Assembly: GCA_038063895.1 (NCBI GenBank) | Contig: JBBTUG010000012.1 | Location: forward strand, 14,165-78,164 | DNA length: 64,000 nucleotides | Direction of reading: 5' to 3' | Origin: Patescibacteria group bacterium | Lineage (GTDB): Bacteria > Patescibacteriota > WWE3 > JAMCXX01 > JBBTUG01 | Made by a program: the position numbers and the translations under genes | In this document: piece after piece, positions 1-64,000 of the stretch | Position numbering within the stretch: position 1 is the stretch's first letter | Layout: the number at the start of each line of letters is the position of its first letter | The notes under the pieces: generated by a model | The model's input: the letters and a program-made list of their open reading frames with translations, nothing else | Databases searched by the model: none | What the model was told of the DNA's origin: nothing

Positions 1-860
1 CGGTTCATCTTTTTCAAAACTTCATCATCTCCGGATTGGACCGGCAGATGAATTTCCCGGCTGATATTTTCGTTACGGGCGATAACACTTATTAATTCAT
101 CCGAAAAATCCCACGGGTTGGAGGAAATAAAACTGACTTTAGAAAAACCCATCTTCGCAACATCCTCGAGCAAAAAAGGAAAAAGGGTCGGAATCCGGTA
201 TTTGCCAAGATGCTTAACAACAACGGGTTCAACAACTCTTCCACTAAGTTCCAAATTTATCTTCCCTTCATTACTTTTGACTTTAATAAGATCCGCCCCA
301 TACGAATTTACATTTTGCCCCAGTAGGGTAACCTCTTTATAACCGTCCTGAAGAAGTTGGCGGCATTCGGCAATAATCTCTCCGTACGGGCGGGAAACTT
401 CCGGCCCGCGGGTGTACGGAACCACGCAGTAGGTACAATAATTATTACAGCCATTGCTGATCGGAACCCAGGCGTGCAGTTTATCGCTCCGAACCGGCGG
501 CAGATCAAAGCCAACCTCTTCAATCGGAAGAAATTCGTCGACCCTGGGCAGTTTCTTCTTCAGTGCCACTAACATTTTTCCACCTTTGTCCCGCACGGCC
601 AATCCGACAAGACAACCAGTGAGGATAATTTTTTCAGCCCTGGGCTGATCCTCCTTTGGCGGAAACTTAGAAAGGTTATTAATTAATCCGTAGGCACGGT
701 TTTCCGCTGATTGGCGGACCATACAAGTATTAATAATGACGTGATCAGCCTCACCAATACTGGCGGCTTCGGTAAAACCCCGGGCCAGGTAGCGAGCGGC
801 AATCCGTTCGGAGTCGGCAATATTCGCCTGGCAACCGAAAGTCGTAATAAAGTATTTCAT
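1..860 (-). CDS. MiaB/RimO-family tRNA methylthiotransferase, N-terminal ~286 aa; the gene continues past the window start
   Basis: The reverse-complement translation from ATG at 860-858 reads MKYFITTFGCQANIADSE... (MTTase N-terminal domain) and contains CNNYCTYCVVP, a radical-SAM CxxxCxxC motif. The ORF has no stop before position 1. It is absent from the ORF track because it is truncated. Confidence 0.7.
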   Translation of the reverse strand, partial: MKYFITTFGCQANIADSERIAARYLARGFTEAASIGEADHVIINTCMVRQSAENRAYGLINNLSKFPPKEDQPRAEKIILTGCLVGLAVRDKGGKMLVALKKKLPRVDEFLPIEEVGFDLPPVRSDKLHAWVPISNGCNNYCTYCVVPYTRGPEVSRPYGEIIAECRQLLQDGYKEVTLLGQNVNSYGADLIKVKSNEGKINLELSGRVVEPVVVKHLGKYRIPTLFPFLLEDVAKMGFSKVSFISSNPWDFSDELISVIARNENISREIHLPVQSGDDEVLKKMN

Positions 861-865
861 CGCTT

Positions 866-1837
866 TTGATTGTATCACTGAAAGAACCTAGCTACTTTGC
901 TATAATCCAAACAGTGGGCATTGATCTTTCAATAATTATCCTCACCTTTAATAGCAGAGAAATCACGTTAAAAACGTTGAAATCCTTCTACGACGCCATC
1001 GAGGCGGATAAGGACTATTCCTACGAAGTTATTGCCGTGGATAACGCCTCCACTGACGACGTCGCTGATGCAGTCGCCGCGTCCTTCCCAAAAGTAAAAT
1101 TAATCCGTAACTCTGAAAACCTTGGTTTCGCCAAAGGCAACAATATTGGCTTTCGGGAGAGTCAGGGCAAATATATTCTCTTCTCCAACCCCGATATTGA
1201 GATCAACGAAAAAACTCTCCCGACACTTATTAAGTTGATGGACGGCCACCCCGAAGTCGGCGCCTGCACTCCGAAACTGGTTCTTGTTCGCACCGGCGAA
1301 ATTGACTGGGGCGCCCATCGGGGCTTCCCGACGCCCTGGGCGGCAATGACCTATTTCACCGGGTTAGCCAAACTTTGCCGCCACTCGCGGAAACTCTCCA
1401 AAATATTCGGCCAGTATCACCTAAGAGACCAGGACTTAAACCATGAGCATGAGGTGGACGCCATTCGGGGCGGGTTCTTTTTCGTCCGCCGGGATATTTT
1501 TGAAAAGTGCGATCGGTGGGACGAGGATTATTTTATGTACGGCGAAGACTTAGATCTCTCTTACCAGATAAAAAAACAGGGGTTAAAAATTATGTATTAT
1601 CCCCAGTCCGAGGCTATGCATTATCATGGCCTTACCACCGGCTTGAAAAAACATTCCGAGGATCTTTCTCCGGAAAGCCTGAGGGTCCGCCGGCAAACCT
1701 ACAATTATTTCTACGACACAATGAAAATTTTTTACGATAAGAATTACAAAAACAAATATCCGGCTCTTGTCCGCCGTCTGATTTTTTCCGCCATTGATTT
1801 CCGCAAGAACCGTGGAGCCCAAAAACTTAACGTATGA
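866..1837 (+). CDS. family 2 glycosyltransferase
   Basis: Translation shows GT-A fold motifs (LSIIILTFN, DNASTD, DED). The product is 323 aa and ends with TGA at 1835-1837. The true start may be the internal GTG near 914. Confidence 0.75.
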   Translation: MIVSLKEPSYFAIIQTVGIDLSIIILTFNSREITLKTLKSFYDAIEADKDYSYEVIAVDNASTDDVADAVAASFPKVKLIRNSENLGFAKGNNIGFRESQGKYILFSNPDIEINEKTLPTLIKLMDGHPEVGACTPKLVLVRTGEIDWGAHRGFPTPWAAMTYFTGLAKLCRHSRKLSKIFGQYHLRDQDLNHEHEVDAIRGGFFFVRRDIFEKCDRWDEDYFMYGEDLDLSYQIKKQGLKIMYYPQSEAMHYHGLTTGLKKHSEDLSPESLRVRRQTYNYFYDTMKIFYDKNYKNKYPALVRRLIFSAIDFRKNRGAQKLNV

Positions 1838-2250
1838 ACTGGTTAACAGCAGCCCTGGCATCCGCTTTTTTTTGCCGAAGTAACCGCCATCCTCGCGACA
1901 ATCGGGGTCAAAGATGTCAACAGTAATCTCGCCACGGCAATCCGCACCGTAGTTATTCTTGTTTCGCCTGGGGAATTGTTTTCTTCCAGGGAACGCAAAA
2001 ACAGCTCTCCGGCATCTCCCAAACATCGCTTATTTTTCTTATCCTTTCTGCCGTCACCACCGGCCTTTCCTGGCTCTTTTACTTCCGGGCGATTCAGCTG
2101 GGTGGAGCGGCCAAAGTCGCTTCCATCGACAAACTCCGCCTAGTCTTTACGGTAATTTTAGCCGCCCTAATCCTCCGGGAAAAAGTCACGTGGCCGCTCC
2201 TTTTCGGCAGCCTCCTTATTTCCATCGGCGCGATTATCACCACCTTGTAA
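1834..2250 (+). pseudogene. EamA/DMT-family small transporter interrupted by two compensating frameshifts at homopolymers
   Basis: ATG at 1834 overlaps the GT2 stop. It reads MNWLTAALASAFF, then the frame is lost at T8 (1866-1873). A -1 frame reads AEVTAILATIGVKDVNSNLATAIRTVVILV. The original frame is regained near 1961-1964 (FAWGIVFFQGTQKQLSGISQTSLIFLILSAVTTGLSWLFYFRAIQLGGAAKVASIDKLRLVFTVILAALILREKVTWPLLFGSLLISIGAIITTL, stop at 2250). Confidence 0.5.
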
Positions 2251-2297
2251 CGAAACAGCTTAAGAGGAAAGAAGAACAAACGAACCAGTTAGCAAGA

Positions 2298-3590
2298 TCA
2301 ACGGCCGGTGGGCAGATAGGTAAAACCCAATTTACGGACCCTTTCCGGAGAGTAAACATTCTTGGAATCCAGCAGCAATTTTCCTTTCATTAACTTCCGG
2401 ATCTTTGTTAGATCAAGTTTTTTAAAGTGTGGCCACTCGGTAACGACGCACAGCCCGTCAACACCCTTGGCCAGTGAGTAAGGATCGGGAAAATACGCGA
2501 CGGTATCCCCCATCTCCCGGCGGGCATTTTCTTGGGCCATCGGGTCGTGGGCCCGGACCTTGGCGCCGAGTTTCAGCAACTCCCGGATAAAGTTTACAGG
2601 AACCGAACCGCGGATATCGTCGGTATCGGGCCTGGAAGAAAGGCCTAGGACTCCGATCGTTTTTCCCTTCAGTGAACCGAGCGCCTTTTCGGTTTTTTTC
2701 GCGAAACGCTCCGCTCGGTCGTCGTTCAGTTGGTCCAGTTTCCGAAACAGATTATCCCGTTCGCCGACTTTGTCGAAAAGGGCGGCCAGCGCCTTAACGT
2801 CTTTCGGGAAACAATAGCCGCCGTAGCCCATCCCGACCCACCAGTAGTGCAGGCCAATTCTCTTGTCCAGCCCAATGCCCCGGATAATGTCATTAATATC
2901 CGCGCCCATTTTTTCGCAAAGGTTGGCGATCTGGTCAATGAAGCCAATCCGCATTGAAAGATAGGCATTGGCCGTATATTTAATCACTTCGGCGCTGCGG
3001 ACGTTGGTGATAACAATCGGACATTTCAAAGGAGTGTGAAGTTTAACCAAAAGGACCGTGGCTTTTTTCGAGGCGGAACCGATAACGACCCGATTCGGTT
3101 TGGTGGTGTCCTCAACCGCATTACCCTGACGCAGGAATTCCGGGGAGGAAACCACGTCGAATTTCGCGCCCTTCTTTTTGTATTTATTAAGAATGGCTGT
3201 AACCTCGTCCGCGGTTCCCGGCGGGACGGTGCTTTTGTCCACCACGACGGTATAGCCGCTCTTTAAGTTCCGGGCGATCTCCGCAGCGGCCGTATAAACT
3301 TGCGTCAGGTCGGCGCCATTCTTCCCGTCCGGGGTCCCGACGGCGATAAAAACAACATCGGCAAAAGGAACGCACTCCTCGTATTTTGTCGTGGGAATCA
3401 GGCGGCCGGCCTTGACGTTGCGTTTAACAATCGCCGCCAAACCGGGTTCGTGGATGGGAATGATACCTTTTTTCAGCTTTTCGATTTTCCCCGCGTCACG
3501 GCGGACAACCCAAACCGTATTGCCCAGGTCAGCAAACACCGCGCCCGAAGTTAAGCCGACGTAGCCGGCCCCGATCATTGCTATTTTCAC
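2298..3590 (-). CDS. ugd: UDP-glucose 6-dehydrogenase
   Basis: The N-terminus is MKIAMIGAGYVGL (Rossmann fold). The 430-aa product shows the UDP-glucose/GDP-mannose dehydrogenase family pattern across its full length. Confidence 0.85.
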   Translation of the reverse strand: MKIAMIGAGYVGLTSGAVFADLGNTVWVVRRDAGKIEKLKKGIIPIHEPGLAAIVKRNVKAGRLIPTTKYEECVPFADVVFIAVGTPDGKNGADLTQVYTAAAEIARNLKSGYTVVVDKSTVPPGTADEVTAILNKYKKKGAKFDVVSSPEFLRQGNAVEDTTKPNRVVIGSASKKATVLLVKLHTPLKCPIVITNVRSAEVIKYTANAYLSMRIGFIDQIANLCEKMGADINDIIRGIGLDKRIGLHYWWVGMGYGGYCFPKDVKALAALFDKVGERDNLFRKLDQLNDDRAERFAKKTEKALGSLKGKTIGVLGLSSRPDTDDIRGSVPVNFIRELLKLGAKVRAHDPMAQENARREMGDTVAYFPDPYSLAKGVDGLCVVTEWPHFKKLDLTKIRKLMKGKLLLDSKNVYSPERVRKLGFTYLPTGR

Positions 3591-3637
3591 AGTGGGTCTA
3601 GTTTAACGAAGTGTTTTCGCGGATGCAATCGTTTTTT

Positions 3638-4819
3638 TCAAGACGAAACTTCGCGGGTAAAATCAACCCGCAGCGCCCTAACTCCCCGACGGTTTAGAAA
3701 AAGGCATACGGCAACTGCGGCAGACAAAACTAATGCCCCGAGCAAATAAATATGCCGGGTCTGAGAGAGACTGGAAAAGAAAAGCGCGGTTACAACGCCG
3801 ACATTTTCCGCGATCAATACCGACGCCGTCAAATAAGGAAGATATCGGCTTTCGGCAACATCACCAATTAAAGCTCCGATTATGGGCGAACTGCCACCGA
3901 GGGAAAGTAAGATAATCCCCAACAAATACCATGCAAGCGCCGTAGAAAAAAATAAAAGCAACAAGCCGACGCTGCTTGCGGCAAGAAGAATTATCAACAG
4001 CGGCAGCCGCCCTAATTTATCTGAGAGGGATCCGACGTAATAAGTTAACAGCAGAGGCACAATAAAAAACAAAGAGGTTAACGGCCCGACGTAAGAAAAT
4101 CCAAAGTTGTCTTTGATATCAAGCGGGATAAAACCGATGGCTAAACCGAAGGTAAAGTAGGAAGCCAAGAAGACGAAAGCCAGCTTGAGGGCGGTAGGGC
4201 TAGAGATGGTTTTTTTAATTAACAGCAGACTGCCCCCGTTTATTAGCACCTGGGTTTCCTTCAGTCGTAGGAGAAGTAATAATCCAAAAATAGGAAAAGT
4301 CGAAAAAAGCAAAAACGCCAAACTAAACGAGGCCTTTGCGGCGAGAAGTCCGAAAAGTGGTATTCCCAGTGACGTCCCTAAAACCAATAGCGTTCCGAAA
4401 AATCCGACATTTTTCCCGTAAGAGTTTTTAGGACTGATACTGATTAGATAACTGTTCTGCCCGGTCCAAAGGAGCGCCGCCGCGATCCCGAGAAGCGCTG
4501 AAAAAAGGTAAAGAAGCGCCGGAATTTTTAACCCGACGATTAAGATGAACATTCCGTAAACGGCCACGGCGTGGGTCATTGCTTTTTTCGGGCCGACGCG
4601 GGCAACAACCACAGGTGAAATTAAGCTACCCAAAATGAAGAAGAGGTAAATTATACTGAGCGAGAAATAGCCTAAACGGGGGAAGCCTGTAAGGAAAAAG
4701 TAATTAGTGAGATACTGCTGAATACTGTTGTAACCCAAGAAAATAAAAAAGAACCCAAAGCTTAACTTCTTAACGTCTTCGGAAAAATTAAAAAGACCCG
4801 TGATTTTCGACATCATCAC
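3638..4819 (-). CDS. MFS-type membrane transporter
   Basis: The 393-aa product is highly hydrophobic with about 12 predicted TM segments. Confidence 0.5.
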   Translation of the reverse strand: MMMSKITGLFNFSEDVKKLSFGFFFIFLGYNSIQQYLTNYFFLTGFPRLGYFSLSIIYLFFILGSLISPVVVARVGPKKAMTHAVAVYGMFILIVGLKIPALLYLFSALLGIAAALLWTGQNSYLISISPKNSYGKNVGFFGTLLVLGTSLGIPLFGLLAAKASFSLAFLLFSTFPIFGLLLLLRLKETQVLINGGSLLLIKKTISSPTALKLAFVFLASYFTFGLAIGFIPLDIKDNFGFSYVGPLTSLFFIVPLLLTYYVGSLSDKLGRLPLLIILLAASSVGLLLLFFSTALAWYLLGIILLSLGGSSPIIGALIGDVAESRYLPYLTASVLIAENVGVVTALFFSSLSQTRHIYLLGALVLSAAVAVCLFLNRRGVRALRVDFTREVSS

Positions 4820-5082
4820 CGACGGAAGTATTTCTCCCAGAAATTCCTAAAGAGAGGCAGGGTTAAGGTCGACAGGAGAAAACCGAGCGAGGGGACGACA
4901 GCATTAATCCACGGCCGGTCAACAGCAATAGCGCTAAAATATAAACCGATGGAAACGTATGTAAAAATAATCAGTAAAGCCCGCCGTGGAAGACTCGTCT
5001 CCCAAGCTTTATCCGTTTCCACCCTTTTGTTCCTATCCTCAACGGCTGTCAGACGTTTGGCTAATTCTTCCAACGTTTCCAT
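4816..5082 (-). CDS. small membrane protein, hypothetical
   Basis: The 88-aa product has 2 TM segments. It overlaps the downstream MFS gene by ATGA (translational coupling). Confidence 0.35.
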   Translation of the reverse strand: METLEELAKRLTAVEDRNKRVETDKAWETSLPRRALLIIFTYVSIGLYFSAIAVDRPWINAVVPSLGFLLSTLTLPLFRNFWEKYFRR

Positions 5083-5091
5083 AAACTTATT

Positions 5092-6942
5092 TTAAACCTT
5101 GGCTTGGCTTTTTTCCCGGCGGTCGTGAACCCGCCGCTCAATCAGCGACAGATGTCTTTTCCGGGCCCGCAAGTTTTTCGGGGTCACTTCCAGTAATTCA
5201 TCATCACCGATAAAATCCAAATACTGCTCGAGGCTCAGAATCGTCGCAGGAGTCACTTGCGCCCCCACACCCTCTCCGGCGGAGCGGTTGTTGGTCTGTT
5301 GTTTCTCCCGGCAAACATGGACTTCGATATCCAGCGGCCGGGTGGTCACCCCAACCACCATCCCTTCGTAAACTTCCGTGCCGACCCCGACGAACAAAAT
5401 TCCCCGCTCCTGGGCGTTAGCGAGTCCGTAGGCAAGCGTCGTTCCGGGTTTGCTGGCGATAAGGGCTCCGTTGCGGTACGACTCCAGCTTTGGTCCTTTC
5501 TTTTCGTAACCTAAAAAGTAGGAACTTATCTGCACCGTCCCGCGGGTAGCCGTCAAAAGAACGTTGCGGATTCCGAGAAGGTTTTGGCTGGAAATTTTAT
5601 AAACTAGGCGGATCTTATCGCCCCGTTCGGGATGCATATCGAGTAATGCCCCCCGCCTTTTTCCCATCTCCTCGGTGATCACGCCTAAATAGTTATTATC
5701 AACTTCAATCGTCACTTCTTCGTAGGGCTCGCAGACTACACCGTCAACTTCTTTGTAAATTACCTGCGGGCGGGAAACTTCCATCTCGTAACCTTCCCGG
5801 CGCATCGTTTCAATTAAAACCGCCAGATGCAACTCACCGCGGCCGCAAACAATAAAATTGATTCCTCCGGTATTCTCTTCGATCCGCAGACCCAAATTAG
5901 TTTCTTTTTCTTTCAAAAGCCTTTCCTTAATCTGGCGGGACGTGACGAATTGACCTTCCCGGCCAGCAAAGGGGCTGGCGTTGGGGCCGATGGAAATTTT
6001 TATCGTGGGGTCTTCCACTTTTATTTTCGGTAGACTAACGGGGAATTGCGGATCGGTTACGGTTTGACCGATGGTTAATTCCGGAATTCCGGCCACCGTG
6101 GCGATATCTCCCACCCCGACCTCGTCAACCTCCATCCTGGTTAAACCCAACGTGGTGAAAAGCTTTTGGACCCGGTAAGTTCCCAAAATCTTTCCCTCGT
6201 CCACTAGAGCAACCATCTGGTTTTTCTTAAAAATTCCCTGGCTGACTTTGCCGATACACAACCGGCCGACAAAGTTATCGTAATCAAGCGTAGAAATCAG
6301 CATCTGCAGGGGCTTATCCGCTCCGACGTTGGCTATAGGGACTGTTTTAATAATGGTTTCGAAAAGGGGTGTTAAATCGCCGGGAACGCTGGGGTCAAAT
6401 TTCTCCGGCAGCTGCAAAAAAGCTTTTCCCTCCCGGCCGACTGCGTAAAGAGTTTTAAAATCAAGAACTGACGGATCATCCGCCAACTCCAAAAAAAGAC
6501 TTTCCACTTCCTGTAAAACCTCCACCGGCCGCGCGTCCTTTTTATCAATCTTATTGATAATCAAAATAATTTTTAGTTTCGCCTCTAGTGCTTTCTTTAA
6601 AACGAATTTCGTCTGCGGCAGAGGACCTTCAGCGGCGTCAACTAAAAGAATTGCGCCGGAAGCCATATTGATCGTCCGCTCAACCTCACCACCAAAATCA
6701 GCGTGACCGGGCGTATCGATAATATTGATTTTTGTGTCGTGGTAAAAAACGGAGGTATTTTTGGCCAAAATCGTAATCCCCTTTTCCCGCTCCAAATCGT
6801 TGGAGTCCATGATAAGGGTTTCTTTCATCTCTTTTTGGTTGTCACGGAAAGAGTGGGTTTGCTTAAGAAGCTCATCCACTAAAGTGGTCTTACCGTGGTC
6901 AACGTGGGCGATAATGGCGATATTTCGAATGTCCATATTCAA
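5092..6942 (-). CDS. typA: translational GTPase TypA/BipA
   Basis: The N-terminus is MNMDIRNIAIIAHVDHGKTTLVDELL (G1 motif). The 616-aa product has BipA domain architecture. Confidence 0.9.
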   Translation of the reverse strand: MNMDIRNIAIIAHVDHGKTTLVDELLKQTHSFRDNQKEMKETLIMDSNDLEREKGITILAKNTSVFYHDTKINIIDTPGHADFGGEVERTINMASGAILLVDAAEGPLPQTKFVLKKALEAKLKIILIINKIDKKDARPVEVLQEVESLFLELADDPSVLDFKTLYAVGREGKAFLQLPEKFDPSVPGDLTPLFETIIKTVPIANVGADKPLQMLISTLDYDNFVGRLCIGKVSQGIFKKNQMVALVDEGKILGTYRVQKLFTTLGLTRMEVDEVGVGDIATVAGIPELTIGQTVTDPQFPVSLPKIKVEDPTIKISIGPNASPFAGREGQFVTSRQIKERLLKEKETNLGLRIEENTGGINFIVCGRGELHLAVLIETMRREGYEMEVSRPQVIYKEVDGVVCEPYEEVTIEVDNNYLGVITEEMGKRRGALLDMHPERGDKIRLVYKISSQNLLGIRNVLLTATRGTVQISSYFLGYEKKGPKLESYRNGALIASKPGTTLAYGLANAQERGILFVGVGTEVYEGMVVGVTTRPLDIEVHVCREKQQTNNRSAGEGVGAQVTPATILSLEQYLDFIGDDELLEVTPKNLRARKRHLSLIERRVHDRREKSQAKV

Positions 6943-7009
6943 TGAGACCCGTCCGCCTGAGGCGGGCGTTGGTCGAATTAATCCTGAGCAAAGTCGAAGG
7001 AACTTCCGG

Positions 7010-7040
7010 TTATCAAAAAGACGATCCGCCTCAAGCGGAT
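7010..7040 (-). terminator. intrinsic terminator after hicA
   Basis: On the minus strand GATCCGC-UUGAG-GCGGAUC is followed by GUCUUUUUG. Confidence 0.5.
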
Positions 7041-7062
7041 CACCCGACTCTGACCCTACCCT

Positions 7063-7278
7063 TCATTTTAACTGCAAAAATTCTGCCTCACTCGACCCGG
7101 CTTGCTTAATTATTGACCGAAGCAGTCCCCTTTTCAAATCTTTATTATGAATCGGCACGGGAATAATTGATTTTCTGGTCGGGCTATAAAAAATCAGGTG
7201 GCTGCCGGTCTGTCGTTTTTCAATAAACCCCAGCTTTCGAAGAACCTTAACAACCTCTTTTGATTTGAATGCAGCCAT
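7063..7278 (-). CDS. hicA: HicA toxin (mRNA interferase)
   Basis: The 71-aa product shows the HicA pattern: KVLRKLGFIEKRQTGSHLIFY...IPVPIHNKDLKRGLLRSIIKQAG. Confidence 0.75.
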   Translation of the reverse strand: MAAFKSKEVVKVLRKLGFIEKRQTGSHLIFYSPTRKSIIPVPIHNKDLKRGLLRSIIKQAGSSEAEFLQLK

Positions 7279-7280
7279 TC

Positions 7281-7541
7281 TTAAAAAGCCGGTGAGGCGA
7301 TTGATACTTTTGAAATAACCACCCCGGGATTTTCGTAAACAACGTGATTTTTGGTCTCCCGCAAAACTTCCAAGTAACCTCCGATGGCGTCTTTAATCAT
7401 CCGCGACGCTTCCTCAAATGTTTCTCCTTGAGTAACACAACCGGGCAATGAGGGTACACTAACCACGTACCCCCCCATTTCAGCCGGTTCAAACACCGCC
7501 GTATATTCTAATATTTTCTTGGCTAACTTTCTTTTCGCCAT
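7281..7541 (-). CDS. hicB: HicB antitoxin
   Basis: The core is MAKRKL...YTAVFEPAEMGGYVVSVPSLPGCVTQGETFEEASRMIKDAIGGYLEV (HicB/UPF0150). The ORF-track N-terminal extension to 7619 is probably not translated. Confidence 0.7.
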   Translation of the reverse strand: MAKRKLAKKILEYTAVFEPAEMGGYVVSVPSLPGCVTQGETFEEASRMIKDAIGGYLEVLRETKNHVVYENPGVVISKVSIASPAF

Positions 7542-7695
7542 ATTCAAAATATACCTCAGCCACCACCAAATATCAAATCCTCGCGTATTTCCTTTCGACT
7601 TGAACTTCCCAAGTCTCATCAGCCGCTATGCGGAAGGAAGGGACCGGATGCGAGCTTGCATCTCAGCGAGGTTTTATCCTCCAGTCCCCTGTGAA

Positions 7696-8037
7696 CTACC
7701 GTACTCCGATTACTTTGTACCAAGGAGCATCTTGGCTAGGAAATAGCTGCAGAAGTAAATGGAGAAGAACAAGAAAATCATAGTCCTCGTCCCAACCGAA
7801 TACAGCGATTTCGCCGTGATTTCCTTTTTGATGAAGTTCGGTTCGTAGCCTAGCCGCAACATCCGAAGAAGCATAAATGGAACACCGGCAGGTACAATTG
7901 CCAGTTGCCCTGCTTTCCTCAGAACCATCGTCAAGAAGACAGTCATGGCAGATGTCTTCGACGACGGCGAGGTCACAAGAGTTCATCACTCCTCTCACGG
8001 CAGCATCTTCGTCAAATGCCATTCCTATTAGTAACAT
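7696..8037 (-). CDS. hypothetical Cys-rich small protein (113 aa)
   Basis: ATG is preceded by AAAGGAGGG at spacing 4. The product contains CHDC and CTCRC motifs. I recognise no family. Confidence 0.4.
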   Translation of the reverse strand: MLLIGMAFDEDAAVRGVMNSCDLAVVEDICHDCLLDDGSEESRATGNCTCRCSIYASSDVAARLRTELHQKGNHGEIAVFGWDEDYDFLVLLHLLLQLFPSQDAPWYKVIGVR

Positions 8038-8225
8038 CTGCCCTCCTTTTGAGCAGTCCCCAGTTATTATTTGCCGGGGGTTTAAATGTGTTGTGCCAAT
8101 AATAAACGCCGTGCTGAGAAAGTTTGGAGAGAAACTTAGCGCTCACAACCCTTATCACCACGGCCTTTTTCCTCTCTCCAGAAGATTTTCAATTATTGTG
8201 TTCTCCTACTGTGCCCTACCCCTAT

Positions 8226-8255
8226 ATTATACCACAGAAACGTCCTTTTGTCCAA
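8226..8255 (-). promoter_or_regulatory. sigma70-like promoter (TTGGAC-N18-TGgTATAAT, extended -10) driving a ~190-nt leader before the 7696-8037 ORF
   Basis: The sequence is read directly on the minus strand. Confidence 0.4.
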
Positions 8256-8360
8256 TACTCTAGGTTAACTGCAATTTCCGCCATTCAATAAAATCATCTG
8301 TGATCACATACGAAATAATTGACACTAAGTTAAACGGGAATGGAATTATTGGGAAGTCAC

Positions 8361-9158
8361 TTAACAGGAAACGGACTGGAGAGAGTCCGGATTTAATTCC
8401 CGGAGAAAGGAAAGATTCTTTGACTCGCCTAGGGTCTTTAACCTCCCTAGCACAATATCCCTTCCGAGCGGTTCGGATAAACCGAAATAGAAGGTGTTCC
8501 AGTGGACGGCAAGAGTATAAATCTGCGGAAATATTTTAATTATATCCTTCCGGAACTGCAGGTTGGCCTCTTTTTGCTTTTTCGTCGTGGCGCGGTTGAC
8601 CACAACCACCCCGCCCGGGTTTAGATGTTCCCGGCAGGAATCATAAAAATTTGAATGATCACAGTTGTCCGCGAAACAATCCTGCTTAAAAGTATCAACA
8701 ATAATGAGGTCGAACTTCTCGCCCGTCGTAGCAATAAACTCCCCGGCGTCGGCGCAAACTATTTCCAGGTTTTCGTCATTCAGCGAAAAATATTTACGGC
8801 CTAAATCAATAATCACCGGATCAACTTCCACCCCGACAATCCGGCGGGGCGAAAATATTTTGTTATAAAGCTTTGCTGCTGTCCCAACCCCTAAACCCAG
8901 CAAGCAGACTGTATGGAGATTATGACCACCCGGCAGGAAAGCAGGCGCTGCAAGATAATAATCCCAAACCGAACCGGTGATTTTTCCGGTCAAAGACGTG
9001 GCAGATTGGAGGTGCCCCTCTCCGGTTCTCAGCTCAACTCTGTCTCCCGCCTTACGAACATCCACCGGACCAAAAAGCGACTGGCCGGAGAACAAAAGTC
9101 GGGAGTTATCACCCGTTTTCAGTAATTTTCGAAAAGCATCCGACAGCGGTAGTTTCAT
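8361..9158 (-). CDS. spermidine-synthase-like class I SAM-dependent methyltransferase/aminopropyltransferase
   Basis: The core is VCLLGLGVGTAAKL...RIVGVEVDPVIIDLGRKYF. The likely start is MKLPLSDAFRKLL at 9158. The ORF-track N-terminal extension to 9362 is doubtful. Confidence 0.55.
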   Translation of the reverse strand: MKLPLSDAFRKLLKTGDNSRLLFSGQSLFGPVDVRKAGDRVELRTGEGHLQSATSLTGKITGSVWDYYLAAPAFLPGGHNLHTVCLLGLGVGTAAKLYNKIFSPRRIVGVEVDPVIIDLGRKYFSLNDENLEIVCADAGEFIATTGEKFDLIIVDTFKQDCFADNCDHSNFYDSCREHLNPGGVVVVNRATTKKQKEANLQFRKDIIKIFPQIYTLAVHWNTFYFGLSEPLGRDIVLGRLKTLGESKNLSFLRELNPDSLQSVSC

Positions 9159-9178
9159 ATCTCTAGTATAGTAGAGGG

Positions 9179-10081
9179 GTGACTGATTCCCTATCGGAAA
9201 ATCTTGATTACCGGCAACTACCGCAGTACAACCAGTATTTAGCCGGGCAGGGCTGGCAGATTGAACAGCGCGGCCCCACCGCACTTTTAAGGAGGCGCTT
9301 CCCGATCTTGGGCACGATTCTGATTCTAAAACGCGGCGACCCAAATACCCCCCTCGAAGCAATTGAGAAGTTAGTTACCCGATATAGAGCCGCTTTAGTG
9401 AAACTCGATTTTGATATTGACCATCGCAGTCCGGAAGCGGCCACACTGCAAACCAACCTCCTCAATCGGGGTTACTGCCTCTCCCGCCTCCCTTTCTGTC
9501 CGACGAAAACCATAAAAATTGACCTGGCGCTGCCGCTCGAGCAGCTACTGGAACAGACGAGCAGTGACGTCCGCAGGTATTTACGGAAAAATGAAAGGGA
9601 AAATTTCCTAATTCGCCGCGACCAAACCATTGATGATTTTTATCCTCTTCTGCAAAAAGCTTCAAAAATTCACCGCTACTTTCTTCCCGGCCTAAAAAAT
9701 ATAAAAAAACAATGGGAAGCTTTCGGACCGAATCTTAAAGTTCTGACCGGCTATAAAGACGGGCGGCTTCTCGGCGGCGCAATGGTCGTCTGCCAAAACA
9801 CCCAGGCCTCCGGAATCTATATGGCCTTTAGCGGTGACGGGCTCAGCTGCCATCTGCCGTATTCAATGATGTGGGAAGCGATTGTTGTGGCGAAAACCGC
9901 CGGCTGCCGGGTACTGGATCTTGACGGAGTTTATGATGAACGGTTCAATGCTCCCATTTCCTGGAAGGGGTTGAGCGTTTTCAAGAAAAAATTCGGGGGT
10001 GTCGAGGTCGAGTATCCGGGAACTTACGTTAAATGCCGGTACCTTCCGACGAGACTTCTAACCGCGCTTAAATTACTCTAA
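9179..10081 (+). CDS. FemAB-family aminoacyltransferase (peptidoglycan interpeptide bridge formation-like)
   Basis: The C-terminal half matches the FemAB pattern ([28 protein letters not shown]). Confidence 0.55.
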
Positions 10082-10650
10082 TTAATACGGAGCAACTCAA
10101 CTTCGAAGGTTAACGTGGCACTTCGCGGAATCGGTCCACCGGGAGTACCAGTTTCGCCGTAAGCCAACAGCGGGGGGATAATCAGTTTCCGGAGTTCGCC
10201 AACTTGCATTCCAATCATTCCCTGATCCCAACCCTTGATAACCTGGCCGGCGCCTAAAGTAAAGGTGAAGGGTGTTCCGCGGTCCCGGCTGGAATCAAAC
10301 TTCGCACCGCTGGCCAAGGTCCCTACGTAATGAACGGACAACTTATCACCATTTTTCGCCACAGGGCCGGACCCGGCCTTAAGACGGAAAGCATTAAGTT
10401 TTCCCGGCTCGATTTGGAGACTTTCGTCAGCGGAAGCGGTGGCGGCCGGAGAAGTTGTTGCCTCATTAAGACCAGCGGCCGGACTGCTCAGAGCAGATTC
10501 AGTTCCTTCCGGTGACAGGGCATTTACGACAGCCTCGGAAACAGAATTATCAGCATCCTGAACTTTACTCCGGGTCAGAAGAAGGTAGCCGCCGATAATT
10601 AAACCGACGATGGCCAGCGCGGCGATGGCGAGAAGAATATTCTTATTCAT
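10078..10650 (-). CDS. FKBP-type peptidyl-prolyl cis-trans isomerase, membrane-anchored
   Basis: An N-terminal TM segment precedes an FKBP domain ([54 protein letters not shown]). Confidence 0.85.
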
Positions 10651-10686
10651 TAGGATTTGATGATATCATTTTTTTAGTCTTAGTCA

Positions 10687-11484
10687 ATGACTCCACCAAC
10701 AACAAAAACAATCCGGCTGCTGCTGCTCACCGCCTACATTATTATCGCGGTCTTTTTCGTTTGGAAGTTCAGATCGGTTTACCTGCTCTCAATCCTAATC
10801 GTTCTCGTCCCACCCGCGTTAGCTAATTTCCTGTGGTTAAATAACCCGGCAACGAAAAAACGGATTCTCGCGTTTTCACTCCTAGCCGTCCTTCTGTTCG
10901 CTCCTCCCGTTGAACTAGCGGCCCGACTAGCCAACGTGTGGGATGTTCAGTCGGTTTTTCCCCGGCCTTTTGGACTGATTCCGCTGGAAAATATGCTCTT
11001 CGCTTTTCTTAACTTTTTTTGGGGCTTAAGCTTTTACGCTTATTTTACCGGCACCACCCCAACCAAATCATCGCGGCTTAAATTCTTAATTGTTCTCTAT
11101 CTTTTATTGGATTTAGCGGTTTTCGGCGGTTATCTTCTTAACCCCGCCCTTATTAAAGTAAATTATTTCGCTCTGGCGCTTCCGGTCCTTCTCATTCCGG
11201 CTGTCTTTCTTTTTTCCCGTTATCCCGCCCTAATCCGGAAAACCATTCCCACCACCTTTTTCTTTGCCGCCGTTTTGTTTATCTATGAAGCTGTGTCGTT
11301 GGAGATCGGCAGCTGGTGGTGGCCGGGGACTTATCTTTATACCTTTAACTTAAACGGACACACTTTTCCGCTTGACGACGTTTTAATCTGGTATTTTCTG
11401 TCAACCCCCGTGCTAATCGCCGGGTATGAGTTTTTCGCAAACGGCTACGGAGAAAAGGTTCAGGCTGAGGTCACACCGATGTAG
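10687..11484 (+). CDS. polytopic membrane protein, hypothetical
   Basis: The 265-aa product has about 7-8 TM segments. Confidence 0.4.
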   Translation: MTPPTTKTIRLLLLTAYIIIAVFFVWKFRSVYLLSILIVLVPPALANFLWLNNPATKKRILAFSLLAVLLFAPPVELAARLANVWDVQSVFPRPFGLIPLENMLFAFLNFFWGLSFYAYFTGTTPTKSSRLKFLIVLYLLLDLAVFGGYLLNPALIKVNYFALALPVLLIPAVFLFSRYPALIRKTIPTTFFFAAVLFIYEAVSLEIGSWWWPGTYLYTFNLNGHTFPLDDVLIWYFLSTPVLIAGYEFFANGYGEKVQAEVTPM

Positions 11485-11753
11485 TCGATCCGGGGAAAGT
11501 AGCGGCGGATGTAATCACGGAATTTATCGGAAAGGCCGGGCGTGAACTTGCTGAATTTTCCGTTTTCGCTTTCCCGGCACAACCGGTTTTCCCACTCTTG
11601 GATAATCGCCAACACTTCCTTACCCCGCTCGTTAAACTCCTTTTCCCACACGGCGGGCTCAAAAACATAGTGGTCGTGCACGTTGCGGAAATTTTTAAAC
11701 TCCTCGGGGTGGGCCGCCACCATCCGGTTGTAATAATCCTGGTATTTCGTCAT
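11460..11753 (-). CDS. hypothetical protein (~97 aa)
   Basis: The ORF starts MTKYQDYYNRMVAAHPEEF. It overlaps the upstream plus-strand gene convergently by 25 nt. Confidence 0.35.
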   Translation of the reverse strand: MTKYQDYYNRMVAAHPEEFKNFRNVHDHYVFEPAVWEKEFNERGKEVLAIIQEWENRLCRESENGKFSKFTPGLSDKFRDYIRRYFPRIDYIGVTSA

Positions 11754-11831
11754 CGGTTCTAATTTTAAAACATCTAAAACGAAAAATACACCTTGATAAA
11801 TTACGGCCGTTCTGTAATATTGATACAAGTC

Positions 11832-12242
11832 ATGCCTGAAACCTCCGTTGCCGAAACTTTAAGCCACGTGGTCAACTTAATCCAAAACGCCAATACCAGT
11901 ATTGAGAAACTGAAAGAGGATATCTCAACCAATAAGGATATGCTGGAGGATGCCTTAAACAACGATCCGGACTACCGGCGGGAATTCGATAAAGCTAAAG
12001 AAGCGGCCAAAGTCAGAAACGAGCTTAAAAAACGGATTATGCTGCAGCCGGAACTGATGTCAATCAATACCAAAATGAAAAATCAGAAGGCTCACCTTAA
12101 GGAACTGAAAGAAACCCTCTCTGAATATCTGCAGGAATATCAACGGCAAACGGGATCGAAGACCATTGAAGGCTCGAATGGCGAACTCAACCAAATAATC
12201 TCCTCCGCCCGCCTCGTTAAAACCAGCAACCGGCCCGAGTAA
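11832..12242 (+). CDS. hypothetical coiled-coil protein
   Basis: The product starts MPETSVAETL and is rich in K and E heptads. Confidence 0.35.
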   Translation: MPETSVAETLSHVVNLIQNANTSIEKLKEDISTNKDMLEDALNNDPDYRREFDKAKEAAKVRNELKKRIMLQPELMSINTKMKNQKAHLKELKETLSEYLQEYQRQTGSKTIEGSNGELNQIISSARLVKTSNRPE

Positions 12243-12263
12243 GACTTAAAGATTCTGCCTGTT

Positions 12264-12620
12264 TCATATCCTTCGGATATTAATCAGTTTAAGCTCCCGG
12301 CGGCATTTCATAAAATCGGGGACTACCTGTCCGATAAGCTGCCAAAATTTTTCGGAGTGGTTGAATTGACGGAGATGACAAAGTTCGTGAACCACTAAAT
12401 AGTCGGCAAGATGCGGGGGCAAAAATATAATCCGAAAGTTGAAGTTTAAATTGCCTGCTTTCGAGCAGCTGCCCCAACGCGTTTTTTGGTTACGGATTGT
12501 GATCTTATTATAAGGAAAGGGGTAACTCGTACGGTATTTCTCAACCAGCTCCAGCGCCAAAGACCGCGCCCGGCTTTTATTTTCCTGGTATCTTACGGAG
12601 TCGGATCTATTTACTGCCAT
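12264..12620 (-). CDS. YgjP-like (DUF45) metal-dependent hydrolase, short form
   Basis: The product contains WGSCS...HELCHL (an HExxH-like zincin motif). Confidence 0.55.
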   Translation of the reverse strand: MAVNRSDSVRYQENKSRARSLALELVEKYRTSYPFPYNKITIRNQKTRWGSCSKAGNLNFNFRIIFLPPHLADYLVVHELCHLRQFNHSEKFWQLIGQVVPDFMKCRRELKLINIRRI

Positions 12621-13134
12621 ACCCCGGCACCTCATACAAATAAACGTTGCCGTCCTGCTGAGTCGCCTGCCAATCCGGAAAGGTAAAAACATAGGAAACA
12701 ACTTTGGAACCTGGTTTTAGTTCCCGCGTCAGCTTTTTTTCCAGCTTCACCATAATATGGCTGATCCCGTAAAGAGCCACTCCGTTGAAAGAAGACACAT
12801 CCCTCCGCCAAAAATCCGCCCAGTGGATAAAGGCCTTCCCGGAAACCCCGGCCCGGAAAATGTTAAATCGCGACCAAAGGACAAGAAACGGATTAATCTC
12901 GTAGCCGTGCACTTCCGCCCCCGCCCTCGCCAAGCTGATAACCAACCGCCCGTCGCCGGATCCTAACTCAACCAATTTTTCTCCCGCCCCTACGTTCATT
13001 AAAGCCGTCATCTTCCCAACCACAATGGGGGGCATCGGCACAAACGGCGCGCCGCGGAATAACGCCACGACAATAAAGACAAACATTGCGACCAGGACAA
13101 AACGGAGGGCCAGAAAAAATAGTATAAGCATAAC
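12607..13134 (-). CDS. class I SAM-dependent methyltransferase with N-terminal TM anchor
   Basis: The product contains VELGSGDGRLVISLARAGAEVHGYEINP (methyltransferase motif I). Confidence 0.6.
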   Translation of the reverse strand, partial: VMLILFFLALRFVLVAMFVFIVVALFRGAPFVPMPPIVVGKMTALMNVGAGEKLVELGSGDGRLVISLARAGAEVHGYEINPFLVLWSRFNIFRAGVSGKAFIHWADFWRRDVSSFNGVALYGISHIMVKLEKKLTRELKPGSKVVSYVFTFPDWQATQQDGNVYLYEVPGYGSK

Positions 13135-13212
13135 CGAATAAATTCTATCATTCTTACCAGTGGTACTTGAAATTATTTTCCCACTTGGAATAGAATACTC
13201 ACAGTCAAGTTT

Positions 13213-14127
13213 ATGATTACTATCAAGCATCTGTCCAAACGCTTCGACACCAAAACGGTGATTTCAGACCTCAATTTTAAAATCAGCCGGGGCGAAATCA
13301 TCGGTCTCTTGGGCCCGAACGGCGCCGGGAAAACCACCACCTTGCGGATGCTCTCCGGGACCTTGCCCCCGAGTAGCGGCTCGATCGAAATTGACAACCG
13401 TGACTCCTCGCTCCCTTGCCGGGAAGTAAAACAGCGCATCGGCTTTTTACCGGAAGATAACCCTTTGTATGAAGACCTGACCGTTGAGGAATATCTGGAT
13501 TTCTGGGCGGCGGTCAAAGGACTGGATAAGAGTAATAAAAAGGACGCGGTCGATTTCGTGGTTGAAAATTGCGGTATCAGCGAAGTCTACTACCGCCCGA
13601 TCAATGAGTTATCAAAAGGTTACCGCCAGCGGGTCGGCCTCAGCCAGGCAATTATGACGAGGCCGGAGATTCTTCTTTTGGATGAGCCGACGGAAGGGCT
13701 TGACCCCAACCAGCGCCACGACATCGCCAACCTCATTACTACACTGGGAAGAGAACGGACGGTCGTTATCTCCTCCCACGTTCTGCCGGAAGTCTCCAAA
13801 ATCTGCACCCGGCTGATTATTATCCATCAGGGAAAAATCGTGGCTGATGAAAGCCCCGAAAATCTAAAGCACCTTGGCCAAACATCCCACCGGATTGAAG
13901 CCGAACTGCTCGGGAATAATATCATTCCGGTTTTGGAAAAACTGCCCGAAGTGGCCAGAGTCGTTGAGGAACCGCGCAACCACTTTATCATTGAAATCAA
14001 AGGACAGCGCGATATCCGCCGGGAAGTTTTTGAAGCGGCGGTGGCCAACCACTGGACCCTGCTGACCCTTAACCAAAAAGAACGCGCGATTGAAGAAGTC
14101 TTCAGCCAGCTGACAACCAACCAATGA
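13213..14127 (+). CDS. ABC transporter ATP-binding protein
   Basis: The product has Walker A GPNGAGKTT, signature LSKGYRQR and Walker B LLLDEPT. Confidence 0.9.
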   Translation: MITIKHLSKRFDTKTVISDLNFKISRGEIIGLLGPNGAGKTTTLRMLSGTLPPSSGSIEIDNRDSSLPCREVKQRIGFLPEDNPLYEDLTVEEYLDFWAAVKGLDKSNKKDAVDFVVENCGISEVYYRPINELSKGYRQRVGLSQAIMTRPEILLLDEPTEGLDPNQRHDIANLITTLGRERTVVISSHVLPEVSKICTRLIIIHQGKIVADESPENLKHLGQTSHRIEAELLGNNIIPVLEKLPEVARVVEEPRNHFIIEIKGQRDIRREVFEAAVANHWTLLTLNQKERAIEEVFSQLTTNQ

Positions 14128-16307
14128 ATAAACGGGTAATTCTAATCATTGCGAAAAAAGAACTGCTGGGGTTTATTAACAGTCCCCTGGCCTACACAGC
14201 CGTTGTGCCGTTCCTCCTTTTATCCGTGTTTCTTTATACCCGCTCTTTGCTTATCTCGGGAGAGGCGACCCTCCGTCCCTTTTTCGACCTGCTGCCTTGG
14301 TTTTTGCTCCTGCTCGCCCCCGCCCTGTCAATGAAGGCCCTCTCGGACGAATACCGGAATAATACGTTGGAACTTCTCTTCGCGCACCCCCTTTCGGAAA
14401 CTGAGATCGTCCTCGGAAAATTTTTCGGGGTCGCCGGCTTTTATTTACTGGTTCTTTTAACCACCGCCGGTTTGCCATTGACGCTGTTCGCTTATTCGAG
14501 GCCCGACCCGGGCCAGATCGTTGCTCAATACCTCGGGGCTTTCCTGCTCGGCAGTTTGTTTATCAGCGTCGGCCTTGCGGCGTCCGCTTACGTTAAAAAC
14601 GCCATCAGCAGTTTCTTGCTGTCCGCCTCAGTCAGCTTCGTCTTACTGATCCTCGGCTTGGACTTTATCGTAATGACGCTACCCGCCCCTTTCAGTTGGC
14701 TGGCCACGCAAATTTCCGTCCTGACCCACACGGATAATATCGCTCGGGGCCTTTTAGACATTCGGGATGCTGCCTATTTTGCCACCATCACCGGCCTTTT
14801 TCTTGCTATGGCCGTGATGAAACTTTCGTCCCGCCGGCTGGTGGAAAGCCCACTGGAAAAACGGAAGTTAAATCTGGCGCTGGCAATAATCATCGGCATC
14901 GGGCTGATGAGTAATCTGCTTTTAACTGCCTACCCGCTCCGCGTGGATCTGACCGCCAACCGGCTGTTTTCCATTTCCGCCGGAACCCGGCAGACCCTGA
15001 GAACTTTGCCGGATGTCGTCACCGTCACCGTCTTCGCCTCTAAGGATTTGCCCGCGCAGACGCAATTAACGGAACGGGAGATTACGGATTTGTTGAAAGA
15101 CTACGCTCGAATCGGCCGTAACCTTAAAGTCGTTAAAGTTCATCCGGAAGAAAATTCGGAAACGGCGACGGAGGCGCGGAACAGTGGCATCCAGGAAATT
15201 ACCTTTAATAAAATCGGCACCGGAAAGTTCGAAGCTCAAACCGGCTTTCTGGGTCTCTCCCTCCGCTTCGGCGATAAAACCGAAAGCATCCCTTATATTT
15301 CCGATACCTCTGACTTGGAATACCAGCTTACCCGGCGCATCCGGAAACTAACCGGTGACAAAGATAAAATAATCGGACTATTAAGCAGCGGGGACGGCGC
15401 CCAAAACCAGCTCCTCAATCAGATCTTAAGCTACCAGTACCGGACCGAAACCTTAAGCGACGGAGATTACGGAAAGTTGAAGGATATTGCGGCTTTAATT
15501 GTAATTGATGACGGGAGCCGGCAGAGCACCGCCTCGGCTCTGATTAAAACTTATCTGCAACAAAACGGGCACGCTTTAATTCTCGCTAGTGGAGTAACAG
15601 TTAATCAGCAAAATCTCACCGCAAGCAAAAGCCTATCAAGCGTACCGGAAGCGCTGAAGGAATTCGGAATAACTATTAACAACGACATTGCGTATGATTT
15701 ACAACTGAATGAGTTACTGACCTTCGGTAGCGGCAACAGCCGTTTTCTCGCTCCTTACCCGTATTGGTTAAAGGCAGTCCCGACAGAAGCCGTCTTTTCG
15801 CCGCTGTCTTCGATCAAAAGTCTGAGCCTCGGTTGGCCCAGTTCCATTACCATTGAGGAAAAGGCCGGCTTTAAATATAAGAAACTTATCGTCACCGGCG
15901 GGGCGGGCGGACGCGTCAGCGAGAATTTCAATCTCTATCCGGAGTCGATCCGGACTCTGGGAACAACCGACGGCGGAAAAGTTTACCTGGCCGGTTTGGT
16001 TGAAAAGGAGGGAATGCGGGCGGTGGTTATCGGAAACAGTTCGATCGCGGAGGACCGCTTTTTGCAAAGTAACCGTGATAACGCGGCCTTTTTAGCCAAT
16101 ACAATTGACTACCTCGCCTCTGACGCGGATCTGGCCGCCATCCCCGCCAAAACCGCCGGACGGGCCATTCTGCAATTCCACTCCCCCAACGACCCGCTTA
16201 TCGTCCAGTACGGCAACCTTCTAGTTCCGCCACTTTTAGTTGTTGCGTTTGCCGTCTGGCATCTGCGTCGGCGCAAGCAAAAAACACTCCGCCTTTATGA
16301 AAAATAA
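14124..16307 (+). CDS. ABC-2 permease fused to GldG-like auxiliary domain
   Basis: The 727-aa product has an N-terminal ~240-aa 6-TM permease, then a large soluble domain typical of GldG-type ABC accessory proteins and a C-terminal TM segment. Its start overlaps the ATPase stop (ATGA). Confidence 0.6.
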   Translation: MNKRVILIIAKKELLGFINSPLAYTAVVPFLLLSVFLYTRSLLISGEATLRPFFDLLPWFLLLLAPALSMKALSDEYRNNTLELLFAHPLSETEIVLGKFFGVAGFYLLVLLTTAGLPLTLFAYSRPDPGQIVAQYLGAFLLGSLFISVGLAASAYVKNAISSFLLSASVSFVLLILGLDFIVMTLPAPFSWLATQISVLTHTDNIARGLLDIRDAAYFATITGLFLAMAVMKLSSRRLVESPLEKRKLNLALAIIIGIGLMSNLLLTAYPLRVDLTANRLFSISAGTRQTLRTLPDVVTVTVFASKDLPAQTQLTEREITDLLKDYARIGRNLKVVKVHPEENSETATEARNSGIQEITFNKIGTGKFEAQTGFLGLSLRFGDKTESIPYISDTSDLEYQLTRRIRKLTGDKDKIIGLLSSGDGAQNQLLNQILSYQYRTETLSDGDYGKLKDIAALIVIDDGSRQSTASALIKTYLQQNGHALILASGVTVNQQNLTASKSLSSVPEALKEFGITINNDIAYDLQLNELLTFGSGNSRFLAPYPYWLKAVPTEAVFSPLSSIKSLSLGWPSSITIEEKAGFKYKKLIVTGGAGGRVSENFNLYPESIRTLGTTDGGKVYLAGLVEKEGMRAVVIGNSSIAEDRFLQSNRDNAAFLANTIDYLASDADLAAIPAKTAGRAILQFHSPNDPLIVQYGNLLVPPLLVVAFAVWHLRRRKQKTLRLYEK

Positions 16308-17178
16308 AACTTTGTTGTCGCTCTCCTTAATTTTCGCGGTTCTCGTCGGGTTGTTCCTCGTCCAAACTTATCTTCCGGAAATTTGGCCGAAAAGCTCTCC
16401 CTACTTAAAGAAGATGGGAACTGTGAATAAAAATAATTTAGCCCGGATTGAAATAAGTTATAACAAAGACAATATTGTTTTGGAGAAAGACGGCAGTATT
16501 TGGAAACTTAATTCGGCTAAAGTCGCGCCCTCTGCCATTGAAGCTCTGATCAGCGGATTATTTGTCACTACGGAACCGGAAACGGTAGCCCAAACGGATA
16601 TAAAACACAAAGAATTAGAAGTGACTCCGGAAGCGGCAATCCGGATTAAATTATCGGAAAAGACGGCGCTACTAATCGGGAAAGCTAATTATCCCGGCGT
16701 TTTCGCCCGTTTCGACGACGACAACACCGTGTACCTCCTAAAGGAGCTGGACCAAAGCCAAGTCGCCACCGAGGTACAACCGTGGCTGGATAAAACCGTT
16801 TTCGCGGCCGCGCCCGATAAAATTCAAAAACTGACTTTCACGAAAGAGAGTAAAGATTATTTTCTTGTCAAAAAAGATGGGAAATGGCTAAACAGCGAAA
16901 ACGGGAAAGAGGTGGCAAAGGAAAAAACGGACGCCCTGCTCGCGCAACTCTCAAACCTCAACGCCCGGTCGGTGGTCATCAAAGATACTCCTATCACAGG
17001 TTTCGCGGCTTCGCCAGAATTGAAGGTTGTTATCGCACTCGAGGGGGGAACGGAAACTCTGGAATTATCTAAAGGGAAAGATATTTACCTGGTGAAACGC
17101 CTCTCCGACGGACAGCAATTTCTTGTCGCAGAAGCCTCACTTTCCAAACTCCTCTCCGCCCCGGAAGAGCTCTTCTAG
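16297..17178 (+). CDS. DUF4340-like protein, the usual partner of GldG-type ABC systems
   Basis: The gene sits in operon position after GldG. An N-terminal TM segment (MKNKTLLSLSLIFAVLVGLFLV) precedes a soluble domain. Confidence 0.45.
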   Translation: MKNKTLLSLSLIFAVLVGLFLVQTYLPEIWPKSSPYLKKMGTVNKNNLARIEISYNKDNIVLEKDGSIWKLNSAKVAPSAIEALISGLFVTTEPETVAQTDIKHKELEVTPEAAIRIKLSEKTALLIGKANYPGVFARFDDDNTVYLLKELDQSQVATEVQPWLDKTVFAAAPDKIQKLTFTKESKDYFLVKKDGKWLNSENGKEVAKEKTDALLAQLSNLNARSVVIKDTPITGFAASPELKVVIALEGGTETLELSKGKDIYLVKRLSDGQQFLVAEASLSKLLSAPEELF

Positions 17179-17251
17179 TTAGATGATAATACCTGAAAAC
17201 TCCACCTTACCAAGGTACCGATATTAACTTAAATGTGATACTGTACACTAC

Positions 17252-17280
17252 TTGACAGCGATTTATCCCTCTCTTAAGAT
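17252..17280 (+). promoter_or_regulatory. sigma70-like promoter TTGACA-N17-TAAGAT
   Basis: The sequence is read directly, just upstream of the 17287 gene. Confidence 0.45.
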
Positions 17281-17286
17281 AGGCAT

Positions 17287-17703
17287 GTGGGTTACGACTT
17301 AATTAGCCGAAAAAGTAAGGAGCCTTTTCGTTGGACACAGTTTTTCTGGAAAAGAGTACTTCAGCTGGCGGAGAAGAACGGTTGGCAACCAAAAGGAACG
17401 ACCATGCCGAAAGAATTTAAGCGGCCGGATTGGGATGGAAATTACTTGTACAATTCCGGCGAAATCGTAGAGACCGAAGATGCCCTAAATCTAGCTGAAG
17501 CTCTAACTAAAGCTTTGGATACTTTACCAACAGAGTATCTTCCTGTACCAAAGTCCCCCGCTTTGAACGAAGTTACAAAAAAGTGGGAAGATGCTGATTA
17601 TAGTCAAACACCACTTGAGAACTTCTTTTCCGGAAGTAGTGGTCGAAAGTCATTAGAAGAATTTATCGCCTTTTGCCGCAAGGGGAGTTTTGAAATTAGT
17701 TAA
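17287..17703 (+). CDS. hypothetical protein (138 aa)
   Basis: The ORF sits in a lower-GC context and has its own promoter. Confidence 0.4.
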   Translation: MGYDLISRKSKEPFRWTQFFWKRVLQLAEKNGWQPKGTTMPKEFKRPDWDGNYLYNSGEIVETEDALNLAEALTKALDTLPTEYLPVPKSPALNEVTKKWEDADYSQTPLENFFSGSSGRKSLEEFIAFCRKGSFEIS

Positions 17704-17758
17704 CGGATAGCCTACATTTTTCCGAATTATCCTTTCTCGTCCTAATGCAGGCTCTTTT

Positions 17759-18307
17759 ATGAAAATCCTGCACTACTCTGATAAAAGTTCTCCTAATTTA
17801 CTTTCCCTTTATGAGCGGGCGGATATATTCGTTACCACCGGAGATCTCCACTATCTTGACTTTTGTGGATTAGGAGAAAGAACAAATAAAAAACCGGCTT
17901 TCGGGGTATACGGAAACCACGACTCGGGAAGGTATTTTGAAAGCATCGGGATAACTGACTTACACAATCGCGTCGTTGAATACCGGGGGTTGAAATGGGG
18001 AGGCTTCCAAGGTTGTCTCAGATATAAACAAGCGGATTCGCCGATGTTTTCGGAATCGGAAGCTTGTATCTTCGCTGACAATTTTCCTTATGTAGATGTT
18101 CTGCTATTACACGCCGGACCAAAAGGAATGCTCGACGACCCTTCTGATCAACCTCACACCGGCTCCGAAGGGATCCGACGTTACGTCTTAGAGAAAAAAC
18201 CAAAAGTTGTTTTTCTTGGTCATCAATACTCCGACGCTTTTATGCAAGCAGATCCAACCAGACTCTACCGCACATATGGCGCTAGACTAATCGATGAGTT
18301 TTCATAG
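17759..18307 (+). CDS. calcineurin-like metallophosphoesterase (degenerate motifs)
   Basis: The product contains GDLHY, GNHD and GH motifs. The first DxH motif is atypical (LHYSD). Confidence 0.55.
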   Translation: MKILHYSDKSSPNLLSLYERADIFVTTGDLHYLDFCGLGERTNKKPAFGVYGNHDSGRYFESIGITDLHNRVVEYRGLKWGGFQGCLRYKQADSPMFSESEACIFADNFPYVDVLLLHAGPKGMLDDPSDQPHTGSEGIRRYVLEKKPKVVFLGHQYSDAFMQADPTRLYRTYGARLIDEFS

Positions 18308-18483
18308 ATAAACACCCTTTGACGCAACGAAATTAATGGTAACCAATAAATGTAGGAAACGGCTCCTATACTGCCCAAATAATGTTTTATAAAAATATGA
18401 TTAGAGCAAAGTGAATGAAAACAATCTTTAAGTAAATGCAAACGATCGTTGTTAAATCATTAAAGTTACTAATTGAAAAGTTA

Positions 18484-20592
18484 TCAAACCGACTCTAATA
18501 ATATCCGGGCGTCGAGGACAAGAAAACCGCGTTCATCAGCAGCCAGAGGATTAAGATCAATTTCGGCGATCTCCGGAAAATCCTCAACCAGCCGGCTGAA
18601 ATTGCACAGCAGAGTCGCTAATTCCTCCAAGTCGACTCCTTTCATTCCCCGGTAACCTGCCAGTAATTTATAGATTTGCGTCCGTTCAATCATCAATAGA
18701 GCCAAACGCTTATCCAAAGGAACAATCTCCATCGCAATATCCTTTATCGCTTCCACCTCAACCCCGCCCCGGCCGAAAGCCACCACCGGTCCGAAGGTTG
18801 GATCTTTTTTCATTCCGAGAAACAACTCAAATTTCCGGGGCTCAAAACGAGCGACGGTTACGCCCTCCGTGGCGGCATCGGAAGAAAATGCTTTCGCCCG
18901 AGCCACAACTTCATTAAACGCATTGGCTACTTTTTCTGGAGAATCCAGGTTTAATATTATTCCCCCGGCTTCGGTTTTGTGGCTAATATCCTTGGAAGCT
19001 ATTTTTACAACCACCGGAAAGCCGATTTTTTGAGCTACGGCGACGGCGTTCTCGGCAGTCGTGGCCATAAAACTTTCATTAACCGGGATATCGTAATTGC
19101 TAAGGAGCGTAATAACTTCCGAGAGGCTTAAAACCCTCCGGCCATCCTTCTGAACTTTTTCAATAATTTTTTTATTGGCGGCTTGGCCGAAGCCTAGTTC
19201 TTTGCTAATAGGCGGAGGGACTTCGCCGAGTAACTCCTTAGATCCAAAATAATTGGCTAAAGAGGTAAAGGCTCCGACTGCCTCTTCCGGAAAATCGAAA
19301 ACCGGGATTCGGTTATGTTTCAGTAACTCTCTAGCGGGGTCAACCAGACCACCTCCTAAAAATGCAGCTAGCACCGGCTTTGAACTCTTCTTTTTGATTT
19401 CAATCAGTCCCTCAGCTACACGCAACGGCTCTGTCATTGACTGCGGAGTTATAATCATTAATACTCCATCGACTTTCGCGTCTGTTAGGCAAATTTCCGC
19501 CGAGGCGCATATCTTTTCAGGTCTCGAGTCGCCGAGAACATCAACCGGGTTAGTCCGGCTTAAGGAGGTCTGGCCAAGCAATTTCTCTAAAGAGGTCATC
19601 GTCTCCGCGGAAAGCTCCGCCAGCCGGCCGTGATTTTCCGTTAAATAGTCAGTCGCCACAACCCCCGGCCCACCGGCGTTAGTCACAATCGCCAAACGGC
19701 CGTCTTTTAGCTCTCCGTACGGAAGCAACTTGGCCACATCGAAAAGCTCCCGGATAGTCCGGACTTGGATTAACCCGGACCTGGCAAAAGCGGCCGAATA
19801 AACGGCATCATCCCCAGCCAGGCTGCCGGTGTGGGAGAAGGCTGCTCTCGCCCCAGCTCCGTTCCGACCGCCTTTTAAAACCACCACCGGTTTTTTTAGA
19901 GAGCAACTGCGGGCCGAGGCTAAAAACTTTTGCGCGTTGGTTAATGATTCCAAATAGATAAGAATTCCGTCCGTTGCCGGGTCATTTTTGAGGTAAGTGA
20001 GTAGACCGGAAAAATCGACGTCAACTGTTTCCCCGACGGAAATAAAATAACTGAAACCGAGCTGCTCTTTTCCCGCCCAGTCCAAAACTGCCGAGCCTAA
20101 AGCGCCGCTTTGGGAAATAAAAGCAACCCGGCCCGGAAGCGGAGCCTGCTTAATAAAACTGGCGTTAAGCCGGGGGGTAAGAAAACCCAAACAGTTCGGC
20201 CCTAATACGGTCAGCCGGCTTTTTCGCACACTTTCCGTTAGCGCTGTAAAAAGTTTCTCGCCTTCGGCTCCTCCTTCCTTAAAACCGCTGGAAATAATAA
20301 TGGCGCTATCGATCCCTGCCCGGGCGCACTCTTCAATAATGCCGGGAACAGTGGCCGCCGGCGTAGCAATTACGGCTAAATCAATTTTTTCTTTGATGGA
20401 TAAAACGGAGGGGTAGGAGGTTAAACCAAAGACGGTCGCTCGATTGGGATTGACGGGATAAACGGTTAGGGGCTGGACGGAGCGCGAAAGATTTTCCAGC
20501 AGCGCCGTGCCCACTCGGCTAGGCTCTTCCGTCGCGCCGATGACGGCCACGGAGCGGGGATTGAATAAGTTCTTTAAGCCCGAATCGGTCAT
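18484..20592 (-). CDS. acetate--CoA ligase (ADP-forming), fused alpha/beta (NDP-forming acyl-CoA synthetase)
   Basis: An N-terminal CoA-binding domain (SVAVIGATEEPSRVG), a succinyl-CoA-synthetase-like domain and a C-terminal ATP-grasp domain make up the 702-aa product. Confidence 0.8.
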   Translation of the reverse strand: MTDSGLKNLFNPRSVAVIGATEEPSRVGTALLENLSRSVQPLTVYPVNPNRATVFGLTSYPSVLSIKEKIDLAVIATPAATVPGIIEECARAGIDSAIIISSGFKEGGAEGEKLFTALTESVRKSRLTVLGPNCLGFLTPRLNASFIKQAPLPGRVAFISQSGALGSAVLDWAGKEQLGFSYFISVGETVDVDFSGLLTYLKNDPATDGILIYLESLTNAQKFLASARSCSLKKPVVVLKGGRNGAGARAAFSHTGSLAGDDAVYSAAFARSGLIQVRTIRELFDVAKLLPYGELKDGRLAIVTNAGGPGVVATDYLTENHGRLAELSAETMTSLEKLLGQTSLSRTNPVDVLGDSRPEKICASAEICLTDAKVDGVLMIITPQSMTEPLRVAEGLIEIKKKSSKPVLAAFLGGGLVDPARELLKHNRIPVFDFPEEAVGAFTSLANYFGSKELLGEVPPPISKELGFGQAANKKIIEKVQKDGRRVLSLSEVITLLSNYDIPVNESFMATTAENAVAVAQKIGFPVVVKIASKDISHKTEAGGIILNLDSPEKVANAFNEVVARAKAFSSDAATEGVTVARFEPRKFELFLGMKKDPTFGPVVAFGRGGVEVEAIKDIAMEIVPLDKRLALLMIERTQIYKLLAGYRGMKGVDLEELATLLCNFSRLVEDFPEIAEIDLNPLAADERGFLVLDARILLESV

Positions 20593-20618
20593 CTTTATAG
20601 TCCGATTCTACTTTAGCA

Positions 20619-21824
20619 CTACTGAGTGGATTTTTCGACTAGCGTCAGGGCAACCCCCCTATTATTGGCCCGCCCGGTCCGGCCGATCCGGTGGACGTAG
20701 TCGTCGTAGGAGGCAGGCAGATCATAGTTGATAACATGGCTGACTTCCTGGATATCGAGTCCGCGGGAGGCAACATCTGTCGCCAAAAGAATATCGATCT
20801 CGCCCCTTTTGAACTGGTCCATTACCTTTTGCCGCTGGCTCTGGCGTTTGTTGCCGTGCAGGGCGCCGGCCTTAAAACCCCGGATAACTAACTCATCCGC
20901 CAGTTTTTGCACGCCCCACTTTGTTCGGCCGAAAATCAGGACTTTACTGAAACCGTCTTTTATTAGCAAATCATGCAATTGGTCTATTTTATTCCGGCCA
21001 CGCTCAAGTTCAATAACTGATTGGTCAATATTTTCAGCCGTGTCCTGGTGTTTGACGGAAATCATCAGCGGATTACGGACGAAAGCGTTTAGGGTTTCCC
21101 GGACCTTGCCGGAAATCGTCGCGGAAAAAAAGAGAGACTGGCGGACGGGCGGAAACAGGGAAATAAAATATTTAATTTCATCAATAAAACCGATGTCCAC
21201 CATCCGGTCCGCTTCGTCCAGTACCACCGTCTTAAATTGGGAAAGGGAAAGATGTCTTTCCTGAATAAGATCCTTAACCCGGCCCGGCGTTCCGATAACG
21301 AAACTGGGATTACGTCTTAAATCTTTAATCTGCCGGAACATCGGAAGGCCGCCGACACATAAAGCAGAGTAAATCCCCATCCCCCGGGTAAAAGAGGTCA
21401 GCTCTTCGTTAATCTGTAGCGCCAATTCCCGGGTCGGCGCGAGAATAAAAACCTTCTCCGAACGGTTTTTGAATACTTTATCAACCAGCGGGATGAGGAA
21501 CGCTGCCGTTTTTCCGGTCCCCGTATTGGCCACACCGACAACGTCGCGACCAGTTATAATCGCTCCGATCGCCTCATCCTGGATTTGGGTCGGCAGCCCG
21601 TACCTCTTCGCCCGGATATTGTTTTTAAGTATCTCGACAATAGGAAAGTCTTCGAAACGGTGGAGCGGGGCGAAGGATTTCGCGATGTCTGTTGTGCGGA
21701 CGTTTTTCACAGCGCAAACCGACCGGATTGCCCGGATGATATCGGCGGTGTTAACCCCGCTTTGAGCGTACCGGCGGCGGAAATTATTATTGTTGCCTGG
21801 GCGTCTATTTCTTTGTTGATACAT
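20619..21824 (-). CDS. DEAD-box ATP-dependent RNA helicase
   Basis: The product has Q-motif PTQIQ, Walker A ANTGTGKTAAF, DEAD (VLDEADRM), SAT and HRIGRTGR. The N-terminal RG/N-rich extension is unusual. Confidence 0.85.
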   Translation of the reverse strand: MYQQRNRRPGNNNNFRRRYAQSGVNTADIIRAIRSVCAVKNVRTTDIAKSFAPLHRFEDFPIVEILKNNIRAKRYGLPTQIQDEAIGAIITGRDVVGVANTGTGKTAAFLIPLVDKVFKNRSEKVFILAPTRELALQINEELTSFTRGMGIYSALCVGGLPMFRQIKDLRRNPSFVIGTPGRVKDLIQERHLSLSQFKTVVLDEADRMVDIGFIDEIKYFISLFPPVRQSLFFSATISGKVRETLNAFVRNPLMISVKHQDTAENIDQSVIELERGRNKIDQLHDLLIKDGFSKVLIFGRTKWGVQKLADELVIRGFKAGALHGNKRQSQRQKVMDQFKRGEIDILLATDVASRGLDIQEVSHVINYDLPASYDDYVHRIGRTGRANNRGVALTLVEKSTQ

Positions 21825-22059
21825 AGCTTTAAGAGAAAACTAAAATCCCTTGTTAAAAGAGTATAACTGCTTAAATGAGAAGTGTGTGACTAGGAAGAAA
21901 GATACGAGAAGAATAACAAGTAGTAATTGGGTATCTTTATCTTTTCTATTCAAACTAAATCAAAGTTAAGCAGATAGACTGTCTCAATCTGCCACTCATC
22001 TATCATTATACCACACTTACCCATCTTTGTCAAACTATGGGATTCTGACCTAGATTTGG

Positions 22060-22100
22060 GCCCCGAAAAAGATTGGTGCCGGTAAAAATACCAGCACCAA
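22060..22100 (-). terminator. intrinsic terminator after the 22107-22658 gene
   Basis: A 10-bp stem (UUGGUGCUGG/CCGGCACCAA) with one mismatch is followed by UCUUUUUC on the minus strand. Confidence 0.5.
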
Positions 22101-22106
22101 ACAGTT

Positions 22107-22658
22107 CTACCAATTTTCCACTGTTAGGTCCTTCAAGCCGTCGACGAACAGGACACAGCGCTTTATCTGCTCGAGGCCTAAACAACCGAGGTACCCCCGC
22201 GCTTCGTAAACACCATACCCAATTGGGTTGTCATTCGTGTCGAGGGTCATGTACACTTCCGCAGTCCCGTCCTTTGGGTTCTGGCTGATACAACCGGCAA
22301 AGCCGCTGCGGAGAAAGATTGTAAACCCGCTACCGTCGGTGTGACCGGTCCAATCTTCCAACTCCACCAGATCGGCGTTGGCGATGTGAAAGCGACTTTT
22401 TTCGCCCCAAAAAAACGCCTCCCAGGCTACCTTCTGAGCGGGAGTCATCTCCGGCTCCACCAGCAGAAACTCCGTGTGAACGGTCTGCCAGTTGAACTTC
22501 AAACAGCCCATCGGCACTGCGCCCTTGGGGAGAAGTTCCCCTTTATACCGGAGCCCGAAACACCCACCGACCCCGCCGGCGGCTAAAATCCGCTCACTGT
22601 AAAAAAACGTGGCGAAGTCCAAATTAGCGCAAACACTCGCCGTAAAAGTTTTTGCCAT
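22107..22658 (-). CDS. hypothetical protein (183 aa)
   Basis: A strong SD (AAGGAGGT) lies 5 nt before ATG at 22658, followed by MAKTFTASV. I recognise no family. Confidence 0.45.
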   Translation of the reverse strand: MAKTFTASVCANLDFATFFYSERILAAGGVGGCFGLRYKGELLPKGAVPMGCLKFNWQTVHTEFLLVEPEMTPAQKVAWEAFFWGEKSRFHIANADLVELEDWTGHTDGSGFTIFLRSGFAGCISQNPKDGTAEVYMTLDTNDNPIGYGVYEARGYLGCLGLEQIKRCVLFVDGLKDLTVENW

Positions 22659-22910
22659 CTCATACCTCCTTTTTGATATGTCCCACACGGAGGCCGGTCC
22701 GCGTGATGGCTTGGCTTTAAAATCAATTTCCCATGGCCCATTGGGATAATTGGTAACTTATCCTACCATATTCTTATGGGTTTGTCAAATTATAGGGTTG
22801 TTAAAGATGTCGCCAATATATGTACGATCGGATATTAAAAGATGACACTATCAAAAGCTCAAAGTATTCTCAGCTGTTTCCCAGCCGATGATATCCCTCG
22901 GCGGGGCTGG

Positions 22911-23198
22911 TTACACCTGAGCTACCAAAACGGTATAGTTCTTTCCGTAGTGCTTCGCGCATTTCGGACAAGTCGTATAGAAAAAATACAACTTTTTTAT
23001 CTGTTTGCCTTTGGCTGTTACGAACGTCCCCATCTCTTTAACCATTACCTGGCCAAAATTCAGGGGTATATGGAAAAAACTGCGGACGTGATCCTTAAGG
23101 AAGAGTTTATCCGTCCAGGTCATTTCTTTCTCATCCCACGGTTCCGGAGAAAAGCGCGGACAGCAGCCGGTTTCGGAAGTTTCACAAAGTGTTTCCAT
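22911..23198 (-). CDS. hypothetical 4-Cys small protein (GCCPRF...TCPKC), probable Zn-binding
   Basis: The 95-aa ORF has Cys pairs at both ends. Confidence 0.35.
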   Translation of the reverse strand: METLCETSETGCCPRFSPEPWDEKEMTWTDKLFLKDHVRSFFHIPLNFGQVMVKEMGTFVTAKGKQIKKLYFFYTTCPKCAKHYGKNYTVLVAQV

Positions 23199-23280
23199 AT
23201 TATCCGTCTATTTTATTTGTTCACCTCCTCATCCATTATTATTGAAAATAAAACTCGATCGAGTTATAAATACAAATATT

Positions 23281-24231
23281 TCAATAAACTAAAAATAGAT
23301 AAAGCAAGTATGAAAATAAGAGAACGAAACCTGGCCAACGCCCTACCACCTTTCCGGAATAAAATTTAATTACGCCAAAAGCGGCACAGGTAAATAGAAA
23401 AAGGGCGACTAAAGATAATGTGTGGACAGATGAAGAAACGTTAGAAAACATTACCGATATAGATCCCAACAGAGTCAGATTGATAATGTTGCTGCCAATG
23501 ACGTTCCCCAGAAGCAGTTTTCCCTCTTTCTTCATCGCGGCGGCGACAGAAACCGAAAGTTCCGGCAGGCTGGTGCCGATGGCCACGATGGAAAGACCGA
23601 CTACCTCTTGAGAGATATTAAAAAACGCAGCGATAACTAGAGCTGAACTGACTAGAAAGTTACTACTTATAATCAGACCTGCCAACGAACTAATTAGAGC
23701 CAACCACTTAAATAGATTGAATGGCGCCGGCGAATGTGGAAGTAAATACAATAGATCTTCCTTTAAGGAGCCCTCCTTACCCCACACAGTTTCCAGAAAG
23801 ATAAAGAGAATTGCCAATAATAGAAGAAGGGGAGATAAGACACGTCTGACATCGTAAGGAGCCAGTTGGAGGAAGATAAAAGCGACTGTAACCACCAAAA
23901 GAAAGGTGTTATTGCGCTGTGTTTTTGCTGTTCCGACCTTAAGCGGTGAGAATAATAAGGCTGCACCAAAAACCAACCCGATATTAGCAATATTCGAACC
24001 GATAATGTTGCCCAAAGATAAATCCCCGCTTTTTTGGGCAATTGAGGAAATAGTGACCGCCAACTCCGGGAAAGACGTCCCGATAGCAACAACCGTAGCC
24101 CCTATGACCAGCGGAGAGAGTCGGAATCTTTTGGCGAGAGAAACAGATAGTCTTACTAAAATATCCGCGGAAGCTGCCAAAGCAATAAGACTAATGAGAA
24201 ATATCAACAAGTTAAGGATAATCATATCCAT
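23281..24231 (-). CDS. Ca2+/Na+ antiporter, CaCA (YrbG) family
   Basis: Two alpha-repeat motifs are present (GTSFPEL, GTSLPEL). Confidence 0.8.
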   Translation of the reverse strand: MDMIILNLLIFLISLIALAASADILVRLSVSLAKRFRLSPLVIGATVVAIGTSFPELAVTISSIAQKSGDLSLGNIIGSNIANIGLVFGAALLFSPLKVGTAKTQRNNTFLLVVTVAFIFLQLAPYDVRRVLSPLLLLLAILFIFLETVWGKEGSLKEDLLYLLPHSPAPFNLFKWLALISSLAGLIISSNFLVSSALVIAAFFNISQEVVGLSIVAIGTSLPELSVSVAAAMKKEGKLLLGNVIGSNIINLTLLGSISVMFSNVSSSVHTLSLVALFLFTCAAFGVIKFYSGKVVGRWPGFVLLFSYLLYLFLVY

Positions 24232-24244
24232 TAAGATTATATGA

Positions 24245-25243
24245 CTAATTTAAATATCTGCGGATGTTTGCCAAGTGTTCTGCATACGTTTCCGCACAGT
24301 GGATTTTCCCCAACCGGTCGTGCAGATAAAAAAGACAGGCCGTTTCTTCGGGCTTAAGGGCCGCTTCAATCATCGTAATATTCGGGCTGCAAATCGGTGT
24401 GGGCGGCAAACCTTTGTATAAATAACTGTTATAGGGAGAATCATTTTGTTTTTCGGCCAAGTCCACGCTCCCCCACCAACTCCCGTCCGCTCTTTTGCCC
24501 AGGGTATATTGCATCGTCGCGTCAATCTGCAGCGGCATTCCGATGTTCAACCGGTTCCAAATAACCCCGGAAATCAGCCGCATATCCGCCGCACCACCGG
24601 CTTCCCGGGCAATCAGTGAGGCAATTTTTAACCCCGTCGTCCATTTAATATTGGCGGCGATAAATTGAGGGGCAAGCGGGGAAAACTTCTCGTTAAAACG
24701 GTCGGTCAGCCGCTTGGCAATCTCCGCCACTGATCCGTCAACCGGAAGAAGGTAGGTATCGGGATAATAAACGCCTTCAAAATAATCGGGATTACCAGAG
24801 GCGGCAAGTGTATTCCACTCCGCCTCTTTCCCGCTTTCCCAGCCAAAAATTCCGGCCAGTTTTTCCCCGATCTGCTCCCGCCGCGGACAGCCGGAAATGG
24901 TGATCCACATTAAATCCGGCCGGCCGATTATTTTCGCTAAAACCCCCCACGCCGTCATTCCTTGGTTCAGCCGATACCCGCCGGATTGGATCTTCACCTC
25001 TTTGGCAAAGGTGTCCAGTAAAAATTGGAAAGCTACAGCGTTGCGGATTAAGCCTTTTTCTTTTAGGCTCTCCGAAGGTTTAAACCCCGAAGAATCTTGC
25101 GGCACGGAAAATATTTCGTCTCCGGCACTCGTTCCCACCGCTCCGAAAAAATACCATCCAAAAGTAAGACCCACTAGGGAAATTAACATCAGAAGCTTTG
25201 TTATATTTCTTATGTTTTTCATATACGACAATGCCTTTGTCAT
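24245..25243 (-). CDS. mltG: endolytic murein transglycosylase MltG (YceG-like)
   Basis: An N-terminal TM segment precedes a YceG-like domain. The likely true start is MKNIRN at 25222. Confidence 0.7.
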   Translation of the reverse strand: MTKALSYMKNIRNITKLLMLISLVGLTFGWYFFGAVGTSAGDEIFSVPQDSSGFKPSESLKEKGLIRNAVAFQFLLDTFAKEVKIQSGGYRLNQGMTAWGVLAKIIGRPDLMWITISGCPRREQIGEKLAGIFGWESGKEAEWNTLAASGNPDYFEGVYYPDTYLLPVDGSVAEIAKRLTDRFNEKFSPLAPQFIAANIKWTTGLKIASLIAREAGGAADMRLISGVIWNRLNIGMPLQIDATMQYTLGKRADGSWWGSVDLAEKQNDSPYNSYLYKGLPPTPICSPNITMIEAALKPEETACLFYLHDRLGKIHCAETYAEHLANIRRYLN

Positions 25244-25295
25244 TATAACCTAATCTGTTGTGGTAAGACGGTATGGATAAAGATATACTAATCTT

Positions 25296-25895
25296 GTGCC
25301 TTACTTGTTTTTCTCTTTTCACGATCCGAAAGGGCTTCAGACAGAACATCTGCAAAAAATGCTGCCAATTCTTAAAGAGCATTTCCAGAGCGCTTTTGTC
25401 AGCATCACCCCCGAAACGGTCACGCAAAATAAGACTGCAACTGCCTTCATTCAAAGTAACCCCTTCTTTACATTCAACTTAAATGAAGAGAACTCAACCC
25501 TCGGTGAACATTACCTTTCCGGCTTTAGAAACGTTGTAGCCAAGGGTCAGCCGGACCAGTTGGTTCATCTGGCTGCCTCGGATCGGCTCGCCTTTACCCT
25601 TCTCGGTAAATACAAAGACATTTATTTGGAAGATATTAAGAAGGTCGCGAATGGTGACACCCCTTTCTTGTTTATGCGCTCAGAAATAGCTTGGGCAACA
25701 CATCCGCAAAACTACTACACCGCCGAAACGATGAGCACCGTGGCCGGAAAAATTCTCTTCGGTAAGACGCTGGATTTTACATGGTGCTACCTGATTTTAA
25801 CCGTCCGGCAGTTAACCGAGCTACTGGAAAGAATTACGGCAAAAGATTTAGTCATCTTTGCAGAAATGATTTTTCTTCTCAAAGACAAAATTTAA
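25296..25895 (+). CDS. hypothetical protein (199 aa)
   Basis: The ORF-track entry has no recognisable family. Confidence 0.4.
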   Translation: MPYLFFSFHDPKGLQTEHLQKMLPILKEHFQSAFVSITPETVTQNKTATAFIQSNPFFTFNLNEENSTLGEHYLSGFRNVVAKGQPDQLVHLAASDRLAFTLLGKYKDIYLEDIKKVANGDTPFLFMRSEIAWATHPQNYYTAETMSTVAGKILFGKTLDFTWCYLILTVRQLTELLERITAKDLVIFAEMIFLLKDKI

Positions 25896-26056
25896 ACTCA
25901 AGAAGTTGACTGGCTTTCGTGGGAAGATCCTTTCGTTTTCGGCAAAGATCCGGAGGAACTAAAAAGGGAACGGGAAAAAGATCCGCTTGAAGTTGAAAGA
26001 AGATTGGGCTACGTTTTGCCTGTAGTCCGGTATCTCCTCAAGACATATACCAATTC

Positions 26057-26440
26057 TTAAGCTTCGTGCGCGGCTAGGGCTTCGGTCATCGTTCGATGCA
26101 CCGTTCCATCTTTGTGTTCTGCCGGACTGTAAATCGTATACAATTTCATCACTTCAGAGCCGGTATTAACAACGTTGTGTTCCGTTCCAGCCGGAATAAC
26201 TACCGCAAAGCCGTTACTGACTAACGACTTTTCTCCGTCTAAAACCACCTCTCCGTGGCCCGATTCAAAACGGAAAAACTGGTCGTGTTCGGGATGCGTT
26301 TCCATTCCGATTTCCTCTCCCGGCTGTAGCGCCATTACAACCAGTTGGCTGTGCGGAGCGGTAAAAAGAACCTCTCGGAAATAATCGTTTCCTAAAGTTT
26401 TTTCTTCAATGTTACCTACATATCCTTTTATACATATCAC
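26057..26440 (-). CDS. cupin-domain protein
   Basis: The product has two cupin motifs (GMETHPEHDQFFRF..G, VIPAGTEHNVVN). Confidence 0.75.
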   Translation of the reverse strand: MICIKGYVGNIEEKTLGNDYFREVLFTAPHSQLVVMALQPGEEIGMETHPEHDQFFRFESGHGEVVLDGEKSLVSNGFAVVIPAGTEHNVVNTGSEVMKLYTIYSPAEHKDGTVHRTMTEALAAHEA

Positions 26441-26446
26441 CTCCTT

Positions 26447-27220
26447 TTAGTTGACTAAACGCTCTAAGATATTGCCGACAAAGAAAGCGGCCGCGGCTGC
26501 GAAAGAACCGATAAGCAGCATTTCGAGCCCGCCCCGGACCCAGGTTACGGCGGTGACTAAACTGCGGGAGGCACCAACTGTAAACAGGGCCAAACCGCCA
26601 ATCAATGTTGATAATTCTAAGCGATAAGGAAGGTTGGGGATCAAAAATGGGATAAGCGGCAAAAGACCGGCGATTACGAAAGCGGAAAAAGTCGCCAGAG
26701 CGTGCTTTAAAGGTTTTTCATCTTCGTCAAGAAAAATATTCAACTCATCCCGCATCATCGTTTCCAGCCAAACGTTTTTATCGGCAATGGTTGCATTTAC
26801 GGCGCGTTCCAAAGTTTCGCCGGAAAATCCTTTTTTCAGGTAAATCTCCCGGATCTCCTCAACCTCGATATCCCTTAAATTTTCGATTTCCCAGATTTCT
26901 TTTTCTTTTTGCGTCTGGGCGTAATCTCTCTCCGATTTCCGGCCTAAGTAATTACTGGCCCCCATTGACAAGCCATCAGCCAAGATATTGGCAAAACCTA
27001 AAATAATGACGACGATGGGGGAAAGCGCCGCGCCAGCCGCGCCGGCGATGACCGAAAAGGTGGTAATTATTCCGTCGTTAGCGCCGTAAACTAAGTCGCC
27101 GACGTATTTGCCTGTTAAGTGATGGTGGTATAAATCCTCCTGCTGGCGGTACTTCTTATTCTCCGCCAAAAACTTCTCTTTCTTTTCTAAAGCTTCATTA
27201 ATTTTCGTCTCGTTTTCCAT
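26447..27220 (-). CDS. VIT1/CCC1-family iron/manganese transporter
   Basis: The product contains GANDGIITTFSVIAGAAGA and C-terminal TM helices. Confidence 0.7.
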   Translation of the reverse strand: MENETKINEALEKKEKFLAENKKYRQQEDLYHHHLTGKYVGDLVYGANDGIITTFSVIAGAAGAALSPIVVIILGFANILADGLSMGASNYLGRKSERDYAQTQKEKEIWEIENLRDIEVEEIREIYLKKGFSGETLERAVNATIADKNVWLETMMRDELNIFLDEDEKPLKHALATFSAFVIAGLLPLIPFLIPNLPYRLELSTLIGGLALFTVGASRSLVTAVTWVRGGLEMLLIGSFAAAAAFFVGNILERLVN

Positions 27221-27272
27221 GGTTTAATATTAAGTTTTCAAATAATGTTGGTTATTGGATTAATCAAAACGA

Positions 27273-28670
27273 TTAAGAACCAAACTGCTGAGCGTCGCTG
27301 CGGGATTGGATGACTTTCATTTGGCACAGTTCCCGTAAGCCATGAATCCCGCGCTCGCGGCCCATCCCGGAATTTTTATAACCGCCGAAGGGATCACAAG
27401 GCGAAAAACGGCTTTCCTCATTTATCGCGACGGAGCCGGCATCGATTCGGGAGGCGACCCTTTCGGCTCGCACCTTATCATCTGAAATAACTCTTGCCCC
27501 TAATCCGTACACTGTATCATTAGCTAAAGCGACCGCCTCTTCCTCGGTCTTAAAAGTCATAATCGGCAGAATAGGGCCAAAAACTTCCTCGCGCCAGACC
27601 CGCATGTCCCTGGTTACATTCGTTAACAACGTAAGTGGGAAAAAGGCTCCTTTTAGACTTTGATCAAGCCTTGTCTGCGCGGCGATCACCGCGCCCTTAT
27701 CAAGTGCGTCCTGCAGTTGTTCATTTAGTAATTGTTGTTGGCGTTTAGCCACTAGACTACCGAGATCGGTTTGGGGATCTAGGGGATTACCAATTTTTTG
27801 CCGTTCAATAATTTCTTTCAAGGCAAGCGTCAGCTTCTCCGCCACAGATTCGTGAACGATTAGCCGTTTGATGGCATTGCATACCTGGCCGCAGTGGCGA
27901 AACCGTCCGCCGAAGATAACTGGGGCAGCTAAAGCGACGTCAACATCTTCGAACACGACGCAGGGGTTAGAACCGCCCATCTCCAAAACAACTTTAATAA
28001 ATTTTTCGGCGGCGGTTTTATAAAGTGCCTTGCCCGTCCGGGTACTTCCCGTAAACCAAATCAGGTTGATGTCGCTTTCGGATAATTTCCGCCCGACGGT
28101 TCCGTCGCCGTAAACCTCCGCAAAAACCCCTTCGGGTAAGTTATGGTTTAAAATTATTTCATCGACCAGCTGACCAACCAGCGGACACTCTTCCGAAGTC
28201 TTAAAAACAACAACATTGCCGGCGACCAAATTGGGAAAAATCCCCCAAACCGCCATCCCGAAAGGGAAATTCCAGGGGGCGATACTGGCCACCACTCCGT
28301 AGGGCTCGTACACAATCCGGTGCAGCGATTGGTCATCTTTTAGGGTAACTTCGTCGGCCAGGGCTTCCGGACCGTTTTCTAAGAACCAGGTGAGTTCCTC
28401 GATATATCTGGTCACTTCAGAGGTGCTTTCATTAATTGCTTTGCCGGTTTCCTTACTGATAAGCATCGAAATCTCTTCCGTTCGCAGTTTAAACTCCTCC
28501 CGGATTGGGACCAGTAACTTAATCCGACCTTCAATCCCGAGTTCTTTCCACGCTCTTTTCGCCGCGTGGGCTTTTTCGATCTTGAGAGTTATCTCGGCAT
28601 CGGTTGAAACCTCAACTTCGCCGGTTTTGGCGTAATTATCCGCCGGATTTGTTGAAATTAATTTTGTCAT
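27273..28670 (-). CDS. NAD(P)-dependent aldehyde dehydrogenase
   Basis: The 465-aa product has the ALDH-family layout with catalytic Cys (RHCGQVCNAIKRL) and Glu (LEMGGSNP). Confidence 0.85.
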   Translation of the reverse strand: MTKLISTNPADNYAKTGEVEVSTDAEITLKIEKAHAAKRAWKELGIEGRIKLLVPIREEFKLRTEEISMLISKETGKAINESTSEVTRYIEELTWFLENGPEALADEVTLKDDQSLHRIVYEPYGVVASIAPWNFPFGMAVWGIFPNLVAGNVVVFKTSEECPLVGQLVDEIILNHNLPEGVFAEVYGDGTVGRKLSESDINLIWFTGSTRTGKALYKTAAEKFIKVVLEMGGSNPCVVFEDVDVALAAPVIFGGRFRHCGQVCNAIKRLIVHESVAEKLTLALKEIIERQKIGNPLDPQTDLGSLVAKRQQQLLNEQLQDALDKGAVIAAQTRLDQSLKGAFFPLTLLTNVTRDMRVWREEVFGPILPIMTFKTEEEAVALANDTVYGLGARVISDDKVRAERVASRIDAGSVAINEESRFSPCDPFGGYKNSGMGRERGIHGLRELCQMKVIQSRSDAQQFGS

Positions 28671-28745
28671 TGTGAGTTATTAACCAAGATCTTTCCGCTC
28701 ACGATAAATCCGTATCAGCAATTTCGAGGATTAGAGTTTTGTTGT

Positions 28746-29096
28746 TCATGGTTTCAACCGTTTTTGACGATTAATGGCGGCGGCATAGGTAAAAGCGTAA
28801 AAATAAGTGTGCCAAAGTTGGTCGGAAGATTTCCAGGTGTTCTCCCCGAAAAAATAATCGACTAAAGTTTCTCGCAGCCGGGCAAGCTCCTTCAGACGGG
28901 AACCGATTTTAGTCGCCTGCAGCGATAAATCCAATAGTTCCAATGCCCGGAAGAAAGCCGTTTGACTGTACTCCGGATTGCCTTTTTTCTTCCACGAAAT
29001 TGCCCGCTCAACCTCAGAGCCAACGTTGGCTAATTGCTCCACTATTGTCATTTCTGCCCACCTCTCAAGCGTAAGGTGTTTGTAATATCTGGTCAT
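28746..29096 (-). CDS. hypothetical protein (116 aa)
   Basis: The ORF-track entry has no recognisable family. Confidence 0.35.
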   Translation of the reverse strand: MTRYYKHLTLERWAEMTIVEQLANVGSEVERAISWKKKGNPEYSQTAFFRALELLDLSLQATKIGSRLKELARLRETLVDYFFGENTWKSSDQLWHTYFYAFTYAAAINRQKRLKP

Positions 29097-29135
29097 GTCA
29101 CTTGGTTAGCAGCTTCAACATAATAAGTATCTCTA

Positions 29136-29519
29136 TCAAGAAAGTGGCTTAACCGCGACCATACTGATTTCCACTTTCGCTCCCAGCGGCAGTTCTTTCA
29201 CGCAGACGGTTTCCCGCGCCGGGAAGGGGTCGGAGAAGTAACTGCCGTAAATGGCATTGATCTGTCCGTAAACAGCCATATCCGTTACGTAAATCGTCGT
29301 TTTCACCACGTCCGAAAAGGAAACCCCGGCGGCTTCTAAAATAGCTTTTAGATTACTCATTATCTGGTGGATTTGCTCTTCAATAGTTCCCTCCAATAAC
29401 TGACCGGCGGTAGTCAGATAAATTTGACCAGAAGTAAAAACAAGATCTCCCACAACGACCGCTTGAGAGTACGGTCCAATGGCTTTCGGGGCTTCGGTTG
29501 TCTCAACTTTAATTTTCAT
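29136..29519 (-). CDS. ridA: RidA/YjgF-family reactive intermediate deaminase
   Basis: The product reads TEAPKAIGPYSQAVVVGDLVFTSGQI...ARETVCVKELPLGAKVEI. Confidence 0.85.
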   Translation of the reverse strand: MKIKVETTEAPKAIGPYSQAVVVGDLVFTSGQIYLTTAGQLLEGTIEEQIHQIMSNLKAILEAAGVSFSDVVKTTIYVTDMAVYGQINAIYGSYFSDPFPARETVCVKELPLGAKVEISMVAVKPLS

Positions 29520-29598
29520 ATTTTAGATGTCCAAAATAGATTATAATCGATCGGATACGGACTGTCATTTATCCCGCCGTCTTTATTGAGAAAATACG

Positions 29599-30291
29599 AT
29601 GAGAAGATTTTTTTCGCTCGTCAATAAAACTCCGCTGACGCGGATGCTATTTATCGAAATTTCGGCCGGACTAATCGTGAATATTGCCGTGTTACTTTTG
29701 TTTCTCTTTCTAACCCAGGACGTACTGGAAAAAGAAACCCGATCTTTCGACCTCGCCGCTTCGAACTTTATCTATGCCCTACGCACCCCGGCCCTAACCG
29801 TGATAATGAGTACCGTTACCAACTTGGCCGCTATTCCGTCGGGCTTTGCTCTGTCTTTGTTAGTAGTCCTACTGCTTCTTAAACACCACAAAAAGGAGTC
29901 CCTGGTTTTCTCTCTGGCTTTAGTCTTTGGCGGTGCCCTTAATTACTATCTGAAAATATTCTTTAAACTCCCCCGCCCCGATCTTTCCCCTTTGGTCGTG
30001 TTAGGGGACTTTACTTACCCGTCCGGCCACGCGATGAATAACTTAGTTCTCTACGGCCTACTGACTTATTACGCTTTTCATTTCACCAAAAGTAAGGCCC
30101 TGAGTATGGTGGCGGGAGGGCTGGCTTCGGGGTGGATACTGCTGATCGGCCTAAGTCGGGTCTATTTGGGAGCGCACTACCCCTCTGATGTCCTGGCCGG
30201 TTATTTAGCCGGCTTTTGGTGGCTGCTAACGGTTCTACTAATCGATAAAACAATCAGTCTCAGCAAAGAGGCAAGAAAGTTCCACGAGTAA
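29599..30291 (+). CDS. PAP2-family membrane phosphatase
   Basis: The product has KLPRP, PSGHA and SRVYLGAHYPSDVLAG motifs. Confidence 0.8.
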   Translation: MRRFFSLVNKTPLTRMLFIEISAGLIVNIAVLLLFLFLTQDVLEKETRSFDLAASNFIYALRTPALTVIMSTVTNLAAIPSGFALSLLVVLLLLKHHKKESLVFSLALVFGGALNYYLKIFFKLPRPDLSPLVVLGDFTYPSGHAMNNLVLYGLLTYYAFHFTKSKALSMVAGGLASGWILLIGLSRVYLGAHYPSDVLAGYLAGFWWLLTVLLIDKTISLSKEARKFHE

Positions 30292-30684
30292 TTAATTGGA
30301 TAATATATTTTCGTCTAAGAAATTCTTTAGAGCTGCTAAATCCTTTTTGTCAGGATCATAGCAGTATGCGGTAATGCCTACAGACTGGGCGCTTTTTACC
30401 GCCTCAAGGTTGTGTTCAAAATAGATGACGTCTTCAGCTTGAAGGTTAAAATATTTTAGCATTTGCTGGAAGTAGCCGGGATCCGTCTTGTCTGGATTAT
30501 GTTTGAGAGTGAAAAGCTCGTAAGGCAAATTTGTTAAGCCAAACTGTACCATCTGTCCGTCGTCGGCATTTGTTAAAATAATTTTCCGATTGGGATACTG
30601 TTCTAACAACTCTAACATTGGCTGGTAAACACCTTTTACCACAATGATAAAGGTGTCCACAGCATCCACTAAAATTGTTTTCAT
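30292..30684 (-). CDS. HAD-superfamily hydrolase-like protein
   Basis: The product is HAD-like (DTFIIV.., C-terminal motif region). Confidence 0.45.
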   Translation of the reverse strand: MKTILVDAVDTFIIVVKGVYQPMLELLEQYPNRKIILTNADDGQMVQFGLTNLPYELFTLKHNPDKTDPGYFQQMLKYFNLQAEDVIYFEHNLEAVKSAQSVGITAYCYDPDKKDLAALKNFLDENILSN

Positions 30685-30700
30685 ATTGTTATTATAACAT

Positions 30701-31282
30701 TCAGCTGGTGAATAACCTTTTGGTTTTCTCCAACTTCTTTGGATTTTGTGCTTCCCTAAATAACTTTAATACGATTTCGGTATCTCTAAAATCGTCTTGA
30801 GCGGCTAATTTCAGGAACTCATCAAAGGAGAATGTTATTAAATTTATCTTTTCGCCTGAATCTACCTTTTGACCTTTAACTTTGTGACAGCCTTTCGCAA
30901 TGAACGTATAGCAAGCCCAATCTACTTTTCCGGAAATTTGTATTGCGTCCCAAAGGATAAATTCATCAGCCTTGAAACCGGTTTCTTCTAAAAGTTCGCG
31001 CTTGGCCGCTTCGAGAGGATTTTCTCCCTCATCAATCCGCCCACCAACTGTCCCTAGAAACGGCCGGCCGTCGGGTTGTTCCTGTTTTGAAAGAAGTATT
31101 TTCCCGTCTGAAGTTACCGGTAGAATGTTTACCGTATCCGGTCGTTTTACTTTTTCAAAGATTTTATTGTGGCCATCATACATTTTCTGCTCCCACTGAT
31201 AAACGTCAAATAACTTTCCTCGGAATACCCGTTTAGCGTTTTTCGGAATAGGTTGCCAGGATGGGGGCCGTTTGGTGTTCAT
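30701..31282 (-). CDS. NUDIX hydrolase
   Basis: The product has the Nudix box GGRIDEGENPLEAAKRELLEETG. Confidence 0.8.
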   Translation of the reverse strand: MNTKRPPSWQPIPKNAKRVFRGKLFDVYQWEQKMYDGHNKIFEKVKRPDTVNILPVTSDGKILLSKQEQPDGRPFLGTVGGRIDEGENPLEAAKRELLEETGFKADEFILWDAIQISGKVDWACYTFIAKGCHKVKGQKVDSGEKINLITFSFDEFLKLAAQDDFRDTEIVLKLFREAQNPKKLEKTKRLFTS

Positions 31283-31394
31283 GTGAAAATTATGATCTAA
31301 TTCTGCAAGTTGGCGAAGTGTTGAATGGCTGGGGGAGTTTGGTTGAGGATTTTAGAACTCATGATATCGAAGAAATACTTCTACTTTAAGCGTA

Positions 31395-31727
31395 TTAGTG
31401 TCTTTCTTTATTTGTTATTCTTTCATCGAGATATTTCATCGTATTCAAAAACTCTTTTTCTATATCTACGTTGTATTTGGAAGCTAGCACAAGTAAAGAC
31501 CACAAACAATCTGAAAGTTCATGCGCCAACTCCTTATCTACGTCCTTGTCTCCAAGCTGCCTATACCCCTCCTTTGCCATTACTATTTTCATTAGTGCCC
31601 CTACATCACCTACAAATCCTTCCATTACTTGTTCTCTCCCCCACGCGGCACCGTATAACTCTTCCTCGAGTTTGTGGTATTTTTCCCTGACTTCAATACC
31701 CCTATCAATTAATTTTCGTAGTTCCAT
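31395..31727 (-). CDS. MazG-like nucleotide pyrophosphohydrolase
   Basis: The product has a MazG-domain pattern (EExE..., LGDVLWSL-like DCLWSLLVLA). Confidence 0.65.
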   Translation of the reverse strand: MELRKLIDRGIEVREKYHKLEEELYGAAWGREQVMEGFVGDVGALMKIVMAKEGYRQLGDKDVDKELAHELSDCLWSLLVLASKYNVDIEKEFLNTMKYLDERITNKERH

Positions 31728-31780
31728 AGATTAATCATAACAAATTTTCCTATATAACCAAACATCAGCTATTAAATATG

Positions 31781-31810
31781 TGGCTAGGGGATTTGGATTC
31801 GGTCACGGAT
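31781..31810 (-). repeat. degenerate direct copy of the tRNA-Gln 3' end (T-arm plus acceptor)
   Basis: tggctaggggatttggattcggtcacggat matches tggctgcggggcgtggattcggaccacgatc (31873-31903) at about 80% identity with one indel, in the same orientation. Confidence 0.4.
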
Positions 31811-31872
31811 AAAAATCTGCTGATTTTTTCCTCGACTCCTCCTCCCCTTCAGATCACAGAACTACCGAAAGA

Positions 31873-31947
31873 TGGCTGCGGGGCGTGGATTCGGACCACG
31901 ATCTCCGGTTTCAGAGACCGGCGATACTACCGTTGATCTACCCCGCA
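31873..31947 (-). tRNA. tRNA-Gln (anticodon CUG)
   Basis: The minus strand reads UGCGGGG-UA-GAUC..., with anticodon stem CCGGU/ACCGG and loop CUCUGAA. The T-arm is CGUGG-UCCGAAU-CCACG, the acceptor is fully paired, the discriminator is G and CCA is encoded. It is 75 nt with a 3-bp D-stem, as in many tRNA-Gln. The T-loop UCCGAAU is slightly unusual. Confidence 0.7.
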
Positions 31948-32837
31948 ATACACCTGAACTTTCTGAAAAATATCAACTTTTCAAACCTTCTAACTTCGGC
32001 CCTCTTTCTCAATCTCGTGGCTATATTTCGGTACTCCGGATGATAGTTTAACATTTCCAAGGCCTTACCAACATCTTTAAGAAGTTTCGGATTCCGATTC
32101 GCGAATTGGAAGTTATAAGTGCAGGTTGGTAAATGCACCGACAACGACCCCTCCGCCTCGAATAAACCTTTTAGTATCCAGACTAAGTACATCTCGGATT
32201 TCCAAGCCCAATAGGGAATTCCCGTTTCTGATTTCCCTCTGTCACCGGAAGAAATACCAAGACGCTCTGAAATTTGCTTCTGGTAAATCCGCCACTTAAC
32301 TCCGTTTCCTTTCCTAGCCAATGCCGGGGTTTTACTAAAAAAATGTTGCATCAGTTTTTTGGTGTAGTTAACAAGTTTCGGATACTTTACATTAAGAGCA
32401 ATCGTTAGTGACTCTGTGCGCGGAAATTTCTGAATGTGCCCATCGCCTAAAACTAAACCAATTAGAAAGGCCAGCTCTTTAGACCTTCTAAAGGACGGAT
32501 ACTTGTTGCGGATAAAGCCCTTTTTAATCATTTTAGTCCTCCAACGCGCGAAATTGTCGATGTGCCGCTTTCTCATCGTCTCGGAAATTTTTAGAACCCC
32601 CGGGTGAGTGTCCTTAGTAAAACCTGTACTCCAAGAAACGTTTCTCCCCTCAAGGCTTTTTCGCCACTTTTGGTAAAGACTGCTGGTTTTTGGATAAAGA
32701 CACGGCGGGGTGGCAAACCTAATGCTTTGCGAAGGAAACAAGACTTTATAAGCCCTAGGGCTCAACTGGTGTTTAGATTTTAGATGGGTGCTGGAGATAA
32801 TACCAAATTTTTGGTGACAAAGCCGGCAAATAACCAT
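31938..32837 (-). CDS. LAGLIDADG homing endonuclease with N-terminal C2H2-like zinc finger
   Basis: Two LAGLIDADG motifs are present (LIGLVLGDGHI and LKGLFEAEGSLS), so the protein is double-motif and monomeric. The N-terminus reads CRLCHQKFGIISSTHLKSKH. The 3' end overlaps the tRNA-Gln 5' end by about 10 nt. Confidence 0.8.
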   Translation of the reverse strand: MVICRLCHQKFGIISSTHLKSKHQLSPRAYKVLFPSQSIRFATPPCLYPKTSSLYQKWRKSLEGRNVSWSTGFTKDTHPGVLKISETMRKRHIDNFARWRTKMIKKGFIRNKYPSFRRSKELAFLIGLVLGDGHIQKFPRTESLTIALNVKYPKLVNYTKKLMQHFFSKTPALARKGNGVKWRIYQKQISERLGISSGDRGKSETGIPYWAWKSEMYLVWILKGLFEAEGSLSVHLPTCTYNFQFANRNPKLLKDVGKALEMLNYHPEYRNIATRLRKRAEVRRFEKLIFFRKFRCIAG

Positions 32838-32967
32838 ATTTCTACCACCTAGACGATCACCATCATATTAGCATAAACTAAGTGGAAAATACATTCTCCT
32901 GATAATTAACTACTTGACAGCCAACCATAACATATATATAGTTATCTATACGTTAATTGAGGAAAAT

Positions 32968-34251
32968 ATGGGTGAGGCTTTAAAAAGATTTAGGAAAAAT
33001 CCGCTGCAGGTGTTATTTTTTACCGTCTTTCTGGACATGGTCCGGTTCGGAATTCTAATTCCCGTCATTCCCGAGCTTTTAGCTAACCCGCATTCTCCTT
33101 ATTTTCTCCTCCCCCACGGACTAACAATTCAAAATGGCTATATCCTTTTAGGCTTTCTCACCGCCGTTTTTCCTTTAGCACAATTTTTCGCGACCCCGAT
33201 CTTCGGCCAATTATCGGATGTTTACGGACGTAAAAAACTACTGGTCATTTCTTTGGCCGGAACTTTTATCTCTTATCTTCTCTTCGCCTACGGAATTTTA
33301 ACCCGGAACTTGGGCTTACTGTTTTTTTCCCGCGCAGTGGACGGAGTGACAGGCGGGAATATTTCCGTCGCCCAAGCGGCCATCGCCGACGTGACCACTC
33401 CCGAAAACCGGGCAAAGAATTTTGGGATGATTGGAGCGGCTTTTGGTCTGGGATTTATCCTCGGCCCCTATATCGGCGGCAAGCTTTCCGACCCGTCGGT
33501 GCTGCCATTTTTCGACGCCACGACGCCTTTTTGGTTCGCCGCCGGACTAAGCTTACTAAATACTCTTTCCGTTATATTTTTCTTCCCGGAAACTTTAAAA
33601 CACGCTAAAGCTAAACTGGAACTGCGGATAACCGATTCCGTCCGAAATATCGCCAAGGCCTTTTCGCTGAAAGAAATCCGTCCCCTCTTTTTAACTTCCC
33701 TTCTTTTCCAGGGCGGCTTTACCTTTTTCGCAACATTCTTTCCGATCTTTTTAATCAACCGGTTCGCCTTTACGCAGGGTAACATCGGCGACTTATTTTC
33801 CTACATGGGCCTTTGGATTGCTTTTACCCAAGCGTTCATCACCCGCAAAATCGCCGCCCGTTACCGGGAAGACGAAACTTTAAAAATTACGCTTTTCGGA
33901 GTCAGTTTTGCCGTCTTAATATACTTTTTCCCGCATTCCTGGTGGCAACTGCTATTTATCGTCCCACTTATGGCCATCTTTAACGGCTTATCCAACGTCA
34001 ACCTGACAGGCCTTATTAGCCGCTCCGTTGGACCGAAAATCCAAGGCGAAATATTGGGAATTAACGCCAGTGTCCAGGCTTTAGCGCAAGCCATCCCCCC
34101 AATCCTTTCCGGCTACATCGCTGCGTCGCTAACGCCATCCACCCCGATTTTAGTTTCATCTTTCGTCCTTCTTTTAGCCGGACTGGCTTTCGTTTTCTTT
34201 TACCGTCCAGCTGCTAAAATTCATCCGGCTTTCCAGCCTACTTCAACTTGA
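32968..34251 (+). CDS. MFS transporter (TetA/DHA1-like)
   Basis: The product has MFS motif A GQLSDVYGRKKLL and 12 TM segments. SD GAGGAAAAT precedes ATG at 32968. TTGACA/TATATA promoter-like boxes lie at 32913-32940. Confidence 0.75.
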   Translation: MGEALKRFRKNPLQVLFFTVFLDMVRFGILIPVIPELLANPHSPYFLLPHGLTIQNGYILLGFLTAVFPLAQFFATPIFGQLSDVYGRKKLLVISLAGTFISYLLFAYGILTRNLGLLFFSRAVDGVTGGNISVAQAAIADVTTPENRAKNFGMIGAAFGLGFILGPYIGGKLSDPSVLPFFDATTPFWFAAGLSLLNTLSVIFFFPETLKHAKAKLELRITDSVRNIAKAFSLKEIRPLFLTSLLFQGGFTFFATFFPIFLINRFAFTQGNIGDLFSYMGLWIAFTQAFITRKIAARYREDETLKITLFGVSFAVLIYFFPHSWWQLLFIVPLMAIFNGLSNVNLTGLISRSVGPKIQGEILGINASVQALAQAIPPILSGYIAASLTPSTPILVSSFVLLLAGLAFVFFYRPAAKIHPAFQPTST

Positions 34252-34287
34252 CAACCAATACCCCCCTTAGGTATTGTGGGTTTATTG

Positions 34288-34554
34288 ATGAACCCTCTGA
34301 TTAAGAAGCGCAGTCTTCGCCGCCTAAAGATTATTTGCGGTCAGGTCCACGGGCTGGAGAGAATGATCGAAAACGAGTGTTACTGCATTGATTTGATCAA
34401 TCAGTCACTGGCCATCCGGGAAGCGCTCCTCAGTCTCGAAAAGCTAATCATGGAGAACCACCTCGCCACCCACGTAGTGGAACAGATTAAAGCCGGGCAA
34501 AGTAAAAAGGCGGTTAAAGAAGTCTTATCTATTTATAAGTTCGCTAATCGGTAG
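34288..34554 (+). CDS. csoR: CsoR/RcnR-family metal-sensing transcriptional repressor
   Basis: The product reads RLKIICGQVHGLERMIENECYCIDLINQSLAIREAL, with DUF156 fold and metal-ligand C-H-C positions. Confidence 0.8.
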   Translation: MNPLIKKRSLRRLKIICGQVHGLERMIENECYCIDLINQSLAIREALLSLEKLIMENHLATHVVEQIKAGQSKKAVKEVLSIYKFANR

Positions 34555-34568
34555 TTATAATTAATAAG

Positions 34569-35084
34569 ATGAAAATCGATAAAGGTCTGCTCACCATCGT
34601 CGGAGTTACTATCGCTCTTTTTGTGGCGCTGATTTCTATAGCCTCCCCAGGCAATAATAGTACTCCGCAGTTGCTTGGTGCTAGCCAGACATCAAATCAG
34701 GCAAATCCCTTAACCGCGACGGAATCATTTTTTGACTTCGGGACGGTTTCGATGGCAAAAGGTAAGATTAATCACACCTTTAAAATCACCAACCCGACCC
34801 AAAACGGAGTCAAAATCGGGAAAATCTACACCTCTTGTATGTGCACTACCGCCACCCTAATCAAAGACGGAAAACGTTTTGGGCCGTACGGGATGCCGGG
34901 ACACGCTGGTCTCGCGGCGGTGAATGAAACGATTGAACCGGGACAAGAGACAGAAATCGAAGTAGTCTTCGATCCAGCCGCTCACGGCCCTTCAGGCGTT
35001 GGTCCAATCGGGCGGGAAATAATTATTGAACCGGAAGGAACCACGCCCTTCAAACTCAGCTTCCGGGCCAACGTCACACCTTAA
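34569..35084 (+). CDS. DUF1573-domain protein, membrane-anchored
   Basis: An N-terminal TM segment is followed by a beta-sandwich-like region with TSCMCTTA. Confidence 0.55.
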   Translation: MKIDKGLLTIVGVTIALFVALISIASPGNNSTPQLLGASQTSNQANPLTATESFFDFGTVSMAKGKINHTFKITNPTQNGVKIGKIYTSCMCTTATLIKDGKRFGPYGMPGHAGLAAVNETIEPGQETEIEVVFDPAAHGPSGVGPIGREIIIEPEGTTPFKLSFRANVTP

Positions 35085-35095
35085 ATATTTATATT

Positions 35096-35878
35096 ATGAA
35101 CCGAAGATTAGTCGCTCTAATCAGCCTGGCCGCAATCTTTATTATTGTTCTTGTTCTGCTAAAAAACGGGCCGGCGGGGACAGTCTTTGTTTGGAATATC
35201 AGTCGCGGCGGGACATGGCTGTTGCCCCTAGTTATTGTCTCTTCCGTAATTGACAGCATCAATCCCTGCGCCTTTTCAATCCTTTTACTGACTATTGCTT
35301 TTTTGTTCAGCTTAAACCGGACCCGCGCCGATATCTTAAAAATCGGCGCCGTTTATATCTTCGGTATTTTCGTTATCTACCTTTTAATCGGAATCGGTCT
35401 GATTCAAGCCATGCATCTTTTTGGGACACCCCACTTTATGGCCAAAGTCGGGGCGTATCTGCTGATGGCGATGGGCCTCATCGGCCTTATCAATGAGTTC
35501 TTTCCCGCTTTTCCGATAAAACTGCAAATCCCCGCGAGCACCCATACCGGAATGGCCGTTTTGATGAAAAAAGCCTCTTTGCCGGCGGCGTTCCTGCTCG
35601 GTGCGGTGGTCGGCATCTGTGAGTTTCCCTGTACCGGCGGCCCTTATTTAATGATTCTCGGCCTCCTCCACGACAAGGCTACCTACATGGCCGGAACAGC
35701 CTATCTTTTCCTTTATAATGTGATCTTCGTTTTCCCGCTGGTCCTAATTTTGCTGCTCTCCAGTGATAAAACCGTTTTGAATAAAATTCAGACTTGGCGG
35801 AAACTTAATGTCCGGCCGATGCGTCTTTACGGCAGCTTAGCGATGATCATTTTAGGACTGATTATTTTATCTATATGA
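35096..35878 (+). CDS. ccdA: cytochrome c biogenesis protein CcdA / DsbD-family transmembrane thiol-disulfide transporter
   Basis: The product has a conserved Cys pair in TM helices (INPCAF ... CEFPCTGGP). Confidence 0.75.
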   Translation: MNRRLVALISLAAIFIIVLVLLKNGPAGTVFVWNISRGGTWLLPLVIVSSVIDSINPCAFSILLLTIAFLFSLNRTRADILKIGAVYIFGIFVIYLLIGIGLIQAMHLFGTPHFMAKVGAYLLMAMGLIGLINEFFPAFPIKLQIPASTHTGMAVLMKKASLPAAFLLGAVVGICEFPCTGGPYLMILGLLHDKATYMAGTAYLFLYNVIFVFPLVLILLLSSDKTVLNKIQTWRKLNVRPMRLYGSLAMIILGLIILSI

Positions 35879-36405
35879 TTACCAACGAAGAACAATTTAA
35901 AAAAATAACGGAAAAAATCGAAGCGCTGAAAAAGGCCAACAAGTTTGATCTTTCACTGGACGAAGATTTAAGCCTCGCCGTAATGAACCTTATCAGTCTG
36001 GAGGAGCACTTCTTTTTTACCGCCGAAAAAACCGGCAAGCTTGGTTACCTCGCGTTGCTGAAAGAAACCCGGGAAATCCGCAAGGAGCTGATGGCCCGGC
36101 TCGTCGATAAAAATGAGGGGGAAACCTGGTGCATCAGCAAGCACCTATTGGCCGCGACCATGCGCCTGATTGAGGTCGGGACGAAACTTCAGACGGATAA
36201 CAAAGAGGAGGAAGCTAAAAAGATGTTTGCTTCAGCCTATCGGGTTTACGCCCTCTTTTGGGCGGTCCGGTTTAAAGTTATTGATCTGGCGGGTGTGAAA
36301 AAAATTCCGGAGACGATTATTAATAAAGACGATAAGAATCCGCAGGAAAAGCCGTGGACTTTTGAGGAGATCATCAATAAATTGGTTGATTGTTGCGATG
36401 AATAA
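35875..36405 (+). CDS. hypothetical protein (176 aa)
   Basis: The start overlaps the ccdA stop (ATGA). Confidence 0.35.
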   Translation: MITNEEQFKKITEKIEALKKANKFDLSLDEDLSLAVMNLISLEEHFFFTAEKTGKLGYLALLKETREIRKELMARLVDKNEGETWCISKHLLAATMRLIEVGTKLQTDNKEEEAKKMFASAYRVYALFWAVRFKVIDLAGVKKIPETIINKDDKNPQEKPWTFEEIINKLVDCCDE

Positions 36406-36841
36406 CCGTAAAATTAAAACTCTTTTTTCCAATCTCGCGGCCGTTGCCGTCGTCGTAGTGATCCTCGTCCTCGTTACCAGGCTGTTAAAAAACGATCCGG
36501 TGGGTGCCGTGGCCGGAGTCAAATTAAGTGAGTCTCAACTGACAACCTTCGCCGAATATTTAACGGAAAAGGGCGTCGTAATGTATGGCGCCTATTGGTG
36601 CAGTCACTGCCAAAACCAGAAACAAATGTTCGGTTCTGCCTTCCAATACATTACTTACGTCGAGTGCACGAAGGAAACGGAAAAGTGCGTAGCCGCAGGA
36701 GTTAAAGGCTACCCAACCTGGATCTTCCCCAAGGCTGATAAAGCGGGAGTCGATAAACTTGAGGGCGAAATCACACTTGATAAACTGGCCCAAACTGCAG
36801 GATACCAGTTTCCACCATCTGAAAATGAAACAAAAAATTAA
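36398..36841 (+). CDS. membrane-anchored thioredoxin-fold protein (WCSHC active site)
   Basis: An N-terminal TM segment is followed by YGAYWCSHCQNQK. Confidence 0.7.
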   Translation: MNNRKIKTLFSNLAAVAVVVVILVLVTRLLKNDPVGAVAGVKLSESQLTTFAEYLTEKGVVMYGAYWCSHCQNQKQMFGSAFQYITYVECTKETEKCVAAGVKGYPTWIFPKADKAGVDKLEGEITLDKLAQTAGYQFPPSENETKN

Positions 36842-37880
36842 AAAAATATACACTGCCTTAAACGGACCGGCCAGGCTCTTTTTGTGGGTCGCAATGGCCG
36901 AATTGGCGTTTATTATCTTCTCGCTGTTTTTCGAGGTTAGGCTCGTTCCGAAAACCGGGCCGCTTTTTGTCTTCAATAAACTTGGGTTTATTAACCGTTC
37001 GGCCGTCAGTAACGATGTTGTTCTCGATTCAGCCAATCAACCAAATAGAAACAATCCTCCTTCTGCCCTCGACGGCCCTTCGGCTCCGGCTCCGGCGCCG
37101 TCTTCAGCCTCTGCAGCTGATCCTGAACTGGAAAAGAAAGTTCTTCCGAGTGAGGGCGCAGAGTTGCCGGTTACCTGGGGGGATCTCGGCCGGCGTTTAG
37201 TCGAAAGCGGGGTTATCGACCAAACGGCATTCGAAGGAACATATAATGAGCGGGGCGGGATGAGTCCGGAAATGAAAAATCTGCTGACCGGCAGTAATAA
37301 TGGAAAGTTAAAAATCACCGCTGAAAACTCCGGCTTCATTCTCAATCTCCTGTGGGCACTGGGTTTAGGCAACAAGAATGAAATTTTAGAAAAGGGCGAA
37401 ATGAACGACCCCCAATACGGGGGAGCCGGTAACTTTGCCTCAACCGGTGGCTGGTCGCTAGCGAAGGGAAAAGCGATGGATCACTACTCGAAATATTCTT
37501 TCATTAAGTTAACATCGGCTCAACAACAGTTGGTGGATAAAACCTCCCGGGGAATTTACCGCCCCTGCTGCGGCAACTCCACCCACTTCCCCGACTGTAA
37601 TCACGGAATGGCGATGCTGGGCTTATTAGAACTGATGGCTTCCCAGGGAATCGGTGAGACGGAGATGTATAAATACGCCCTGAAAGTTAATGCCTATTGG
37701 TTCCCTGACACTTATTTAACCATCGCAAAGTATCTACAGGCTCAAGGGACAACGTGGGAAAAGGCCTCCCCCCAGGAAATTCTCGGCAACAACTACTCCA
37801 GCGGGTCCGGTTACCAGCGGATCGTCAAACAGACTTCTCCGGTACAACCCCAGGGCGGGACGCCCGGTTGCGGAGTTTAG
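36825..37880 (+). CDS. hypothetical membrane-anchored protein with CCGNSTHFPDCNHG motif
   Basis: A TM segment, a Pro/Ala-rich linker and a ~250-aa domain make up the product. The Cys/His cluster is suggestive of metal binding. Confidence 0.4.
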   Translation: MKQKIKKIYTALNGPARLFLWVAMAELAFIIFSLFFEVRLVPKTGPLFVFNKLGFINRSAVSNDVVLDSANQPNRNNPPSALDGPSAPAPAPSSASAADPELEKKVLPSEGAELPVTWGDLGRRLVESGVIDQTAFEGTYNERGGMSPEMKNLLTGSNNGKLKITAENSGFILNLLWALGLGNKNEILEKGEMNDPQYGGAGNFASTGGWSLAKGKAMDHYSKYSFIKLTSAQQQLVDKTSRGIYRPCCGNSTHFPDCNHGMAMLGLLELMASQGIGETEMYKYALKVNAYWFPDTYLTIAKYLQAQGTTWEKASPQEILGNNYSSGSGYQRIVKQTSPVQPQGGTPGCGV

Positions 37881-37892
37881 GCAGCCTAAGCC

Positions 37893-40106
37893 ATGACCGA
37901 AGACACTAATCATTCCCCAGTCTATTATTGTCCGATGCACCCAATAGTTCGGGAAACTAAACCCGGAACCTGTCCTGAGTGCGGGATGTATTTAGTTAAG
38001 GAAAAGCCCAAGGCAGAAAAAATAGTGACCGCAAAAGACGCGCTTTATACTTGCCCGATGGATCCGGAGATAATTCGGGAACAGCCGGGTAACTGCCCTA
38101 AGTGCGGGATGAAACTGGTTCCTCTTTCGGGCGGGCACGGTACCGGACATGAAAGTCACGCCTCCGCCGAATTTGATTTCCGACGGCGGTTTTTTATTAC
38201 TCTCCCGCTGGTTATTTTCACCATCCTTTTGTCGCCCAACATCCAAAAATGGTTCGGTTTTAACGTTCAGTTTCCCGGTATTGAATCTTTAACCTTCGCG
38301 GCCGGCACGCTTATTTTCTTCTACGGCGGTTTGCCCTTTTTCAAGGCGGGGAAAGGCGAGATTCTGGCTAAAAATCCAGGAATGATGACGTTAGTCGCTT
38401 TTGCCATTACGGTCGGCTACACCTTTTCGGTCGCCGCGACGTTTCTTTTCCCCGGCGAGTCACTGTACTGGGAAATCAGCACATTAATCTCCGTCTTTCT
38501 GCTCGGTCATTGGTTGGAAATGCGCTCAGTCAGGGGAGCGACCGGCGCTCTGGCGGAGTTAGCCAAACTAATTCCCCCTTCCGCCCACCTTCTTCGGGAC
38601 GACAAATCGGTTGACGTTCTCACGGAAACGCTAAAGATCGGCGATCTTATTTTGGTCAAACCCGGGGAAAAAATTCCTGTCGACGGAGTCGTCGTCAGCG
38701 GAGAAAGTTCGGTGAATGAAGCAATGGTCACCGGCGAGTCGCGGCCGGTCGTCAAAAAAATGAATGAGAAAGTTATCGGCGGCACGATTAACCAGGACGG
38801 TTCGTTAACGGTCAGGGTCGCGAAAATCGGGGCTGAGACGGCGATCGCCCAAATAATGAAACTCATCCGCGAGGCCCAAGCATCCAAACCCAATGTGCAA
38901 CTTCTGGCCGACAAGGCCGCTAACGTTCTCACTTTTGTCGCCATATTTGCCGGAGCCGGCTCTTTTTTATACTGGTTTACACTCTCGCCCCACGGGGCCG
39001 TCTTTGCCGCCACTCTAGCCGTTTCCGCCATTGTCGTCGCCTGTCCGCATGCCCTCGGCCTGGCCATCCCCGTCGTCACCACCATCACCTCCACGTTGGG
39101 AGCAAAAAATGGAATCCTCATTAAGGAAATGAAGGGGTTGGAGATTGCCCGGAAAATCGATTACGTTGTTTTCGATAAAACCGGCACGCTGACCCGCGGG
39201 CAGTTCGGTGTGGAAAAAATTATTCCCGCCGGGGCGGAATCCGTTTCCGAAGAAGAGCTGTTAACTCTCACCGGCGCGGTTGAAACTTTATCCCAACATT
39301 CAATCGCTCAGGGCATCGTGGAAGAAACAAAAAATCGGAGACTGACTCTTCCGGCGGTAACCGGCTTCAAGTCTTTTCCCGGGAAAGGGGCGGTTGGCAC
39401 TGTCAACGGGAAAAATATTGCGGCCGGAAACTTATCGCTTCTTAAAGAGCTGGGTGCGGTGGGCACGGAAAGCCTGGTAAAACTACAAGGAAAAACGGCG
39501 GTCTACGTCGCAGTTAACAACACTTTTCAGGGCATTATCTATTTGGCGGATATCATCCGCACGGAATCGAAAACCGCCGTGAAAAGGCTCCACCAAATGG
39601 GAATAAAGACGGCTATCCTGACCGGCGATACCCGGGATGTTGCGGAGGAAGTCGGACGGGAGCTGGGCGTCGATACCGTCTTTGCCCAGGTGTTACCTGA
39701 CGACAAAGTTAATAAGATCAAACAGCTGCAGCAGGAAGGGCATATCGTCGCCATGGTCGGCGACGGGGTTAACGACGCGCCGAGCCTCACGCAGGCCCAC
39801 GTCGGCATCGCCATCGGTGCCGGAACGGACGTCGCCGTTGAATCGGCGGATATCGTTCTAATGAAAAACAATCCTCTGGATGTGGTTAAGGCTATCAACC
39901 TTAGCCGAAAAACCAACGAGAAGATGGTGCAAAACCTGATTTGGGCGACCGGCTATAACGTCTTGGCCATTCCCACTGCCGCCGGTGTCTTTTATCCCGC
40001 CTTCGGCATCCTTCTCCGTCCCGAATGGGCCGCTCTTTTAATGAGCGCCTCCTCAATCATTGTTGTCTTCAACGCCTTACTCTTAAGGAAAACCAAATTA
40101 GAATAA
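37893..40106 (+). CDS. P1B-type heavy-metal (copper) translocating ATPase, CopB-like (CPH motif)
   Basis: Two N-terminal YxCPMHP...CPxCGM zinc-ribbon-like metal-binding domains are present. The membrane motif is CPH (VVACPHALGLAIP). The product has DKTGTLT, TGD and GDGVNDAP motifs. Confidence 0.9.
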   Translation: MTEDTNHSPVYYCPMHPIVRETKPGTCPECGMYLVKEKPKAEKIVTAKDALYTCPMDPEIIREQPGNCPKCGMKLVPLSGGHGTGHESHASAEFDFRRRFFITLPLVIFTILLSPNIQKWFGFNVQFPGIESLTFAAGTLIFFYGGLPFFKAGKGEILAKNPGMMTLVAFAITVGYTFSVAATFLFPGESLYWEISTLISVFLLGHWLEMRSVRGATGALAELAKLIPPSAHLLRDDKSVDVLTETLKIGDLILVKPGEKIPVDGVVVSGESSVNEAMVTGESRPVVKKMNEKVIGGTINQDGSLTVRVAKIGAETAIAQIMKLIREAQASKPNVQLLADKAANVLTFVAIFAGAGSFLYWFTLSPHGAVFAATLAVSAIVVACPHALGLAIPVVTTITSTLGAKNGILIKEMKGLEIARKIDYVVFDKTGTLTRGQFGVEKIIPAGAESVSEEELLTLTGAVETLSQHSIAQGIVEETKNRRLTLPAVTGFKSFPGKGAVGTVNGKNIAAGNLSLLKELGAVGTESLVKLQGKTAVYVAVNNTFQGIIYLADIIRTESKTAVKRLHQMGIKTAILTGDTRDVAEEVGRELGVDTVFAQVLPDDKVNKIKQLQQEGHIVAMVGDGVNDAPSLTQAHVGIAIGAGTDVAVESADIVLMKNNPLDVVKAINLSRKTNEKMVQNLIWATGYNVLAIPTAAGVFYPAFGILLRPEWAALLMSASSIIVVFNALLLRKTKLE

Positions 40107-40130
40107 ACGGGAGGGTGGTGAAATAGAAAG

Positions 40131-40349
40131 ATGATGCGATACCTTAACGACGACAGTTTCAATTGGATGATGGGCAACGGTTGGGGAATGATGGCCGGCT
40201 GGGGGATCCTCGGTTGGATCAGTCTTTTCCTTTATTGGACGTTGATGGTTTTGGGAATTATGGCCTTAATTAAATTCCTGACCGGTGACTGTCGAAAAAA
40301 AGATCACTGCTGCCGTAATCACAAAGAAGACCACCACAATCAATCTTAA
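40131..40349 (+). CDS. small membrane protein with Cys/His-rich tail (CRKKDHCCRNHKEDHH)
   Basis: The 72-aa ORF lies immediately after copB. Confidence 0.35.
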   Translation: MMRYLNDDSFNWMMGNGWGMMAGWGILGWISLFLYWTLMVLGIMALIKFLTGDCRKKDHCCRNHKEDHHNQS

Positions 40350-41794
40350 TTAAAGATCATTTCCTCAACGGGTTTAAGCCGGGCCAGACAAAGCTCTTTA
40401 CCCAAAATCTCCATCGATTCCCACAGCGGCGGACTAATTTTCTTGCCGGTAATGGCTAAACGGACCGCCATTAAAAAGTTCTTGCCGGGTAGGCTTTGTT
40501 TCTCAATAAAGGCGCGAACGCCGTCATTCATACTCTCTTTTGTCCATTGGCACTGAATGAGTTCGGCCTGCAAACCGGTCCAGCTGTCCTTATTGAAACT
40601 CACCAAGCCGGTAAAGTCGGCGGGGGTCAGGGAAACCGGACCAAAGAAAAAGTCAGTCCAACTCTCAAACTCTTTCAGAGTTTTTATCCGCTCTTTAATT
40701 AAGGGCAGAATCTTCAGCACCAGTTCGTGATGAGTTTCGAGCTTCGCGGTAAGGTTCTTATTATCCGTTTCTTTGGCAAAACGGACCAAGCGGCCGTAAA
40801 GGTCCGTGTTTGTCATTCCCCGTAGATACATTCCGTTGAGCCAATAAAGTTTCGGTAAATCAAAGATGGCCGCCGCTTTCCGTAAATCTTCCAGCCGGAA
40901 ATCCTTAATCATCTCCGCCAGGCTAAAAACCTCTTTTTCACCCCTAGGACTCCATTCTACAAGGGCGAGAAAGTTAACCACTGCTTCCGGCAAAAACCCC
41001 TCATCCCGGTACCAAAAGATGGAGGTGTGGCCCTGGCGTTTACTGATTTTGCTACCGCCGGGGTTTTTCAGCAGAGGCAAATGAATCCAAACCGGCTCGG
41101 ACCAACAAAGCATTTCGTAAAGGAGAACGTGTTTCGGGGCGGAGGGCAACCACTCTTCCCCGCGGAAAACGTGGGTAATTCCCATCAGGTGGTCGTCAAC
41201 AACTAGGGCCAGATGGTAGGTCGGAAAGCCGTCGGATTTTAATAAAACCTGGTCATCAATTTGAGCGCTCTCGAAGTTCACCGGGCCGCGCAAAAAGTCA
41301 TTCACCGTGATCGTCCGATTATCCGGCACCCGCAGACGGATTACGGACTGCTCTCCCCCCGCGACCCGCGCCGCCGCCGCTTCCGGAGAAATATTCGAAC
41401 ATAAGCGGTCGTAGCGCGGCGGGAGGTGATTTTTTTCCTGCTCAGTCCGAAGTTGCGTTAACCTCTCCGCAGAACAGAAACAGTAGTAAGCGTGGCCGGC
41501 TTCAACTAACTGCCGGGCATATTTAGTATAAAGAGCCAACCGCTCGGATTGGCGGTACGGACCCGATGAACCCGCTTTTTCCGGACTCTCGTCGGGGGCA
41601 AGCCCTAACCAGTCCAGCGATTCGTAAATAACCCGTTCTGAACCCGGCACAAAACGCTTAAGGTCAGTATCTTCAAGCCGCAAAAGGAACCTACCTTGAT
41701 TTTTTTTCGCCCAGACATAATCGAAAAGCGCCTGGTACGCCGTCCCGACGTGGGGAAAACCCGTCGGTGACGGAGCCACCCGTGTAATCACCAT
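40346..41794 (-). CDS. gltX: glutamate--tRNA ligase
   Basis: The product has a class I HIGH-type motif (PTGFPHVGTA) and a KMSKS-type motif (KISKRQG). Confidence 0.85.
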   Translation of the reverse strand: MVITRVAPSPTGFPHVGTAYQALFDYVWAKKNQGRFLLRLEDTDLKRFVPGSERVIYESLDWLGLAPDESPEKAGSSGPYRQSERLALYTKYARQLVEAGHAYYCFCSAERLTQLRTEQEKNHLPPRYDRLCSNISPEAAAARVAGGEQSVIRLRVPDNRTITVNDFLRGPVNFESAQIDDQVLLKSDGFPTYHLALVVDDHLMGITHVFRGEEWLPSAPKHVLLYEMLCWSEPVWIHLPLLKNPGGSKISKRQGHTSIFWYRDEGFLPEAVVNFLALVEWSPRGEKEVFSLAEMIKDFRLEDLRKAAAIFDLPKLYWLNGMYLRGMTNTDLYGRLVRFAKETDNKNLTAKLETHHELVLKILPLIKERIKTLKEFESWTDFFFGPVSLTPADFTGLVSFNKDSWTGLQAELIQCQWTKESMNDGVRAFIEKQSLPGKNFLMAVRLAITGKKISPPLWESMEILGKELCLARLKPVEEMIFN

Positions 41795-41841
41795 TATGTC
41801 TTCATCTTATCATCTACAATGCTATACTGAAATGGAGTACT

Positions 41842-42948
41842 ATGGCCTCGCTAACAGAAACTGCTCATCTTCTCCGGAGAGGATTAATTTTTAGCGTCCT
41901 TCTCATCCTCGCTTATTTCGTGATTAGTTTCGGTTCGGGGCTAATTTCCGGGCTGGTTTCCCCAGGCGGCGGCAAGCAGATAATTAAAGCGGAAGTGCGT
42001 TTTGGCAAACTCCCCTTCCTGCATCTTGGAGGGAAACAGGCCACCCCGAAAAGCGAAGCAACGGCCTACGTTTTAGAAACCGTTACCGGGAACTTCCCTC
42101 AAACCCCGTCAATGCTGCCGGTTTTTCCTCTTCAGGAACAACCGGTGGATATTCTCGCCAGCGACGAGGCTATTAACTTGGCCTTGAATCTCGGGTTTCC
42201 TAATGATCCTAAAGTCCTTTCACCAACTGAGTATCTTTGGGAAATGTCCGAGCAGACACTGCGGATGAATATCCTGACAAAGAATTACGCGGTTAACCCT
42301 AAATACGAAGTAATCTTCCCGAAAGGAAAACTCACGGACGCCACCGCGATAATGAACAACGCCAAGGTGGCCATCGGGACCGGCCGGGGTCTGGACACCA
42401 GTTTCACCGATAATCTTATCTCAATCTCCCTTTTACGCCGCGAAGGCACCGAGCTGAAGCTAGCCCCCAGCCCGCTAGAAGCGGAAGTCGCCCGCGTGGA
42501 CTTTTTCCGGAGTGTGGAGGTAGATAAGCAGGAATATCGGTTACTCACCGGACACCCGCAGGAGGCGTTAGTCTATCTGCTCCTCGGCGGGGGGAAAGGG
42601 CAGCCATTTCTGAAAAACTATGTCACCTGGAACTACGATTTCAAACGGGGCGCCACCTACCCTCTGCGGACGCTCAGTAATGCCTGGGAAGAAATTAAGT
42701 CCGGACTGGGAACAATAACGCTTCTTCTCGGAAAGAACGGTAATTATATCAAGACGGTGAATTTGCCGGAAATAAAATCTATTACTATCCGCCAAATTGA
42801 AATTTCCTACTTCGATGAAGAGATAATGCAAAACTTTCTCCAGCCGGTTTACGTTTTTTCCGGTCAGGCTGACTTAACCAACAATGAGCGGGTGGAAATT
42901 ACTATCTACGCCCCGGCGGTTGATCCGGATTGGATAGTCAAACAATAA
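41842..42948 (+). CDS. hypothetical membrane-anchored protein (368 aa)
   Basis: The ORF-track entry has one N-terminal TM segment. Confidence 0.4.
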   Translation: MASLTETAHLLRRGLIFSVLLILAYFVISFGSGLISGLVSPGGGKQIIKAEVRFGKLPFLHLGGKQATPKSEATAYVLETVTGNFPQTPSMLPVFPLQEQPVDILASDEAINLALNLGFPNDPKVLSPTEYLWEMSEQTLRMNILTKNYAVNPKYEVIFPKGKLTDATAIMNNAKVAIGTGRGLDTSFTDNLISISLLRREGTELKLAPSPLEAEVARVDFFRSVEVDKQEYRLLTGHPQEALVYLLLGGGKGQPFLKNYVTWNYDFKRGATYPLRTLSNAWEEIKSGLGTITLLLGKNGNYIKTVNLPEIKSITIRQIEISYFDEEIMQNFLQPVYVFSGQADLTNNERVEITIYAPAVDPDWIVKQ

Positions 42949-42956
42949 AGTAACCT

Positions 42957-44060
42957 TTACCGCCAGCGGTAGACGGAATATATCCACTCCAGAACAGTTT
43001 TCGTCTCCCCAAAACGGTCGCCGCTGCCAAGAATTATCCCAACAATTTCGTGTCCGCCACGATTAAACAGGGAAATGAAACAGCCTCCCGCCCGCAAGGT
43101 ATAGCCGGTTTTAATCCCGCTAATTCCCGAATAGGACTTCAGCAGGTCGTTGGTGCTGACGAGCTTGTGGGAAAGTCTCCCGTCGGTGGAAGTTAATAAA
43201 ACCTCTGGCAGGGAAACCACTTGCCGTAAAAATTCATCTTTTAAAAAAGCTTTCGCTAAGATCAGCAGATCCGCCGCCGTACTGTAGTGCTGGTCGTCAG
43301 ACGTTTCGTCCAGCCCAATTGGATTGGCAAATTTTGTCTCCTTCATCCCTAAACTTTCCGCCTTCATATTCATCCCGGCCACAAAATCAGTTACGGTTGT
43401 TTTGTGGGTTGAGAGCGCGCAGGCCGCGTCGGAAGCGGAAAAAACCAACAGACCGGTGAGAAGACTTCTGGCGCTCAGTGTTTCACCGGCGATCAGTCCG
43501 ATTTTCTGGCTGTCGGGTAAAACCAAGCACTCCGGCGGAACGATAATTTCCTCGTCCAAAGGGTAGCTCTCGACCGCGACCAGAGCCGTCATCATTTTCG
43601 TCAAAGACGCCGGCGGCAATTTTCTAAGCGGGTTTATTTCAAAAAGTGTCGCGCCGCTTTGGAGGTCGAAAAACAACGCGGCCTTAGCGGTCAGAGTGGG
43701 AAGGTCGGGGCTGTCAGGAATCCGTTCTGGATTTCTTGATAGCGGCGCCTCGGCGAGGGTTTTAAAAGTACTAGTGCCTTTAACCACTCCGGGCTCAACC
43801 TCAGGCACAGAGGGTAACGAAGCGTTATCAACTTTACTCTCCGCTAACTGACTGAAACGGCTCTCTTTTTCGCCTTTTAGCAAAGACGAAGAGGAAGCAA
43901 CTGGGGAAGAGCTAACAATCAGAACTGCCAAAACAAAACTAGGAACAATCCTTCGCCAGGGAAAGCTGTTTAAAGGATAGGCCTGCCGGATTTTTAGAAG
44001 ACCGACTTTCAATTGGCGGTATTTTTTACGGATGGAGTATTCAACGTCCTGGGCGAGCAT
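42957..44060 (-). CDS. D-alanyl-D-alanine carboxypeptidase (serine-type, PBP5-like)
   Basis: The product has SxxK (ASLTKMMT), SxN and KTG (GIKTGYT) motifs. The start was chosen at MLAQDVEY (44060) to avoid the upstream overlap. Confidence 0.65.
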   Translation of the reverse strand: MLAQDVEYSIRKKYRQLKVGLLKIRQAYPLNSFPWRRIVPSFVLAVLIVSSSPVASSSSLLKGEKESRFSQLAESKVDNASLPSVPEVEPGVVKGTSTFKTLAEAPLSRNPERIPDSPDLPTLTAKAALFFDLQSGATLFEINPLRKLPPASLTKMMTALVAVESYPLDEEIIVPPECLVLPDSQKIGLIAGETLSARSLLTGLLVFSASDAACALSTHKTTVTDFVAGMNMKAESLGMKETKFANPIGLDETSDDQHYSTAADLLILAKAFLKDEFLRQVVSLPEVLLTSTDGRLSHKLVSTNDLLKSYSGISGIKTGYTLRAGGCFISLFNRGGHEIVGIILGSGDRFGETKTVLEWIYSVYRWR

Positions 44061-44067
44061 TAGTTCT

Positions 44068-45423
44068 TTAAGAAGGTGTCGGGCCCTCAATAACCGGTCC
44101 GAGGCGGAAATCAATGCGTTCCATATCGCGGGGAAAAAGAGAGGCTTCCCGGACATTGGTCAGATTTAAGAACTGCTTGGTCAGCCGTTCCAGACCGAAA
44201 GAAAACCCCCCCTCCGGAGGCATTCCATATTTAAAAGCCATTAAGTACATTTCATAATTTTTCGGGTCCATTCCGTGCTCGGCAATAGCGGCCACCAGCT
44301 GATTGTAGTCGTTTATCCGTTGCGAACCGCTGAGAATCTCCAAACCTCGGAATAAAAGGTCAAAGCTCAGACTGAATTCGGGCTCCTCGGGATCCGGCCG
44401 GGTATAAAACGCGCGTTTCTTTGTCGGATAGTGGGTCACGGTGACAAAATCGCTTTCATATTTTTGCCTCGCCCAAGAACAGATATCAACCTCGTCCTGC
44501 GGACTTAAATCTTTTTCGCCCCTGACGTCCCGTCCGAACTCTTTGAAAATAATTTCCTGAACTTCGTGCATTTTAAACCGGGGAATTTTCCCGTAAAAGG
44601 CTTTTGGAACTTTAAACATTTCTAAAATGGCGGCATCTTTCGCTTCGACCGCTTTCAGCATCGAGGTTCCGACGGTTTCCAGGTAATCCAAAAGGGTCGT
44701 AAAATCTACGAAGCCGAATTCACAATCCATCTGGGTGGCTTCCGTCAGGTGGCGGGTGGTGACTGACGGCTCCGCCCGGTAGGCTTTCGCGACTGTATAA
44801 ACCCGCTCGAAAACCGGTACCACCATCTGCTTATAAAGCTGGGGGCTCTGGGTTAAAAAGGCTTTGTGGCCGAAATAGTCAACGAAAAATACTTCCGCGC
44901 CGCCCTCAGTGGCCGAGGCCGAAATTGTCGGCACAACAACTTCGGTGCACTCCAATTGTTGAGCGGCCTTTCTAAACGCATCTAAGATTGTCTCTTGGAC
45001 TTTAAAAATCGGCGCGACGGAAGCGTGGCGGAGAGTCAGACAGCGGTGGTCTAGAAGGGTCGGCAGTTCGAGGTTCAGCTCGGCACTACCCATATCAAAA
45101 GGCAAACTTTCGGCAACCGTTAAGATCTTTACCATTTCCGCTTTGACTTCAACCTTACCGGTCGGTAGGTTAGAGTTGACGGCTTTCGCTCAGCGCTCCA
45201 CAACGATGCCGGTAATCTCCACAGCATACTCCGCCCGCAGTTCCTCAACTTCCGGTTGTTTCGAGAGCGGATCGGTAAAAACTGCCTGAATGATTCCGGA
45301 CCGATCCCGTAAATCGATAAAAACAATTTTTCCGTGGTCGCGCCGCCGGTTAACCCAGCCGTTAAGCCTTACTTTCTCACCGATTTTTGTTGTTGCCGCT
45401 GCAGCTAAAGTCCTTTCCATCAT
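44068..45423 (-). CDS. asparagine/aspartate--tRNA ligase (AsnRS / archaeal-type AspRS family) interrupted by an in-frame TGA at 45190-45192
   Basis: An N-terminal OB anticodon-binding domain (45423-45193) and a class II catalytic core (45135-44068, motif 3 [15 protein letters not shown]) lie in the same frame. They are separated only by TGA plus 18 codons ([18 protein letters not shown]). Confidence 0.7.
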
Positions 45424-45464
45424 AAAAACACTAACAGATCCCTCGTCGCTGACTCCTCGGGATT

Positions 45465-45488
45465 AACCTGCCTGCCGGCAGGCAGGTT
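45465..45488. repeat. perfect 24-bp palindrome AACCTGCCTGCCGGCAGGCAGGTT in the aaRS leader
   Basis: The sequence is read directly. Confidence 0.7.
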
Positions 45489-45548
45489 CGGCTACCGTCC
45501 CGCTACGGCGGGGCGAGCCTCATTGAATATGCTATAATAATAAGTGAG

Positions 45549-45567
45549 CCCCTGAAAGGGGTTTTTT
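45549..45567. terminator. short GC hairpin (CCCCU-GAA-AGGGG) with T6 on plus and A/T-rich flank on minus; bidirectional terminator-like
   Basis: The element lies 20 nt downstream of the minus-strand gene ending at 45587. Confidence 0.45.
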
Positions 45568-45586
45568 ATTTACGGAATGAGTTTGG

Positions 45587-47683
45587 CTATCGCACAGCGG
45601 GCGTGCACATCTCTCCATCTGCAACAATACCATTAATATTGCTCTGAGCGGCACTTTTGAGGCACCGTAACATAGGATAATAAGAAGATAGCCACTCGTC
45701 GGGAGTAGAATCGGTCAGAAGATAATCGTAGAATAAAGTGAGATTTCGGTACACGTTTGGGAAGCGTGAGTTTGACTTAACGAGATCGCTACCCTCCCAG
45801 CGCCATACGTCTTTCCAGATTGTCCAGGAACGGGGCCCGGAACCGGTGGCATCCAGAGAGTAGGAGTAAATAATTTCTTTTATTCCGTCATCATTTAGGT
45901 CAGTCAATTGGGCGTGGCTGACTCCATTTATAAGTTTAAGCAATAATTTAAAGGATTCATTTTCCTGTGTATATAGATAAAAGGGATGAAACAGTCCCGT
46001 TCCGGAGACGAGATACTCAACCGCCACCTCCTTTTTTTGGTCACCGTTAAAATCTCCAACTTCCACCCATTGAACGTACTCCCCAGGTCCCTTAACTTCT
46101 CCACCAACCTCTTTTATTTCGTTATCTTCTAAAAAGTATTTAATCCTCCCCGAGTTATCAATAACGCTTAAACCTACGGCAGAATAAGGCACGTGTTTAA
46201 CGAAAGCGAGACGGTTTTCGCTATCCAATCTAGCGGTCTCGTTGATCTCATAAGCGGGGGCGGCTTTTGTAGATTCGCTAAGTACCAGTTCCGCCGTTTG
46301 TTTCACGTTGCTACCCTTAAAACTACCTCTCATGGCGGCCGATAAAATAGGAAAGGCTGAAAATATAGCGAGGAGTAATAAGAGAGACCAAAGTTTATAT
46401 CCGCTGGAGTCGGCACCATCCCGATAAACTTTGTAAACCTTTCTCTGGTAATCAGAATCGCCGCCGCCGTTGTAATCAGCGACGGCCTGTTCCCAAGACT
46501 TCCAAAATCTACCCCCGTTTTCCTTTATTCCCTGAGCTTTATGATAGAGCCAACGGACGCCCCAGCGAAGGCTCTCAACCGGCTCGTCGACCTTCGCATC
46601 TTTATATTCTAATACCGTTGTTTGACCATTAACCCACTCAAACTCCCTGGCGATTTTACCGGTATTCGGATCCGTCCAACCGTCATTTTTTAGCGTATGA
46701 ATCGCGGGGTTATTCTTATCCGCCACCTGCAGTACATCCGGGTAGGCCGGCTGTCCGGTTGGCGAAGTGCCAAAGCCCAGGCGACTTTCGATATAGGCAA
46801 CCGCTTTAATCAGATTGGGGTCCAGGGGAAGGGGCGGCGGATCCTCTTGGTCAAGGAACTGTCGATTCCAATTATTGACCACTTCAAAAATTTCACCGTC
46901 AAAACGGTTGTAATTTTCGCCTCGGACACCATTCTTGTATTGCTTGATAATTTTACTATCGGAAGTCTTTAATTCTAATCCCAGAGAGTTGATTGTCGGC
47001 GACTCGTCCGCCCAAAACTCCAGGTAATGAAGTCCTCCCGGGGAAAGGGCCTCACTAAATGTCTTCTCGGCGTTCCCCTTCCCGAAAAGAGTCTTTAAAA
47101 CACTTGAAGCAAAAATCCAGTTCTTGTGGAGGAGAGATAAATTGTTCTTTTTAATCTCGCCATCGACCACAACTTTTAAGTCATCACCATCGGGAAACCG
47201 CCATTTAAATGAGGCGCTGACTTTAAACGAAACTAAACCGACGTCGACCAAAACCACCGTAAGCCAGGGACGGGCTCCCGCCTTTTCCGCTGTTTCATTG
47301 AGATCAATAATTAAATTAGGAAAAGATTCGATTCTCTTTATTTCGGCTATTTCGACAAAGGCGCTATGATCAGGAATAAAGGAAAGGGTGTGAGCTCCTT
47401 CCTCGAGGAAAAGCACAAAAGAGATGGTCTGACGAGCGTTGTGCAGTTTCCCACCGGAAAAAGCGGCCGGAGAATCAAAAAAACGTTGGGGATTTTTCAG
47501 CTGAGGAAACGGTCTTTGATCTATCTTAAGCCGTAAATCTTCATCATCAGTTTCGTTTTGACCACGCTGTTTTTCACTTTTAACCCGGGCCGAAACGGAA
47601 AGGAGGTACCAGCCGGACGCGGTAATATTAAACCCCACGACAAAGATCTCATCTAATCTGACCGATTTTAGAGGCAGACTCAC
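45587..47683 (-). CDS. large hypothetical protein with SLT-like lytic transglycosylase core and central TM helix
   Basis: The 698-aa product contains AVAYIESRLGFG ... AVADYNGGGDSDYQRKV (ES catalytic and AYNaG-like motifs) and a TM segment (LWSLLLLLAIFSAFPILSAA), with ~240-aa flanking domains. Confidence 0.45.
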   Translation of the reverse strand: MSLPLKSVRLDEIFVVGFNITASGWYLLSVSARVKSEKQRGQNETDDEDLRLKIDQRPFPQLKNPQRFFDSPAAFSGGKLHNARQTISFVLFLEEGAHTLSFIPDHSAFVEIAEIKRIESFPNLIIDLNETAEKAGARPWLTVVLVDVGLVSFKVSASFKWRFPDGDDLKVVVDGEIKKNNLSLLHKNWIFASSVLKTLFGKGNAEKTFSEALSPGGLHYLEFWADESPTINSLGLELKTSDSKIIKQYKNGVRGENYNRFDGEIFEVVNNWNRQFLDQEDPPPLPLDPNLIKAVAYIESRLGFGTSPTGQPAYPDVLQVADKNNPAIHTLKNDGWTDPNTGKIAREFEWVNGQTTVLEYKDAKVDEPVESLRWGVRWLYHKAQGIKENGGRFWKSWEQAVADYNGGGDSDYQRKVYKVYRDGADSSGYKLWSLLLLLAIFSAFPILSAAMRGSFKGSNVKQTAELVLSESTKAAPAYEINETARLDSENRLAFVKHVPYSAVGLSVIDNSGRIKYFLEDNEIKEVGGEVKGPGEYVQWVEVGDFNGDQKKEVAVEYLVSGTGLFHPFYLYTQENESFKLLLKLINGVSHAQLTDLNDDGIKEIIYSYSLDATGSGPRSWTIWKDVWRWEGSDLVKSNSRFPNVYRNLTLFYDYLLTDSTPDEWLSSYYPMLRCLKSAAQSNINGIVADGEMCTPAVR

Positions 47684-47754
47684 CTTACTATTATAAGACC
47701 TTGCTGAAAATGTAACAAGAGAAGTCGGCTCACACCTTTATAAGGTAAGGGGTT

Positions 47755-48201
47755 TTATTTTTGGCGTAACTTTTCCAATAAACCTGTTAGCTCCGTGACT
47801 GAAGAAATAATAAAATCGGGTTTTACGGTGCCTTCCGAAGGAATAGTTTTTTCCGCCTGAATCCAAACCGTTTTCATTCCCAACCCTTGCCCGACGGTGA
47901 TCTCCTCACTTAGCCGGTCACCAACAACAAATATATCTTCCGGTAACAGACAGAACTTTTCCTTAAATTCATTAAATACCGCCGGGGTCTTCTCCGGAAC
48001 AACCCGCACCCAATGGAGGAAGCTCATTAACCCCAAACTTTGGAGTAAACGTTGTTTTTCCTCACTGCCGAAACTGACTAAACCCAACTTGATCCCCTGC
48101 TTGTTGTAAGCCTCGAGAAAAGACAAAACTCCGGGAAAAAGCCGGCCCTCACCGGGATCATACAACGTCCGCACGAAATCAAAGATAATCCCCTTGATCA
48201 T
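47755..48201 (-). CDS. HAD-like hydrolase
   Basis: The product starts IIFDFVRTLYD (motif I-like) and has VVGD..., a motif IV-like element. Confidence 0.5.
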   Translation of the reverse strand: MIKGIIFDFVRTLYDPGEGRLFPGVLSFLEAYNKQGIKLGLVSFGSEEKQRLLQSLGLMSFLHWVRVVPEKTPAVFNEFKEKFCLLPEDIFVVGDRLSEEITVGQGLGMKTVWIQAEKTIPSEGTVKPDFIISSVTELTGLLEKLRQK

Positions 48202-48257
48202 AATGATCTATTATAACCTTTCCTTTGAGGCTTTTGGTCTAATTAAGTATACTTCTA

Positions 48258-48308
48258 GAGGGAAGCGGAGGGTGAAGTCTAAATCCCCCTTTCCGCTTCC
48301 CTCTTTTT
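48258..48308. terminator. 12-bp stem hairpin (GAGGGAAGCGGA ... TCCGCTTCCCTC) followed by T5 on the plus strand
   Basis: The element lies between two minus-strand genes. Its orientation of function is unclear. Confidence 0.35.
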
Positions 48309-48326
48309 GTCCCTCTCACTGATACT

Positions 48327-49577
48327 TCATTTCTTCTTCCTGACAATAACCGGCATCGCAACAGCATCAGACGAGCCGTGAACCAAGGGACGGTCAAGCA
48401 AAGTGGCGTCGATATCAGCCACCTCAACGCTATCTCCTTCAACCAGATAAACCACACACAAACGGACGCGGTAGCCGTCCGCCTCAACCAGCCCCTCTCC
48501 GGCCTCGTTCAGAAAAACCACTTTATGCTCCAATGTCGGCACCTCCGGCTGGATAACGTAAAGAGGTCCGTCTCCGTTAGCGACTGGGAAAAGAGCTCCC
48601 AGTAACCTGTTTCTCCACTCAATAGCGGTCAGTTGCGAACTGAAGGCAATACCCTTTCCCTGACCACCATTACAACGTTTAAGCACCCATTGGAGCGTTT
48701 CTTTGCCGGAGTTGTCTAAACGTCTGCCCATAAATTCTTCGGCTCCCCAAGAATAACCCCGACCCTTAAAAGGGATCTTGACTTCGGGAACGACGGGAAA
48801 TGTCCAGGGAATAAACCCCTTCAGACTTTGCCGGTCGCTACTACTCAAAGCGAAAGACCGCCCGGAAGCCGTCTCCGGATTATGAACGGCAACCATCCAG
48901 GAATTATCCTCAAGCCGAGTAAATGGCGGCCAGATATCCAGCTTTCCGCCTGATAACAGTTCGCCAAGGCGTTGCCCACCGGGAAACACTTTTGCAGACT
49001 GCGGCTGCAACCAGGCGAGAGTGAAAGTGCGGTAGACCACGTCCCCTTCAAGCAGACTTTCCCCGGTTTCCGAAACTTCACAACAAAGACCGAAGCTCTG
49101 GAGGTACCGCGCCAGAAGACGGTACTCTGCCCCGTAACCGAGACGGTCGGGACTAAGGAGAATCACCAGGCGGCGCCCGCTGAATTTTTTCAGTAAGAGC
49201 CCGGCAATTGTCTTCGCTGCGCCTGGAAAAGGATCAAAGGAACCTTCCGGCAGGCCCACGGAACGGTAGTAAGTTTCCCGAACCAGTTGGGTGGCCAAAT
49301 CCCAGACTGGGGTTCCGTTGAGTTCAAACAGGACAAGATAGCCCCGGCGATCTAATGTAAAATCGGCCCGGAGATAAGTAGCCTCGTCGCTAGAATCGAC
49401 AGCAGCGCGCAACTTCGGTAACAGCTGTCCCAAGGCCAGCGCCTGCTGCCACTGCTGTTCCCAAAGGTAATACCATTTCGGAGAAACCCGCCAAAGCCTA
49501 GGCGGATTACCATAAGCGAAACCGTAATGCCAAAGTGCCCGGCGGATCTCGTCAGCCGTCCTAATAATCTCTTCCAT
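48327..49577 (-). CDS. glutathionylspermidine-synthetase-family (YgiC/YjfC-like) ATP-grasp amide ligase, putative
   Basis: The start MEEIIRTADEIRRALWHYGFAYG... and the RADFTLDRRGYLVLFELNGTPV segment resemble the GSP_synth pre-ATP-grasp/ATP-grasp pattern. Codon usage is GC-rich. SD AGGAGAAGG lies 4 nt before the ATG. Confidence 0.5.
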   Translation of the reverse strand: MEEIIRTADEIRRALWHYGFAYGNPPRLWRVSPKWYYLWEQQWQQALALGQLLPKLRAAVDSSDEATYLRADFTLDRRGYLVLFELNGTPVWDLATQLVRETYYRSVGLPEGSFDPFPGAAKTIAGLLLKKFSGRRLVILLSPDRLGYGAEYRLLARYLQSFGLCCEVSETGESLLEGDVVYRTFTLAWLQPQSAKVFPGGQRLGELLSGGKLDIWPPFTRLEDNSWMVAVHNPETASGRSFALSSSDRQSLKGFIPWTFPVVPEVKIPFKGRGYSWGAEEFMGRRLDNSGKETLQWVLKRCNGGQGKGIAFSSQLTAIEWRNRLLGALFPVANGDGPLYVIQPEVPTLEHKVVFLNEAGEGLVEADGYRVRLCVVYLVEGDSVEVADIDATLLDRPLVHGSSDAVAMPVIVRKKK

Positions 49578-49599
49578 TGCCTTCTCCTTTCCTGAACAA

Positions 49600-49925
49600 A
49601 GTTTTGTAGTTGGGATAAAAAAATCCCGTCCGCTACCTACTTGTAGTTTTACAAATAAGTAAGGGACGGGATTCAAAAAAAGAATACCGCGGTACCACCC
49701 TGATTCCCTTCGGCTAAGCCTCGGGGCACTCATTAGACTTTTTGGGCCGGGAAGTCATTCCCGCTTGCCTTACTCTTTATTCAGGCTCGCTGTTTTCCGC
49801 CAAGTTTAACTTGGCATCGCAAGACGCGTTCGGATTTCCTTAGACTACCAGGCTTTCAGCTGTCCCGGCTTGCTTTAGTCTCTAGAAACCCTACTAATTC
49901 TTGCCTACAGGCATATTTTGAAGTA
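49600..49925 (-). promoter_or_regulatory. T-box riboswitch leader (Stem I, T-box sequence, terminator)
   Basis: The minus strand reads AATCAGGGTGGTACCGCGG (49705-49687). A terminator GAAUCCCGUCC...GGACGGGAUU plus U7 lies at 49673-49617. A TTGACG-N17-TATGAT promoter lies near 49954-49926. Stem I is GCAAGA/UCUUGC, then a 7x7 internal loop, then GGGUUUC/GAAAUCC, AGACUA/UAGUCU, CCGGG/CCUGG. Confidence 0.7.
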
Positions 49926-49979
49926 CGGTCTGAGCCTATCATAACCTCGCCCTCCGCGTCAAATATTTTAACACTCTTA

Positions 49980-50264
49980 CTAACGGTAGAGTTGGCTATG
50001 GGTGCCAAGGGCTTCGAAAATAATTACCTTCCCGCCTTCCTGCTCCAAATAAATCGTCCGCCAGTCACCAGTAATATTAAGGCTCCGAAGGCCTTTAAGT
50101 TTTCCTTGTAAGAGATGGTTACCAAGCTTTGGGTCACGGGGATTCAGAAGGAACAACTTAAACCGTTCTCGAAAAGCAATTTTAATTTCCAGCGGAGCTT
50201 TTCCTAGTTGCTTATTAAAAACCTTTGAAAAATCAACTCTGAGTTTTTTTCCGTTCATTGGCAA
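49980..50264 (-). CDS. RelE/ParE-family toxin
   Basis: The product reads LKGLRSLNITGDWRTIYLEQEGGKVIIFEALGTHSQLY (RelE/YafQ-like C-terminus). Confidence 0.65.
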   Translation of the reverse strand: MPMNGKKLRVDFSKVFNKQLGKAPLEIKIAFRERFKLFLLNPRDPKLGNHLLQGKLKGLRSLNITGDWRTIYLEQEGGKVIIFEALGTHSQLYR

Positions 50265-50541
50265 TCATGTCATCCAAATACCCTAAGACCGCGTTCCCAC
50301 CATTAAAAGAAATAACCCGCCCCGCCTTAATATCTCTACGGGATTCTGCTAACATTTGTAAAAGATACTCGGTCGGTTCCTCGTCGGAAGCACTAAAAGT
50401 AACGGTCTTCGTCCGGATGACCTGCTTTAAGTAAGCGTTTATTAAACCGCTTAAACTCAAGCCTAAGTCATCCGCAAGCTTTCGCGCACGGATTTTCACT
50501 TGAGGTTCGGTTTTGATGTTAATAATGGCCGTTTGGTTCAT
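50233..50541 (-). CDS. RelB/DinJ-family antitoxin
   Basis: The N-terminus is RHH-like (INIKTEPQVKIRARKLADDLGLSLSGLINAYLKQVI). The gene overlaps the toxin gene by 32 nt. Confidence 0.6.
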   Translation of the reverse strand: MNQTAIINIKTEPQVKIRARKLADDLGLSLSGLINAYLKQVIRTKTVTFSASDEEPTEYLLQMLAESRRDIKAGRVISFNGGNAVLGYLDDMIANERKKTQS

Positions 50542-50557
50542 ATATACTTAGTATATA
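50541..50557. promoter_or_regulatory. inverted repeat TATATAC-TTA-GTATATA, a likely operator for the relBE-like operon
   Basis: The repeat lies immediately upstream of the antitoxin start. Confidence 0.4.
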
Positions 50558-50585
50558 CAAAAGATACACATATGTCAAATCCGCC

Positions 50586-51152
50586 TTAGAGCCCGAGCTC
50601 ACCGGCAATTGACTGCATCGCCTTTAAAGTAGTCTCGATAAACTCATCCAACCCCAGGCCCAGTTTCTCCTGGCACTTTTCAATTTCAGCTCTATCGACT
50701 GCCCGGGCAAACTCTTTCGTTTTCCATTTCTTTTTTATCGAGTCAAGCGCCACCGTGGCCAGTTTTTTATCCGGCCGGACGAGAGCGACGGCAACGATAA
50801 ACCCCGTCAGTTCATCGACACAATCAAGCGCCCAAGCCATCGTTGAGTTTGGCTCCCCGAGATTCGTCAGCCGCCGGTTGTGCGCTTTAATTGCGTCAAC
50901 AAATGGGCCTTCTGACACGCCCTGCCCACTCAGCCACTCTAAGGTCAGGCGGGTGTGCGTACTCGGAGTTGGTTCAGTCAGTTCCCAATCCGCATCGTGA
51001 ATTAACCCCAAAAGACCCCACTCGGCCTCATCACCCGAAAACCGCCTGGCGAGGGCTTTCATCGCCGCTTCCACTGCCAACAGGTGGCGGACCAGATTGC
51101 GGTTTGTTATTGATTGATTAACGAATTTCAAAACCTTCTCACGGGTCAACAT
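50586..51152 (-). CDS. HD-domain phosphohydrolase
   Basis: The product has an H..HD motif (LLGLIHDADW). Confidence 0.6.
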   Translation of the reverse strand: MLTREKVLKFVNQSITNRNLVRHLLAVEAAMKALARRFSGDEAEWGLLGLIHDADWELTEPTPSTHTRLTLEWLSGQGVSEGPFVDAIKAHNRRLTNLGEPNSTMAWALDCVDELTGFIVAVALVRPDKKLATVALDSIKKKWKTKEFARAVDRAEIEKCQEKLGLGLDEFIETTLKAMQSIAGELGL

Positions 51153-51162
51153 AAGTTCTCAT

Positions 51163-51951
51163 TCATAAATCGTTCGGCACATCGATGAACTCCACGCCGA
51201 GGCCGGGGAAGTTCTGCTTTAAAACTTCGCCTAAATTGATAACCCCAATAGTTTCCGTATTGTAATGACCGAAAGCGGCAATCGTCATTCCCAACTCCCG
51301 GGCGATGGCCGGGTGGTTCTCACGCATATCCCCGACGATTTCCAATTCAATTCTGTTGTCGACAAACTCGTTCATTATCGCGGGGTTGTGGTAGTCAATC
51401 GCCCCGGAACCGGAAACAACGGCGAAAACGGTTACTTTGTCTTTTTTAACTCCGACCACTTGTCCTCGGTGGGAATATATATTTTCGCACTGTTTAATTA
51501 TCTCGCTAAGGCTCTTCGGCTCCGGGAAACGCCCGAACCACCCCCACTTATCGAAAATATTGCCGCTGACCTCTCCCCCCAAACGGCGGATAACCGAAGC
51601 GTTATTCCCAATCTCAGGATGATGATCAAGCATTCCGTGATAACCGGCAAGGCTCATTCCGTTTTGAAAAAGAAACCGGATCCGCTCTTCCTGGTAGAGC
51701 GGAAATCTGTTGCCGTTGCCGGCCGCGGACGCGAAACTTAAGCCGTGGTGGACTATTAGAAAATTGCAGCCGGTAGCCTTTGCCTTCTGAAAAAATTCCA
51801 GGTTGGCGGAAACGCCCAGCCCCACCTTGGTAACATCCTCAACCCCCGCAATCTGCAGACCGTTAGCCAGCATCTCCCTGGTTTTAAAGATTTCTTCGAA
51901 GGGTTGAAAATAATTCTGAAGAAAACTGACCAGCTCAGAGCGGGTAATCAT
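51163..51951 (-). CDS. Nif3-family dinuclear metal-centre protein (YqfO-like)
   Basis: The product has the NIF3 pattern (FLIVHHG, GHY..E). Confidence 0.7.
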   Translation of the reverse strand: MITRSELVSFLQNYFQPFEEIFKTREMLANGLQIAGVEDVTKVGLGVSANLEFFQKAKATGCNFLIVHHGLSFASAAGNGNRFPLYQEERIRFLFQNGMSLAGYHGMLDHHPEIGNNASVIRRLGGEVSGNIFDKWGWFGRFPEPKSLSEIIKQCENIYSHRGQVVGVKKDKVTVFAVVSGSGAIDYHNPAIMNEFVDNRIELEIVGDMRENHPAIARELGMTIAAFGHYNTETIGVINLGEVLKQNFPGLGVEFIDVPNDL

Positions 51952-53435
51952 TCCTTAACCTCCGGGTCCGGATTGCCTTGGGGCCTTAACGTCGGAAAAA
52001 TAATGGTCTCTTTTAAATTGTGCCGGTCGGCCAGAAAGGCAACCACACGGTCGATCCCCATCCCCCATCCCGCCGTCGGCGGCATCCCGTACTCCAGCGC
52101 CCGCAAGTAATCTTCGTCCAGGACCTGGTGCTCGGCGAGCCCCTTCTTTCCCAGATTCATCTCTTCCTCCCAGCGCTGCCGCTGATCCCGAGGATCATTC
52201 AATTCATTGTAGGCGTTAATCCATTCCACCCCGGCGACCAGAAGCTGAAAAGAAGCGACGAAGGCCGGCTCATCCTGTTTTCCCTTGGCCAGAGGCCGCA
52301 TGGAAAGCGGGTGGTCAATAATAAAAACCGGTCCGGTGAGGGCAGAGCGGGAGATTTTTTTGTAGAGGGTGTCCAAAATCGGCCCAAAGCCGGCGACTCC
52401 GGTGAGGTCCACGTCCAAGCCCTTCTTCTTTATTTCCGCCAACAACTTTTCCTCGTTATCTGTTTTCAGTAGATCAATTCCGCTGTCTTTTTTCAGTAAG
52501 TCTCTAAAAGTTATCCGCGGCCAGGGAGGCTCAAAATTGTATTCCCGGTCCTGATACTTGACCAAGTAACTTCCCTTAACCTGCTTCACCATTTCCGAGA
52601 GCATCGTTTCCGTAAAACTCATCAGCTGTTCGTAGTCGCGGTAAGCCCAGTAAAATTCCAGCATTGTAAACTCCGGATTGTGCTCCCGGTCAATTCCCTC
52701 ATTGCGGAAATCCTTCCCGAGCTCAAACACTTTTTCAAAACCGGCCACGATCAGACGCTTCAGGTAAAGCTCATCGGAAATCCGTAAATAAAGATCGGTG
52801 TCCAGCGCGTGATGGTGGGTGAGGAAAGGGCGGGCGCTGGCGCCGCCGTAAAGGGGCTGCAGAATCGGAGTTTCCACCTCCAGGAAGCCCTCCGTTTTTA
52901 AATACCGGCGCAGGTAATCAACCGTATCCGCCCGGAGAGTAACGATATCCCGCACCTCTTTATTCAGCAGTAAATCGAGGTAGCGCTGGCGGTATCGTTC
53001 CTCACAATCTTTTAAGCCAAACCACTCTGAGGGCAAAGGCCGGACCGTTTTTGTAAGCAGAGAAAAAACGGACACCTTTAAAGTCAGTTGCCCCGCCTGG
53101 GTCTTAAAAAGAGTGCCGGTCGCGGCGATAAAGTCCCCCAGATCCAGTAATTCCAGCAACGGGAGCTGTTGGTCCGAAAGATCCTTTTTAGAGAAGAAGA
53201 GCTGAAGCCGTCCCGAGGCATCTTCCAGATCGGCGAAAACAATCTGACCGTGAGACCGCCAAGCCCGCAGCCTTCCGGCGATGGTCACTGAATCATCAAT
53301 CTGTTTTTTACTAACTGAACTTATATTCAACCGGTCACTAACGCAGCCGCCGGGAAAAGGGTTTAAGCCAAGGGACTGAATTTTTTGGATTTTATCTAAG
53401 CGGATTTGTCGCAGCTGCGCAAGAGGTTCGGCCAT
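51948..53435 (-). CDS. lysS: lysine--tRNA ligase (class II)
   Basis: The 495-aa product has an OB domain and class II motifs 1-3 (FLEVETP, FRNEG, GMGIDRVV). Confidence 0.9.
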   Translation of the reverse strand: MAEPLAQLRQIRLDKIQKIQSLGLNPFPGGCVSDRLNISSVSKKQIDDSVTIAGRLRAWRSHGQIVFADLEDASGRLQLFFSKKDLSDQQLPLLELLDLGDFIAATGTLFKTQAGQLTLKVSVFSLLTKTVRPLPSEWFGLKDCEERYRQRYLDLLLNKEVRDIVTLRADTVDYLRRYLKTEGFLEVETPILQPLYGGASARPFLTHHHALDTDLYLRISDELYLKRLIVAGFEKVFELGKDFRNEGIDREHNPEFTMLEFYWAYRDYEQLMSFTETMLSEMVKQVKGSYLVKYQDREYNFEPPWPRITFRDLLKKDSGIDLLKTDNEEKLLAEIKKKGLDVDLTGVAGFGPILDTLYKKISRSALTGPVFIIDHPLSMRPLAKGKQDEPAFVASFQLLVAGVEWINAYNELNDPRDQRQRWEEEMNLGKKGLAEHQVLDEDYLRALEYGMPPTAGWGMGIDRVVAFLADRHNLKETIIFPTLRPQGNPDPEVKE

Positions 53436-53465
53436 TATTTACAATATAGCACAAGAATATCAGTG

Positions 53466-53933
53466 TTACTTAATCGCGATGATTTTGTAGGTAGTCTTAA
53501 TTGAGCAGGAAACGATCACGGTATCTCCGGGCTTTGTTCCCAATAACGCCTCCCCGACAAGGGATTCGTAGGAAATAAGCCCTTTGGCGGGATCAACTTC
53601 TTCGCTCCCGACCAGCGTTAAATCAAAACGCTCTCCCTCCGCTTCAACGAAAACCGTGGAACCGACTTCGACCTTGGTACTTCGTCTTTTCTCAACCGTG
53701 ACAGCGCATTTTAAAAGCAGCTCCAGTTCCGAAACCCGGTTTTCCAGTAGGTCCCATTCCTGCAGAGCGGCTTTATACTCTAAATTCTCCTCAACCTCAC
53801 CATCCTCCCTGGCGTCCTTTATACGTCGGGCAGTTTGGCTTCGCGCGGGACCGGTCAGGAATTGATACTCACTTTTCAACTTTTCCAGTCCCTTTCGGGT
53901 AATATAGGTCTTCTTAAGCGTAACAGCAGGCAT
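53466..53933 (-). CDS. GreA/GreB-family transcript cleavage factor paralog (divergent coiled-coil tip)
   Basis: The product has a GreA N-terminal coiled coil and an FKBP-like C-terminus. Its tip reads REDGEVEENLEY instead of GDISENSEY. The start was chosen at MPAVTL. Confidence 0.65.
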   Translation of the reverse strand: MPAVTLKKTYITRKGLEKLKSEYQFLTGPARSQTARRIKDAREDGEVEENLEYKAALQEWDLLENRVSELELLLKCAVTVEKRRSTKVEVGSTVFVEAEGERFDLTLVGSEEVDPAKGLISYESLVGEALLGTKPGDTVIVSCSIKTTYKIIAIK

Positions 53934-53934
53934 C

Positions 53935-54402
53935 TTACGCCACTTCAATAATGGTGTAGATTAGATTACCGACAGGAGCCGACACTTGAACTTTATCGCC
54001 AACCTTCCGGCCCAAAAGAGCCTGGCCGAGCGGGGACTCATGAGAGATTTTATTGGAGAGCGGATCAGCTTCTTCAGCGCCAACGAGCTGAAAATGCTGC
54101 TCCTCCCCGTCCAGATGAACTTTAATGTGGCTTCCCACCCCAACCACCCCCGGCTTGCCTTTCTCTTCCTCGACAATAATGGCGTTGTTTAAAAGCTTCC
54201 GCAATTCCGTAATCCGGCCCTCGACAAACCCCTGTTCCTCCCGGGCGGCGTCATATTCCGAATTTTCGGAAATATCCCCGAGTTCGCGGGCCTCTTTAAT
54301 CTTTGAAGCCACCGCTTGGCGGCGGTGCTCCGTTAATTCTTTGTATTCTTCCTGTAATTTTTCGAACCCTATCTTCGTTAAATAGACGTCTTTAGTGATC
54401 AT
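53935..54402 (-). CDS. greA: transcription elongation factor GreA
   Basis: The canonical tip is GDISENSEYDAAREEQ. The start is at MITKD (54402); the track ORF uses TTG at 54411. Confidence 0.8.
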   Translation of the reverse strand: MITKDVYLTKIGFEKLQEEYKELTEHRRQAVASKIKEARELGDISENSEYDAAREEQGFVEGRITELRKLLNNAIIVEEEKGKPGVVGVGSHIKVHLDGEEQHFQLVGAEEADPLSNKISHESPLGQALLGRKVGDKVQVSAPVGNLIYTIIEVA

Positions 54403-54411
54403 AATCGGCAA

Positions 54412-54445
54412 GTTAGAAAGAAAAACCTCAGGTAAGCAACCCGAG
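54412..54445 (-). terminator. hairpin plus U-tract in the greA leader (attenuator-like)
   Basis: On the minus strand CCUCGGG-UUGCUUA-CCUGAGG is followed by UUUUUCUUUCU, immediately 5' of the greA start. A TTGACA-N16-TAGAAT promoter lies at about 54515-54488. Confidence 0.4.
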
Positions 54446-54516
54446 GAACCTCTATCTAACCGTGCTCTCTTTCAGTTAAGGAAAACCATTCTACACCCGC
54501 CCGACCTGTTGTCAAG

Positions 54517-54912
54517 TTAAACCGGTACCGAGTTTAATATCTTCTTCACCCTGGTCACCAACTCGTCCGGAGTCACCCGGTATTTCATCACGAAGTCCAC
54601 CGCGCCGAGGTCAAAAGACTGCTTAATATTATCGTTACTGCCGAAGTTAGTCAAAGTCAAAACCGGAATTTTTGATAGCTCGAAATCTTCATGCAGACTT
54701 TTAAGGACCTCGAACCCGCCTAATTTCGGCAGCATTATATCAAGAATAATGAGATCCGGCCTGTTCTTGGCTTTGACTAAAGCTTCTTCACCGTCAAACG
54801 CCTGTTCCACCGTTAAACCCGAGCTCTCAAACTCCAACCGGTACGTTCGGGCCAGGTTAGGGTCGTCTTCAACAATAAGTACTTTTCTGATTACCGGTTC
54901 TTCTTTAGTCAT
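54517..54912 (-). CDS. single-domain response regulator (CheY-like receiver)
   Basis: The product has VLIVEDD, the phospho-acceptor Asp in LIILDIMLP, and K in the C-terminal motif. Confidence 0.8.
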   Translation of the reverse strand: MTKEEPVIRKVLIVEDDPNLARTYRLEFESSGLTVEQAFDGEEALVKAKNRPDLIILDIMLPKLGGFEVLKSLHEDFELSKIPVLTLTNFGSNDNIKQSFDLGAVDFVMKYRVTPDELVTRVKKILNSVPV

Positions 54913-55116
54913 TGGTAAACCTATGTTTTAGGTTAGCAGATAAGAGTTGTTCCGGTCAATCTAGCAGTCTCTATTAAACATGGTGATCAAAAACTAACAG
55001 ATAATACCTAATGGTGCTCGTTTTTGGAAAAATCCGAACGCATTTCAAATCAATGTGTTAGCTTGCCGGGATTCCGTTCTTTTTCGCGTGCAATTTTATC
55101 GTCCTTTGGGCAAAGG

Positions 55117-55971
55117 CTATTCTCCTATAAGTCTGTACTCTTTTGAATAGAAATGTAAGACTTCCCCTTGCCCAACAAATGCCTCTTCCCCTTTGATAGA
55201 TTTTCCTGTTCTATCAAGAATATTATTTATGACGGTTGCGTTGCCCTGACCGATTCCGAATGGGTCGCTAACATGAACACCATAATTAATTTTCATATCA
55301 AAGTCGCCTGGTGCCATAGCCATATATTCCATCGCTCCCACCCCACCCACTATTTTCTTACCCCAATCTCCAAAAGAAAAGCTGATTTCATGAGATTTAT
55401 TTTTCTCTATTTTATAAAATGAATCAAAATTAAACTCAAAAGTCTTGCCATCAAAAGTGACGTTTGTTGGATCAAACCCAAAAGTAAAGTCATCTCCCTG
55501 TATGTCTTTTCCCCTGAATCCAACATGGAGAAATATATTCATGTCAGATGTTATGTTCGAAACAAAACGAACTTTAAAAATGATTTTTTCTAAATTTTGT
55601 GAATTATTAAGTATTGGTATTTCTTCAAAATCTGTGATAGTTATTTGAGCCTGTTTAGACTGTTGTATCGCTTGGTTTAGCTCGTTTGATAAACTTTGAG
55701 AAAATTTATTTGTCTGATAACGATTTATCATAATAATAGTGGTATTAGTTAGAACCATGACAAATACCGCCACAGCAACATATTTCCACTCCTTAAACGT
55801 GATTTTAGTTATCGCCGAGACAAATAGGTAAATTAGGGCCAGGACTGGGATAACAGCAAAAGATTCTGCGTAACCAGGGAAAAAATTAACCTGTTGAAAA
55901 AAGGGAAGCTTGGCAATCAATAAAATAATCGGGGTTTGTAAAAAAAATATAACCGAGAACGAGAATATCAC
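55117..55971 (-). CDS. hypothetical membrane/secreted protein in an AT-rich islet
   Basis: The 284-aa product has N-terminal TM helices and low GC relative to its neighbours. Confidence 0.4.
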   Translation of the reverse strand: MIFSFSVIFFLQTPIILLIAKLPFFQQVNFFPGYAESFAVIPVLALIYLFVSAITKITFKEWKYVAVAVFVMVLTNTTIIMINRYQTNKFSQSLSNELNQAIQQSKQAQITITDFEEIPILNNSQNLEKIIFKVRFVSNITSDMNIFLHVGFRGKDIQGDDFTFGFDPTNVTFDGKTFEFNFDSFYKIEKNKSHEISFSFGDWGKKIVGGVGAMEYMAMAPGDFDMKINYGVHVSDPFGIGQGNATVINNILDRTGKSIKGEEAFVGQGEVLHFYSKEYRLIGE

Positions 55972-56354
55972 AACGATGAGAAAATAAATAAATCTTATCT
56001 TTATTATAATTTCCTTCTTGTTGATTTAATAATCTAACAATTATTATAGCACTTTTCTTTGGTGTCAACAAATAACAAACTTTTGTTTTTTCTTAAACTT
56101 TGTATAGCGTAATTGTACTCAAACGATATTTCGGATTTTTAATGCCCACTTTGGACAGATCCGAAAGGGTTTGACTTCAACAAGGTGCTCATCTAAATTA
56201 ATAAAAAGTTCTTTAATTTTTGCGTTTTTCTTTGGAACAACGCTCTATGAGAAATTGCTTGTTAGAGCCGACTTTTTTGGGAACGCGGCGAGTGAGGAGG
56301 GGCACCGCGCAACAGTTGGTAGTGCCGCACCTAACGATTTCGCAATTTCCCAAA

Positions 56355-56429
56355 TGGTGCCGCCACGGGGAATCGAACCCCGGTTACCGGATTGAGAATC
56401 CGACGTCCTAACCCCTAGACGATGGCGGC
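56355..56429 (-). tRNA. tRNA-Glu (anticodon CUC)
   Basis: The minus strand reads GCCGCCA-UC-GUCU-AGGGGUUA-GGAC-G-UCGGA-UUCUCAA-UCCGG-UAAC-CGGGG-UUCGAUU-CCCCG-UGGCGGC-A-CCA. It is 75 nt with a 4-nt variable loop, and the acceptor is fully paired. Confidence 0.8.
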
Positions 56430-56538
56430 ATGTTACTAATTTACCGCTATTATACACTAAAATCAGAAACCCCCATGTGAAAGTTGAATAGAAATACTCG
56501 ATTTGCATCCGCTAATATTTAAGTCCAATATATATTTG

Positions 56539-56964
56539 ATGAGGAAAAAAGTGTTCTTAGCTCTATCCGTTGTATTCTGCCTGGTTCTGACCGTCAGCGG
56601 TTTTCTCCTCTGGCGGGGCGGTCTGTCTTTATCCCCGATTGACAGCAAGACTGAGGCCGGACAGTCTTTGGGGGCGCAAAGTAGCGCTAAAGACAGACTC
56701 CCGGCAGATATCCCTCTCTACCCCGCCGCTCTCGTGACCAGTCTTAACGAAACGCTCGAATCAATCCAAGTGGTTTGGGAAACAGGAGACACGGCCGACC
56801 GGCTAGAAAAATTTTACCGAAATGAAATGGCTAAAAACGGCTGGCAACGAAGTGGAACTCTTGTTTTTTATAAAGACAAGGGGCGGCAAGTGGAGATAAA
56901 AATTATCTCGGAAACGGCCGGAAGAACCTATTTCAGTCTGGATCTGTCCCAACCTAAACCTTAA
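56539..56964 (+). CDS. hypothetical membrane-anchored protein
   Basis: The start MRKKVFLALSVVFCLVLTV is an N-terminal TM segment. The ORF-track upstream extension is probably not used. Confidence 0.4.
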   Translation: MRKKVFLALSVVFCLVLTVSGFLLWRGGLSLSPIDSKTEAGQSLGAQSSAKDRLPADIPLYPAALVTSLNETLESIQVVWETGDTADRLEKFYRNEMAKNGWQRSGTLVFYKDKGRQVEIKIISETAGRTYFSLDLSQPKP

Positions 56965-58733
56965 ACTTTCTTCCCGACAAGAAAAACCGCCCGCCAGGCC
57001 TGATAGTGACTTTGGAAAGTGTCATTCTGGAGAACCTCGCCACCCCGCCGGACCGTCCGGTAAAAAACCGCATCCGCTCCCCATGCCGACCAGTCAACTT
57101 GGACGGTTTGCCCCGAAGCTACAGAGGCATCTTCTTGATATAAAGGCGCCGGTGGGGCAACTTCCCGGCTGATAAAAGGCCCTTTTATCGCCACCTGCCG
57201 ACCGTCGTTAGTTCCGTAAAACCGGAAGTATAAATCCTCCCCGACAATTTCATTTGTCACTAAAAGATAATTTTTAGTGTCGTTCCGGAACTGAAAATCC
57301 ACGGACGGACCGTAAACCGTCGCATCAAAACCGACAGGGGGTTCGTAGTAGTGAACCCGGTAAGCATGCGCGGTGCGTTTCACGATCGGTAGACCGGCAT
57401 TTAGAGCCGCGCGAAAAATAGTCGACGAGACCTGACACAGTCCTCCGCCGGTCCCCAGCACCGTCCGCCCTTCACTAATAATGTAGGCTTCATCGTAGCC
57501 GGCTGCCGCTGTGACCTCACCCACCGCGTTATTGAACGAAAAAATATCGCCGGGCGGAACCAAAATCCCGTTGATTCTTGAGGAAGCCAGCGTCAGGTTG
57601 TGGATCCGGCCGGGAATTGAACCGGCAAAATTCGTCTTGCCTTCTCCCAACAGATCCGTAATCCCGTATGAATTGGTGGTCTTCGGGGCGGGCAATTCGC
57701 GAAGCGGCAAAGCAACAACGGCGGACGGGGAAGCCTGCAGCAGCGCCCGGGAAATAAGAGTGGCTCCCTCAAAGCGGTCGACTTCGTAGCCAGTGCGTTG
57801 CGGTACAAATTTTACGACCCGCGCTCCGGAGACCTCAATAATCTGCCCGCGGGGAGAAATATTCAGCTGGCTACTGAAGTCGGCCACCAGCTGGGAAACT
57901 TTCTCCCGATCAACCCGCAGCGCCATCCAGCCCTCGGAGTTCTTTTCAAAATTAATCAGCGCCAAAACCGACTCGGGGGTTAACGGCCAACGTTGTCCCA
58001 AACCCGACACCGTCGGCGGGTTAGTCAGGATCATCTCCAGTTCCGGTTTTACCGTCTCTAGGTCTGTTGCTGAAATTGCCGGGGTAACGAGCTCCAGCCG
58101 CAAGTCTTTGGATAGTTCTAACTCATTAATCATCTGCCGGATTACTCCCCCAACATAACCCGCATCAACGATAACCCCGGTCCGGGAAGGGTTGATTGTT
58201 AACTTGCCCCCGGCAAGGGAAAAAGCAGCATTCTTCGGAGGTTCGTTCCAGTCTTTACCCACCACCGCCACAAATCCGTTCAGCTTCTCCTCATCAATCT
58301 GATATTCCAACGGAACCGTTTTTCCGGTTCTTAAAGCCTGAATTTCATTTTTAAGATCCTCCGGTAAAGACCCGCTCCGCCCGACAAGATAGGCCTTTTC
58401 CACGGTCGAGGCAACATCAAACGAAACCCCTAACTGCGAAAACGGGAGGTCGTAGCGGACTACTTTCTCGCCGCCGCTGGTGGCCTCGCGTAAACTTAAA
58501 ACCAACTTCTGTCCGGTTAAAAGACTTACTTTTTCCTCCAAAATCTTCTGGGCATCCGCAACACTACGGCCGCTCAGGTTAATTTTTCCGGCGACGTTAA
58601 CCCCCGGAATAATATTCCGGGAATAAAGGAGGTGGAAACTAAAAAAGAAAAGAGAAAAAACGAAAAAACTGATTAAGATAAAATAAAAAACAATATTGGA
58701 AAACAATCCGAGGAATGCCTTAGCTTTGGTCAT
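56961..58733 (-). CDS. VanW-family protein
   Basis: The product has the VanW hallmark GGGLCQVSSTIFRAALNAGLP and an N-terminal TM segment. Confidence 0.75.
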   Translation of the reverse strand: MTKAKAFLGLFSNIVFYFILISFFVFSLFFFSFHLLYSRNIIPGVNVAGKINLSGRSVADAQKILEEKVSLLTGQKLVLSLREATSGGEKVVRYDLPFSQLGVSFDVASTVEKAYLVGRSGSLPEDLKNEIQALRTGKTVPLEYQIDEEKLNGFVAVVGKDWNEPPKNAAFSLAGGKLTINPSRTGVIVDAGYVGGVIRQMINELELSKDLRLELVTPAISATDLETVKPELEMILTNPPTVSGLGQRWPLTPESVLALINFEKNSEGWMALRVDREKVSQLVADFSSQLNISPRGQIIEVSGARVVKFVPQRTGYEVDRFEGATLISRALLQASPSAVVALPLRELPAPKTTNSYGITDLLGEGKTNFAGSIPGRIHNLTLASSRINGILVPPGDIFSFNNAVGEVTAAAGYDEAYIISEGRTVLGTGGGLCQVSSTIFRAALNAGLPIVKRTAHAYRVHYYEPPVGFDATVYGPSVDFQFRNDTKNYLLVTNEIVGEDLYFRFYGTNDGRQVAIKGPFISREVAPPAPLYQEDASVASGQTVQVDWSAWGADAVFYRTVRRGGEVLQNDTFQSHYQAWRAVFLVGKKV

Positions 58734-59307
58734 TTGCGTAATCTGTTCGGCCGATCTCCGGCAGTGAAGGGCGGCGGCCGGTTCGTGTCCTTTTTAAGGA
58801 TTTTATCAGATAACGGGAAAGTTCCCCGTCAATATCGGTAAACTCATCCGTCTGTTCGCGCAGCCGTCCGGAGGTGGTCCGGCCAAAAGCGATCACTTCC
58901 GTCCTGACCCCATGGCTGCGGACGTAGTCGAGCAGTTCCGAATAATCCCCGTCGCCGGAAACCAAAACCAAAGCATCAATCTTCGCAAGCAGAGTCACCG
59001 CATCCATACACAACCCGACGTCCCAGTCGCCCTTTTTCATTCCCCCGGGAAATATCTGCAAATCCTTGGCCTTAACCTCAAAACCCTGCTTCTCCAGCGC
59101 ATCGAAAAAATTCTTTTCCGATTCGATATCCGCCCGGATAACGTAAGCAAACGCCCGGATAAGCTGGCGCCCCGCGACGGCCGTTTTTAAAATCTCTTCA
59201 AAGTTAACAAAGCTTTGGTGCAGGTTTTTGGCTGAGTAGTACATATTCGCCACATCAACAAAAACCCCCACCCGCTGGAAATGATGTTTCACCGCTTTCA
59301 TATTCAC
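58720..59307 (-). CDS. NYN-domain (LabA-like) predicted RNase
   Basis: The product reads VFVDVANMYYS ... LVSGDGDY. Confidence 0.75.
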   Translation of the reverse strand: MNMKAVKHHFQRVGVFVDVANMYYSAKNLHQSFVNFEEILKTAVAGRQLIRAFAYVIRADIESEKNFFDALEKQGFEVKAKDLQIFPGGMKKGDWDVGLCMDAVTLLAKIDALVLVSGDGDYSELLDYVRSHGVRTEVIAFGRTTSGRLREQTDEFTDIDGELSRYLIKSLKRTRTGRRPSLPEIGRTDYANDQS

Positions 59308-59425
59308 TCTATTATTTCACACCCCGACATACTTTAGCAAAAAACACGACCCCGCCTTCCGGCGGGGGTCGGTCAGGCTTTTCCCGGAAAGCTTGAAAAC
59401 CGATCTCGTTTAAAAAGCGGCAGTA

Positions 59426-59698
59426 CTATTTGACCGCTTGTTTAAGACCGTGTCCGGCACGGAAAGCCGGGGTCTTGCTGGCCGGAATGTGGAGAGGCGC
59501 TCCGGTTTGCGGGTTGCGGCCCATTCTGGCGGCGCGCTGGCGAACCTCGAAGGTTCCAAAACCCGTAATCGTTACTTTCTCACCCCGGGCTAGCGCGTCG
59601 GAAATAGCGTCGATCATCGCGTTAACAGCCCGGTCGGCGTCAGCTTTGGTCAAACCAACTTTACTGGCTAAGGCTTCAATAAGATCCTGTTTAGTCAC
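59426..59698 (-). CDS. hup: DNA-binding protein HU
   Basis: The product reads [11 protein letters not shown]...[23 protein letters not shown]. Confidence 0.9.
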
Positions 59699-59755
59699 TT
59701 ATTTTCACCCCCCTTCAATATCGTAAATATTTTTAAGGCAAAGAATTTAGATCGT

Positions 59756-60544
59756 TTAAGATAAAACATAGTCGAGCCTAACTATACTTTGCGCCTTATT
59801 TCCGGAACCGGCTTCCACGAGCACACTTTGGAAAACGGCCGGTCCGGTCTCCACCCACTCAAAACGCTGGGGCAAAGGCGAGAGCATCCGATGAATAATA
59901 ATTTCCTTCTTAACCCCTAAAACTGAATCGCGGGGTCCCGTCATTCCTACGTCGGTAACATAAGCTGTTCCTTCAGGAAGTAGGCGGGTATCGGCAGTCG
60001 GCACGTGGGTATGCGTTCCCAGCACGGCGCTGACCCTCCCGTCGGCATAAAACCCCAACGCCAGTTTTTCAGCGGTTGCTTCGGCATGAAAATCAACAAC
60101 CGACACCGTATAATCGCCGGCGGTTTCCTCAAGAACCCGATCAAGAGAGCGAAGGGGACTGTCAACCGGTTGCTCAATAAAGTCGCGTCCTTGAAGATTA
60201 ATTAAAAGGAGCTTGCCGCTTTTACCCAGATCCACGACCGCATATCCCTTGCCGGGGGTATCCTGCGGATAATTTTCCGGGCGTAATAAAGGAACGGTGC
60301 CATTTTGCAGGTCGTCAATAATGTCCGCCTGCCAAAATACGTGATTACCGCCTGTTAAATAGTCTACACCGGCCGCTAAAACCTCGTCAATCGTGGCGCG
60401 GGTGACTCCCCGGCCGTGGGCCAGATTTTCGCCGTTGGCTATTATCACATCCGGACCGTACTTCTTTTTCAGTTCGGGCAGTACCTTAGCCACTGTCTGC
60501 CGGCCAAGTTTCCCGACAATGTCGCCGATAAAAAGTATTTTCAT
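59756..60544 (-). CDS. ymdB: YmdB-like 2',3'-cyclic-nucleotide phosphodiesterase (metallophosphoesterase)
   Basis: The start is MKILFIGDIVG, followed by GNH. The gene is the operon partner immediately downstream of rny. Confidence 0.8.
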   Translation of the reverse strand: MKILFIGDIVGKLGRQTVAKVLPELKKKYGPDVIIANGENLAHGRGVTRATIDEVLAAGVDYLTGGNHVFWQADIIDDLQNGTVPLLRPENYPQDTPGKGYAVVDLGKSGKLLLINLQGRDFIEQPVDSPLRSLDRVLEETAGDYTVSVVDFHAEATAEKLALGFYADGRVSAVLGTHTHVPTADTRLLPEGTAYVTDVGMTGPRDSVLGVKKEIIIHRMLSPLPQRFEWVETGPAVFQSVLVEAGSGNKAQSIVRLDYVLS

Positions 60545-61980
60545 TTCGCCAGCTCAACTGAGCGCAGCTCTTTAATAACCGTCACTTCGATTTGCCCCGG
60601 ATAAACCTGCTCTTTTTCGATCCGGTCGGCGATTTTGCGGGAAAGAACAGCCACCGAAGCGTCGTCCGTTTTATCGCTTTTAACAATTACTCGGAGATTC
60701 CGGCCAGCGGCTAAAGCGAAAGCTTCTTTCACTTCTTCGAAAGACAAAGCAGTTTCCTCAAGCGCCTTCATCCGGTGTAAGTATTCTTCGTAATCCTCGA
60801 ACCGGGCCCCGGGGCGGGAACCGGAAACCGCGTCGGCGATCTGGACGATCACTGCCTCTAAGCTGTTAAACGGCTCCTCCGCGTGGTGGGCAGCGGCGGC
60901 GTTAATTGTCTTCTCGGGGAAATTAAATTTTTCCATTATCTGCCGGGTTAACAGGGCGTGGGTCCCTTCAACCTCGGACGTTTTAACTTTACCGATATCG
61001 TGCAGTAAAGCCGCTGTTTTTACCACTTCCACGTCGGCGCCTAGCTCACTTGCTAAGAGCTTGGCAATTGTCATCACTTCAAGAGAATGGGAAATTAAGT
61101 TTTGGCCGTAAGAGGTCCGGAATTTATAACGGCCGAGGAGAGAGAGTAACTCATCCGGTAAGCCGTGGATACCGGCTTCGTAGGCTACGTGTTCACCAGT
61201 GGTCTTCAGGTCCTTTTCCAGATTTTCTTTGGCTTTTTCGACTTCTTCTTCAATCCGGTTTGGCTGGATCCGGCCGTCCGCGATCAGCCGCTCCAGCGCC
61301 AGCCTGGCTACCTCCCGCCTTAGACCGTCAAAAGAGGAAAGACGGACCTCATCCGGCGCCTCATCCAAATCGATGGTTACTCCGGTTGAGCGCTCCAATG
61401 ATTGAATATTCCGACCTTTAAACCCGATAATCCGGCCTTTAAAGTCGGCATCCGGCAGCTTCACCCGGGTGGTGGTAAATTCCGGAACGTAATTAACGGC
61501 CACGCGTTGGATACTGCTAATCAGAATATCTTTCGCTCTCTGTTCCGATTCTTCCTTTGCCTTCTCCACCGAGTTCTTAATCAGCCGGGCGGACTCAGCC
61601 AGGAGTTCCTTTTCCAAACCGGTAAGAATCTCTTTCTTGGCTTCCTCTTTTGATAGCGAGGCGGTTTTTTCCAGCTTTTCCAGCAGGGAAAGGCGCAGCC
61701 CTTCCAAATCTTTAAGTTGTCGGTTGATAGTCTCTTCCGAAGCTTTCAGGGCATCTTCCCGGCCATCCAAACGGGAAACCTGGCCCTCTAACTGAGCGGC
61801 GCGGTGCTCAACACTTCTTTCCCGCTCGATTAACTGCTCCCTGATTTTTCCCGCTTCCGCCTCGGCCTTGGTCACAATCTCTAAAGCCGTCGTTTTTGCT
61901 TCAACGATAAGGCTACGGGCCTCAACCTCGGCTGAAGATAAGCTAGTTGATTTGTTCTCCGTGTCGTTTAATGAATCCAT
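60541..61980 (-). CDS. rny: ribonuclease Y
   Basis: The product has a coiled coil, a KH domain (GRIIGFKGRNIQ) and an HD domain (HSLEVM...LLHDIGK). Confidence 0.9.
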   Translation of the reverse strand: MDSLNDTENKSTSLSSAEVEARSLIVEAKTTALEIVTKAEAEAGKIREQLIERERSVEHRAAQLEGQVSRLDGREDALKASEETINRQLKDLEGLRLSLLEKLEKTASLSKEEAKKEILTGLEKELLAESARLIKNSVEKAKEESEQRAKDILISSIQRVAVNYVPEFTTTRVKLPDADFKGRIIGFKGRNIQSLERSTGVTIDLDEAPDEVRLSSFDGLRREVARLALERLIADGRIQPNRIEEEVEKAKENLEKDLKTTGEHVAYEAGIHGLPDELLSLLGRYKFRTSYGQNLISHSLEVMTIAKLLASELGADVEVVKTAALLHDIGKVKTSEVEGTHALLTRQIMEKFNFPEKTINAAAAHHAEEPFNSLEAVIVQIADAVSGSRPGARFEDYEEYLHRMKALEETALSFEEVKEAFALAAGRNLRVIVKSDKTDDASVAVLSRKIADRIEKEQVYPGQIEVTVIKELRSVELAK

Positions 61981-62028
61981 ATGGATTTATCTGAAACCGA
62001 TTAAGTCTAGGTGTTTTTTGGCGTTCTG

Positions 62029-62715
62029 TCAACCTAAATCAGATGGGCTTTGGAGGTCTGCGAAAACCTGCTTAATTACTTCCCGGGCGATGACGGCGGA
62101 AAAGCCATGCCCAAGCAGGTATCGGGTAATTTTAAATTTTCCTTCCCGGACCGGAAGCTTTGTGTAGGCAGGCAACTTCCTTCGGACGGCTTTTAAGGCC
62201 AAATCAAACTCATTAGCGCCGGAAGACGCTAAAACCTCGTCGATGATTTCCCGACTTATGCCCTTTTGAGTTAGTTCAAGCTTAATCCGCCACTTGCCTT
62301 GTGGCCGGCCGGAATTTTGCCGCTGCTCCAGCCACCACACGGCAAACGAGCGGTCATCAAGCAGTCGGAGCCGACTCAGACGCACTAGGATATTTTCGAT
62401 GATTAAACCTACTTCCTCCTCCGATTCTGATTTCTTTTTCCGGAAATAATAATTCTTAATATGCGTCCGGATTTCCCGCTCCGACCTTGGCCGGAATTCC
62501 AAAAAATGCAGAACGTTTTCGAGAACCTTCCCTTCGTCATTAACTTTCTTCAGCCGAGAAATGTCGTCTTCCGTAATCACCTGACCGGTTTTCAGGCCGC
62601 TTTTATAAAGGTCTTCTTCGTTCAATCCGAAAGCGAAACGGCCATCAATAAAAATATTCAATCGGCCGGGTTTTTTCTGGGGGGTAATAGCAGTAACTTC
62701 AGGCATAATATTCAA
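62029..62715 (-). CDS. recX: regulatory protein RecX
   Basis: The product has the three-helix-repeat RecX pattern (LEFRPRSEREIRTHI...) and lies downstream of recA. The probable start is MPEVTA at 62706. Confidence 0.8.
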   Translation of the reverse strand: MNIMPEVTAITPQKKPGRLNIFIDGRFAFGLNEEDLYKSGLKTGQVITEDDISRLKKVNDEGKVLENVLHFLEFRPRSEREIRTHIKNYYFRKKKSESEEEVGLIIENILVRLSRLRLLDDRSFAVWWLEQRQNSGRPQGKWRIKLELTQKGISREIIDEVLASSGANEFDLALKAVRRKLPAYTKLPVREGKFKITRYLLGHGFSAVIAREVIKQVFADLQSPSDLG

Positions 62716-62786
62716 CTTCCCTAAAGTGTATTTAACTATTAGTGGTTAATTCGTGGAGAGAATTCGTGGCTTTATTTCCGATTATA

Positions 62787-63833
62787 CTACTCTTCCTCAA
62801 CGCCTACAGCCAGCGGAGCGGAACCGGTTGTCTTAACCAGCTCTCTGATTTTTTTCTCAATCTCCGAAGCTATTTTAGGATTTGCTCTTAGATAGGCCTT
62901 TGCCGCTTCCCTGCCCTGGCCAATCTTTTCCCCGCCGTATTCGAACCAGGCGCCGGATTTCTTAACCAGGTCCATCTCAGTTCCGACGTCAACCAGGCTG
63001 GATTCTTTCGAAATACCTTCGTTAAACATAATGTCGAACTCGGCCACCCGGAAAGGCGGGGCGACCTTATTCTTCACAACCTTGACGCGGACGTGATTGC
63101 CGGTAACAACATCCCCGTCTTTAATAGATTCAACCCGGCGGATATCCAAACGGACGGAAGCATAAAACTTAAGGGCCTGGCCGCCGGTGGTGGTTTCGGG
63201 ATTCCCAAACATCACGCCGATTTTCATCCGGATCTGATTGGTAAAAATAACCGTCGTATTGGATTTAGAAATTGCGCCGGCCAGCTTCCGCATCGCCTGG
63301 GACATAAGGCGGGCCTGCAGACCCATATGCGAGTCGCCCATCTCGCCTTCAATCTCCACTCTCGGGACTAAAGCCGCGACACTGTCAATGACGACGATGT
63401 CAACCGCTCCGGAACGGATCAGTGTTTCGGCGATCTCCAAAGCCTGCTCACCGTTGTCAGGTTGGGAGATAAGAAGATCCTCCGTTTTCACCCCGATTTT
63501 TTCGGCGTAAACCGGATCGAGCGCGTGTTCGGCGTCAATAAAAGCAGCCGTTCCGCCTTTCTTTTGGGTTTCCGCGATAATGTGAAGCAGGAGGGTAGTT
63601 TTCCCGGAGGATTCGGGACCGAATATTTCAATAATCCGGCCGCGGGGGATTCCACCGATGCCGAGAGCTAAATCAAGCGCTAAAGAGCCGGTGGGGATAA
63701 CGTCAACGTCAACCCTAGTCCGTTCCCCGAGCATCATAATGGCCCCCTTGCCGAAGTTTTTTTCGATGGTTTCCCGAGCCGTTTTCAACGCTTCGATTTT
63801 ACCTTTGTTTTCTTTACTTTCTTTCTCCGCCAT
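62787..63833 (-). CDS. recA: recombinase RecA
   Basis: The product has Walker [10 protein letters not shown] and L1/L2 loops ([21 protein letters not shown]). Confidence 0.95.
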
Positions 63834-64000
63834 ATTTAATTACAACAACAATATTACACACTTTTGTTCAACTGTCTACAATTAAGAACTTACCAAAAAT
63901 AAACCGAATTTGCAATACCCATACGGACAGTTAGAAAATAGACTTAGAAATGTTATAAGAATGCAAAGCACGAAGTAAGTTTTTCCTTTGGAAAAAGGTC

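What the first reader, a model, noticed from the sequence alone, without database searches (positions are those of the whole stretch)
31770..32840. Free-standing LAGLIDADG homing endonuclease with C2H2-like zinc finger abutting tRNA-Gln, plus a degenerate duplicate of the tRNA 3' end
The 299-aa ORF carries two LAGLIDADG motifs (LIGLVLGDGHI, LKGLFEAEGSLS) and an N-terminal CxxC-x12-HxxxxH finger. Its stop overlaps the 5' end of tRNA-Gln(CUG) on the same strand. About 60 nt beyond the tRNA 3' end there is a roughly 80%-identical copy of the tRNA T-arm/acceptor 3' segment (31781-31810). That is the kind of direct repeat left by site-specific integration into a tRNA gene, though here only a scar-sized interval separates the repeats. 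Free-standing bacterial LAGLIDADG genes are uncommon, since most sit in introns or inteins. This locus may be a remnant of a mobile element, or a homing-endonuclease gene that targets the tRNA-Gln region.
Basis: partly seen in the sequence, partly recalled or inferred. Interest (0 to 1): 0.55.

Follow-up and report, generated by a model that had tools for sequence, protein, structure and literature searches.

The report
Homing-endonuclease cassette that overwrote a tRNA gene
A selfish DNA-cutting enzyme gene, travelling with its own spare tRNA-Gln gene, has split and replaced this bacterium's original tRNA-Gln gene; the same gene-plus-tRNA pairing recurs in every related locus examined, which points to an undescribed way for mobile DNA to invade an essential RNA gene without splicing.

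Summary
A 299-aa two-motif LAGLIDADG ORF (31938-32837, minus strand) ends inside tRNA-Gln(CUG) (31873-31947), and a decayed copy of the tRNA 3' end lies about 62 nt beyond it.

The context changes the reading:
- In 89 of 89 related Patescibacteria loci with room to judge, this protein family sits directly 5' of tRNA-Gln(CUG), whatever the flanking genes.
- Close relatives of this organism (neighbouring MFS protein 87-90% identical, syntenic DNA) carry tRNA-Gln(CUG) at the same spot with no endonuclease gene. This is an empty site.
- The decayed 3' copy, together with a decayed 5' copy I found just upstream of the ORF (32842-32863), matches the relatives' native tRNA rather than the window's working tRNA.
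- The working tRNA instead resembles tRNAs linked to the closest endonuclease homologs.

So a roughly 1 kb cassette (endonuclease gene, whole foreign tRNA, spacer) replaced the middle of the resident tRNA gene and is read from that gene's old promoter.

Most related loci keep the 5' fragment, always ending at tRNA nt 21-24. That suggests, without proving, cleavage in the D-arm.

A sister family sits the same way on tRNA-Ser. I found no published description. Endonuclease activity, the cut site and self-immunity are inferred only.

The parts
32865..32873 (-). Native tRNA-Gln promoter, an extended -10 element (TGCTAATAT). It now lies upstream of the endonuclease gene.
   Evidence: It aligns with AGTTcgTGGTAAAAT in L101 and AGTTcgTGATAGAAT in L103, which lie just upstream of the intact native tRNA in the syntenic empty sites. 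Function is inferred.
32842..32863 (-). Decayed 5' fragment of the displaced resident tRNA-Gln(CUG), nt 1 to about 22: ATGGTGATCGTCTAGGTGGTAG. It ends 4 nt before the ATG and contains an SD-like AGGTGG.
   Evidence: It is the best non-tRNA hit in the whole window, both strands, for a matrix built from other loci's 5' fragments (10.1 bits, next best 6.3). It aligns to t101 nt 3-21 (score 18, shuffle p = 0.024). Its acceptor type TGG(G)GGA matches the relatives' native tRNA, not the window's working tRNA.
31938..32837 (-). LAGLIDADG homing-endonuclease gene, 299 aa plus stop. The stop TAG is tRNA nt 8-10.
   Evidence: The predicted fold resembles I-DmoI (pLDDT 87.5). PDB profile hit to I-DmoI at 1.7e-5.
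32769..32828 (-). N-terminal C2H2-type zinc finger, residues 4-23 (C4, C7, H18, H23).
   Evidence: Conserved as CxLCxxxFxxITNTHLxxxH in full-length family members. Weak Pfam ROS/MucR hit. The model shows a beta-hairpin plus helix 16-23. Some lineages lack it.
32439..32471 (-). LAGLIDADG motif 1, residues 123-133, with catalytic D132.
   Evidence: G127, G131, D132 and G133 are invariant in 28 diverse members.
32139..32174 (-). LAGLIDADG motif 2, residues 222-233, with catalytic E229.
   Evidence: G224, A228, E229 and G230 are invariant in 28 diverse members.
31873..31947 (-). Intact working tRNA-Gln(CUG) with encoded CCA. It came in with the cassette and is foreign to this lineage.
   Evidence: It is 85-88% identical to tRNAs linked to the nearest endonuclease homologs, but only 68-69% identical to the native tRNAs of the closest genomic relatives (ranks 78 and 81).
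31811..31872 (-). Spacer brought in with the cassette, lying between the foreign tRNA and the old 3' fragment.
   Evidence: It has no homology to the relatives or to other cassettes. Spacers of 31-97 nt occupy the same position in L023, L039, L096 and L100.
31781..31810 (-). Decayed 3' fragment of the displaced resident tRNA-Gln(CUG), about nt 44-75 plus CCA.
   Evidence: Its acceptor strand TCCCCTA matches the relatives' native TCCCCCA, not the working tRNA's CCCCGCA.

Best explanation
The locus is a homing-endonuclease cassette that invaded and overwrote the resident tRNA-Gln(CUG) gene.

Shown:
- A roughly 1.03 kb block now sits between the first ~22 nt and the last ~30 nt of the original tRNA gene. 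The block holds a two-motif LAGLIDADG gene with an N-terminal zinc finger, a complete foreign tRNA-Gln(CUG) abutting the ORF's 3' end, and about 60 nt of spacer.
- The original gene's anticodon arm is gone.
- Close relatives have the uninterrupted native tRNA at the same site.
- The endonuclease family is always linked to tRNA-Gln(CUG).

Inferred mechanism:
- The enzyme cuts uninvaded tRNA-Gln(CUG) genes in the D-arm, near nt 21-24. This is the position where the left junction falls in every clade.
- The break is repaired from a cassette-bearing copy. Pairing is through the tRNA 5' segment on the left. On the right it is either the tRNA 3' part or an illegitimate join.
- Because the cassette supplies a whole working tRNA, the essential gene is replaced rather than lost, so no intron or intein splicing is needed.
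- The endonuclease gene is read from the old tRNA promoter. The tRNA is probably made from the same transcript, which would make silencing the selfish gene costly.
- Self-cleavage is probably avoided because cassette tRNAs carry different D-arm sequences.
For: Linkage. In 89 of 89 loci with at least 90 nt of room downstream (61 distinct modules), tRNA-Gln(CUG) lies on the same strand and starts -7 to +30 nt from the end of the endonuclease match. Outer flanking genes differ between loci.

Presence or absence.
- Six of nine species-representative genome loci with near-identical tRNA-Gln(CUG) have no endonuclease gene in the sequence directly upstream, of which three have over 1 kb of upstream sequence.
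- In L101, L102 and L103 the MFS protein is 87-90% identical and 3.4-4.1 kb of DNA is syntenic at 75-82%. There the tRNA sits next to the MFS gene with no endonuclease gene.

Fragments.
- The window's 5' and 3' fragments match the relatives' native allele (TGGGGGA / TCCCCCA), in the correct order and orientation.
- The native promoter is conserved upstream.
- About 45 of 57 distinct loci have a 5' fragment ending at nt 21-24.
- Clear 3' fragments occur in L023, L100, L039 and L096.
- In L096 the 3' fragment fits the 5' fragment's acceptor type, not that of the working tRNA.

Co-transfer. tRNA identity tracks endonuclease identity (Spearman 0.65, p = 4e-7). The window's tRNA is least like those of its own relatives.

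Enzyme. Catalytic D132 and E229 are invariant. The fold resembles I-DmoI.

Not an intron. No ribozyme was found.

D-arm contrast. The core TCGTCTAATGGTAG, at one mismatch or fewer, occurs in 18 of 59 upstream fragments against 3 of 59 cassette tRNAs (Fisher p = 5e-4), and in 0 of 2759 control pieces. The native tRNAs at the empty sites carry this D-arm type.
Against: - No activity, cut site or transcript has been measured.
- The cassette's own tRNA is intact, so immunity is unexplained. The D-arm contrast disappears at two mismatches or fewer (28 against 19 of 59), and L091 carries the supposedly susceptible D-arm in its working tRNA.
- 3' fragments are rare: about 5 of 52 loci, and none in a strict search of 20 loci. 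The whole-tRNA-replacement picture is therefore directly shown only for a minority, the window included.
- The 5' fragment is more conserved than a dead remnant should be. It may have a function this model does not include.
- The window's fragments are individually weak.
- No carrier such as a phage was found.
- DNA left of the tRNA is rearranged among the window, L101 and L103, so synteny is solid on one side only.
Confidence: 0.75

Rival explanations
1. Domesticated partner. The LAGLIDADG protein is no longer selfish. It serves the adjacent tRNA, as a transcription regulator like WhiA or as an RNA-binding maturase-like factor, and the pair is a conserved operon.
For: Linkage is 100% and the spacing is very tight across proteins only 42-63% identical. 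The top structural match is WhiA. The 5' tRNA fragment next to the promoter is unusually conserved and could be an operator.
Against: Close relatives and other species manage without the protein. The native tRNA was destroyed and replaced by a foreign one. Both catalytic acidic residues are invariant, whereas, from my own knowledge, WhiA has lost them. There is no C-terminal HTH.
Confidence: 0.08
2. Relic passenger. An endonuclease gene inserted once, long ago, beside or within tRNA-Gln(CUG) in an ancestor. It has since been inherited vertically and lost repeatedly, and it no longer moves.
For: Some contexts are shared between loci: YkuD-Lon in L004 and L008, FtsX-ABC in L001 and L011. The window's fragments are decayed, so its insertion is not recent. 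No vector was found.
Against: Relatives at the empty site carry the native allele that matches the window's fragments, not the cassette allele. They therefore look uninvaded, not like lineages that lost the gene. Right-hand junctions and spacers differ between loci, implying independent insertions. L062 and L056 share a near-identical spacer (1 of 32 differences) but differ at 3 of 22 positions in the 5' fragment. ORFs are intact and catalytic residues kept in about 60 distinct loci.
Confidence: 0.1
3. Integrase-type integration scar. The tRNA 3' repeat marks the two ends of an element that integrated into the tRNA 3' end and was later almost wholly deleted. The endonuclease gene is an unrelated neighbour.
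For: A direct repeat of a tRNA 3' end is the classic signature. In relative L101 a serine-recombinase gene lies about 3.5 kb beyond the same tRNA.
Against: There is no integrase in or near the window's cassette. The partner of the 3' fragment is a 5' fragment on the other side of the endonuclease gene. Endonuclease and tRNA are linked in every locus. 5' fragments are far commoner than 3' ones.
Confidence: 0.03
4. Chance. The fragments are chance similarities in AT-rich intergenic DNA, and the gene-tRNA adjacency is coincidental.
For: The window-only alignment of the 3' copy is at chance level.
Against: Adjacency holds in 89 of 89 loci. The matrix rank for the 5' fragment is the best in the window. 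p = 0.0045 against an independent native allele. The core is found in 0 of 2759 control pieces.
Confidence: 0.02

Closest known systems
Free-standing and 'gene-within-gene' homing endonuclease genes of fungal mitochondria that bring a replacement piece of the host gene. Examples from my own knowledge: the Allomyces atp6 mobile ORF, and LAGLIDADG genes inside Ophiostoma rps3. A related case of partial foreign gene replacement with an N-terminal duplication in Tremella is summarised in PMC8393795.
   Same: An endonuclease gene lands inside an essential gene without an intron or intein. It carries a duplicate of the displaced host segment, so function is restored. The old piece remains as a decaying fragment, and foreign sequence is co-transferred.
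   Different: Here the host gene is a bacterial tRNA gene rather than an organellar protein gene. A complete gene is supplied rather than a terminal segment. The ORF abuts or overlaps the RNA gene, and the element uses the tRNA promoter.
Phage T4 SegB, a free-standing GIY-YIG homing endonuclease in the T4 tRNA gene cluster (PMC2330249).
   Same: A free-standing endonuclease gene embedded among tRNA genes. It promotes inheritance of its own tRNA region by cutting the rival genome ('intronless homing').
   Different: A different nuclease family, and phage-to-phage competition rather than a cellular chromosome. No split resident tRNA and no replacement-tRNA design.
LAGLIDADG endonucleases in the rRNA insertion sequences and introns of CPR bacteria, for example I-ShaI (PMC11270868).
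   Same: The same bacterial radiation, the same nuclease superfamily, and a conserved structural RNA gene as target. One member has been shown to cut its insertion site.
   Different: Those are mostly single-domain homodimeric enzymes inside intron-like insertions that interrupt the rRNA gene. This family is a two-motif monomer with a zinc finger, has no ribozyme, and replaces the RNA gene instead of interrupting it. That paper does not mention tRNA.
Integrase-mediated genomic islands and prophages that integrate into tRNA genes (general knowledge).
   Same: The tRNA gene is the landing site. The element carries tRNA sequence so that a working tRNA remains, and a displaced tRNA fragment is left as a direct repeat.
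   Different: No integrase. The carried part is the whole tRNA. The constant junction is in the D-arm on the 5' side rather than in the 3' half. The element is about 1 kb.
WhiA, a domesticated LAGLIDADG transcription factor (PDB 8dy7 and 3hyi).
   Same: Best structural match to the two-domain LAGLIDADG core.
   Different: The catalytic D and E are retained here. There is no C-terminal HTH, an N-terminal zinc finger is present, and distribution is sporadic.

Membership tests
LAGLIDADG homing endonucleases (monomeric, two-motif) | Two LAGLIDADG motifs, each ending in a catalytic acidic residue | tested here: met
   GDG (D132) and AEG (E229) are invariant in 28 diverse members. Pfam LAGLIDADG_3 at 8e-11.
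LAGLIDADG homing endonucleases (monomeric, two-motif) | Pseudo-symmetric alpha-beta-beta-alpha-beta-beta-alpha double-domain fold | tested here: met
   AlphaFold model with pLDDT 87.5. Foldseek matches to I-DmoI, I-Tsp061I, PI-PfuI and I-AniI at probability 1.00, target TM-score up to 0.71. PDB profile hit to I-DmoI at 1.7e-5.
LAGLIDADG homing endonucleases (monomeric, two-motif) | Site-specific double-strand cleavage of the uninterrupted target allele | not testable with these tools
   Needs a biochemical assay. Native alleles t101 and t103 are the candidate substrates.
Homing genetic element | Always at one defined site in a conserved host gene, with presence/absence polymorphism among relatives | tested here: met
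   89 of 89 loci linked. The left junction is constant at tRNA nt 21-24. Empty sites occur in syntenic relatives and in 6 of 9 genome loci.
Homing genetic element | Housed in a self-splicing intron or an intein | tested here: not met
   No ribozyme family reached E <= 1 in 31500-33000 or gathering score in the whole window. The ORF is free-standing with its own start. It is therefore a free-standing endonuclease gene.
Integrase-mediated tRNA-integrating element | Tyrosine or serine recombinase gene inside the element, bounded by direct repeats of the tRNA 3' end | tested here: not met
   The cassette holds only the endonuclease gene and a tRNA. The neighbouring genes encode MFS, NUDIX and a metal-sensing repressor. 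The bounding repeats are a 5' and a 3' tRNA fragment.
WhiA-like domesticated LAGLIDADG regulators | Loss of catalytic residues plus a C-terminal HTH; universal vertical inheritance within a clade | tested here: not met
   Catalytic residues are kept. Pfam LAGLIDADG_WhiA scores 19.7 bits, below its 23.2 cut-off. Distribution is sporadic.
C2H2 (ROS/MucR-like) zinc finger | CxxC ... H-x(3-5)-H ligands on a beta-beta-alpha fold | tested here: inconclusive
   Ligands C4, C7, H18 and H23 are conserved. The model shows a hairpin plus helix. Pfam ROS_MUCR reaches only E 0.081. Metal binding was not tested.

The most novel reading that the evidence does not exclude
CPR/Patescibacteria harbour a general, undescribed class of 'tRNA-overwriting' homing cassettes. 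Two-motif LAGLIDADG genes, with swappable N-terminal DNA-binding modules (zinc finger or HTH), each travel with a complete replacement tRNA. They cut the resident copy of that tRNA gene in the D-arm and substitute their own allele.

Different subfamilies would be specialised for different tRNAs: Gln-CUG here, and Ser-CGA/UGA in the sister family. Such elements would drive unusually fast turnover of tRNA sequences, including D-loop length variants acting as resistance alleles, and would couple their own expression to an essential tRNA promoter.
Probability: 0.45. Interest if true: 0.85.

Novelty: new variant of a known kind. Interest (0 to 1): 0.72.

Why it matters
Homing endonuclease genes are thought to survive inside essential genes by hiding in self-splicing introns or inteins. 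This locus shows a third route in bacteria: bring a whole spare copy of the target gene.

- It explains a widespread family of 'hypothetical' or 'LAGLIDADG' proteins in CPR genomes. Gene callers mis-start them; NCBI annotates this one at 197 aa.
- It offers natural enzymes with long recognition sites in tRNA genes.
- It suggests that selfish elements drive horizontal replacement of tRNA genes in these reduced genomes. That bears on tRNA identity evolution and on using tRNA genes as stable markers or integration sites.
- It gives concrete substrates, filled and empty alleles from close relatives, for a direct biochemical test.

Tried and rejected
- Window-only repeat statistics. The 3' copy against the window's own tRNA is at chance level. 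It was kept only because of comparative evidence.
- Intron or intein hypothesis. No ribozyme was found at gathering threshold or at E <= 1. NCBIfam gave only a meaningless intein-RtcB hit at E 0.04.
- Phage or plasmid vector. No tblastn hit in 50,697 phage records and none in IMG/VR viral contigs.
- Promoter or terminator inside the cassette. The simple scan found nothing beyond expectation. Third-codon-position entropy over the last 12 codons (1.31) is barely below the ORF mean (1.43), so there is no clear embedded tRNA promoter.
- Strict search for native 3' fragments complementary to the 5' fragment's acceptor. It gave 0 of 20 loci, so 3' fragments are a minority feature.
- Attachment-site-like tRNA repeat beyond the recombinase-bearing region of L101. 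None was found in the 4.8 kb available.
- tRNA-Ser 5' fragments upstream of the sister family. None was significant in 3 distinct loci.
- An endonuclease gene at the window's other tRNA (tRNA-Glu(CUC), 56355-56429). None is present.
- My genome-collection tRNA pattern excluded the 'susceptible' D-arm type by design.
Full report
**1. What is in the window**

On the minus strand, ORF 31938..32837 encodes 299 aa. Pfam assigns LAGLIDADG_3 (E 8e-11), plus a weak ROS/MucR zinc-finger hit at residues 2-32.

ARAGORN and Rfam both find tRNA-Gln(CUG) at 31873..31947 on the same strand. CCA is encoded. The ORF's TAG stop is tRNA positions 8-10.

Judged only against the window's own tRNA, the copy is not significant. 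A local-alignment score of 19 is reached by 7% of shuffles and 11% of window tiles.

**2. The protein belongs to a family that is always glued to this tRNA**

- A search of 5.8 billion proteins found 215 relatives. Every one that carries an organism name is from Patescibacteria (CPR). Most are 296-300 aa and 42-63% identical.
- NCBI annotates the window's own copy as only 197 aa. Conservation of the N-terminal 100 residues across homologs supports the long form.
- Six independent genomic contexts with different neighbouring genes all had tRNA-Gln(CUG) directly after the ORF.
- A metagenome scan added 80 loci. Combining tblastn with ARAGORN over all loci, 89 of 89 with at least 90 nt of room (61 distinct modules) have tRNA-Gln(CUG) on the same strand, starting -7 to +30 nt from the end of the protein match.
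- In 33 of 61 distinct modules the stop codon lies inside or beyond the tRNA. In 15 of them it is the tRNA's U8-A9-G10, as in the window.
- Both catalytic acidic residues (D132, E229) are invariant in 28 diverse members.
- The AlphaFold model (pLDDT 87.5) matches I-DmoI and other monomeric LAGLIDADG enzymes, and also WhiA. A PDB profile search gives I-DmoI at 1.7e-5.
- No ribozyme is present.

**3. The gene is an insertion**

A scan of one genome per species for near-identical tRNA-Gln(CUG) sequences returned nine loci:
- three carry the endonuclease gene;
- three clearly lack it, with more than 1 kb of other sequence upstream;
- three more have 72-156 nt of promoter-like, non-coding sequence upstream.

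The decisive comparison comes from the gene next door. The divergently oriented MFS transporter (32968-34251) has orthologs 87-92% identical.

Contigs L101/L102 and L103, whose MFS proteins are 87% and 90% identical, are syntenic with the window for 3.4-4.1 kb from 32902/32914 rightwards at 75-82% nucleotide identity. They carry tRNA-Gln(CUG) on the opposite strand right next to MFS, with no endonuclease gene.

These are empty sites.

**4. The repeat explained**

The native tRNAs at the empty sites, t101 and t103, have acceptor stems TGGGGGA/TCCCCCA or TTGGGGG/CCCCCAA, and D-arm TCG(G/T)CTAA(T/C)GGTAGG. The window's working tRNA has TGCGGGG/CCCCGCA and D-arm TAGATCAACGGTAGTATC.

| Item | Evidence |
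|---|---|
With t101 as an independent query it scores 22, shuffle p = 0.0045, reached by 7 of 1428 window tiles. |
| New 5' fragment, ATGGTGATCGTCTAGGTGGTAG, 32842-32863, 4 nt upstream of the ATG | Found only after other loci showed what to look for. Best non-tRNA hit in the window on either strand for a matrix built from other loci's 5' fragments (10.1 bits, next best 6.3). Aligns to t101 nt 3-21 (p = 0.024). |
| TGCTAATAT, 32865-32873, just upstream of the 5' fragment | Aligns with the extended -10 element in front of the native tRNA in L101 and L103. |

The window therefore reads, on the minus strand:
1. native promoter
2. native tRNA nt 1 to about 22
3. endonuclease gene
4. complete foreign tRNA
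5. about 62 nt of spacer
6. native tRNA nt about 44-75

The native anticodon arm is missing.

The working tRNA is 85-88% identical to tRNAs linked to the closest endonuclease homologs (L004, L021, L048). It is only 68-69% identical to t101 and t103, which rank 81 and 78 in the comparison set. Across loci, tRNA identity tracks endonuclease identity (Spearman 0.65, p = 4e-7).

**5. The pattern across the family**

*5' fragments.* About 45 of 57 distinct loci have a recognisable 5' fragment (consensus TGCGGGGTCGTCTAATGGTAGG) upstream of the ORF, always ending at tRNA nt 21-24. What follows depends on the clade:
- In one clade it is followed, about 18 nt on, by TGnTATAAT, with the ATG 6-7 nt after that. 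This suggests a leaderless mRNA.
- In another clade the D-loop TGGTA is fused into TGGTATAAT.

*3' fragments.* Clear ones lie 31-97 nt beyond the working tRNA in L023 (17/17), L100 (19/21), L039 and L096. They are a minority: about 5 of 52 loci, and none in a strict search of 20. Their start points vary from nt 44 to 56.

In L096 the 3' fragment fits the 5' fragment's acceptor type, not that of the working tRNA.

*Reading of the junctions.* A constant left junction, with variable right junctions and variable spacers, suggests a site-specific break near nt 21-24. It also suggests independent right-hand joins, and probably frequent later loss of the 3' repeat by recombination with the working tRNA's identical end. 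This is inference.

**6. How it most likely works**

*Shown:* cassette structure, polymorphism, foreign tRNA, and retention of the catalytic residues.

*Inferred:*
- The enzyme cuts uninvaded tRNA-Gln(CUG) genes in the D-arm.
- Repair copies the cassette from a filled allele.
- The accompanying tRNA replaces the destroyed gene, so no splicing is needed.
- Transcription comes from the captured tRNA promoter, and the tRNA is released from the same transcript.

*Immunity of the cassette's own tRNA* may rest on D-arm differences. The core TCGTCTAATGGTAG, at one mismatch or fewer, occurs in 18 of 59 upstream fragments, 3 of 59 cassette tRNAs (Fisher p = 5e-4) and 0 of 2759 control pieces. Many cassette tRNAs also have D-loop length variants.

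This support is weak. At two mismatches or fewer the contrast vanishes, and L091 is an exception.

**7. Open points**

- The 5' fragment is at least 80% conserved at about 19 of 22 columns in a clade whose proteins are only 62% identical. That is too well kept for a dead remnant.
  - It may be resampled from susceptible native genes at each invasion, in which case it reports the enzyme's left half-site.
  - Or it may be selected, as an operator, a homology arm or a 5' UTR.
  - L062 and L056 have a near-identical spacer (1 of 32 differences) but differ at 3 of 22 positions in the 5' fragment. This favours resampling.
- I found no clear tRNA promoter inside the ORF's 3' end.
- No phage or viral carrier was found.

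**8. Comparison with what is known**

| Known system | Relation to this locus |
|---|---|
| Fungal mitochondrial endonuclease genes that land inside protein genes and bring a replacement segment (my own knowledge for Allomyces atp6 and Ophiostoma rps3; a related Tremella case is summarised in PMC8393795) | Closest analogy in logic. |
| Phage T4 SegB (PMC2330249) | A free-standing endonuclease among tRNA genes, but GIY-YIG and phage-borne. |
| CPR rRNA insertions encoding LAGLIDADG enzymes, e.g. I-ShaI (PMC11270868) | Mostly single-domain and intron-housed. That paper never mentions tRNA. |

Seven literature searches found no description of a LAGLIDADG-tRNA cassette in bacteria. The library lacks most subscription journals, so this is absence of evidence only.

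**9. A sister family**

The family proper is small: 59 clusters at 50% identity with E <= 1e-30. It sits inside a much larger set of related LAGLIDADG_3 proteins with other N-termini, 1183 clusters at E <= 1e-10.

I sampled one such family. It has an HTH-type N-terminus and is about 330-340 aa long. In 3 of 3 distinct loci its ORF overlaps the 5' end of a tRNA-Ser gene, CGA or UGA, in the same way. I saw no upstream tRNA-Ser fragments.

This hints that the design is general.

**10. Verdict**

The best description is a homing-endonuclease cassette that overwrote the resident tRNA-Gln(CUG) gene with its own copy. This is a new variant of a known kind of element. Biochemical proof of cleavage and of the cut site is still missing.

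Noticed in passing
L105 2501-3567; L106/L107 2501-3571; L108 1192-2262; L109 2501-3566: A sister LAGLIDADG_3 family (HTH-type N-terminus, about 330-340 aa) overlaps the 5' end of tRNA-Ser(CGA or UGA) in 3 of 3 distinct loci, with its stop codon in the tRNA D-arm. This suggests tRNA-specific subfamilies of the same design.
   Followed up: partly
window 31938-32837 (-): The public annotation of this very gene (P0001, NCBI) is only 197 aa, starting at an internal Met. Conservation of the N-terminal zinc finger and linker across homologs supports the 299-aa form.
   Followed up: yes
L101 24-4569, beyond the 3' end of its tRNA-Gln(CUG) at 4810-4883: In the empty-site relative, the DNA beyond the tRNA 3' end carries a large serine recombinase, an HTH_3 protein and small unknown genes. 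This looks like a different mobile element at the same tRNA. No attachment-site-like repeat was found in the 4.8 kb available.
   Followed up: partly
L101 4810-4883 vs L103 4795-4868: The native tRNA-Gln(CUG) genes of two close relatives are only 77% identical, with compensated stem changes, while their MFS proteins are 85% identical. This is unusually fast tRNA divergence and may reflect past cassette replacements.
   Followed up: no
downstream of the tRNA or its 3' fragment in L004, L005/L019, L008, L039, L100: A recurrent motif follows the tRNA 3' end: AGACG(G/T)GCAC, and later GACCGA(A/G)(A/G)TGCC. It may be a conserved native downstream element. Its function is unknown.
   Followed up: no
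L059, L064, L083, L062, L056, L076, L086, L008, L063 (working tRNAs): Cassette-borne tRNA-Gln genes show many D-loop length variants (AATTGG, AATTTGGG, AACCCGG, AACTTGG) compared with AATGG in the 5' fragments and native alleles. These may be resistance alleles.
   Followed up: partly
window 56355-56429 (-): The window's second tRNA, tRNA-Glu(CUC), has no LAGLIDADG gene upstream. An 87-aa ORF overlapping it (56245-56508) is probably spurious.
   Followed up: yes
L005, L034, L039, L045, L073, L078, L087 and others (match starts at query residue 34-68): Several lineages have shorter proteins (about 230-275 aa) that lack the zinc finger but keep the 5' tRNA fragment just upstream. The finger is therefore dispensable for persistence of the cassette.
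   Followed up: partly

Follow-up and report, generated by a model that had tools for sequence, protein, structure and literature searches.

An aspartyl-tRNA synthetase (AspRS) gene of a Patescibacteria metagenome-assembled genome (MAG) is interrupted by one in-frame TGA, and the question raised by this locus is whether the codon is read through or recoded, whether it separates the two polypeptides of a split enzyme, or whether it belongs to the organism's gene at all. All coordinates refer to the window, i.e., the whole 64,000-nt stretch of DNA that was analysed, which derives from a MAG of the Hainich groundwater well H41 (run ERR3858138, one of three replicate filters). Comparison with assemblies of the same strain from other samples identified the TGA as a private single-base variant of one assembly, and neither as recoding nor as the boundary of a split enzyme. 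The features discussed are listed in Table 1.

Table 1. Position and strand of the AspRS gene, its two annotated pieces, the in-frame stop, and the second site at which the window stands alone
Feature	Coordinates	Strand	Description
Complete AspRS gene, predicted archaeal-type non-discriminating	44068..45423	(-)	451 codons plus stop; otherwise identical to the intact allele P0122
N-terminal fragment, first part of the OB-fold anticodon-binding domain	45193..45423	(-)	77 aa; NCBI: MEK7611153.1
ORF of the catalytic core, start at internal Met97 (ATG 45135)	44068..45135	(-)	355 aa; NCBI: aspartate--tRNA(Asn) ligase MEK7611152.1
In-frame TGA at AspRS residue 78	45190..45192	(-)	Variant base 45192: A on the plus strand, T on the gene strand; C/G in sister assemblies, giving GGA (Gly)
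Second private variant	49326	(-)	Plus-strand A vs. C; TTG>TTT, Leu84Phe in a 416-aa hypothetical protein

On the minus strand, the pieces follow each other in a single frame in the order 77-aa ORF, TGA (45192-45190), 18 sense codons, ATG (45135), and 355-aa ORF. The joined 451-residue translation, with X at the stop, gave one match to the NCBIfam model NF003483 (aspartate--tRNA(Asn) ligase), which scored 460.3 bits (cutoff 353), covered residues 1-437 against profile positions 2-436 of 438, and spanned the stop. Since one match extends over both ORFs, this is a single gene broken by one codon, and a chance juxtaposition of two ORFs is excluded. Against TIGR00458, the joined protein scored 338.5, i.e., under the cutoff of 368.4. 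Pfam placed an OB-fold domain (PF01336) at residues 18-101 and a class II D/K/N core (PF00152) at residues 122-433, so that the 451-aa protein consists of an N-terminal OB fold and the class II core and is devoid of the bacterial insertion domain. The closest solved structure was AspRS2 of T. thermophilus (1N9W, E-value 3.5e-84), which its depositors call a non-discriminating, archaeal-type AspRS, and the alignment continued through the stop, the 18 codons after the TGA falling on the closing part of the N-terminal domain ("GGLEVQAKEVEVL"). A preceding reading of the DNA made from the letters only (henceforth the sequence-only reading) had described two ORFs in one frame, parted by TGA and 18 sense codons, which is borne out by the sequence and by the NF003483 match. 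It had also aligned the 18 codons with the linker of the enzyme, and this part does not stand: PF01336 (residues 18-101) and the 1N9W alignment put them within the OB fold, which is itself cut by the stop at residue 78.

Judged from these matches, the gene is predicted to belong to the archaeal-type non-discriminating AspRS family, in which it is unremarkable. The two annotated pieces, MEK7611152.1 and MEK7611153.1, lie on a contig of 145,426 bp. The gene resembles T. thermophilus AspRS2 (1N9W/3KFU) and the other NF003483 proteins in being full-length, in combining an OB fold with a class II core, and in its size of about 450 aa; the sole difference is the TGA, which is found in one assembly, whereas the intact allele P0122 is an ordinary family member. 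AspRS orthologs were frequent in Patescibacteria (Microgenomates) MAGs, and the best AspRS locus among the GTDB representatives was 66% identical and lay in a neighbourhood of Daviesbacteria, Levybacteria, and Microgenomates. A second AspRS copy was not found in the 64-kb window by tblastn, the sole match being the LysRS paralogue at 23% identity.

The window could be compared with assemblies from other samples at 54,729 of its 64,000 positions (9272-64000). The allele P0122 is an uninterrupted protein of 451 aa that differs from the product of the window at Gly78 alone and falls into the same 90%-identity cluster. It is encoded in the ENA assembly ERZ1292633 Hain_H41_02um_R1 (145,429-bp contig, coverage 11), which stems from the same replicate as ERR3858136, in the Logan assemblies of both sister replicates (ERR3858136 and ERR3858137), and in that of SRR32696709, which belongs to a separate run series. 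Four further assemblies of the strain, made from three other samples, hence have GGA at codon 78. In its immediate context, the window reads CGC TGA GCG, and CGC GGA GCG is present at the loci L006 to L009 as well as at L003, the 93%-identical relative. The next relatives, likewise from other samples and 93, 88, and 82% identical, carry GGA, GGG, and GGA, respectively, so that the comparison with orthologs proposed by the sequence-only reading yielded a glycine codon each time. Across the homologs aligned, the column of residue 78 contains G, S, P, D, or T.

Over 11-21 kb, each of the four same-strain loci aligned to the window without gaps and with two mismatches, and the two sites were the same in all four. 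Throughout the 54,729 positions compared, these were also the only sites at which the window stood alone (45192 and 49326), and both are plus-strand C>A changes. At 45192, A replaces C on the plus strand in a CCG>CAG context, which corresponds to G>T on the gene strand and to GGA>TGA in the codon. Over the whole AspRS gene, the window and the intact allele are exactly one nucleotide apart, and Met97 as well as the sequence upstream of ATG 45135 are the same in both. The remaining differences within the compared range were private to other assemblies and located mainly at contig ends or in contigs with a coverage of 3; 7.3 kb of such low-coverage contigs from the same dataset contained two private singletons, and one was C>A.

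For the H41 dataset, one well was sampled in January 2019 on triplicate 0.2-µm and 0.1-µm filters. After phenol/chloroform extraction of the DNA, NEBNext Ultra FS libraries (enzymatic fragmentation) were sequenced on a NextSeq 500 (2 × 150), and metaSPAdes was run on each replicate by itself (PMC8672522). The Logan assembly of ERR3858138 is 100% identical to the window at 43777-48423, TGA included. Since metaSPAdes and the independent Logan assembly both arrive at T from this run, the T is present in the reads and a mistake of the assembler is ruled out; the agreement of two assemblers furthermore implies at least two k-mer observations, which also rules out a lone base call of low quality. 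The TGA is thus the consensus of one of three replicates, and it is found in the consensus neither of the two remaining replicates nor of the separate-series run. A sense codon at this position, for which the sequence-only reading had proposed to look in the raw reads, was found as GGA in the sister assemblies, whereas the Logan assembly of ERR3858138 itself has TGA. The depth of ERR3858138 at this locus looks thin: its Logan contigs measured 5.5-19 kb here vs. 38-44 kb in replicate 1 (coverage 11), and they left gaps at 43595-43776 and 49292-49338. The latter gap straddles the second variant at 49326 and suggests very low depth or a bubble.

We infer that the variant arose in vitro and reached the consensus at low depth. 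Probably, a consensus error caused by low depth or DNA damage in the reads of one library created the stop, and the organism itself has an intact gene with GGA. Its AspRS would accordingly be normal and uninterrupted, with GGA (Gly) at codon 78 and no special mechanism of expression, and the single G>T substitution (plus-strand C>A) would be carried by the reads of ERR3858138 and the resulting MAG alone. At a thinly covered position, a single library molecule or a few carrying an oxidised guanine could have set the base, and so could a PCR or sequencing error belonging to the same class. Several observations point in this direction. The replicates were taken from one well in one campaign, and a real allele should therefore not dominate one of them while staying unseen in the consensus of the two others. 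As the interrupted gene is the sole AspRS within the window, a null allele should not become the majority. Finally, one of the two variants is a nonsense and the other a missense change, and that both alter a protein is expected of changes unfiltered by selection.

Costello et al. 2013 (PMC3616734) described an oxidative library artefact of the class C>A/G>T, caused by 8-oxoguanine and favouring the CCG>CAG context, which appeared at low allelic fraction in acoustically sheared DNA and has read-orientation bias as its diagnostic feature. Both variants of the window are plus-strand C>A and are found in one library only, and the one creating the stop has exactly the CCG>CAG context. The artefact described there was, however, of low fraction and linked to acoustic shearing, whereas the variant discussed here is at the level of the consensus in a library fragmented enzymatically. 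If 8-oxoguanine was the source, low depth is thus required to bring the base into the consensus. Two further points weigh against an error: two variants are a very small sample for inferring a mutational signature, and oxidative mutagenesis in vivo leads to the same class of substitution (C>A/G>T). Together, the k-mer support, the mismatch with the published artefact, the small sample, and the in-vivo alternative keep a sub-clonal null allele as a serious rival.

According to this rival, which we hold to be possible rather than probable, the TGA results from a recent and genuine GGA>TGA mutation in a near-clonal population, perhaps linked to Leu84Phe 4.1 kb away, and dominates replicate filter 3, for instance through a clonal micro-aggregate. 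The allele would be unfixed and without function, and its carriers would be cells that are dying or limping on basal read-through of UGA. The recovery of T in two assemblies of ERR3858138 is in line with this, and the occurrence of two private C>A variants only 4.1 kb apart, in 54.7 kb otherwise free of them, could represent a linked haplotype. The mutation would have to be very recent, given that the AspRS gene is otherwise untouched, and any residue inserted during read-through would probably be tolerated at position 78, which is variable among homologs (G, S, P, D, T). Yet T is missing from the consensus of both sister replicates, which share the well and the campaign, and from the separate run. 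The stop moreover removes the end of the OB fold and the entire catalytic domain of the only AspRS in the window, so that strong counter-selection makes a majority of such cells unlikely, and the base after the stop gives a UGA-G context, which is not known to be a particularly leaky one in bacteria. A real segregating allele would bear on the tolerance of CPR populations towards nonsense alleles, a reading for which nothing in the present data provides support. It is very improbable that a real sub-population of this Microgenomates-type CPR bacterium has UGA where a glycine codon of its only AspRS should be and survives by useful read-through, possibly with insertion of Gly; if true, the locus would be a natural snapshot of the "ambiguous intermediate" stage preceding the UGA-to-Gly reassignment known from other Patescibacteria. 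With either a consensus error, our preferred explanation, or a sub-clonal allele, the stop is neither programmed nor conserved, nor is it a characteristic of the gene that the organism has. Of the four options named by the sequence-only reading, a base-call error and a recent nonsense mutation survive, and programmed read-through or recoding as well as a split enzyme are contradicted by the GGA of the same strain, the lack of a recoding structure, and the position of the break inside a domain.

Programmed recoding or a changed code, in which UGA would stand for Gly (code 25), Trp, or selenocysteine and GGA>TGA would be silent or functional, is very improbable and, within the limits of the window, refuted. 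What speaks for it is the position of the TGA at a glycine codon, where the change would be synonymous under code 25. The assignment of UGA to Gly (translation table 25) is known from Gracilibacteria and Absconditabacteria, two other lineages of Patescibacteria. The likeness to these lineages consists of the shared superphylum and of a UGA where relatives have Gly; the difference is that TGA terminates genes here, is otherwise absent from reading frames, and is not shared by the same strain elsewhere. As a G>T substitution creates TGA only from GGA, and as the features of code 25 that were tested are not found, the resemblance to a UGA=Gly code is superficial.

In this genome, TGA does serve to terminate genes. 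It ends 19 of the 66 long ORFs of the window, and in five TGA-terminated proteins tested (LysRS, RNase Y, a Nif3-like protein, an ADP-forming CoA ligase, and a GldA-like ABC ATPase) the stop was located 0-9 residues from the end of the family profile; for RNase Y, all 479 of 479 residues were aligned and reached profile position 514 of 514. The remark of the sequence-only reading that other genes end at TGA and that the genome is not globally recoded agrees with both the stop usage and these profile ends. In a scan of about 18,700 codons, the AspRS TGA was the only one joining two pieces of a recognisable gene. The other same-frame pairs joined by TGA were either antisense frames or separate genes, namely an MFS transporter with a metal repressor and TypA with an unrelated stretch upstream of it, and no in-frame TGA was present inside the 23 called genes of L006, one of the loci carrying GGA at codon 78. 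Codes 25 and 4 were rejected on three grounds, namely the use of TGA among the stops, the points at which TGA-terminated genes end in their profiles, and the scan for TGA-joined pairs. The tRNAs within the window are limited to tRNA-Gln(CTG) and tRNA-Glu(CTC).

Selenocysteine insertion and a structured read-through signal were rejected by folding and by Rfam searches. The 91 nt from 45200 to 45110 folded with -22 kcal/mol and a z-score of -0.26 vs. shuffled sequences, i.e., a stable structure after the UGA was not found, and no Rfam match with E <= 1 was obtained in 44000-45700. This is consistent with the by-eye impression of the sequence-only reading that a SECIS-like structure is lacking. 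Cys never occurred at the position aligned to the UGA in the homologs aligned. Programmed read-through was likewise rejected, as the stop is not conserved among close relatives and GGA is present in the four same-strain assemblies. Even assemblies of the same strain do not share the TGA, the orthologs at 93, 88, and 82% identity have glycine codons throughout, and the gene is intact in the nearest relatives, which are MAGs of the Microgenomates type.

That a 77-aa OB polypeptide and a 355-aa catalytic polypeptide assemble into an active AspRS is the least credible reading of all, as the break lies inside the OB fold, the end of which is encoded by the 18 codons that both polypeptides would lack. 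In its favour, the 355-aa ORF has an ATG of its own (45135) and NCBI annotates the pieces separately. The start codon noted by the sequence-only reading is thus present; the weak Shine-Dalgarno sequence it had noted in addition was not recovered, and none at proper spacing before ATG 45135 was seen by direct reading. Among the 120 homologs and 80 genome loci listed, all AspRS genes were contiguous and no split version was found in relatives. Met97 and the sequence upstream of it are unchanged relative to the intact allele and thus show no adaptation to re-initiation. A decaying pseudogene was rejected on the basis of the single nucleotide difference from the intact allele, a difference that indicates neither adaptation to two cistrons nor decay.

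The feature is an error or a fleeting mutation and not a real property of the organism. For the deposited MAG this entails a correction, since MEK7611153.1 and MEK7611152.1 are one gene with a private one-base variant: an essential synthetase is listed as two proteins because of one base that is absent from the strain in sister samples. As a caution, a lone in-frame stop in a low-coverage MAG calls for a comparison with replicate assemblies before it is taken as evidence of recoding, a split enzyme, or gene loss.

Some observations on the population and on the surroundings of the gene were made alongside. Between 9272 and 64000, in the comparison with L006 to L038, the population appeared near-clonal, with 0 differences over tens of kb between H41 in January 2019 and the SRR326967xx runs. 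L011/L022 (GCA_964357555.1), of the same strain, had 11 differences within 88 nt at 31149-31236 and seven within 13 nt at 36102-36114 and was otherwise identical; these clusters probably reflect patches that vary between strains or chimeric joins at the ends of contigs. The AspRS leader (45424-45586) contains a perfect 24-nt palindrome, AACCTGCCTGCCGGCAGGCAGGTT, at 45465-45488, the 20-nt core of which is an insertion vs. the closest relative L003 (GCCGAA|TTAATCC at that point). The remaining leader, comprising a AACCCCTTTCAGGGG hairpin and TTATTATTATAGCATA, is conserved and had no Rfam match. A 698-aa ORF (45587-47683, minus strand) with no Pfam family on record is situated between a HAD-like hydrolase and AspRS in this strain and is absent from this place in L003 and L004, the relatives at 93 and 88% identity. 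Farther away on the minus strand, two tandem paralogues of the GreA/GreB family (155 aa each) and a RelB/YafQ-type toxin-antitoxin pair are located at 53466-54411 and 49980-50541, respectively. A 299-aa ORF at 31938-32837, also on the minus strand, showed a faint match to LAGLIDADG_3 and abuts or overlaps tRNA-Gln(CTG) at 31873-31947.

Follow-up and report, generated by a model that had tools for sequence, protein, structure and literature searches.

A divergent T-box riboswitch with a probable arginine specifier precedes an argS-linked orphan ligase-like gene in Patescibacteria

The window analysed here, a stretch of 64,000 nucleotides of patescibacterial DNA to which all positions refer, carries on its minus strand a gene pair that is preceded by a long RNA leader. 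The first gene (48327-49577) encodes a 416-aa circularly permuted ATP-grasp ligase-like protein, hereafter X, which has the fold class of GspS and the eukaryotic glutathione synthetases and belongs to a rare orphan family. It is followed by the gene for its partner, a cap-less HAD-superfamily hydrolase of 148 aa (47755-48201), assigned by Pfam and alignment. The leader of the X gene (49617-49910) is a genuine tRNA-sensing T-box riboswitch and contains the complete set of elements, namely Stem I, the Stem II region, Stem III, the T-box/antiterminator and a terminator, as delimited by the Rfam model RF00230 and the terminator fold. Such a T-box had been proposed in an earlier note on this DNA, and all leader features lie on the minus strand where that note had placed them.

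A covariance-model search aligned RF00230 end to end (model positions 1-219) to positions 49659-49910 of the minus strand with 57.9 bits. The E-value was 4.5e-12 in a local search and 5.3e-10 when the whole window was searched on both strands with all 4227 Rfam families. The score stays below the Rfam gathering score of 93 bits, which is a curation criterion and not a biological feature, and a default-threshold Rfam scan missed the T-box for this reason; the absence of a T-box suggested by that scan was rejected, as the E-value mode returned the full-length match. No second T-box was found by the all-family search of the window on both strands, and no T-boxes adjoin LysRS in 20 related Patescibacteria genomes. 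The K-turn (GA motif) at the base of Stem I, a frequent accessory but not a defining feature of T-boxes, is absent from the window and from the leader of one relative, L096, both of which have the model positions gaUGAa and GGAG deleted.

Stem I (49819-49904, from the covariance-model alignment) contains the specifier internal loop, the AG-bulge-like element AAGCAA and the distal loop ACAGCUGAAAG. The internal loop has the 7x7 form that had been drawn before, with 5' AUUAGUA opposite 3' GAACGCG, and is closed by AAGA/UCUU. The S-turn AGUA lies opposite GAA, which is followed by the triplet CGC (49828-49826) and the unpaired purine G (49825), the canonical layout of a specifier loop, and the same layout is seen in L096. 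This GAA-CGC-G-helix geometry places the specifier at 49825-49828 and upholds the earlier reading of CGC followed by a purine. The TBDB rule takes positions 2-4, counted from the bulge's 3' end, as the specifier, which gives CGC here (PMC7778990). The distal platform, formed by the AG bulge and the distal loop and docking the tRNA elbow, is likewise present: AAGCAA aligns to the AGAGA consensus, the AG bulge being degenerate, and ACAGCUGAAAG aligns to GgUUGGUGaaA; both elements are kept in L096. The T-box sequence AAUCAGGGUGGUACCGCGG spans 49705-49687, as recorded in the earlier note and recovered by the covariance-model alignment, and its segment AGGGUGGUACCGCGG (49701-49687) is a near-perfect match to the T-box consensus with a 7-nt bulge containing UGGN. 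This bulge does read UGGU (49697-49694), which predicts a tRNA with A73, and it would pair with the tRNA 3' end ACCA.

The antiterminator helix AGGG[UGGUACC]GCGG...CCGUCCCU (49662-49701, covariance-model structure) has a folding energy of -11.2 kcal/mol on its own. For the intrinsic terminator (49617-49674), an energy of -32.9 kcal/mol (z = -8.5) was calculated for the hairpin 49674-49621 with the U7 tract extending to 49617. The 5' arm of the terminator and the 3' strand of the antiterminator have the segment CCCGUCCC in common, and the two pairings are mutually exclusive. The terminator hairpin followed by U7 had been correctly recognized before, but its stem comprises around 24 bp with one mismatch and not 10 bp. 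The Shine-Dalgarno sequence AGGAGAAGG (49588-49580) and the ATG start codon (49577-49575), which together occupy 49575-49588, were found as described, and so was the 416-aa reading frame; the N-terminus of X aligns with its homologues, which backs the ATG at 49577. The proposed TTGACG/TATGAT promoter fared less well. Within a promoter-like region read from the sequence (49933-49962, minus strand), both the -35 hexamer TTGACG (49962-49957) and the -10 candidate TATGAT (49943-49938) exist, but their spacing of only 13 nt is implausible, and a sigma-70 promoter scan gave no match on the strand of the leader. A candidate alternative is the extended -10 element TGaTAGGCT (49941-49933), which lies 18 nt from the -35 hexamer.

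T-boxes are also found upstream of the genes for X homologues with 85 % (L007), 43 % (L096; 53 bits, E 1.5e-09) and 29 % (L097; 33 bits, E 6e-06) identity. The T-box core is identical in the window and these three leaders, and all four share CGC-G and UGGU. Among the 21 Stem I pairs compared between the window and L096, six show compensatory and two one-sided changes and one is broken; substitutions affect 16 of the 42 paired but only 5 of the 50 unpaired positions. In L007, pair-preserving changes are located in the antiterminator, where one G.U pair is replaced by A-U, and in the terminator, Stem III and the hairpin of the Stem II region. The window and L007 represent two sub-lineages without argS downstream, and as both have kept an intact T-box with pair-preserving substitutions, the T-box appears to be under continued selection. 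The leader of L097 possesses an ultrashort Stem I with the loop GU-CGC-GA, in which around 76 Stem I model positions are missing; K-turn motifs are present, and the putative specifier is situated in the terminal 7-nt loop above the K-turn. This relative, but not the window, thereby resembles the ultrashort-Stem-I T-boxes of the actinobacterial ileS type. The actinobacterial leaders are translational, whereas the L097 leader ends in an intrinsic terminator and is thus transcriptional.

X itself could only be placed by a family profile and a fold search. It has no Pfam match at E <= 1, GSP_synth (PF03738) included, and no NCBIfam match, a PDB sequence search with X alone gave nothing usable, none of 23 family members had a Pfam match at E <= 0.01, whether to GSP_synth, to an ATP-grasp family or to any other, and an hhalign alignment to YgiC reached a probability of 15 % only. 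Of the earlier proposal that X resembles YgiC/YjfC, the fold class stands, but membership in GSP_synth could not be upheld at the sequence level. X has a circularly permuted ATP-grasp fold and carries the catalytic Mg/ATP motifs in its sequence, R70-x-D72...E85-x-N87 and K300. In alignments, the motif near the N-terminus corresponds to the C-terminal ExN region of TTL and Ddl (Mg/ATP motifs) and the K300 region to the lysine of Cp1B. Across the 23 members, D72, E85 and K300 do not vary and R70 hardly does (>=90 %), and N87 is invariant among nine close homologues. GspS, trypanothione synthetase and YgiC/YjfC-type enzymes perform ATP-dependent carboxylate-amine ligation via an acyl-phosphate, and YgiC and YjfC of E. 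coli are peptide-spermidine ligases (PMC12568646). X shares with these enzymes, with fungal Cp1B and with eukaryotic-type glutathione synthetases the permuted order, with RxD...ExN near the N-terminus and a K-P/Gly-rich loop later; however, it is only 9-17 % identical to them in sequence, has no amidase domain and comes with an obligate HAD partner. The suggestion in the earlier note that X conjugates arginine is a guess. A paper on an S. aureus ATP-grasp protein was dismissed as a link between T-boxes and ATP-grasp enzymes, since a T-box paper merely appears among its references.

No relatives of X were detected among 185,579 species-representative genomes, and a profile built from a wide alignment of the X family added only one protein from a database of 5.8 billion proteins. 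The codon usage of X had been described as markedly GC-rich, which does not hold: its GC3 of 0.533 practically equals the mean of the window (0.535; z = -0.03, rank 32 of 55), and its total GC content (z = 1.2) stems from codon positions 1 and 2. Because GC3 is average and no homologues occur in plasmid and phage collections, horizontal acquisition was rejected. Recoding of UGA as glycine, considered for an in-frame TGA in AspRS, was also discarded, as a genuine TGA stop codon terminates X.

A gene for a HAD protein of around 150 aa follows X in every locus that is long enough, including those of homologues with 29-31 % identity, in which the two genes overlap, and X-HAD always occupies the promoter-proximal position. 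The HAD partner in the window matches the Pfam families HAD_2 (32.8 bits, cut-off 23.8), Hydrolase_like and Hydrolase, all above their cut-offs, and the core motifs I-IV are present with D8, S/T43, K71 and GD95xxxEE conserved. Motif I reads DF[V/N/M]RTL in six of seven aligned homologues; the translation of the seventh, L006, starts after the motif. The nucleophilic Asp of DxDx(T/V) is kept, but the Asp+2 general acid/base is absent, and the protein is therefore best called a HAD-fold hydrolase and not a proven phosphatase. The spacer between X and HAD (48202-48326) contains a 13-bp perfect inverted repeat without a U tract (minimum free energy -36.7 kcal/mol). In view of this strong hairpin co-transcription is not certain, but the HAD gene is very probably transcribed together with X from the T-box leader.

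In four relatives (L005, L006, L009 and L012), X-HAD is directly followed by the gene for ArgRS. The next aminoacyl-tRNA synthetase gene downstream in the window and in L007 encodes AspRS, which does not match the specifier, and there is no ArgRS elsewhere in the window. The earlier statement that the T-box controls X instead of an aminoacyl-tRNA synthetase is hence only half true. Judged by gene order, X-HAD is an apparent ancestral upstream companion of argS, lost from that position in the lineage of the window; as AspRS lies downstream there, the link to argS is ancestral and not present. The argS-linked relatives have no T-box; their leader contains a short ORF, which includes an antiterminator, and a terminator. 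In six loci, this apparently leaderless ORF of 25-30 codons lies just upstream of X. It contains an invariant CGU at codon -16, the sole invariant Arg codon, within a basic run of R/K/H; G(-6) and L(-4) are conserved, and the C-termini vary (SVA, SMA, CFG, SVV, SCT). A segment within the ORF pairs with the 5' arm of the terminator, the stop codon is located at a fixed distance of 26-29 nt from the terminator, and conservation at the nucleotide level falls on the pairings of antiterminator and terminator. These leaders are reminiscent of the trp, his and leu attenuators with their short ORF, conserved control codon (here CGU) and terminator at a fixed distance past the stop, and are apparent Arg-codon attenuators; they differ from the known ones by their single invariant Arg codon and the apparently leaderless ORF. 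Neither the short ORF nor its terminator is found in the window, and the ORF is likewise missing in L007, L096 and L097. The most distant locus, L099, has a short leader ORF that is unrelated to the others and contains no Arg codon. In one clade, a tRNA-like element is present in the 5' UTR of X, in the same cluster as ArgRS.

The T-box is most likely read by tRNA-Arg, as judged from the specifier and the bulge. This assignment, already made in the earlier note, is strengthened by the occurrence of CGC and UGGU in two further lineages and by the order X-HAD-ArgRS in four relatives. The window encodes tRNA-Gln and tRNA-Glu but no tRNA-Arg in its 64 kb, and the fit of anticodon and discriminator hence rests on a relative, whose tRNA-Arg(GCG) ends in A73-CCA and matches both CGC and UGGU. 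It is very improbable that tRNA-Ala is sensed instead via GCG, the +1 frame of CGCG. CGCG is conserved in the T-boxes of the window, L096 and L097, the 7-nt terminal loop of L097 (GUCGCGA) would offer GCG followed by the purine A beside the helix, and tRNA-Ala usually has A73 as well, so that UGGU does not discriminate between the two. However, GCG would abut the helix in the window and in L096 and leave no unpaired purine behind it, which violates the canonical geometry, and the positions 2-4 rule yields CGC (PMC7778990). Moreover, the synteny is with ArgRS and not AlaRS, the leader ORF of the relatives keeps an invariant Arg codon, and a tRNA-Arg(GCG) with A73 does exist in a relative.

We consider it quite likely that the leader (49910-49617, minus strand) functions as a class-I transcriptional T-box controlling X-HAD and that the gene pair supports the Arg-tRNA(Arg) pool. 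Stem I would capture the tRNA co-transcriptionally via CGC, the cognate tRNA-Arg having the anticodon GCG or ICG. When this tRNA is uncharged, its 3' ACCA would pair with UGGU, stabilize the weak antiterminator and block the strong overlapping terminator, and RNA polymerase would then read into X and, very probably, the HAD gene behind it. Charged tRNA-Arg would be unable to stabilize the antiterminator, and transcription would stop at the U7 tract. We infer antitermination and the biochemical role of X-HAD from this architecture and from the genomic context. X-HAD would be a conserved two-enzyme module, ancestrally directly upstream of argS, whose expression has been coupled to the charging of tRNA-Arg by devices that differ between lineages. 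Given its position beside argS and this control, its most likely role would be to support the Arg-tRNA(Arg) pool through ATP-dependent acyl-phosphate ligation, either in arginine supply or salvage or in the function of tRNA-Arg/ArgRS. As a T-box induces its genes when tRNA-Arg is uncharged, support of the pool is favoured over consumption of arginine. Several observations speak against this role: it is not obvious how an ATP-consuming ligase such as X could raise the arginine supply of an auxotroph, Asp+2 is missing from the HAD partner, and the leader ORF of L099 lacks an Arg codon. The sub-threshold Rfam score and the missing K-turn likewise count against the leader being a functional T-box.

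The T-box could also be a historical passenger, which evolved for argS in an X-HAD-argS operon and was left as a relic when argS departed, in which case X-HAD would be functionally unrelated to arginine. In L005, L006, L009 and L012 the ArgRS gene comes immediately after X-HAD, AspRS mismatches the specifier in the window and L007, and around 8 % of T-boxes precede genes without an evident link to amino acid metabolism (the 'unknown/unrelated' class; Wels et al. 2008, PMC2494555). This scenario is nonetheless rather unlikely: the T-box is kept intact, with pair-preserving substitutions, in the two sub-lineages without argS downstream, the promoter-proximal X-HAD pair with its overlapping genes is retained at 29-31 % identity, and the argS-linked loci use the short-ORF attenuator, so that the T-box cannot be shown to have belonged to argS. 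Considerably less probable still is that X is a RiPP-like peptide-modifying ligase, which would join the C-terminal carboxylate of a peptide encoded by the short ORF of the relatives to an amine, as YgiC/YjfC do; ArgRS and the tRNA-like element would then belong to the pathway, and the T-box would merely tune expression. The conserved ORF of 25-30 aa in six loci, with its conserved G(-6) and L(-4), the presence of the tRNA-like element and ArgRS in the same cluster and the activation of peptide or acid carboxylates by the closest characterized folds of the fold search (PMC12568646) are compatible with this idea. However, the ORF does not occur in the window, L007, L096 and L097 and is unrelated in L099, its conservation and its fixed distance to the terminator correspond to attenuator geometry, the peptide C-termini are not conserved, and induction by uncharged tRNA misfits a pathway that consumes Arg-tRNA.

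Taken together, the riboswitch belongs to a known class, and its cargo, with the link to argS, is unusual. Like class-I T-boxes (RF00230), among them the Arg-specific ones of Firmicutes argS genes, the leader has the S-turn AGUA/GAA, a purine after the specifier, the distal platform motifs, the conserved T-box sequence with its UGGN bulge, and mutually exclusive antiterminator and terminator. A specifier that ends in C, as CGC does, is preferred by Arg T-boxes (PMC7778990). In contrast to the known members, it is found in Patescibacteria/CPR, lacks the Stem I K-turn, scores below the Rfam gathering cut-off, and is followed by an orphan ATP-grasp ligase and a HAD protein and not by an aminoacyl-tRNA synthetase, a biosynthetic gene or a transporter. 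T-boxes can precede non-synthetase genes of unknown or regulatory function, e.g. rtpA/yczA of B. subtilis, and the specifier then allows the function of such genes to be deduced (PMC2494555). X-HAD differs from other such cargo in that it adjoins the gene of the matching aminoacyl-tRNA synthetase in other lineages, under a different ribosome- or tRNA-status-dependent device. No report on T-box regulation in Patescibacteria/CPR was found in a full-text literature search; the leaders described here document it in this group, including a variant without K-turn and a transcriptional variant with an ultrashort Stem I, and they illustrate that real T-boxes of divergent phyla are overlooked when the curated Rfam cut-off of 93 bits is applied.

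CPR/Patescibacteria are generally regarded as auxotrophic for amino acids and as rich in genes that await an explanation. The specifier of a T-box is a dependable guide to the function of an unknown gene, and the Arg-type T-box, the synteny with argS and the apparent Arg-codon attenuator point the orphan ligase/HAD pair towards arginine or tRNA-Arg biology, which yields a short and concrete list of candidate substrates. It is tempting to speculate, albeit at rather long odds, that the two enzymes of X-HAD form a hitherto unrecognized pathway by which CPR bacteria feed or maintain their pool of Arg-tRNA(Arg), possibly by converting a scavenged precursor to arginine at the expense of ATP or by an acyl-phosphate step on tRNA-Arg or on the tRNA-like RNA from the leaders of relatives. 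If true, such a route would explain why X-HAD is so firmly tied to argS, why at least three types of tRNA- or ribosome-sensing leader, namely a long T-box, an ultrashort T-box and a leader-peptide attenuator, came to control it, and why one clade has a tRNA-like element in the 5' UTR of X.

The minus strand upstream of the gene for the 416-aa ligase-like protein (48327-49577, -) carries a complete T-box leader. The Rfam T-box model RF00230 matched 49659-49910 (-) over its full length (model positions 1-219) with 57.9 bits in E-value mode, with an E-value of 4.5e-12 in a 551-nt search and of 5.3e-10 in a search of the whole 64-kb window on both strands with all 4227 families; this score lies below the curated Rfam gathering score, and the match is unreported at that threshold. 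Stem I (49904-49819, -) has a 7x7 internal loop of AUUAGUA opposite GAACGCG, and downstream of it lie the T-box sequence AAUCAGGGUGGUACCGCGG (49705-49687, -) with its UGGU bulge (49697-49694, -), a terminator (49674-49621, -) followed by a U7 tract to 49617, an SD sequence (49588-49580, -) and the ATG at 49577. The earlier note had located the T-box sequence, the bulge, the internal loop, the SD sequence and the start codon correctly; it had also recognized the terminator with its U7 tract, but the hairpin comprises about 24 bp instead of 10 bp and is stronger. A K-turn, a usual feature of the base of T-box Stem I, is absent from the window T-box in the RF00230 alignment. The terminator reaches -32.9 kcal/mol (z = -8.5 vs shuffles, none of which equalled it), whereas the antiterminator AGGG[UGGUACC]GCGG...CCGUCCCU reaches only -11.2 kcal/mol, and the two alternative folds overlap at CCCGUCCC, which is part of the antiterminator and of the 5' arm of the terminator. 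A weak antiterminator that shares this segment with a strong terminator is what one expects of a switch whose antiterminator has to be held by the tRNA. The Rfam scan found no further T-boxes in the 64-kb window, and the nearby LysRS and AspRS genes lack one.

The promoter previously assigned to this leader, TTGACG/TATGAT, did not hold up, as its hexamers are just 13 nt apart and a promoter scan made zero predictions on the T-box strand; the candidate extended -10 element TGaTAGGCT, 18 nt from the -35, is a possible alternative. The end of a RelB/YafQ-type toxin-antitoxin pair (49980-50541, -) lies only about 20 nt ahead of the T-box promoter region, and read-through from this pair into the leader is possible. 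The host is a CPR/Patescibacteria bacterium, whose LysRS is at most 54-59% identical to LysRS of Gottesmanbacteria and other Patescibacteria MAGs. Elsewhere in the window, a GC trough at 55000-56200 (0.32-0.37 vs 0.48 for the window) surrounds a 284-aa ORF (55117-55971) and adjoins a tRNA-Glu(CTC) gene (56355-56429); a small insertion of foreign DNA next to the tRNA gene is one possible origin.

T-box leaders are present upstream of the ligase family in three more lineages. The locus L007, whose ligase is 85% identical to that of the window, carries the 3' half of a window-type leader, where the contig ends; L096 (43% identity) has a full-length T-box (53 bits, E 1.5e-09) and L097 (29% identity) a T-box with an ultrashort Stem I (33 bits, E 6e-06). 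In the L097 leader (92-290), Stem I comprises a K-turn and, above it, a short hairpin with the specifier in its 7-nt terminal loop GU-CGC-GA; the T-box sequence and an intrinsic terminator follow. T-boxes with an ultrashort Stem I are otherwise known from Actinobacteria, as translational switches, whereas that of L097 ends in an intrinsic terminator. When Stem I of the window and of L096 was compared using the Rfam structure, 12 of 21 pairs were unchanged, six had changed on both sides and were still paired, two had a one-sided change that preserved pairing and one was broken; substitutions were found at 16 of 42 paired positions, but at just 5 of 50 unpaired ones. Between L007 and the window, the antiterminator (G.U to A-U), the terminator, Stem III and a hairpin of the Stem II region show changes that leave the pairing intact. 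The compensatory and pair-preserving changes in both relatives argue that the leader RNA is under selection for structure. The L096 leader also contains a run of N inside the terminator loop, which is an assembly gap, and in the L096 lineage only, a 142-aa ORF (L096 1670-2098) without a Pfam match lies between the terminator and the ligase gene.

The ligase belongs to a small family, with 9 proteins among 5.8 billion clusters and 19 representatives among 1.84 billion; no homologs were found in 185,579 species-representative genomes or in plasmid and phage collections. Pfam and NCBIfam yielded no family match, the sole Pfam line being ATPgrasp_YheCD (E 0.21), and none of 23 family members matched ATP-grasp or GSP_synth models. 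The family profile matches Cp1B by sequence (E 1e-07), and the alignment of its N-terminal RxD...ExN with a motif that is C-terminal in TTL and Ddl, their Mg/ATP motif, shows the circular permutation. Across the wide family, D72, E85 and K300 do not vary, and R70 is almost invariant (at least 90%). The protein is thus of the GspS/YgiC-like ATP-grasp amide ligase fold class with an intact catalytic core; the earlier assignment is retained for fold class and catalytic motifs, but not for sequence-family membership, since GSP_synth is not matched. Characterized relatives join a carboxylate to an amine via an acyl-phosphate; Cp1B ligates epoxysuccinate with an L-amino acid, and YgiC and YjfC are peptide-spermidine ligases (PMC12568646; for the latter two also the RefSeq product name). 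Acquisition of the gene had been suggested based on GC-rich codon usage, which is incorrect: GC3 is 0.533 vs a window mean of 0.535, and the slight GC excess sits in codon positions 1 and 2.

In every homolog locus that extends far enough, the ligase gene is followed by a gene for a HAD hydrolase of about 150 aa (47755-48201, -, in the window), which passes Pfam cut-offs. Motif I reads DF[V/N/M]RTL in six of seven aligned homologs, namely the six with the N-terminus present; the nucleophilic Asp is kept and the Asp+2 general acid, which is typical of HAD phosphatases, is absent, so the chemistry may be atypical. The enzyme may act on substrates with good leaving groups, e.g. acyl-phosphates. 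The 125-nt spacer between both genes (48202-48326, -; MFE -36.7 kcal/mol) contains a 13-bp perfect inverted repeat, AGAGGGAAGCGGA...UCCGCUUCCCUCU, without a U tract, and a TATAAT-like box is located 8 nt before the HAD start codon. The spacer may act in mRNA processing or stability, or may hold an internal promoter; co-transcription of the two genes is likely, but not certain. A 698-aa protein encoded between the HAD and AspRS genes (45587-47683, -) gives no Pfam signal beyond a weak hit to the FG-GAP repeat; its strain variants in L002 and L004 have 683 aa, and the gene is missing at this position in L007, where AspRS directly follows HAD. The AspRS gene (44068-45423, -) has an in-frame TGA at 45190-45192 (-), where the L007 ortholog has GGA (Gly), and the rest aligns in one frame to this ortholog with 93% identity. 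A genome reading UGA as Gly was rejected as the cause, because TGA is the genuine stop codon of the nearby ligase gene; the in-frame TGA is a nonsense variant, marks a pseudogene or stems from an assembly error. The 163-nt spacer upstream of AspRS (45424-45586, -) is highly structured (MFE -51 kcal/mol), contains CCCCUUUCAGGGG and a 10-bp GC-rich hairpin AACCUGCCUGCCGGCAGGCAGGUU and matches no Rfam family.

In all four T-box-less loci that are long enough (L005, L006, L009 and L012), ArgRS is encoded directly after the ligase-HAD pair. The leader of the T-box-less loci comprises a promoter (TTGACA, 17 nt, TTTAAT), an apparently leaderless ORF of 25-30 codons and a terminator, CCUCCCGnAAGGGAGG, with a U tract (L005 5604-5746; L006 32-160; L009 1894-2022; L011 1-132; L012 415-546; L014 1765-1890); it matches no Rfam family and is laid out like a leader-peptide attenuator. 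An invariant CGU (Arg) codon is located exactly 16 codons before the stop inside an R/K/H-rich run, the stop codon lies 26-29 nt from the terminator in all cases, and GGGAGrYCUUUC within the ORF pairs with GAAAGA...CCUCCC, including the terminator 5' arm, in six of six sequences (-15 to -27 kcal/mol), with covariation in L009 and L011. It is a candidate leader-peptide attenuator for arginine, preceding a ligase-HAD-argS operon of CPR bacteria, and would sense the translation of Arg or basic codons; if so, two unrelated monitors of tRNA-Arg charging control one gene pair. In L099, the most distant locus (31% identity), the gene pair persists, as do a comparable terminator and antiterminator; the short ORF there is devoid of Arg codons, so the arginine signal is restricted to the closer clades. 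One clade of relatives has a tRNA-like element downstream of the attenuator terminator and upstream of the ligase gene (L005 5878-5954; L015 1463-1538; L014 2160-2234; L006 ~172-272; L008 1-30); its acceptor stem (G1xA72 or G1.U72), its D and T arms and A73 are conserved, and CCA is not encoded. Its anticodon arm is variable, with the loop GU-CCU-AA (Arg anticodon) and a D-loop insertion of about 30 nt in L006, a GACG tetraloop hairpin in L005 and an 8-nt loop, GUUGACGU, in L014. The element may serve as a signal for RNase P processing or as a decoy, either for ArgRS or for the CCA-adding enzyme.

Canonical specifier geometry consists of the S-turn GAA, the triplet and an unpaired purine next to the helix, and the specifier loops of the window and L096 accordingly contain GAA, CGC and an unpaired G adjoining the helix. 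The rule of the T-box database TBDB, by which the specifier occupies positions 2-4 from the 3' end of the specifier bulge, also yields CGC, and Arg T-boxes favour specifiers ending in C (PMC7778990). The UGGU bulge predicts an A73 discriminator in the cognate tRNA. The 64-kb window contains only tRNA-Gln and tRNA-Glu genes; the L006 contig encodes a tRNA-Arg with anticodon GCG, A73 and CCA, which is Watson-Crick complementary to the CGC specifier and the UGGU bulge and agrees with the arginine specifier and discriminator A proposed earlier. It is very improbable that the T-box instead reads tRNA-Ala through the GCG frame of CGCG: this tetranucleotide is common to the window, L096 and L097 T-boxes, and the GCG frame fits the L097 terminal loop in particular, but it breaches the purine rule in the two long T-boxes.

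With tRNA-Arg as the ligand, the uncharged form would bind the CGC specifier and the UGGU bulge and stabilise the antiterminator, which would permit transcription into the ligase and HAD genes; with charged tRNA-Arg, the -32.9 kcal/mol terminator would be left free to form. T-box induction is a response to low tRNA charging, and the ligase-HAD pair is an ancestral companion of argS under analogous control; for both reasons, the pair more likely supports the Arg-tRNA pool than consumes arginine. That the arginine-responsive control is a relic of an argS operon is conceivable but unlikely, and that the ligase modifies the short peptide encoded upstream in relatives is less probable than either this or a tRNA-Ala ligand.

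T-boxes and Arg T-boxes as such are already known, as are T-boxes whose downstream gene has no known function, a class that makes up about 8% in Wels et al. 2008 (PMC2494555). No paper was found in the literature on T-box riboswitches together with Patescibacteria or the candidate phyla radiation. New are the occurrence of T-boxes in CPR bacteria, the cargo of an orphan permuted ATP-grasp ligase and an atypical HAD partner, the linkage of this cargo to argS, and the swap of one sensing device for another at the same operon. The finding overturns nothing; it allows an orphan enzyme pair to be tested directly on a small set of arginine-related substrates.
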